A DNA stretch of 20,000 bases from an uncultured virus (IMG/VR IMGVR_UViG_2671180412_000004) (taxonomy: Duplodnaviria; Heunggongvirae; Uroviricota; Caudoviricetes): the IMG/VR virus record IMGVR_UViG_2671180412_000004, one strand, 5' to 3'. How positions within the stretch are numbered: position 1 is the first letter of the stretch; the number at the start of each line of letters is the position of its first letter. This document shows positions 1 through 20,000 of this stretch, piece after piece. The notes under the pieces are model-generated. The model had not been told where the DNA came from, did no database searches, and saw only the letters and a program-made list of their open reading frames with translations. The position numbers were made by a program, and so were the translations under genes.

Positions 1-384
1 GCGATGGCGGCCGATCTCATCATCAGCCAGAAGCGTATCGGCAACCTCCCGGCCGTTCGCGCGCCGTTCTTCCCGGCTAACGCCATGCTGATCACCCGTC
101 TGGATAACCTGTCTATTTACTGGCAAGCCGGTACCCGTCGTCGTTCGGTTATCGACAATCCGAAGCGTGACCGCGTGGAGAACTACGAATCCGTTAACGA
201 GGCGTATGTTGTCGAAGATTACGACGGCGTTTGCCTGGTTGAGAACATCGAGATGTTACCAGCGCAGGCAGACGGCAATCCGGGCGCGGCGCTGACGGCT
301 GAAAATATTCAGACCATCGTTGCTGCAGCAGTGCAGGGCGCGCTTGATGCTCAGAATACGGGCGGCACTGGCGCCGGAGCGTGA
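1..384 (+). CDS. N: Major capsid protein, C-terminal part (P2 gpN-like), 5'-truncated by the window
   Basis: Sequence RIGNLPAVRAPFFPANAMLITRLDNLSIYWQ...DRVENYESVNEAYVVEDY is typical of the P2 capsid C-terminus; lies just before M. Confidence 0.9.
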   Translation, partial: AMAADLIISQKRIGNLPAVRAPFFPANAMLITRLDNLSIYWQAGTRRRSVIDNPKRDRVENYESVNEAYVVEDYDGVCLVENIEMLPAQADGNPGAALTAENIQTIVAAAVQGALDAQNTGGTGAGA

Positions 385-387
385 TAA

Positions 388-1041
388 ATGAATCCGTTCC
401 GTGCTCACACTCAGTATGTACAGGCACAGGATGCCGCCCGGCAGGGCGGCAGTAAAGCCAGTATGACGGGTTATAACCAGATGCTGTTACAGCTGACAGA
501 ACACCGCAGGCGCCTTAAAACCGTCCAGTCAAATGAGCGCAAGGCTCAGCTCAAACGTGAGTTTCTTCCCGCTTATGCCTCATGGATTGCCGGTTTGCTG
601 GATGCTGACGCGTCAGGCCAGGACGACGTGGCGATGTACGTCATGATCTGGCGCATTGATGCCGGAGACTATACCGGCGCGCTGGACATTGCCCGTCATG
701 CCATTAAACACGGCTGGGTCCTGCCGCAGCGCTTCAACCGGACCTGCGGGACCGCTGTTGCCGAAGAGTTTGCCGACGCGGCAATGCGCGCTTTTTCTGC
801 CGGTGAATCATTCAATGCCGCCATTCTTACCCAGGTGCTCGATATCGTTGAAGGTCAGGATATGCCGGATCAGTCCCGCGCCCGACTTCATAAGGCGATG
901 GGCTACGCGCTGCGGGATAACGATCAGGCAGTGGCGGCACTTAACCATCTGAAGCGTGCCCTGCAGCTGGATAACAGTTCTGGCGTCAAAACCGAAATCA
1001 ACAAGCTTGAAAGCCGATTGCGACAGGCAATGTCGGCTTAA
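388..1041 (+). CDS. M: Terminase endonuclease (small) subunit, P2 gpM-like
   Basis: 217 aa; QDDVAMYVMIWRIDAGDYTGALDIARHA and MPDQSRARLHKAMG motifs; synteny. Confidence 0.9.
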   Translation: MNPFRAHTQYVQAQDAARQGGSKASMTGYNQMLLQLTEHRRRLKTVQSNERKAQLKREFLPAYASWIAGLLDADASGQDDVAMYVMIWRIDAGDYTGALDIARHAIKHGWVLPQRFNRTCGTAVAEEFADAAMRAFSAGESFNAAILTQVLDIVEGQDMPDQSRARLHKAMGYALRDNDQAVAALNHLKRALQLDNSSGVKTEINKLESRLRQAMSA

Positions 1042-1060
1042 CGAATCGTGCCAACGCGCG

Positions 1061-1116
1061 GGGCGGCACGGGGTGGCGACAGGCTTTATGCCGCGTCAAA
1101 ACCCCGTCCACCGCCC
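1061..1116 (+). other. Long imperfect hairpin in the M-L intergenic region
   Basis: Nested pairings: gggcgg(1061-66)/ccgccc(1111-16), acggggt(1068-74)/accccgt(1101-07), gac/gtc, ggc/gcc; loop tttat; no U-tract. Confidence 0.6.
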
Positions 1117-1139
1117 AACTATTTGGGAGTGCCAGAAAT

Positions 1140-1607
1140 ATGCAATTCGTTTCGCCGGAACAGGCCGGGGAAAGTACCCAGGACGTTATTAAAAACACCA
1201 GTTTCTGGCCTGATGTCAGGGTTTCAGAGTTCCGCCGTGATATGCGCATGGATGGGAGTGTCACCGATCCACGCCTGCGTCTGGCGTTGCTGACAGCGAT
1301 TGCTGAAGTTAACGCCGATCTTTATGAGTTCCGCGAGAAACAACGGGCGCAGGGGTATGCGAGCCTTGCCGACGTCCCTGCTGATGTGATCGACGGCGAA
1401 AGCCAGCGGCTCATGCTGTATCGCCGTGCGGTGTTTTGCTGGGCAAAAGCAAACCTGGTTGAGCGCTATCGCGATTTTGACGCAACCGGCGACGGTAGCA
1501 AGAAAGCCGAAGATATCGAAACAACCTTAGGCGAGCTGTGGCGCGATGTGCGCTGGGCGGAGTCCCGCCTGCGCGATATGCCACATATGACGGTGGAGCT
1601 GATTTGA
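1140..1607 (+). CDS. L: Head completion/stabilisation protein, P2 gpL-like
   Basis: 155 aa; IKNTSFWPD...YRRAVFCWAKANLVERYRDFDAT; ggag RBS upstream; synteny. Confidence 0.88.
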   Translation: MQFVSPEQAGESTQDVIKNTSFWPDVRVSEFRRDMRMDGSVTDPRLRLALLTAIAEVNADLYEFREKQRAQGYASLADVPADVIDGESQRLMLYRRAVFCWAKANLVERYRDFDATGDGSKKAEDIETTLGELWRDVRWAESRLRDMPHMTVELI

Positions 1608-1810
1608 TGAAAGTGCGTGCGCATCAGTATGACACGGTGGACGCACTCTGCTGGCGCCATTACGGGCGCACGCAGGGAGTCACTGAACAGGTGCTGCAGG
1701 CGAATCCGGGGCTGGCTGAATATGGCCCCTTTTTACCGCACGGGCTGCAGGTGGAGCTGCCGGACATTACGGCGTCAACCACTGCGCAGACTGTCCAGTT
1801 ATGGGACTGA
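1607..1810 (+). CDS. X: Tail protein X, P2 gpX-like
   Basis: ATG at 1607 overlaps the L stop (TGATG); MKVRAHQYDTVDALCWRHYGRTQGVTEQVLQANPGLAE...VQLWD, 67 aa. Confidence 0.9.
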   Translation: MKVRAHQYDTVDALCWRHYGRTQGVTEQVLQANPGLAEYGPFLPHGLQVELPDITASTTAQTVQLWD

Positions 1811-1813
1811 ACT

Positions 1814-2029
1814 ATGACGCTTGAACGAATCAGCGCCTTTATCACTTACTGCGTTGCCCTGCTTCTGGCATGGCTCGGCGATTTGTCTCTTAAAGATGTA
1901 TCGACCATTACCGGTCTTGCGCTGGGGATTATTACTGCAGCGGTGACCTGTTATTTACGCTGGAAAGCCTACCAGCTGCTGCGGGACGGCAGAATATCCA
2001 GGGGGGAATATGAGTCCTTCAATCGTTAA
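1814..2029 (+). CDS. Holin (small membrane protein)
   Basis: 71 aa, two hydrophobic stretches and a charged C-terminus; directly upstream of and overlapping the endolysin. Confidence 0.8.
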   Translation: MTLERISAFITYCVALLLAWLGDLSLKDVSTITGLALGIITAAVTCYLRWKAYQLLRDGRISRGEYESFNR

Positions 2030-2525
2030 GCGTTGCCTGGTCGGCGCGGTGCTGGCGATTGCCGCCACGCTGCCAGGCTTTCAGTCGCTTCATACCTCCG
2101 TTGAGGGGCTGAAACTGATTGCTGATTTCGAAGGGTGTCGCCTCCAGCCATACCAGTGCAGCGCCGGGGTATGGACTGACGGGATCGGCAATACGTCCGG
2201 GGTAGTACCGGGCAAAACCATAACGGAGCGACAGGCCGCGCAGGGGCTGATTAATAACGTGTTGCTGACGGAAAAAAGGATTGAAGCCTGCCTGCAGGTT
2301 AAGCCACCTCAGCATGTTTACGATGCCCTGATCAGTATCGGTTTTAATGTCGGAACGGGGGCCATCTGCCGGTCAACAATGGTTTCTTACATCAATCGCC
2401 AGCAATGGTGGCAGGCGTGCAACCAGCTCCCCCGCTGGATTTATGTAAATGGTCAACGGAATAAAGGGCTGGAAAACAGGCGCGCCCGTGAGCTTGCCTG
2501 GTGTCTTAAAGGGGCAGGGGCATGA
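2010..2525 (+). CDS. SAR endolysin, GH24 lysozyme (P1 Lyz type)
   Basis: N-terminal weakly hydrophobic SAR segment (RCLVGAVLAIAATLPG); catalytic E41-x8-C50-x5-T56; C-terminal GLENRRARE. Confidence 0.9.
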   Translation: MSPSIVKRCLVGAVLAIAATLPGFQSLHTSVEGLKLIADFEGCRLQPYQCSAGVWTDGIGNTSGVVPGKTITERQAAQGLINNVLLTEKRIEACLQVKPPQHVYDALISIGFNVGTGAICRSTMVSYINRQQWWQACNQLPRWIYVNGQRNKGLENRRARELAWCLKGAGA

Positions 2526-2950
2526 CGCGCGCGCTGGCGGTGATCCTGGCTCTGGTGCTGGCATTGCTGGGCTGGCAGTCATGGCGGCTTAACAATGCCG
2601 GTCACACCATCGGGACGCAGGCTGAGGCGCTTAAAAAGAACAAGCAGGAGCTGGCGAAGAAAAACAGCCAGCTCATCAGCCTGTCCATTCTTACCGAAAC
2701 CAACAGCCGGGCGCAGATGCAACTTTATGCTGCAGCGGAGGAGAATTCCTCGCTGTTGCGGAGTCGCCAGCGCCGGATCGAGGAGCTAAAACGTGAAAAC
2801 GAGGATTTACGCCGCTGGGCTGACACTCCTTTGCCTGCTGACATTATCCGGCTGCGGGAGCGCCCGGCTCTCGCCGGAGGTGCAGCTTACCGTGAGTGGT
2901 TGTCCAAAAGTGACGCAATGCCGCCTGGACAGGTCAGCGCCGCGCAGTAA
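2522..2950 (+). CDS. lysB: Inner-membrane spanin, LysB/Rz-like
   Basis: N-terminal TM helix, coiled coil, LRRWADTPLPADIIRLRERP motif; follows the endolysin. Confidence 0.85.
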   Translation: MTRALAVILALVLALLGWQSWRLNNAGHTIGTQAEALKKNKQELAKKNSQLISLSILTETNSRAQMQLYAAAEENSSLLRSRQRRIEELKRENEDLRRWADTPLPADIIRLRERPALAGGAAYREWLSKSDAMPPGQVSAAQ

Positions 2951-3083
2951 TGGGGATTTGAACCAGGTGCTGGATGAGACTGAGGCCGCCTGGGCAGTAT
3001 GTGCCGACAAAGTGGACACGATCATAGCGTGTCAGGAGCGAGACAGTGAACAAGCCGCAGTCCTTACGCAACGCCCTGAATAA
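2793..3083 (+). CDS. lysC: Outer-membrane spanin lipoprotein, LysC/Rz1-like
   Basis: GTG start, signal peptide with lipobox LSG-C, overlaps lysB in another frame; CPKVTQC...AWAVCADKVDTIIACQ. Confidence 0.82.
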   Translation: MKTRIYAAGLTLLCLLTLSGCGSARLSPEVQLTVSGCPKVTQCRLDRSAPRSNGDLNQVLDETEAAWAVCADKVDTIIACQERDSEQAAVLTQRPE

Positions 3084-3477
3084 ATCGGTGGCGTATGTCC
3101 GTGACAACCCGGACAAACTGCACCTTTTTGTTGATAACGGTTCGCTGGTCGCAACCGGCGCCCGTTCAATGTCATGGGAATATCGCTACACCCTGAATGT
3201 GGTGATTGAAGACTTTAGCGGCAACCAGAATTTAGTGATGGCGCCCGTATTGCTCTGGTTAATGACCAATCAACCGGACGCTATCAACAACCCGGAGCTG
3301 CGCGAAAAACTTTTTACCTTTGACGTCGATATCCTGAGCAACGATCTGTGTGATATCAGCCTCAATCTGCAGCTCACGGAGCGCGTGATTGTCAGCACAG
3401 ACGGCACCGTATCGAGCGTTGAAGCGGTGCCGGAACCCGACGTACCCGAAGAAATGTGGACGGTGAAACGTGGATGA
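3046..3477 (+). CDS. R: Tail completion protein, P2 gpR-like
   Basis: MNKPQSLRNAL...NPDKLHLFVDNGSLVATGARSMSWEYRYTLN; synteny. Confidence 0.9.
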   Translation: MNKPQSLRNALNKSVAYVRDNPDKLHLFVDNGSLVATGARSMSWEYRYTLNVVIEDFSGNQNLVMAPVLLWLMTNQPDAINNPELREKLFTFDVDILSNDLCDISLNLQLTERVIVSTDGTVSSVEAVPEPDVPEEMWTVKRG

Positions 3478-3916
3478 CCTGCAAAGGGTGGATGACTGGC
3501 TGGCGGCCCTGCTGGCGAATCTGGAACCGGCAGTCCGCAACCGTATGATGCGACAGCTGGCGCAGGAGCTGCGCCGGTCGCAACAGCAAAATATCAGGCT
3601 GCAGCGCAATCCAGACGGCACCACCTTTGAGCCGCGCCGGGTGACGGCCAGAAGTAAAAAGGGGCGCATCAAGCGCCAGATGTTCGCCAAATTGCGCACC
3701 ACTAAATACCTGAAAACCGCAGCCACTGCGGACTCTGCCAGCGTGCAGTTTGATGGGAAAGTCCAGCGCATCGCCCGTGTTCACCATTATGGTCTGCGTG
3801 ATCGAGTCAGACGCAACGGCCCGGAGGCCCGGTACCCGGCACGCCGTCTTTTGGGCGTGAATGATGAGGTAGAAACCATCACCCGTGACACGCTGTTGCG
3901 CTGGCTGTCGGAGTGA
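3470..3916 (+). CDS. S: Tail completion/virion morphogenesis protein, P2 gpS-like
   Basis: LRRSQQQNIRLQRNPDG...RIARVHHYGLRD...YPARRLLG; synteny. Confidence 0.9.
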   Translation: MDDLQRVDDWLAALLANLEPAVRNRMMRQLAQELRRSQQQNIRLQRNPDGTTFEPRRVTARSKKGRIKRQMFAKLRTTKYLKTAATADSASVQFDGKVQRIARVHHYGLRDRVRRNGPEARYPARRLLGVNDEVETITRDTLLRWLSE

Positions 3917-3920
3917 AATT

Positions 3921-3978
3921 TGTGTCACGGACGGCACAAAACCCAACGCTGCCTCCCTTTTCCCTCTGATGGCAACCT
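3921..3978 (+). promoter_or_regulatory. Ogr-dependent late promoter pV
   Basis: TGT-gtcacggacggc-ACA at 3921-3938 and -10-like CAACCT at 3973-3978; box centre is about 55 nt upstream of the V ATG. Confidence 0.8.
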
Positions 3979-3984
3979 TTCGTT

Positions 3985-4563
3985 ATGAACGCACAACTAA
4001 CCGAAATCATGCGCCTTATCACCAACCTGATCCGCACCGGCACCGTAACCGAAGTGGACCGGGAAAACTGGCTGTGCCGGGTGAAAGTGGGCGAGCTTGA
4101 AACCAACTGGATTAACTGGCTGACACTGCGCGCAGGCGGTGCCCGTACATGGTGGTGCCCGTCGCCGGATGAGCAGGTGGTGGTGCTGAGTATGGGCGGC
4201 AATCTTGAAACCGCTTTTGCCTTACCTGCGATCTATTCCAACCAGTTCGCCCCGCCGTCGGACTCTGTGGACGGCTCCGTAACGGAATACCCGGACGGTG
4301 GCTGGTTTGAATATGAACCAGCGACCGGCCGCTGGCATGTGCGGGGCATCAAATCCATGGTGATCGAGGCTGCAGATAACATAACCCTGAAAACGGGGGA
4401 ATTTGTGGTGGAAGCAAGCAACACGCGCATAAACAGCGAAGTGGTGATCAATGGTGGCGTCACCCAGGGCGGCGGCGCCATGAGTTCTAACGGGATCGTA
4501 GTCGATAAACACGGTCATACCGGCGTTAAATCCGGCGGTGATACATCGGGAGGCCCGGTATGA
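3985..4563 (+). CDS. V: Baseplate spike protein, P2 gpV-like
   Basis: NLIRTGTVTEVD...WLTLRAGGARTWWCPSPDEQV; C-terminal HxH (DKHGHTGVKSGGDTSGGP). Confidence 0.93.
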   Translation: MNAQLTEIMRLITNLIRTGTVTEVDRENWLCRVKVGELETNWINWLTLRAGGARTWWCPSPDEQVVVLSMGGNLETAFALPAIYSNQFAPPSDSVDGSVTEYPDGGWFEYEPATGRWHVRGIKSMVIEAADNITLKTGEFVVEASNTRINSEVVINGGVTQGGGAMSSNGIVVDKHGHTGVKSGGDTSGGPV

Positions 4564-4919
4564 CGCTGTATATCGGCATGAGTCAGGGCAACGGCAGGGC
4601 CATTACCGACACGGACCACCTGCGCCAGTCGGTCCGGGATATTCTGCTGACCCCGCAGGGGAGCCGCATTGCCCGGAGGGAATACGGCTCGCTTCTGTCT
4701 GAACTGATAGACCAGCCGCAGAACCCGGCGCTGCGCCTGCAGGTTATGTCTGCGGTCTATGTGGCTCTGAGTCGCTGGGAGCCACGGCTTACCCTGGATT
4801 CCATCACCATAAACAGCAGTTTTGATGGTTCGATGGTGGTTGAGCTTACCGGGCAGCGTGATAACGGCGCGCCGGTTTCACTTTCGGTATCAACAGGAGC
4901 AGACAATGGCAGTCATTGA
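4560..4919 (+). CDS. W: Baseplate wedge protein, P2 gpW/gp25-like
   Basis: HLRQSVRDILLTPQGSRIARREYGSLLSELIDQP...RWEPRL. Confidence 0.92.
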   Translation: MTLYIGMSQGNGRAITDTDHLRQSVRDILLTPQGSRIARREYGSLLSELIDQPQNPALRLQVMSAVYVALSRWEPRLTLDSITINSSFDGSMVVELTGQRDNGAPVSLSVSTGADNGSH

Positions 4920-5814
4920 CCTTTCCCAGCTGCCCGCCCCGCAGATAGTGGATGTGCCAGATTTTGAAACGCTGCTAAACGAACGGAAAGCCGCGTTTGT
5001 AGCCCTTTATCCGGCAGACGAGCAGGACGCGGTAAGGCGCACGCTTGAGCTGGAGTCTGAACCCGTGACCAAGCTCCTGCAGGAAAATGCGTATCGTGAA
5101 ATCCTCCTGCGTCAGCGCATTAACGAGGCGGCGCAGGCGGTCATGGTGGCTTATTCCATGGGGAGTGATCTCGATCAGCTGGCCGGTAACTGCAACGTAA
5201 AACGTCTGACGGTTATTCCTGCAGATAACGACGCGGTACCGCCGGTTGCTGCCGTGATGGAAAGTGACGAGGCTCTGCGTCAGCGTGTTCCTGCAGCTTT
5301 TGAAGGGCTGTCAGTTGCAGGCCCAACGGGAGCTTACGAGTTTCACGCTAAAAGCGCTGACGGGCGAGTGGCTGACGCCAGCGCAACCAGCCCGGCCCCG
5401 GCGGAGGTGGTGCTTACTGTGCTGAGCCGTGAGGGCGACGGAACGGCTGCGGCGGATCTGCTGGCTGTGGTTGAACAGGCGCTTAACAGTGAGAACGTGC
5501 GGCCGGTTGCTGACCGTCTGACGGTGCGCAGCGCTGAAATCATTCCGTACAGCGTGGATGCGACGATCTTTCTTTACCCTGGGCCAGAAGCTGAGCCGGT
5601 GATGGAGGCGGCAAAAGCCAGCCTGCAGAAATATATCGCCAGCCAGACGAGGCTGGGGCGTGATATTCGCCGCAGTGCTATTTATGCCGCGCTGCATGTT
5701 GAGGGTGTGCAGCGTGTTGAACTGGCCTCGCCGCTCGCTGATGTGGTGCTGGATAAGACACAAGCCGCTTCATGTACGGAATGGAGCGTAACCAACGGGG
5801 GAACGGATGAATAG
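4906..5814 (+). CDS. J: Baseplate assembly protein, P2 gpJ-like
   Basis: Start placed at ATG 4906 (MAVIDLSQLPAPQIVD) after aggag RBS; 302 aa; FEGLSVAGPTGAYEFHA. Confidence 0.93.
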   Translation: MAVIDLSQLPAPQIVDVPDFETLLNERKAAFVALYPADEQDAVRRTLELESEPVTKLLQENAYREILLRQRINEAAQAVMVAYSMGSDLDQLAGNCNVKRLTVIPADNDAVPPVAAVMESDEALRQRVPAAFEGLSVAGPTGAYEFHAKSADGRVADASATSPAPAEVVLTVLSREGDGTAAADLLAVVEQALNSENVRPVADRLTVRSAEIIPYSVDATIFLYPGPEAEPVMEAAKASLQKYIASQTRLGRDIRRSAIYAALHVEGVQRVELASPLADVVLDKTQAASCTEWSVTNGGTDE

Positions 5815-6412
5815 CCTGCTTCCTCCTGGTTCATCGCCGCTTGAGCGCCGCCTGGCTCAGACCTGCAGCGGAATTTCCGATCTGCAGGTGCCGCTGCGGG
5901 ATTTATGGAACCCGGCAACATGCCCGGTCAAGTTTCTGCCGTATCTGGCGTGGGCCTTTTCGGTTGATCGCTGGGACGAAGGATGGGCGGAGAGCGTGAA
6001 GCGCCGTGTGGTGCAGGATGCTTTCTATATCCATCAGCACAAGGGCACAACCAGTGCTGTGCGGCGTGTGGTGGAGCCGTTCGGCTTTCTGATCCGCATT
6101 ATTGAATGGTGGCAGACCGGCGAGGCGCCGGGCACGTTTCGCCTGGATATCGGGGTGCAGGACCAGGGCATAACAGAGGAAACCTATCTGGAGCTGGAGC
6201 GCCTGATTGGTGACGCCAAACCCTGCAGCCGGCATCTGATCGGCATGTCCATAAACCTGCAGACGAGCGGACCATATTTCGTTGGGGCTGCCACTTACAC
6301 CGGCGAAGAAATCACGATTTACCCGTATATCAACGAAACCATCATTTCCGGTGGCTCTGCCTACGAGGGCGGCGCCGTCCATGTTATCGACACAATGAGA
6401 GTGAACCCATGA
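5807..6412 (+). CDS. I: Baseplate/tail protein, P2 gpI-like
   Basis: MNSLLPPGSS...LWNPATCPVKFLPYLAWAFSVDRWD...HQHKGT. Confidence 0.93.
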   Translation: MNSLLPPGSSPLERRLAQTCSGISDLQVPLRDLWNPATCPVKFLPYLAWAFSVDRWDEGWAESVKRRVVQDAFYIHQHKGTTSAVRRVVEPFGFLIRIIEWWQTGEAPGTFRLDIGVQDQGITEETYLELERLIGDAKPCSRHLIGMSINLQTSGPYFVGAATYTGEEITIYPYINETIISGGSAYEGGAVHVIDTMRVNP

Positions 6413-7797
6413 GCGCAAAATTTTATACCCTGCTGACGGATATTGGCGCGGCGAAACTGGCAAGCGCTGCCGCGCTCGGTGTGCCGCTGAAAATTACCCA
6501 GATGGCGGTGGGGGATGGCGGCGGCGTGCTTCCAACTCCCAGCGCACAACAGACGAAGCTGGTTTCCGAAAAGCGGCGCGCTGACCTGAACATGCTTTAC
6601 ATCGATCCGCAGAACAGCAGCCAGATCATTGCTGAGCAGGTGATTCCTGAAACTGAGGGCGGTTGGTGGATTCGTGAAGTTGGGCTGTTCGATGAAACGG
6701 GCGCGCTGATCGCAGTGGGAAACTGCCCGGAGAGCTACAAACCGCAGCTGGCAGAAGGGAGCGGCCGCACGCAAACAGTGCGCATGGTACTGATTACCAG
6801 CAGCACCGATAACATTACGCTGAAAATTGACCCGTCCGTAGTGCTGGCTACCCGCAAATATGTGGATGACAAGGTGCTGGAACTGAAGGTGTATGTAGAT
6901 GAGCTGATGGCGGCGCATCTTGCTGCAGCTGATCCGCATACGCAATATGCGCCAAAAGCCAGCCCGACGTTTACCGGCACCCCAAAAGCCCCGACTGCAG
7001 CTGCAGGTAACAATACCACTCAACTTGCCACAACTGCGTTTGTTCAGGCGGCTCTGATCGCCCTGGTGAATGGTGCCCCGGCTACACTGGACACGCTGAA
7101 AGAAATTGCTGCGGCTATCAACAACGATCCTAATTTCAGCACCACCATTAATAACGCGCTTGCACTCAAAGCCCCACTGGCAAGCCCGGCCCTGACCGGA
7201 ACGCCGACAGCCCCCACGGCTGCGCAGACTGTCAACAATACGCAAATAGCCACTACTGCTTTCGTAAAATCAGCTCTGGCTGCGCTTGTTGGCTCATCAC
7301 CTGCGGCGCTTGATACCCTGAACGAGCTGGCGGCGGCGTTAGGAAACGATCCTAACTTTGCAACCACCATGACAAATGCGCTGGCAGGCAAGCAGCCGCT
7401 GGATAGCACGCTGACAACTTTGTCTGGAAAAACCGCAGATGGGATTATCGAATACCTTCGTTTGGGGGAAGCGGCGAAAAGGACTGTTGGAACCGGTGCA
7501 AATCAGATACCGGATATGACTGCATTCACATCTGATCTGCGATGGTTCAAATTACCTAGCGGCCATATTGTGCAGGTTTTTTCGGTTGATGTTTACAGCT
7601 CGGATGTAGAGGGAACGCCTGCGGTTTATCCAATAGCTTTCCCTTATTCGTTACTGGCTATATCCGCCATATGGGTAGACCCAACGCAGACAGAAGCACC
7701 GACGTACAAAATCATCGGTGGTGATCGAACGCTCGCAAAAATTAAAACATCAAAGGCAGGAAAGTACGGGACCATGATTATAGCCATCGGTAAATAA
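6409..7797 (+). CDS. H: Tail fibre protein, P2 gpH-like: constant part aa 1-350 plus currently fused variable tip cassette 1 (7459-7797)
   Basis: P2 H N-terminus (MSAKFYTLLTDIGAAKLA...PESYKPQLAEGSGRTQTVRM); crossover site lies in frame at Y-L-R-L-G-E. Confidence 0.93.
   Translation: MSAKFYTLLTDIGAAKLASAAALGVPLKITQMAVGDGGGVLPTPSAQQTKLVSEKRRADLNMLYIDPQNSSQIIAEQVIPETEGGWWIREVGLFDETGALIAVGNCPESYKPQLAEGSGRTQTVRMVLITSSTDNITLKIDPSVVLATRKYVDDKVLELKVYVDELMAAHLAAADPHTQYAPKASPTFTGTPKAPTAAAGNNTTQLATTAFVQAALIALVNGAPATLDTLKEIAAAINNDPNFSTTINNALALKAPLASPALTGTPTAPTAAQTVNNTQIATTAFVKSALAALVGSSPAALDTLNELAAALGNDPNFATTMTNALAGKQPLDSTLTTLSGKTADGIIEYLRLGEAAKRTVGTGANQIPDMTAFTSDLRWFKLPSGHIVQVFSVDVYSSDVEGTPAVYPIAFPYSLLAISAIWVDPTQTEAPTYKIIGGDRTLAKIKTSKAGKYGTMIIAIGK
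6949..7392 (+). repeat. Two tandem 222-bp (74-aa) fibre shaft repeats
   Basis: APKASPTFTGTPKAPT...LDTLKEIAAAINNDPNFSTT (from 6949) versus APLASPALTGTPTAPT...LDTLNELAAALGNDPNFATT (from 7171). Confidence 0.85.
7445..7470 (+). repeat. Invertase crossover site 1 (hix/gix-like, fixed left arm inside H)
   Basis: ttatcgaatacc-TT-cgtttgggggaa; 12-2-12 architecture resembling hixL (TTATCAAAAACC-TT-GGTTTTCAAGAA). Confidence 0.9.
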
Positions 7798-7813
7798 CGT
7801 TCGTTTGGGAGAA
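7788..7813 (+). repeat. Invertase crossover site 2
   Basis: cggtaaataacg-TT-cgtttgggagaa(gcggc); left arm contains the H stop codon. Confidence 0.88.
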
Positions 7814-8143
7814 GCGGCAAAAATGGAGGCGGCCACCGCCCAGATCGGTGCTAATGGCTGGCTATATATTCCCGTTTCTGGCGGCAAAAAAATGCTGCTG
7901 CAGTGGGGGCTTTTAACCGGTGCGAGTAATTATTCTTTTAAATTCCCAATTGCATTTCCCGTAGGTGGTTTATGCCTGGTTGCAATGGCCCATACAACTG
8001 ATTCCGCTGATGTGAGCATGGTAACTATGACTAATGGATTTATCAGGGATAAAACCAGCGCGTTTGCTTTGTGCGCCAGAACAGTGAACGGCGTGCAGCA
8101 ACCTTTTGAACGTAGCGTTTACTGGGTCGCTGTTGGCTACTGA
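7802..8143 (+). CDS. Silent tail-fibre tip cassette 2 (113 aa; no start codon of its own)
   Basis: Begins RLGEAA at site 2; WLYIP...LLQWG...FPIAFP...WVAVGY pattern shared with the other tips. Confidence 0.85.
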   Translation, partial: RLGEAAKMEAATAQIGANGWLYIPVSGGKKMLLQWGLLTGASNYSFKFPIAFPVGGLCLVAMAHTTDSADVSMVTMTNGFIRDKTSAFALCARTVNGVQQPFERSVYWVAVGY

Positions 8144-8154
8144 CGTCAAAAAAT

Positions 8155-8212
8155 TGTGTGATTACTGACACATGGTAGCTAGATAATTATTTTACGAAAC
8201 CGCACTTACGAT
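8155..8212 (+). promoter_or_regulatory. Putative Ogr-dependent late promoter for the fibre chaperone
   Basis: TGT-gtgattactgac-ACA at 8155-8172 and TACGAT at 8207-8212; same spacing as pV and pF. Confidence 0.75.
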
Positions 8213-8238
8213 CTGAGTCTCAAACTAAGGAGTGCGTT

Positions 8239-8712
8239 ATGAACTATTGGTTTAGCCCTGCAAATAATGCTTTTTACCCCGTAGCTTTAAAGGAGTCTTA
8301 TGTAAATGCAGGTAGTCTTCCTAATGATTTAATCGAAGTGGAGGATAGTGTTTTTAGCGAATTTTCCGCGACGCCACCAGAAGGGAAATTGCGTGGCATT
8401 GGATCTGATGGTTTTCCGATCTGGATTGATATTCCCATTGTGGAAGAAAGCCCGGAACAAATCCAGGCACGCGCCCGTGCTTTGCGGGATGAATTCATCG
8501 TCAGTACAGATCGAATGCTTGTTTCTGATTACACTATCAACAATGTTTTATTAACCTCTGAGCAGCAAGCGGAACTTTTGGATGTAAGGCAAAAGTTTAA
8601 AGTTTGGCCTGAGAGTGAGGGATGGCCGCACATAGCGTTGCCTGCGATACCTCAATGGATTCTCATTGAGGCAGTAAACAACGGTTACGTAGTAAAAAAT
8701 TGGCCTGAGTGA
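8239..8712 (+). CDS. Tail fibre assembly chaperone (Tfa/gpG-like)
   Basis: taaggag RBS; N-terminal YWFSPANNAFYP...PPEGKLRGIGSDGFPIWIDIP typical of Tfa proteins; located among the fibre cassettes. Confidence 0.8.
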   Translation: MNYWFSPANNAFYPVALKESYVNAGSLPNDLIEVEDSVFSEFSATPPEGKLRGIGSDGFPIWIDIPIVEESPEQIQARARALRDEFIVSTDRMLVSDYTINNVLLTSEQQAELLDVRQKFKVWPESEGWPHIALPAIPQWILIEAVNNGYVVKNWPE

Positions 8713-8739
8713 AATAAAGCCCGTAAGGGCTTTATTTTT
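8712..8739. terminator. Likely bidirectional intrinsic terminator between the chaperone and cassette 3
   Basis: aaataaagccc-gtaa-gggctttattt(tt); T-rich tail on both strands. Confidence 0.8.
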
Positions 8740-8767
8740 ATACAGTCGGGTTAGCTACAGGATTAAA

Positions 8768-9136
8768 TTAAAACCCTATTGCAAACCACGTAAACATACG
8801 GGAATTACCAGGCAGAGTATCGTCAAGGAAAAACTGAGCGTTAACACCCGTTTTCGTTGGGTAGCCGATTGAAACAGCTTGCCTTAAAGTTCTATAGATT
8901 GGCACATAATCATAATCGGATGCCCTCACGCCTGCGCTTGAATAGACGCCGAAGCAGGCCGCAGGAAACGCTACGGGAAAAGTTATATCACACTTATAAG
9001 TAGTGCTTGTTACACCTCCCTCCCATCGTCCCCACTGCACCATTAACGTAATACCGCCGATTAATGGGAATTTCGCCCAGCCGCTATTAGACAAAACGCC
9101 GCTCGCTGCGGCGAGTTTTGCCGCTTCTCCCAAACG
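8768..9136 (-). CDS. Silent tail-fibre tip cassette 3 (122 aa)
   Basis: Begins RLGEAA at site 3; GWAKFP...MVQWG...FPVAFP...WFAIGF. Confidence 0.85.
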   Translation of the reverse strand, partial: RLGEAAKLAAASGVLSNSGWAKFPLIGGITLMVQWGRWEGGVTSTTYKCDITFPVAFPAACFGVYSSAGVRASDYDYVPIYRTLRQAVSIGYPTKTGVNAQFFLDDTLPGNSRMFTWFAIGF

Positions 9137-9150
9137 AACGTTTAAAACCC
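9125..9150 (-). repeat. Invertase crossover site 3
   Basis: Minus strand gggttttaaacg-TT-cgtttgggagaa(gcggc). Confidence 0.88.
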
Positions 9151-9510
9151 TATAGCTGTAAACCGTGTTCCGGCATTACTTCTGGTTGAAAAATTTCGCG
9201 CCATTACCGATTTACGGGAATCAGTAACAGATTGAGCATCTACCCCGATAGAGATCGGCACGGTCGAATCTGCCGATCCGGCCGCGGTAAAAATCACGAA
9301 ACACATTTGAGTTGGAAACGCTATTGGATAAAAAACCTCAATGGACGTTCCAGCGGGGATGGAAGTTATTGCCCCGGTTTGAATGATTAACCCATTCGGG
9401 AACTTCGCGTAAGAGTTTGCACCCCCTGCAAAATTTGCAGCAAAAAGCCCCATATCTGGAAGTTGCCCGCTTGATGCACCAACCCCTCTTTTTGCCGCGT
9501 CCCCCAAACG
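9142..9510 (-). CDS. Silent tail-fibre tip cassette 4 (122 aa)
   Basis: Begins RLGDAAKRGVGASSGQLPDM (like cassette 1 RLGEAAKRTVGTGANQIPDM); YAKFPNGLIIQTG...YPIAFP...FTAIGF. Confidence 0.85.
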   Translation of the reverse strand, partial: RLGDAAKRGVGASSGQLPDMGLFAANFAGGANSYAKFPNGLIIQTGAITSIPAGTSIEVFYPIAFPTQMCFVIFTAAGSADSTVPISIGVDAQSVTDSRKSVMARNFSTRSNAGTRFTAIGF

Positions 9511-9524
9511 AACGTTATTTGCTT
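9499..9524 (-). repeat. Invertase crossover site 4
   Basis: Minus strand aagcaaataacg-TT-cgtttgggggac(gcggc). Confidence 0.88.
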
Positions 9525-9882
9525 AATAGCCAATGGCTATAAACCGGAATGACACGTTTGCATTTAACGCATTTAGAACGGCTCCAGCCTGAGATAACTT
9601 AACCGCTCTTGTAGTAAAAGTTGAAAGGGTTGCAGGCGCTGCAGAACCAAACCCAACGCCAGCATCCTCAGGATTATTATGCGTAACATATACTTGTGCA
9701 AACACGGATGGGAACGCGACAGGAAGCGAAGATGTGTAGACCTCTCCACTACCTGCTGTATTAACACCACCTTGCCCCCATTGAAGAATTAAATTTTTGT
9801 TACCACTCATCGGGATTTTGGCCCATCCGTTATAGCCAATAACACCGCTAACAGCTGGCAGCGTTGCCGCTTCCCCCAAACG
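9523..9882 (-). CDS. Silent tail-fibre tip cassette 5 (119 aa)
   Basis: Begins RLGEAA at site 5; GWAKIP...LILQWG...LPVAFP...FIAIGY. Confidence 0.85.
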   Translation of the reverse strand, partial: RLGEAATLPAVSGVIGYNGWAKIPMSGNKNLILQWGQGGVNTAGSGEVYTSSLPVAFPSVFAQVYVTHNNPEDAGVGFGSAAPATLSTFTTRAVKLSQAGAVLNALNANVSFRFIAIGY

Positions 9883-9896
9883 AAGGTTTTTTATCC
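9871..9896 (-). repeat. Invertase crossover site 5 (fixed outer arm, upstream of the invertase)
   Basis: Minus strand ggataaaaaacc-TT-cgtttgggggaa(gcggc). Confidence 0.9.
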
Positions 9897-10004
9897 GCCA
9901 CGGTCATGATTGTCCGTGTTGGCCATTCTCTGCAGTACAGTCAGAAATGACCATGCTCGATAAAATGGTGGCATCATTCACCACTTTTTTAAGGGCGAAA
10001 AATC

Positions 10005-10592
10005 ATGCAAATCGGTTACGTGAGGGTGTCAACAAATGACCAAAACACGGCTTTACAACGAAATGCGCTGGAGTGCGCAGGATGTGAGCTGATATTTGAG
10101 GACAAAATGAGCGGAAAAACCTCAGATCGGCCAGGGCTAAAGAAGGTCCTGCGCACACTCTCAGAAGGTGACACGCTGGTAGTCTGGAAGCTGGACAGAT
10201 TAGGCAGGAGCATGCGACATCTTGTTACGCTGATTGAAGACCTGCGCGGGAGAGGGGTAAATTTCCGCAGCCTGACAGACAGCATTGACACATCAACTCC
10301 AATGGGGCGTTTCTTTTTCCATGTTATGGGCGCCCTGGCTGAAATGGAACGTGAGCTAATCGTTGAGCGTACCCGCGCCGGGCTGGCAGCGGCCAGACAG
10401 CAAGGGCGTATCGGTGGCAGGCGGCCAAAACTGACAGAGCAGCAATGGGCGCAGGCCGGGCGACTCCTTGAGGCAGGGGAAAGCAGGAAGCGTGTTGCGC
10501 TAATTTTTGATGTGGGTATCTCCACTCTGTACCGTAAATTTCCCGCGTCTGCCGTGGCGCCATTGTCTGAGCGGTCAGACACCCCTGTATAA
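10005..10592 (+). CDS. Serine DNA invertase (Hin/Gin/Cin/Pin family)
   Basis: GYVRVSTNDQN (catalytic Ser), VVWKLDRLGRS, GRFFFHVMGALAEMERELIVERTRAGL, GRIGGRRPKL, C-terminal HTH. Confidence 0.96.
   Translation: MQIGYVRVSTNDQNTALQRNALECAGCELIFEDKMSGKTSDRPGLKKVLRTLSEGDTLVVWKLDRLGRSMRHLVTLIEDLRGRGVNFRSLTDSIDTSTPMGRFFFHVMGALAEMERELIVERTRAGLAAARQQGRIGGRRPKLTEQQWAQAGRLLEAGESRKRVALIFDVGISTLYRKFPASAVAPLSERSDTPV
10025..10090 (+). promoter_or_regulatory. Putative Fis-binding recombinational enhancer inside the invertase 5' coding region
   Basis: gtgtcaacaaatgacc...gcgcaggatgtgagc resembles the hin enhancer in sequence and position (recalled, not aligned). Confidence 0.55.
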
Positions 10593-10621
10593 ATGAACAT
10601 GCTTTCTCATTTATGTAACCT
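10564..10621 (+). promoter_or_regulatory. Putative Ogr-dependent late promoter for the methyltransferase
   Basis: TGT-ctgagcggtcag-ACA at 10564-10581 (7-bp perfect arms tgtctga/tcagaca) and TAACCT at 10616-10621; same spacing as pV and pF. Confidence 0.75.
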
Positions 10622-10650
10622 GAAATCAGGCACATAAGAGAGGCAAAGCT

Positions 10651-11403
10651 ATGCAAAAAGCGGTTATTGGGGCGGCAACGATTTACTGTGGTGACAGTCT
10701 GGAAATTTTGCGCGAACTCACTGGCGAATTTGATGCAGTAATTACTGATCCGCCTTATTCCAGCGGTGGTATGACGCGCAGTGATCGGCAGGCCAAACCC
10801 TCAGGGAAGTATGTAGGCAATAACAACTACCATGAGTTTTACGGCGATAACAGAGACGTGCGATCCTGGGCGTTCTGGATGACGCAGTGGATGAGTCAGG
10901 TTAACCGCCTGGTCAAGTCAGGCGGGTATGCCATGGTTTTCACTGACTGGCGGCAGCTTCCAACGCTTACTGACGTTTTCCAGGCTGGCGGTTTTGTATG
11001 GCGGGGGCTGATTCCGTGGGATAAAACCCTTTCAACCCGTGCGCCTCATACCGGTTATTTTCGCCATCAGTGCGAATACGTTGTCTGGGGAAGTAACGGA
11101 CCATTGCCTAAAAGTCTGCATGGTGGACCCTGGCCGGGTATGGTGACTCGCCGGGTTATTCCGTCTCAAAAACTCCATATGACCGGCAAACCGATTGAGC
11201 TTATGGAAAGCCTGATTGCCCCCGTTCCCCCTGGAGGCCATATTCTTGATCCATTTATGGGGAGTGCATCAACTGGCGTTGCCGCGCTGAGGAAGGGATA
11301 TAAATTTACCGGGATTGAGATGAGCCAGCAGTATTTTGATATCTCATGTGAACGCCTGGAAAAAGAAAACGCAGATATCCGCGCGGGCGTATTGTGTGAT
11401 TAA
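10651..11403 (+). CDS. Orphan beta-class amino (N6-adenine/N4-cytosine) DNA methyltransferase
   Basis: Motif IV DPPY near the N-terminus, H-x-T-x-KP, motif [12 protein letters not shown] near the C-terminus, GIE; gagagg RBS; no adjacent endonuclease. Confidence 0.92.
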
Positions 11404-11450
11404 GGGAACAATGCCGCGTAGCTGTCTGCGCGGCCCATTCAATTCACCAT
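11393..11450 (+). promoter_or_regulatory. Ogr-dependent late promoter pF
   Basis: TGT-gtgattaaggga-ACA at 11393-11410 and CACCAT at 11445-11450, upstream of FI. Confidence 0.8.
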
Positions 11451-11483
11451 AGGGCGAAACCTAAACACCGGAGGGTTCGCCGT

Positions 11484-12656
11484 ATGGCTCAGGATTATCA
11501 CCACGGTGTGCGCGTCGTTGAGGTCAACGATGGCACCCGCCCCATTTCAACAGTAAGCACGGCAATTGTCGGTATGGTCTGTACCGGCGATGATGCAGAT
11601 GCGTCCGTGTTCCCCCTCAATAAACCGGTCCTGCTCACCGACGTGCTGACCGCCAGCGGTAAAGCAGGCGAGTCCGGCACGTTGGCCCGCTCGCTGGATG
11701 CAATTGCCGACCAGGCTAAACCCGTGACCGTCGTTGTGCGCGTGGCTCAGGGTGAAACCGAAGCGGAGACAACCTCCAACATTATCGGCGGCGTGACAGC
11801 TGACGGTAAAAAAACGGGCATGAAAGCGCTGTTATCTGCGCAGTCTCAGCTCGGCGTTAAGCCGCGCATTCTGGGCGTGCCGGGGCATGACACGCAGGCG
11901 GTTGCCACTGAGCTGCTGAGCGTGGCGCAGAGTCTACGCGGGTTCGCCTATCTGTCAGCCTACGGCTGCAAAACGGTAGAGGAGGCCATTGCCTACCGCG
12001 CTAATTTCAGCCAGCGCGAGGGAATGCTGATCTGGCCTGATTTCATCAGTTTTGACACCGTGCTGAATGCTGACGCAACGGCCTACGCCTCAGCCCGTGC
12101 GCTTGGTCTACGTGCCAAAATTGACGAGCAGACCGGCTGGCACAAATCCCTGTCCAACGTGGGCGTGAACGGCGTCACCGGCATTTCTGCGGATGTGTTC
12201 TGGGATTTGCAGGACCCGGCAACCGATGCGGGGCTGCTGAACCAGAACGATGTCACCACGCTGATCCGCAAGGACGGTTTCCGCTTCTGGGGCTCCCGCT
12301 GCCTCAGTGACGATCCTCTGTTTGCCTTTGAAAACTACACCCGCACCGCGCAGGTACTGGCTGACACCATCGCCGAAGCGCACATGTGGGCGGTTGATGG
12401 CGTGCTTAACCCTTCGCTGGCCCGCGACATTATCGAAGGTATTCGCGCCAAACTGCGCAACCTGAAAACACAGGGCTACATCATCGGCGCCGACTGCTGG
12501 CTGGATGAGTCCGTAAACGATAAAGATTCCCTGAAAGCCGGGAAGCTCACTATCGATTACGACTATACGCCGGTACCGCCTCTGGAAAACCTGATGCTGC
12601 GCCAGCGCATCACCGATCAGTATCTGCTGGATTTCTCCAGCCAGGTCAGCGCGTAA
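11484..12656 (+). CDS. FI: Tail sheath protein, P2 gpFI-like
   Basis: [21 protein letters not shown]...GFRFWGSR...[13 protein letters not shown]. Confidence 0.95.
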
Positions 12657-12665
12657 GGGGACAAT

Positions 12666-13181
12666 ATGGCTTTACCACGCAAGTTAAAACACCTGAACCT
12701 GTTTAACGACGGGAATAACTATCAGGGGATTGTTGAGTCCCTGACCCTGCCTAAATTCGGCCGCAAGTTTGAAAAGTATCGCGGCGGCGGTATGCCCGGT
12801 TCGGCTGATGTTGATCTGGGGCTGGATGATGGCGCGCTGGACACGGAATTTTCAATCGGTGGCACCGAACTGCTGTTATTCAAACAGATGGGTAAAGCCA
12901 CCGTTGACGGTATCCAGCTGCGTTTCACCGGCTCCATTCAGCGTGACGATACCGGCGAAGTGCAGGCCGTTGAGCTGGTTGTGCGCGGGCGACATAAAGA
13001 AGTCGATTCCGGCGAATGGAAAACCGGGGAGAGCAACACTACAAAAGTCAGCAGCACCAACAGCTACGCGAAGCTGACCATTAACGGCGAGGTGCTCTAT
13101 GAGGTTGATGTGATCAACATGATTGAAATCGTTGATGGCGTGGACCTGATGGAAGAACACCGCAATGCCCTGGGCCTATGA
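12666..13181 (+). CDS. FII: Tail tube protein, P2 gpFII-like
   Basis: MALPRKLKHLNLFNDG...YRGGGMPG...HRNALGL. Confidence 0.95.
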   Translation: MALPRKLKHLNLFNDGNNYQGIVESLTLPKFGRKFEKYRGGGMPGSADVDLGLDDGALDTEFSIGGTELLLFKQMGKATVDGIQLRFTGSIQRDDTGEVQAVELVVRGRHKEVDSGEWKTGESNTTKVSSTNSYAKLTINGEVLYEVDVINMIEIVDGVDLMEEHRNALGL

Positions 13182-13235
13182 TCTACTTTAAAGGCGCGGG
13201 CAGCCGCGCCAGTACCTTATTAACAGGAAATGACA

Positions 13236-13538
13236 ATGAGCGAACAACTGACTGAAAAAACCGTACAGCTGGACACCCCAATCAAACGCGGTAAAACCGA
13301 AATTGCCGAAATTGTGCTGCGCAAGCCGCAGTCCGGCGCGCTGCGTGGCACCCGTCTGCAGGCGATCATGGATATGGACGTCGGCGCGATGATGACGATT
13401 ATTCCCCGCATCTCCACGCCCGCGCTGACCGCTCAGGAAATGGCTGAAATGGACCCCGCCGATCTCACCGCGCTGTCGGTTGAGGTGGTCACTTTTTTGT
13501 TGAAGAAATCGGTGCTTGCCGGTTTGCCGACAGCCTGA
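13236..13538 (+). CDS. E: Tail assembly chaperone gpE (start 13236 or 13230)
   Basis: LDTPIKRGKTEI...LRKPQSGALRG...DPADL; cagga RBS. Confidence 0.88.
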   Translation: MSEQLTEKTVQLDTPIKRGKTEIAEIVLRKPQSGALRGTRLQAIMDMDVGAMMTIIPRISTPALTAQEMAEMDPADLTALSVEVVTFLLKKSVLAGLPTA

Positions 13539-13672
13539 CGGTAGAAGACCTGGTGGCTGATATCGCCACCATTTTTCACTGGCCGCCGTCCGTCACTGAC
13601 GTTATGCCGCTGACCGAAGTGCTGGAGTGGCGGCATAAAGCGATTCAGAGAAGCGGGGCCAGCGATGAGTGA
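13493..13672 (+). CDS. E': gpE' extension reached by a programmed -1 frameshift at T-TTT-TTG (13493-13499)
   Basis: -1 frame is open: VEEIGACRFADSLTVEDLVADIATIFHWPPSVTDVMPLTEVLEWRHKAIQRSGASDE*, stop at 13670-72; same slippery heptamer as P2. Confidence 0.88.
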   Translation, partial: FFVEEIGACRFADSLTVEDLVADIATIFHWPPSVTDVMPLTEVLEWRHKAIQRSGASDE

Positions 13673-16600
13673 CACTAACCTGCGTTTGCAGGTAATTCTA
13701 AATGCGGTTGATAAACTCACCCGCCCATTCCGATCAGCGCAGGCCAGTTCTAAAGAGCTGGCTACCGCCATTCAGCAAAGCCGCGCAAGATTAAAAGAAC
13801 TGGACGCCCAGGCGGGCCGTATTGACGGTTTCCGCAAGGCAAGCGCGCAGCTGGCCGTCACCGGCAATAGTCTTAAAGCCGCACGCGAAGAAGCGGCGAA
13901 GCTTGCCACGCAGTTCTCGGCCACTAACCGGCCGACGGCGGCGCAGGCGCGTCTGCTGGAGCAGGCAAAAAACCGCGTTAACGAGCTGCAGAGCAAATAC
14001 AACGGCCTGCGTCAGTCGGTGCAGCGTCAGCGTCTTGCGCTCAATGAGGCCGGGCTGGACACCAAAAAGCTGAGCAGTGCGCAGCGGGAGCTGCGGCAGA
14101 ATGCCGACGAAACCCGGCAGGCGCTGGACCGACAGCAGAAATCCCTTAAGCGCCTGGGCGAGCAGCAGGCCCGTATGAATGCCGTACGCGATCAGTATTC
14201 GCGGCGCCTTGAGGTGCGGGATCGTATCGCGGGCGCCGGAGCAACAACTACTGCCGCCGGGCTGGCGATGGGCGCGCCGGTGATGGCAGCGGTTAAAAGC
14301 TATGCCAGCATGGAAGATGCGATGAAAGGCGTGGCAAAGCAGGTTAACGGGCTGCGGGACGACAACGGCAACCGAACAAAACAGTTTTACGACATGCAGG
14401 ATGCCATCAAGGCCGCCAGTGAACAGCTGCCGATGGAGAATGGCGCCATCGACTATGCCGCGCTGGTTGAAGGTGGCGCCCGCATGGGCGTGACAAACCA
14501 GAACGATTCTTACGAAGACCAGAAGCGTGACCTGCTGGCCTTTGCATCCACTGCAGCAAAGGCCGCAACGGCATTCGAGCTGCCCGCTGATGAGCTGGCG
14601 GAGGGGCTGGGGAAAATCGCGCAGCTGTATAAAGTGCCGACCCGTAATATTGAACAGCTGGGCGATGCCCTGAACTACCTGGACGATAACGCCATGTCTA
14701 AGGGCGGCGATATCATCAATGTGCTGCAGCGCATGGGGGGGGTGGCCGACCGGCTTGATTTCCGCAAGGCGGCCGCGCTGGGTTCCACCTTCCTGTCTCT
14801 GGGTGCCGCGCCTGAAATTGCCGCCAGCGCATCAAATGCGATGGTGCGCGAACTGTCGATTGCGACCATGCAGAGCAAGCGGTTCATGGAAGGTATGGAT
14901 CTGCTGAAACTCAATCCAGAAGAGATTGAAAAGCAGATGACAAAGGACGCAATGGGGACCATTCAGCGCGTGCTGGAGAAGGTCAACAAGCTGCCGCAGG
15001 ATAAACGCCTGTCCGCCATGACGATGATATTTGGTAAGGAGTTTGGCGACGATGCGGCGAAGCTTGCAAACAACCTGCCGGAGCTGCAGCGACAGCTGAA
15101 ACTCACCTCAGGCACTGAGGCTAACGGCTCCATGCAGAAAGAATCCGATATCAATAAGGATTCACTTTCCGCGCAGTGGTTGCTTGTGAAAACGGGCGCG
15201 CAGAACGCTTTCAGTAGCCTGGGTGAAACCCTGCGCCAGCCGCTGATGGATATCATGGGGTACGTCAAAAGCGTTACCGGGGCACTGCGTCGATGGGTTG
15301 AGGCTAACCCGCAGCTGGCGGGCACGCTGATGAAAGTGGCTGCAGCCACAGCTGCGATCACCGTTGTGCTCGGCACGCTGGCGGTGGCCGTGGCTGCCGT
15401 GCTGGGGCCGCTGGCGGTGATCCGTTTTGGCCTGTCCGTGCTGGGTGTAAAAACACTCCCCTCCGTTATGTCTGCAGTGACCCGCACCGGCGGCGCGCTG
15501 TCCTGGCTGGCAAATGCGCCGCTTTCCCTGTTGCGCCGTGGCCTGGCTGCATCAGGCAGCAGCGCCGGATTGCTGGCGTCTCCCCTTAACTCCTTGCGCC
15601 GTTCTGCTGGGCTGGCTGGCAATGCGCTGAAAGCGCTGGCCGGTGCGCCGCTTGCTGTCCTTCGCGGCGGAATGTCTGGTATTCGCAACATTATCGGTAT
15701 GGTAATGAATCCGCTGGCCGCGTTGCGCGGGGGATTATCCGCAGCGGGTGGCGTGCTGCGTTTTCTGGCGTCCGGTCCGCTGGCCCTCCTTCGCGTTGCG
15801 CTGTACGGGATTTCTGGATTGCTGGGCGCCCTGCTTAGTCCGATAGGGCTCGTTGTGGCGGCGCTGGCTGGCGTGGCGCTGGTTGTCTGGAAATACTGGC
15901 AGCCGATAAGCGCATTTTTAGGCGGAGTGGTTGAAGGATTCAAAGCTGCAGCTGCGCCTATCAGTGCGGCGTTTGAGCCACTGCAGCCTGTTTTCCAGTG
16001 GATAGGTGACAAGGTCCAGGCATTGTGGGGCTGGTTTACTGATCTGCTGACGCCGGTTAAATCCACCTCTGCAGAGCTGCAAAGCGCGGCGTCGATGGGG
16101 CGGCAGTTTGGGGAGGCGCTGGCGGCAGGGCTGAACATGGTCATGCACCCGCTGGATTCGCTTAAATCGGGCGTGTCCTGGCTGCTTGAAAAACTTGGCA
16201 TTGTCAGCAAGGAAGCGGCCAAAGCGAAGCTTCCTGAGCAGGTCACGCGGCAGCAACCAGCCACGGTAAACACAGACGGTAAAGTGGTGCTGCCGCCTGG
16301 CGGATTCCCGCCGATGGGTTTTGCTGGCATGTACGACAGCGGCGGTACCATTCCGCGCGGCCAGTTCGGCATCGTGGGTGAGAATGGCCCAGAGATCGTA
16401 AACGGGCCCGCCAATGTCACCGGCAGGAAACGGACTGCTGATCTGGCGAGGGTGGCGGCAACTCTCAATCCTTCCCGGACGGAACCAGTCAGCGCTAAAC
16501 AACGTCCTGAACGCGGGATAGTTCTGCCGCCTGATAGTGTGAACGGTCCGGCAAATATTCCGGTAATCAATCGCACTACTGAACTGGTGAAACTGGCGGC

Positions 16601-17108
16601 AACAGTAAGCCCCGTTCGTGATGTAACAGCCAGCCCGGAGCAACGGCCTGAAAGCAGGTTAATACTGCCTCCTGAGATTGTTAACGCCCCGGTAAAACTT
16701 CCTGGTCGGGATCGTGCTGCGGAGCTGGCTGATATCGCTGCTGCCGTCATGCCAGCACCGGCCATTATGGAAATCACGGATAACAGGGCTGACCCGATGG
16801 TTATGCGCCAGAAGGTGTTCGCTTCCGTGGTCGCTGGGGTAATGGGCCTGGCTGCTGCCCCGGCAGAAGCCGCACCACTTCATCCGTACAGTGTACCTGT
16901 CAGGACGCAACCGGCGCCGTCAGCAAAGGCAGAGAGACAGCCGCAGGTCATTAAGTACGAGATAAGCGCGCCAATTCATATTGTCGCCCAGCCAGGGCAA
17001 AGCGCACAGGATATCGCCCGCGAGGTGGCCCGGCAGCTTGATGAGCGAGAGCGCAGGGCCAGGGCAAAAACACGCAGTAATTTCAGTGATCGAGGGGGTT
17101 ACGAATAA
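13665..17108 (+). CDS. T: Tail tape measure protein, P2 gpT-like (1147 aa)
   Basis: MSDTNLRLQVILNAVDKLTRPF start, Ala-rich helical protein, position between E' and U. Confidence 0.93.
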   Translation: MSDTNLRLQVILNAVDKLTRPFRSAQASSKELATAIQQSRARLKELDAQAGRIDGFRKASAQLAVTGNSLKAAREEAAKLATQFSATNRPTAAQARLLEQAKNRVNELQSKYNGLRQSVQRQRLALNEAGLDTKKLSSAQRELRQNADETRQALDRQQKSLKRLGEQQARMNAVRDQYSRRLEVRDRIAGAGATTTAAGLAMGAPVMAAVKSYASMEDAMKGVAKQVNGLRDDNGNRTKQFYDMQDAIKAASEQLPMENGAIDYAALVEGGARMGVTNQNDSYEDQKRDLLAFASTAAKAATAFELPADELAEGLGKIAQLYKVPTRNIEQLGDALNYLDDNAMSKGGDIINVLQRMGGVADRLDFRKAAALGSTFLSLGAAPEIAASASNAMVRELSIATMQSKRFMEGMDLLKLNPEEIEKQMTKDAMGTIQRVLEKVNKLPQDKRLSAMTMIFGKEFGDDAAKLANNLPELQRQLKLTSGTEANGSMQKESDINKDSLSAQWLLVKTGAQNAFSSLGETLRQPLMDIMGYVKSVTGALRRWVEANPQLAGTLMKVAAATAAITVVLGTLAVAVAAVLGPLAVIRFGLSVLGVKTLPSVMSAVTRTGGALSWLANAPLSLLRRGLAASGSSAGLLASPLNSLRRSAGLAGNALKALAGAPLAVLRGGMSGIRNIIGMVMNPLAALRGGLSAAGGVLRFLASGPLALLRVALYGISGLLGALLSPIGLVVAALAGVALVVWKYWQPISAFLGGVVEGFKAAAAPISAAFEPLQPVFQWIGDKVQALWGWFTDLLTPVKSTSAELQSAASMGRQFGEALAAGLNMVMHPLDSLKSGVSWLLEKLGIVSKEAAKAKLPEQVTRQQPATVNTDGKVVLPPGGFPPMGFAGMYDSGGTIPRGQFGIVGENGPEIVNGPANVTGRKRTADLARVAATLNPSRTEPVSAKQRPERGIVLPPDSVNGPANIPVINRTTELVKLAATVSPVRDVTASPEQRPESRLILPPEIVNAPVKLPGRDRAAELADIAAAVMPAPAIMEITDNRADPMVMRQKVFASVVAGVMGLAAAPAEAAPLHPYSVPVRTQPAPSAKAERQPQVIKYEISAPIHIVAQPGQSAQDIAREVARQLDERERRARAKTRSNFSDRGGYE
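16389..16760 (+). repeat. Three diverged 141-bp (47-aa) tandem repeats in the tape-measure C-terminus (third partial)
   Basis: VNGPAN at 16398, VNGPAN at 16539, VNAPVK at 16680. Confidence 0.8.
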
Positions 17109-17593
17109 TGATGATGGTGCTGGGGTTGTACGTATTCATGCTGCGAACCGTGCCCTATCAGGAGCTGCAGTATCAGCGCAGCTGGCGGCACGCAGCAAAC
17201 AGCCGGGTTAACCGGCGCCCGTCAACGCAGTTTCTTGGGCCGGAAAACGATTCGCTTACTCTGTCCGGCGTCCTGCTGCCGGAGATAACCGGCGGCAGGC
17301 TGTCTTTGCTGGCGCTGGAGCAGATGGCGGAGCTGGGGAAAGCCTGGCCTCTGATTGAGGGGAGCGGGACGATTTACGGCATGTTTGTGATCGAGAGTCT
17401 GAGCCAGACAAAAACAGAATTTTTTGAGAGCGGTATGCCCCGGCGCATCGAATTTTCGCTGAGCCTGAAAAGGGTGGATGAATCGCTGTCTGATATGTTT
17501 GGCAGCCTCAGCGATCAGCTCAGTAATTTGCAGGACTCCGCCACCTCTGCGATAGGCAGTATGAAAAATACGGTTGGGGGGTTACTGCAGTGA
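17108..17593 (+). CDS. U: Tail protein, P2 gpU-like
   Basis: MMMVLGLYVFMLRTVPYQELQ...LSGVLLPEITGG...RRIEFSLSLKRVD. Confidence 0.92.
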   Translation: MMMVLGLYVFMLRTVPYQELQYQRSWRHAANSRVNRRPSTQFLGPENDSLTLSGVLLPEITGGRLSLLALEQMAELGKAWPLIEGSGTIYGMFVIESLSQTKTEFFESGMPRRIEFSLSLKRVDESLSDMFGSLSDQLSNLQDSATSAIGSMKNTVGGLLQ

Positions 17594-18690
17594 ATTTCAG
17601 CTCTGATCTCCTGAACCTGAATAGCAAAACCCCCGGTTTCAGCATCACCATTGAAGGTAAAGATGTGACTACCGTGCTGGATGCGCGCCTGATGAGTCTG
17701 ACGCTGACGGATAACCGGGGCTTTGAAGCGGACCAGCTTGATCTGGAACTGGATGACTCGGACGGGCAAATCGTTCTGCCGCGTCGGGGGGCCATAATTC
17801 AGTTTGCGCTGGGGTGGAAAGGTCAGCCGCTTTTTCCGAAAGGGGCGTTTACTGTCGATGAGATTGAGCACAGCGGCGCGCCTGACCGTCTCACAATCCG
17901 CGCGCGTAGTGCAGATTTCCGTGAAACCCTTAATACGCGGCGTGAAAAGTCCTGGCACCAGACAACGGTGGGCGAAGTCGTGAAGGAAATCGCGGGCAGG
18001 CATAAATTAAAGATGGCGCTGGGAAAGGACCTGATGGACAAGCCTGTGGATCATCTTGACCAGACCAACGAGAGCGATGCGAGTTTCCTGATGAAGCTGG
18101 CGCGACAGTATGGGGCGATAGCCTCAGTTAAGGACGGCAATCTGTTGTTTATCCGCCAGGGGCAGGGCAGAACGGCAAGCGGTAAGCCGCTGCCGGTTAT
18201 CACCATAACCCGCCAGGCCGGTGACGGCCATCGTTTTACCCTGGCAGATCGCGATGCCTATACGGGGGTGATTGCCAGCTGGCTCCATACCCGTGAGCCA
18301 AAGAAAAAAGAGACAGCAAAGGTTAAGCGCCGTCGAAAGAAAACTACCGCGGTAAAGGAGCCGGAAGCAAAACAGGGAGATTACCTGGTTGGAACGGATG
18401 AAAACGTGCTGGTACTCAACAGAACTTATGCAAACCGAAGCAACGCAGAGCGAGCGGCAAAGATGCAGTGGGAGCGCCTGCAACGCGGGGTTGCAACATT
18501 CTCCCTGCAGCTCGCAGAGGGAAGGGCTGATCTGTATACCGAAATGCCGGTGAAGGTGAGCGGCTTTAAACAGCCTATTGATGATGCCGAATGGACCATT
18601 ACCACGCTGACGCATAGTGTCAGTGCAGATAATGGTTTCACTACGACGCTGGAGCTTGAGGTAAAGATAGATGATTTAGAAATGGAATGA
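17590..18690 (+). CDS. D: Baseplate hub / late control protein, P2 gpD-like
   Basis: LTDNRGFEADQLDLELDD...DQTNESDASFLMKLA...GFTTTLELE; GTG start overlapping the U stop. Confidence 0.92.
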   Translation: MNFSSDLLNLNSKTPGFSITIEGKDVTTVLDARLMSLTLTDNRGFEADQLDLELDDSDGQIVLPRRGAIIQFALGWKGQPLFPKGAFTVDEIEHSGAPDRLTIRARSADFRETLNTRREKSWHQTTVGEVVKEIAGRHKLKMALGKDLMDKPVDHLDQTNESDASFLMKLARQYGAIASVKDGNLLFIRQGQGRTASGKPLPVITITRQAGDGHRFTLADRDAYTGVIASWLHTREPKKKETAKVKRRRKKTTAVKEPEAKQGDYLVGTDENVLVLNRTYANRSNAERAAKMQWERLQRGVATFSLQLAEGRADLYTEMPVKVSGFKQPIDDAEWTITTLTHSVSADNGFTTTLELEVKIDDLEME

Positions 18691-18759
18691 TAATGTTCAC
18701 AAAATGGATATTCGTGTATCATTATGGGATTGCGGGTAATGACTTGGGGAGAAACGGAT

Positions 18760-18978
18760 ATGATGAATTGTCCGAAATGCGGACACGCTGCACATACTCG
18801 CAGTAGCTTTCGTGTATCAGATAATACGAAAGAGCGTTATTGCCAGTGCCAAAACATTAACTGTGGAACCACTTTTGTTACTCATGAAACCGTAGTGCGC
18901 TTTATCGTAACACCCGGACAGGTCGATCATGTGCCTCCGCACCCTTTAAACAGTGGTCAGGGGCATATGAATTTTTGA
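18760..18978 (+). CDS. ogr: Late-gene transcriptional activator, Ogr/Delta/186 B family zinc finger
   Basis: MMNCPKCGHAAHTRSS...ERYCQCQNINCGTTF, 72 aa; ggggaga RBS supports the 18760 start. Confidence 0.93.
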   Translation: MMNCPKCGHAAHTRSSFRVSDNTKERYCQCQNINCGTTFVTHETVVRFIVTPGQVDHVPPHPLNSGQGHMNF

Positions 18979-18984
18979 CAAACT

Positions 18985-19006
18985 AACCCGCTTCGGCGGG
19001 TTTTTT
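18985..19006 (+). terminator. Intrinsic terminator after ogr
   Basis: aacccgc-ttcg-gcgggtt followed by a T run. Confidence 0.88.
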
Positions 19007-19011
19007 ATTGC

Positions 19012-19045
19012 TGGCAGCTTATTTCCTGCTGCCATTTTGCTGCCA
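19012..19045. repeat. Putative integrase arm-type binding sites
   Basis: tgctgcca direct repeats at 19027 and 19038 (11-bp period) plus inverted tggcagc at 19012; 70-100 bp from the tRNA 3' end. Confidence 0.6.
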
Positions 19046-19062
19046 ACGATGAAACCATAAAC

Positions 19063-19088
19063 AAAAAAGCCACTCGCGAGAGTGGCTT
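19063..19088 (-). terminator. Intrinsic terminator downstream of the tRNA
   Basis: Minus strand aagccactc-tcgc-gagtggctt followed by tttt. Confidence 0.8.
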
Positions 19089-19114
19089 AACTGGATGATT
19101 ATAAAGCTAAAATT

Positions 19115-19190
19115 TGGTGGCCCCTGCTGGACTTGAACCAGCGACCAAGCGATTATGAGTCGCCTGCTCTAACCACTGAGCTAAGGGGCC
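19115..19190 (-). tRNA. ileX: tRNA-Ile2 (CAT anticodon, lysidine-modified, reads AUA); prophage integration target
   Basis: GGCCCCTTAGCTCAGTGGTTAGAGCAGGCGACTCATAATCGCTTGGTCGCTGGTTCAAGTCCAGCAGGGGCCACCA, 76 nt; rpoD-mug-ileX synteny as in E. coli. Confidence 0.93.
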
Positions 19191-19200
19191 GTGGCGGTGA

Positions 19201-19229
19201 ATTATAGAGGAACTCCCTTCAGCAATCCA
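19201..19229 (-). promoter_or_regulatory. Sigma70 promoter of the tRNA
   Basis: Minus strand TGGATT-N17-TATAAT followed by GC-rich tcaccgccac. Confidence 0.6.
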
Positions 19230-19314
19230 GCCATTCACACCTGCCTGCTGTTTTTATAAACAATGCATAATCAATCCTTTATACTTCCATAAGGATGTAT
19301 CAAAGGGAGTAGAG

Positions 19315-19821
19315 ATGATCAACGATATTCTGGCCCCGGGCTTGCGGGTGGTGTTTTGCGGGATTAACCCGGGGAAGTCCTCGGCGCACACCGGTTTTCA
19401 CTTTGCCCATCCGGGGAATCGCTTCTGGAAGGTTATCTATCAGGCCGGGTTTACCGACAGGCTACTGAAGCCTGAAGAGGAGCAGCACCTGCTGGATACG
19501 CGCTGCGGGATAACCATGCTGGTTGAACGGCCCACGGTTCAGGCGAGTGAGGTGAACCTGCATGAACTGCGCAGCGGTGGGCGGGAGCTGATTAAGAAGA
19601 TTGAAGATTATCAGCCGGCAGCGCTGGCCATCCTGGGTAAGCAGGCTTACGAACAGGCGTTCAGTCAGCGCGGTGCGCAGTGGGGCAAACAGGCCATCAC
19701 CATTGGCGTCACGCAGGTGTGGGTGCTGCCGAACCCGAGCGGGCTTAACAGAGCAACGCTGGATAAGCTGGTGGAGGCGTATCGGGAACTGGATGAGGCC
19801 CTGGTTGTGCGTGGGCTCTAG
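19315..19821 (+). CDS. mug: G/U mismatch-specific DNA glycosylase
   Basis: GINPG and LPNPSGL motifs, [12 protein letters not shown], 168 aa; converges on rpoD. Confidence 0.96.
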
Positions 19822-19859
19822 GGCGGTGTTTCCTTGTCCCTGAGGGGCGGAGAAAATGC

Positions 19860-19887
19860 AAAAAAAGCTCCCCAAAGGGAGCTTTTT
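19860..19887. terminator. Bidirectional terminator between mug and rpoD
   Basis: aaaaaagctccc-caaa-gggagcttttt. Confidence 0.85.
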
Positions 19888-19902
19888 CACTGACAGGATC
19901 GA

Positions 19903-20000
19903 TTAATCGTCCAGGAAGCTACGCAGTACTTCAGAGCGGCTTGGATGGCGCAGTTTACGCAGCGCCTTCGCTTCGATCTGACGGATACGTTCGCGGGTAA
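19903..20000 (-). CDS. rpoD: RNA polymerase sigma70, C-terminal end (partial)
   Basis: Minus strand reads [31 protein letters not shown]. Confidence 0.96.

Follow-up and report, generated by a model that had tools for sequence, protein, structure and literature searches.

A probably active Min-type DNA-inversion array with five tail-fibre tips in a P2-like Enterobacter prophage

The window analysed here is a stretch of 20,000 nucleotides from an uncultured virus and includes the tail-fibre locus of a P2-like prophage (35 kb) whose host is Enterobacter. The locus is a Min-type system, new in the Min/Gin family, and we consider with a probability of about 0.9 that it is an active multiple DNA-inversion switch of the fibre tip. 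The term Min-type array is used here where at least three sites, some in each orientation, all lead into cassettes that lack a start codon and share the reading frame of a single constant gene part; in this locus there are five sites (two on the plus strand, three on the minus strand), and the five frames are open in the Leu350 register of the fibre protein. The P2-like setting given in the preliminary description is borne out by Pfam matches nearby to Tail_P2_I, Baseplate_J, the Phage_tail_fib N-terminus, sheath and tube. The whole expressed fibre gene H spans 6409-7797 (462 aa), and the array is made up of three single-cassette modules (c1, c4 and c5) and one two-headed central segment, c2-TAP-terminator-c3. 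The features are as follows.

6409..7458, plus strand: Hc, the constant portion of tail-fibre gene H, covering aa 1-350, from the ORF list; Pfam Phage_tail_fib N-terminal domain, 6.8e-64
7445..7470, plus strand: crossover site A, inside H, TTATCGAATACC TT CGTTTGGGGGAA
7456..7797, plus strand: cassette c1, the tip currently fused to Hc, 113 aa from Leu350; PHROGs in common with c4
7788..7813, plus strand: site B, in direct orientation to A, with the c1 stop codon in its left half
7799..8143, plus strand: cassette c2, start-less, 114 aa, one of the two central-segment heads; Pfam Gp53-like_C, 1.2e-09
8239..8712, plus strand: tail-fibre assembly protein (TAP), the only one in the array; Pfam Caudo_TAP, 1.2e-06; phrog_188, 6.4e-37
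8710..8741, no strand assigned: hairpin with an A-run before and a T-run after; folding energy -20.3 kcal/mol, z -4.0, 0 of 200 shuffles as good
8768..9139, minus strand: cassette c3, 123 aa, second head of the central segment; Gp53-like_C, 7.7e-11
9125..9150, minus strand: site C, 26 bp
9142..9513, minus strand: cassette c4, 123 aa, single-cassette module; Gp53-like_C, 1.2e-12
9499..9524, minus strand: site D, 26 bp
9523..9885, minus strand: cassette c5, 120 aa, single-cassette module; Gp53-like_C, 1.2e-10
9871..9896, minus strand: site E, the outermost, with a left half that is part of the fixed right flank
10005..10592, plus strand: Gin/Cin-family serine DNA invertase, 195 aa, intact; Pfam Resolvase, 1.7e-51, and HTH_7, 3.1e-14
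10023..10090, plus strand: putative recombinational enhancer, within the 5' end of the invertase gene

A 19-nt core, TTCGTTTGGGRGAMGCGGC, occurs in five copies with 0 mismatches at 7457+, 7800+, 9138-, 9512- and 9884-, where 0.01 are expected by chance and 0 of 200 shuffles reach five. All five of the 26-bp sites proposed earlier, at 7445(+), 7788(+), 9150(-), 9524(-) and 9896(-), carry this core exactly. Each site starts 12 nt upstream of the TT that forms its center. Compared with cixR of phage P7, site A matches at 11/12 positions of the left half and 8/12 of the right half, and the central TT is identical; the right halves of the sites match P7 cix half-sites at 7-9/12, and on the left side B, C and D match weakly (3-7/12). 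Judged from these alignments, the crossover sites are of the cix/gix type: like those of the Hin, Gin, Cin, Pin and Min systems, they are 26 bp long and have similar half-sites flanking a 2-bp core that is the same in all. The longest exact repeat through any two of them is 27 nt. All 13 related arrays that are complete show one pattern in the codon preceding RLG. It is L (ACC/TT) at the two outermost sites only, where Hc or the right flank supplies the left half, and V (ACG/TT) at every inner site, where a cassette tail supplies it. The left half of site E, GGATAAAAAACC, also borders the invertase side in 10 related arrays.

The central TT supplies the last two bases of the Leu350 codon, CTT (offset 1048 of H, that is zero-based codon 349, +1), so the crossover point claimed previously, with all frames in the H register, agrees with the codon position computed in H. 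The five frames in this register are 113, 114, 123, 123 and 120 aa long, start with (L/V)RLG(E/D)AA and have no start codon of their own; the earlier lengths of 112-122 aa from RLG(E/D)AA onward correspond to the same frames less the residue before R. Cassettes c2 to c5 score 39-48.7 bits against Gp53-like_C (PF21882), above the curated cut-off of 24.9, whereas c1 gives a weak match (16.8 bits, E 0.0099). Both c1 and c4 match phrog_2557, 1396 and 4209, and share invariant P-x-A-F-P and G motifs. On sequence grounds, the five tips are thus classed as Gp53-like C-terminal fibre domains, c1 lying below the profile cut-off. An AlphaFold2 model of c1 from a 7-row alignment was all-beta with a mean pLDDT of 57.8, too poor for a fold search, and it was set aside. 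The sequence search of c4 against solved structures returned only a weak match, the putative tail-fibre protein 4mtm (E 0.0012). In 1467 of 5426 E. coli genomes, stfP / gp53-like genes are 76% identical to the opening ~150 nt of c1, which comprise site and head.

A serine invertase had been placed after the array, and the ORF at 10005-10592, which lies downstream and outside of the array and reads away from it, is indeed a serine recombinase by Pfam, with Gin as its nearest solved relative. It matches the Gin structures 3uj3 and 4m6f (E 2e-90), the best of which, 3uj3, aligns over aa 1-183. The protein retains Ser9 within VRVSTNDQ and thus combines a catalytic domain bearing the active serine with a C-terminal HTH, as in small serine recombinases. 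It is 81% identical to Cin of P1/P7 and 89.5% identical to the invertase of Citrobacter phage Chris1. In the Hin, Gin, Cin, Pin and Min systems, a Fis-dependent enhancer acts in cis and usually lies near the start of the invertase gene. The stretch from 10023 to 10090 (nt 19-86 of the gene) is identical at 58/68 nt to the P7 stretch annotated as a putative cin enhancer, versus 308/454 in the rest of the gene; at third codon positions, the values are 14/22 versus 62/152. Since the P7 enhancer is itself annotated only as putative and the stretch is coding, this extra conservation is suggestive only, and the invertase gene probably harbors a recombinational enhancer at this position.

The TAP gene lies next to c2 and is co-oriented with it in 16 of the 16 arrays that hold both. 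The hairpin in the middle of the central segment, which a consensus terminator scan did not list, is likely a two-way terminator. A promoter scan of 7300-10700 gave 4 promoter-like sites against 4.5 expected. In our simulation, half of the isomers (24 of 48) have TAP running opposite to the H operon. Since it is found only at c2, some isomers might thus yield no working fibre.

Evidence for rearrangement was found in sequencing runs X2, X7, X9 and X12, among the records listed, as assembled contigs rather than raw reads. In X2, one contig fuses forward c4 to c2-TAP-c3; c1 has the left half of the right flank before it and the c5 head after it, and the Hc junction contig bears the two letters by which the c4 head can be told apart. 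The order in this run is Hc>c4>c2-TAP-c3<c5<c1<inv. A 3356-nt contig of X7 links 7456 to 7800 (Hc>c2), one of the alternative junctions that the preliminary description had proposed to look for; c1 is found elsewhere, behind the c5 tail, and has therefore moved rather than been deleted. The IMG/VR contig L067, whose invertase is 100% identical, shows c3<c1<c5<c4<inv. The X2 and L067 orders are each reachable from that of the window by 4 inversions in simulation. Cassette order is not identical among related prophages: the same five cassettes occur in other, inversion-reachable orders. In the isolate runs X9 and X12, contigs end at every site, and mixed junctions appear as 43-50-nt contigs at fractional depth (5.9 and 8.7 in X12, versus 14.4 for Hc). 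These Logan assemblies presumably use a word length of k=31; as the longest repeat, 27 nt, is shorter than these 31-letter words, repeat collapse does not explain the contig breaks. Alternative isomers, as known from the Hin, Gin, Cin, Pin and Min systems, are therefore present in X2, X7, X9, X12 and L067. Together with the cix/gix-type sites and the intact Gin-like invertase, they support the claim of fibre-tip switching by Gin-type inversion. The array is probably active, a reading which extends to the window's own strain by way of near-identical phages.

The proposed mechanism is as follows. The Gin-homologous invertase would bind the five 26-bp sites and probably work with the host Fis protein on the enhancer at the 5' end of its own gene, a dependence on Fis and enhancer that we infer. 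Two inverted sites would be paired and both cut at the central TT, after which the subunits would rotate and the ends be religated. Inversions involving site A would join the 350 residues of Hc to another Gp53-like tip of 113-123 aa, and since all sites lie in one reading register, (L/V)RLGEAA, each of them would give an in-frame fusion. Those among the other sites would reorder silent tips. Three single modules and a two-headed central segment give 48 isomers with five possible tips, and breadth-first simulation reproduced the 48 arrangements (4! x 2) previously calculated. A lysogen culture might thereby release phages of differing receptor specificities.

The array might have become frozen, its sites and cassettes being relics and its arrangement fixed in this strain, for example if the invertase is unexpressed or inactive. 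The switching data do come from near-identical phages and not from the window's own strain, and decayed relatives exist, with cassettes cut to 42 and 89 aa (L039/L056). Such a state is nonetheless improbable for an array in which the invertase ORF is full length with its catalytic serine, the five cassettes are open and the five sites have the same core. A different isomer is moreover found beside a 100% identical invertase in L067, and two isolate runs (X9 and X12) contain mixed junctions. Very improbable, in our view, is an origin of the different orders in homologous recombination between short repeats, inter-phage exchange or assembly errors. Cassettes do move between phages, as indicated by relatives of c5 and c1 in Cronobacter phage JK004, and arrays vary in cassette content; mixed-population assemblies can be chimeric, and NZ_CP066556.1 looks error-ridden. 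However, exact identity between the repeats does not exceed 27 nt, a poor substrate for RecA, all junctions seen fall at the site, and the arrangements follow a rule of forward singles, central segment and reversed singles with the L/V signature. In the Enterobacter prophage FRphi, rearrangements of the fibre locus are abolished by deletion of gin (PMC13418256). We thus favor inversion by the invertase.

Related prophages carry arrays of 2, 3, 4, 5 and at least 6 sites, including plain two-site versions, c2-TAP/c3, in L047, L051, L058 and L066. One contig, L046, breaks the inversion rules, with one cassette truncated and, where the contig ends, a second site that is directly oriented. In NZ_CP066556.1, c4 is absent, the cassettes are frameshifted and the order is that of the X2 isomer minus c4. 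In Hin/Gin-type systems, inversion is strongly preferred and direct sites are seldom resolved by deletion. The loss of c4 may reflect deletion or a blended assembly, to be set beside the Hc>c2 joint of X7 where c1 has moved, and the array is not always retained whole. The H genes of G001 and G002 are 96-99% identical to Hc up to the site, where the homology of G002 stops; this provirus continues into an ordinary 578-aa H and a 132-aa assembly gene, without sites or invertase, and was rejected as an array carrier. A genus scan found the site with at most one mismatch in 5 of 81 species representatives, with arrays in G001 (4 sites) and G085 (3 sites). An exact-site scan of species genomes gave 17 loci, among which the relevant ones are only those of Enterobacter sp. 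RIT637 (4 sites), Enterobacteriaceae bacterium LSJC7 and one Enterobacteriaceae MAG; 12 single matches in unrelated MAGs were taken as chance or unrelated. Megablast against phage records returned no close phage, matches being limited to the invertase and one cassette; c5 is 90.7% identical in nucleotides to a cassette of JK004 (94 kb).

These comparisons allow a tentative reading in which the cassettes are plug-in modules of ~345-375 bp, each comprising a right half-site, a chaperone-free tip, a stop codon and a left half-site. Arrays would grow and shrink around an ancestral c2-TAP/c3 core, and the invertase might occasionally shed a module by resolving direct sites, as possibly in NZ_CP066556.1. 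As only c2 keeps a dedicated chaperone, the other tips would fold without one. Modules might circulate between P2-like prophages and the 94-kb Min-type phage.

Among the closest known counterparts is the Min multiple-inversion system of the plasmid-prophage p15B, reportedly described by Sandmeier, Iida and Arber in 1990-1992. It has six sites and 240 isomers, a figure cited in the preliminary description and reproduced when our simulation code was run with six sites. As in the window, a serine invertase acts on several sites in both orientations, with overlapping invertible segments and an identical combinatorial rule, and start-less fibre-tip cassettes lie in frame with one constant gene part. 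Set beside it by description, the window array differs in residing in a 35-kb P2-like prophage instead of a P1-like plasmid, in having five sites instead of six, and in the downstream, outward-reading position of its invertase, as in Mu. JK004, with a Min-type array, has c5-like and c1-like cassettes, the same kind of site and an invertase 71% identical to that of the window. The two-site switches (Mu G segment/Gin, P1/P7 C segment/Cin and e14 P segment/Pin) share the enzyme family, the 26-bp site type and the TT core, with two sites where the window has five. In the P7 record, U or U' chaperones are annotated for both orientations, whereas the single cassettes of the window have no chaperone gene of their own. 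The Min system is also described in PMC6109161. That paper further covers the R64 shufflon (Rci) and the bifidobacterial prophage Rin, where multiple inversions likewise swap C-terminal adhesin or receptor-binding ends; these are tyrosine recombinases with short asymmetric sites, in contrast to the serine invertase here.

A three-tip tail-fibre "shufflon" driven by gin was recently reported in the Enterobacter prophage FRphi (Nat Microbiol 2026; PMC13418256). In that paper, long reads give three tip isoforms at ~50, 25 and 25%, mixed in cultures and virions, gin deletion locks the isoforms, infection proceeds through FhuA by one tip only, and related loci have up to six tips. Both systems lie in Enterobacter prophages, with a gin-type recombinase downstream of the fibre gene and alternative C-terminal tips at a single boundary. 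Compared by description only, FRphi has three tips, a fliC-tldR cargo beside the locus and lambda-like cI/cII, whereas in the window the tips number five and a DNA methylase adjoins the invertase, with no fliC or tldR at that position. The word shufflon, used in the preliminary description, does not fit in the strict R64 sense (Rci tyrosine recombinase on sfx), since no recombinase other than a serine invertase lies at the locus; it stands only in the loose sense of PMC13418256. Our literature searches found no description of this five-tip array of an Enterobacter P2-like phage; Extended Data Fig. 6b and the supplementary tables of PMC13418256, outside the scope of these searches, may include it.

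No new principle is involved: serine invertases that switch among several tips go back to p15B Min, and the Enterobacter prophage FRphi recently furnished an experimental case (PMC13418256). The array explains the breaks in short-read assemblies of these prophages, such as the 2128-bp cassette contig of G001, and why "complete" records may hold blended or frameshifted cassettes. With this locus, a single temperate Enterobacter phage has five predicted receptor-binding tips, and natural data suggest that they are actually used. This matters for predicting host range, for phage typing and for choosing receptor-binding domains for Enterobacter and related bacteria.

A scan of the window for the 19-nt core TTCGTTTGGGRGAMGCGGC returned five copies without mismatch, at 7457(+), 7800(+), 9138(-), 9512(-) and 9884(-), where 0.01 copies are expected by chance and none of 200 shuffles held five. 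These are the five sites of the preliminary description, whose coordinates mark the starts of the 26-bp sites, with the central TT lying 12 nt downstream. The array is ordered as follows.

6409-7797, tail-fibre gene H (462 aa): constant part Hc (aa 1-350), then site A (7445, + strand) and tip cassette c1, forward
7788, + strand, site B, opening cassette c2, forward
8239-8712, tail-fibre assembly protein gene (TAP)
8710-8737, hairpin between TAP and c3
9150, - strand, site C, opening cassette c3, reversed
9524, - strand, site D, opening cassette c4, reversed
9896, - strand, site E, opening cassette c5, reversed
10005-10592, invertase
10651-11403, + strand, N6/N4 DNA methyltransferase (Pfam N6_N4_Mtase 3.7e-27; phrog_67 2.3e-65), between the invertase and the sheath gene

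The central TT of site A forms bases 2 and 3 of the Leu350 codon of H. The start-less frames proposed for the sites were found at all five in the Leu350 register (113, 114, 123, 123 and 120 aa), each opening with (L/V)RLG(E/D)AA. c1, c4 and c5 each have their stop codon within, or just before, the left half of the site that follows, so that a single module is a compact unit of 343 to 374 bp. Annotated crossover points of phage P7 served as the reference for site comparison. In the Sc to Sv direction, P7 cixR consists of the left half TTATCCAATACC, the core TT and the right half GGTTTAAGAGAA, and site A of TTATCGAATACC, TT and CGTTTGGGGGAA; the left halves agree at 11 of 12 positions, the right halves at 8 of 12, and the core is identical.

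Of the five tips, c2 to c5 score above the Pfam cut-off for Gp53-like_C. The fifth, c1, scores below it, matches the same PHROG families as c4, and has the invariant P-x-A-F-P and terminal G columns in common with the other tips. The array holds one assembly gene (Caudo_TAP; phrog_188 at 6.4e-37), and its neighbours (baseplate J, protein I, the H N-terminal domain, sheath and tube) agree with the P2-like setting that had been proposed. The strong hairpin behind TAP (-20.3 kcal/mol, z -4.0) is bordered by an A-run 5' and a T-run 3' and looks like a two-way terminator, in which case H transcripts would end midway through the central segment in either orientation. Among the relatives whose contig includes the invertase, five (loci L039, L049, L062, L066 and L067) have the methyltransferase, and in seven others (L041, L043, L047, L051, L053, L058 and L063) it was not detected; it is therefore separate cargo, outside the switch.

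The invertase frame encodes a serine recombinase, as had been claimed. It aligns with the Gin structures 3uj3 and 4m6f over residues 1 to 183 (E 2e-90) and retains the catalytic serine. Its tblastn matches include the invertases of Citrobacter phage Chris1 (89.5% identity), of Klebsiella and E. coli P2-like phages (about 87%) and of Fels-2 (84%), as well as Cin of P1 and P7 (81%). Nucleotides 19 to 86 of the gene match the P7 stretch annotated as putative cin enhancer at 58 of 68 positions, compared with 308 of 454 in the remaining gene; third codon positions are alike at 14 of 22 and 62 of 152, respectively. This fits a conserved, putative cis enhancer at nucleotides 19 to 86 but is no proof of it.

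At least 20 public sequencing runs hold the whole or part of the array stretch, all as Logan contigs. We mapped four of them (X2, X7, X9 and X12) on window positions 6900-10400; such contigs yield no isomer frequencies. One X2 contig runs from forward c4 through c2-TAP-c3 to the tail of c5. In the same run, c1 has the left half of the fixed right flank in front of it and the c5 head behind it, and the Hc junction contig departs from the window by two letters, the same as in the head of c4. Taken together, these joints give Hc>c4>c2-TAP-c3<c5<c1<invertase (> forward, < reversed). In X7, a contig of 3356 nt fuses 7456 to 7800, that is, Hc>c2, and c1 lies on a separate contig behind the c5 tail; c1 was thus relocated, not deleted. 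In X9 and X12, contigs end at every site, and junction contigs of 43 to 50 nt occur at fractional depth (5.9 and 8.7 versus 14.4 for Hc in X12). Logan contigs are assembled with k=31. Since no two sites have more than 27 nt in an exact common run, a 31-letter word graph would branch at the sites only if the reads held several junctions. Alternative junctions of the kind called for in the preliminary description are present in the contigs of these runs, as joints in X2 and X7 and as breaks at all sites in X9 and X12. Given these natural isomers, we put the probability that the array is active at about 0.9.

X7 also has a loose end behind 9889, where the c5 head is joined to a cassette tail foreign to the window (...AIGF, stop, then ...ACC). 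Judged from this sequence, the strain may carry a sixth tip.

We simulated inversions between inverted sites by breadth-first search; this reproduced the 48 arrangements predicted for the array, and the same code gave the 240 isomers cited for six sites. The expressed tip is c1, c4 or c5 in 12 isomers each and c2 or c3 in 6 each, and TAP is oriented against the H operon in 24 of 48. The X2 arrangement and that of locus L067 each lie four inversions from the window order. L067 reads c3<c1<c5<c4<invertase, with an invertase 100% identical to that of the window and cassettes 98-100% identical, and thus represents another isomer of the same set; the comparison of cassette order in related prophages that had been suggested does reveal a different order.

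A scan of IMG/VR for the sites yielded 34 stretches. Using one script, we annotated 25 sources: the window, contig L001 of G001, L031 and 22 IMG/VR loci (one locus per contig). Arrays with both outer sites seen were taken as complete. These comprise two sites in L047, L051, L058 and L066, three in L039, L043, L048, L049 and L063, four in L041, L053 and L062, and five in the window. L065 has five sites and a cassette tail at the contig end, hence at least six sites. The 2128-bp contig of G001 (Enterobacter sp. RIT637) reads Hc>new>c5>new-TAP(reversed)-c2<. In 13 of 13 complete arrays, RLG is preceded by an L codon at the two outer sites and nowhere else; there the left half derives from Hc or the right flank, with ...ACC at its end. 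At every inner site the codon is V, and the left half, a cassette tail, has ...ACG at its end. Exchange at the TT predicts this pattern. The central segment always pairs c2-TAP with c3 or another tip. TAP adjoins c2 and is co-oriented with it in all 16 arrays with both, and no assembly gene accompanies the partner head or any single cassette. L046 breaks these rules: it has a cassette that is truncated, and a second site stands in direct orientation where the contig ends.

An 85-kb IMG/VR provirus record (L039/L056) has a three-site array in which truncation leaves 42 aa of the c2-like cassette and 89 aa of the second, and TAP is only 53% identical; the copy is probably decaying. The provirus of G002 (L019; G002:C1:4000-11000) combines an Hc 96% identical with an H of ordinary build (578 aa) and a 132-aa assembly gene; no invertase was found at C1:4000-11000. 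Its homology to the window stops at about the crossover site, which indicates that the whole variable module was swapped there.

The same P2-like phage, with flanks 99.6-99.8% identical, is filed as a 35.4-kb circular E. hormaechei 'plasmid' under NZ_CP066556.1 (L069, 7695-16735). The order there, Hc>c2-TAP-c3<c5<c1<invertase, is the X2 isomer minus c4, and the cassettes are frameshifted. The record may have arisen by deletion between direct sites, or its consensus may blend the sequences of a mixed culture.

Our literature search found no description of this particular Enterobacter P2-like five-tip array. A study of the Enterobacter prophage FRphi (PMC13418256, Nat Microbiol 2026) describes a tail-fibre 'shufflon' whose three C-terminal isoforms stand at about 50, 25 and 25% in the long-read data. 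They are locked by gin deletion, and a single one is infective, via FhuA; the study also mentions a Citrobacter example and related loci with as many as six paralogues. Other reports present p15B Min as a serine-invertase multi-inversion system for tail fibres, with Rin as a tyrosine-recombinase analogue (PMC6109161), include tail-fibre genes among families enriched for programmed inversions (PMC9881135), and, in a Xenorhabdus preprint, cite fibre inversion in tailocins of Pectobacterium and Pantoea. Among 5426 E. coli genomes, 1467 match the query over its first ~150 nt alone (site and c1 head, 76%), in genes annotated as stfP or gp53-like, which ties the window sites to the Pin and e14 class.

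At least six cassettes lie head to tail in the circular 93.8-kb genome of Cronobacter phage JK004, with sites of the same type; they include c5-like and c1-like tips, and the JK004 invertase is 71% identical to that of the window. The cassettes, unannotated or 'hypothetical', span the start of the circular record (L037 = MZ188976.1, 1-2400; L070), and the invertase lies about 2.1 kb before its end. The JK004 array is of the Min type and has modules in common with the P2-like prophage of the window. The kind of switch is already known and the present array is of modest interest; the observation itself is confirmed, and its reading as a multi-inversion array is supported.
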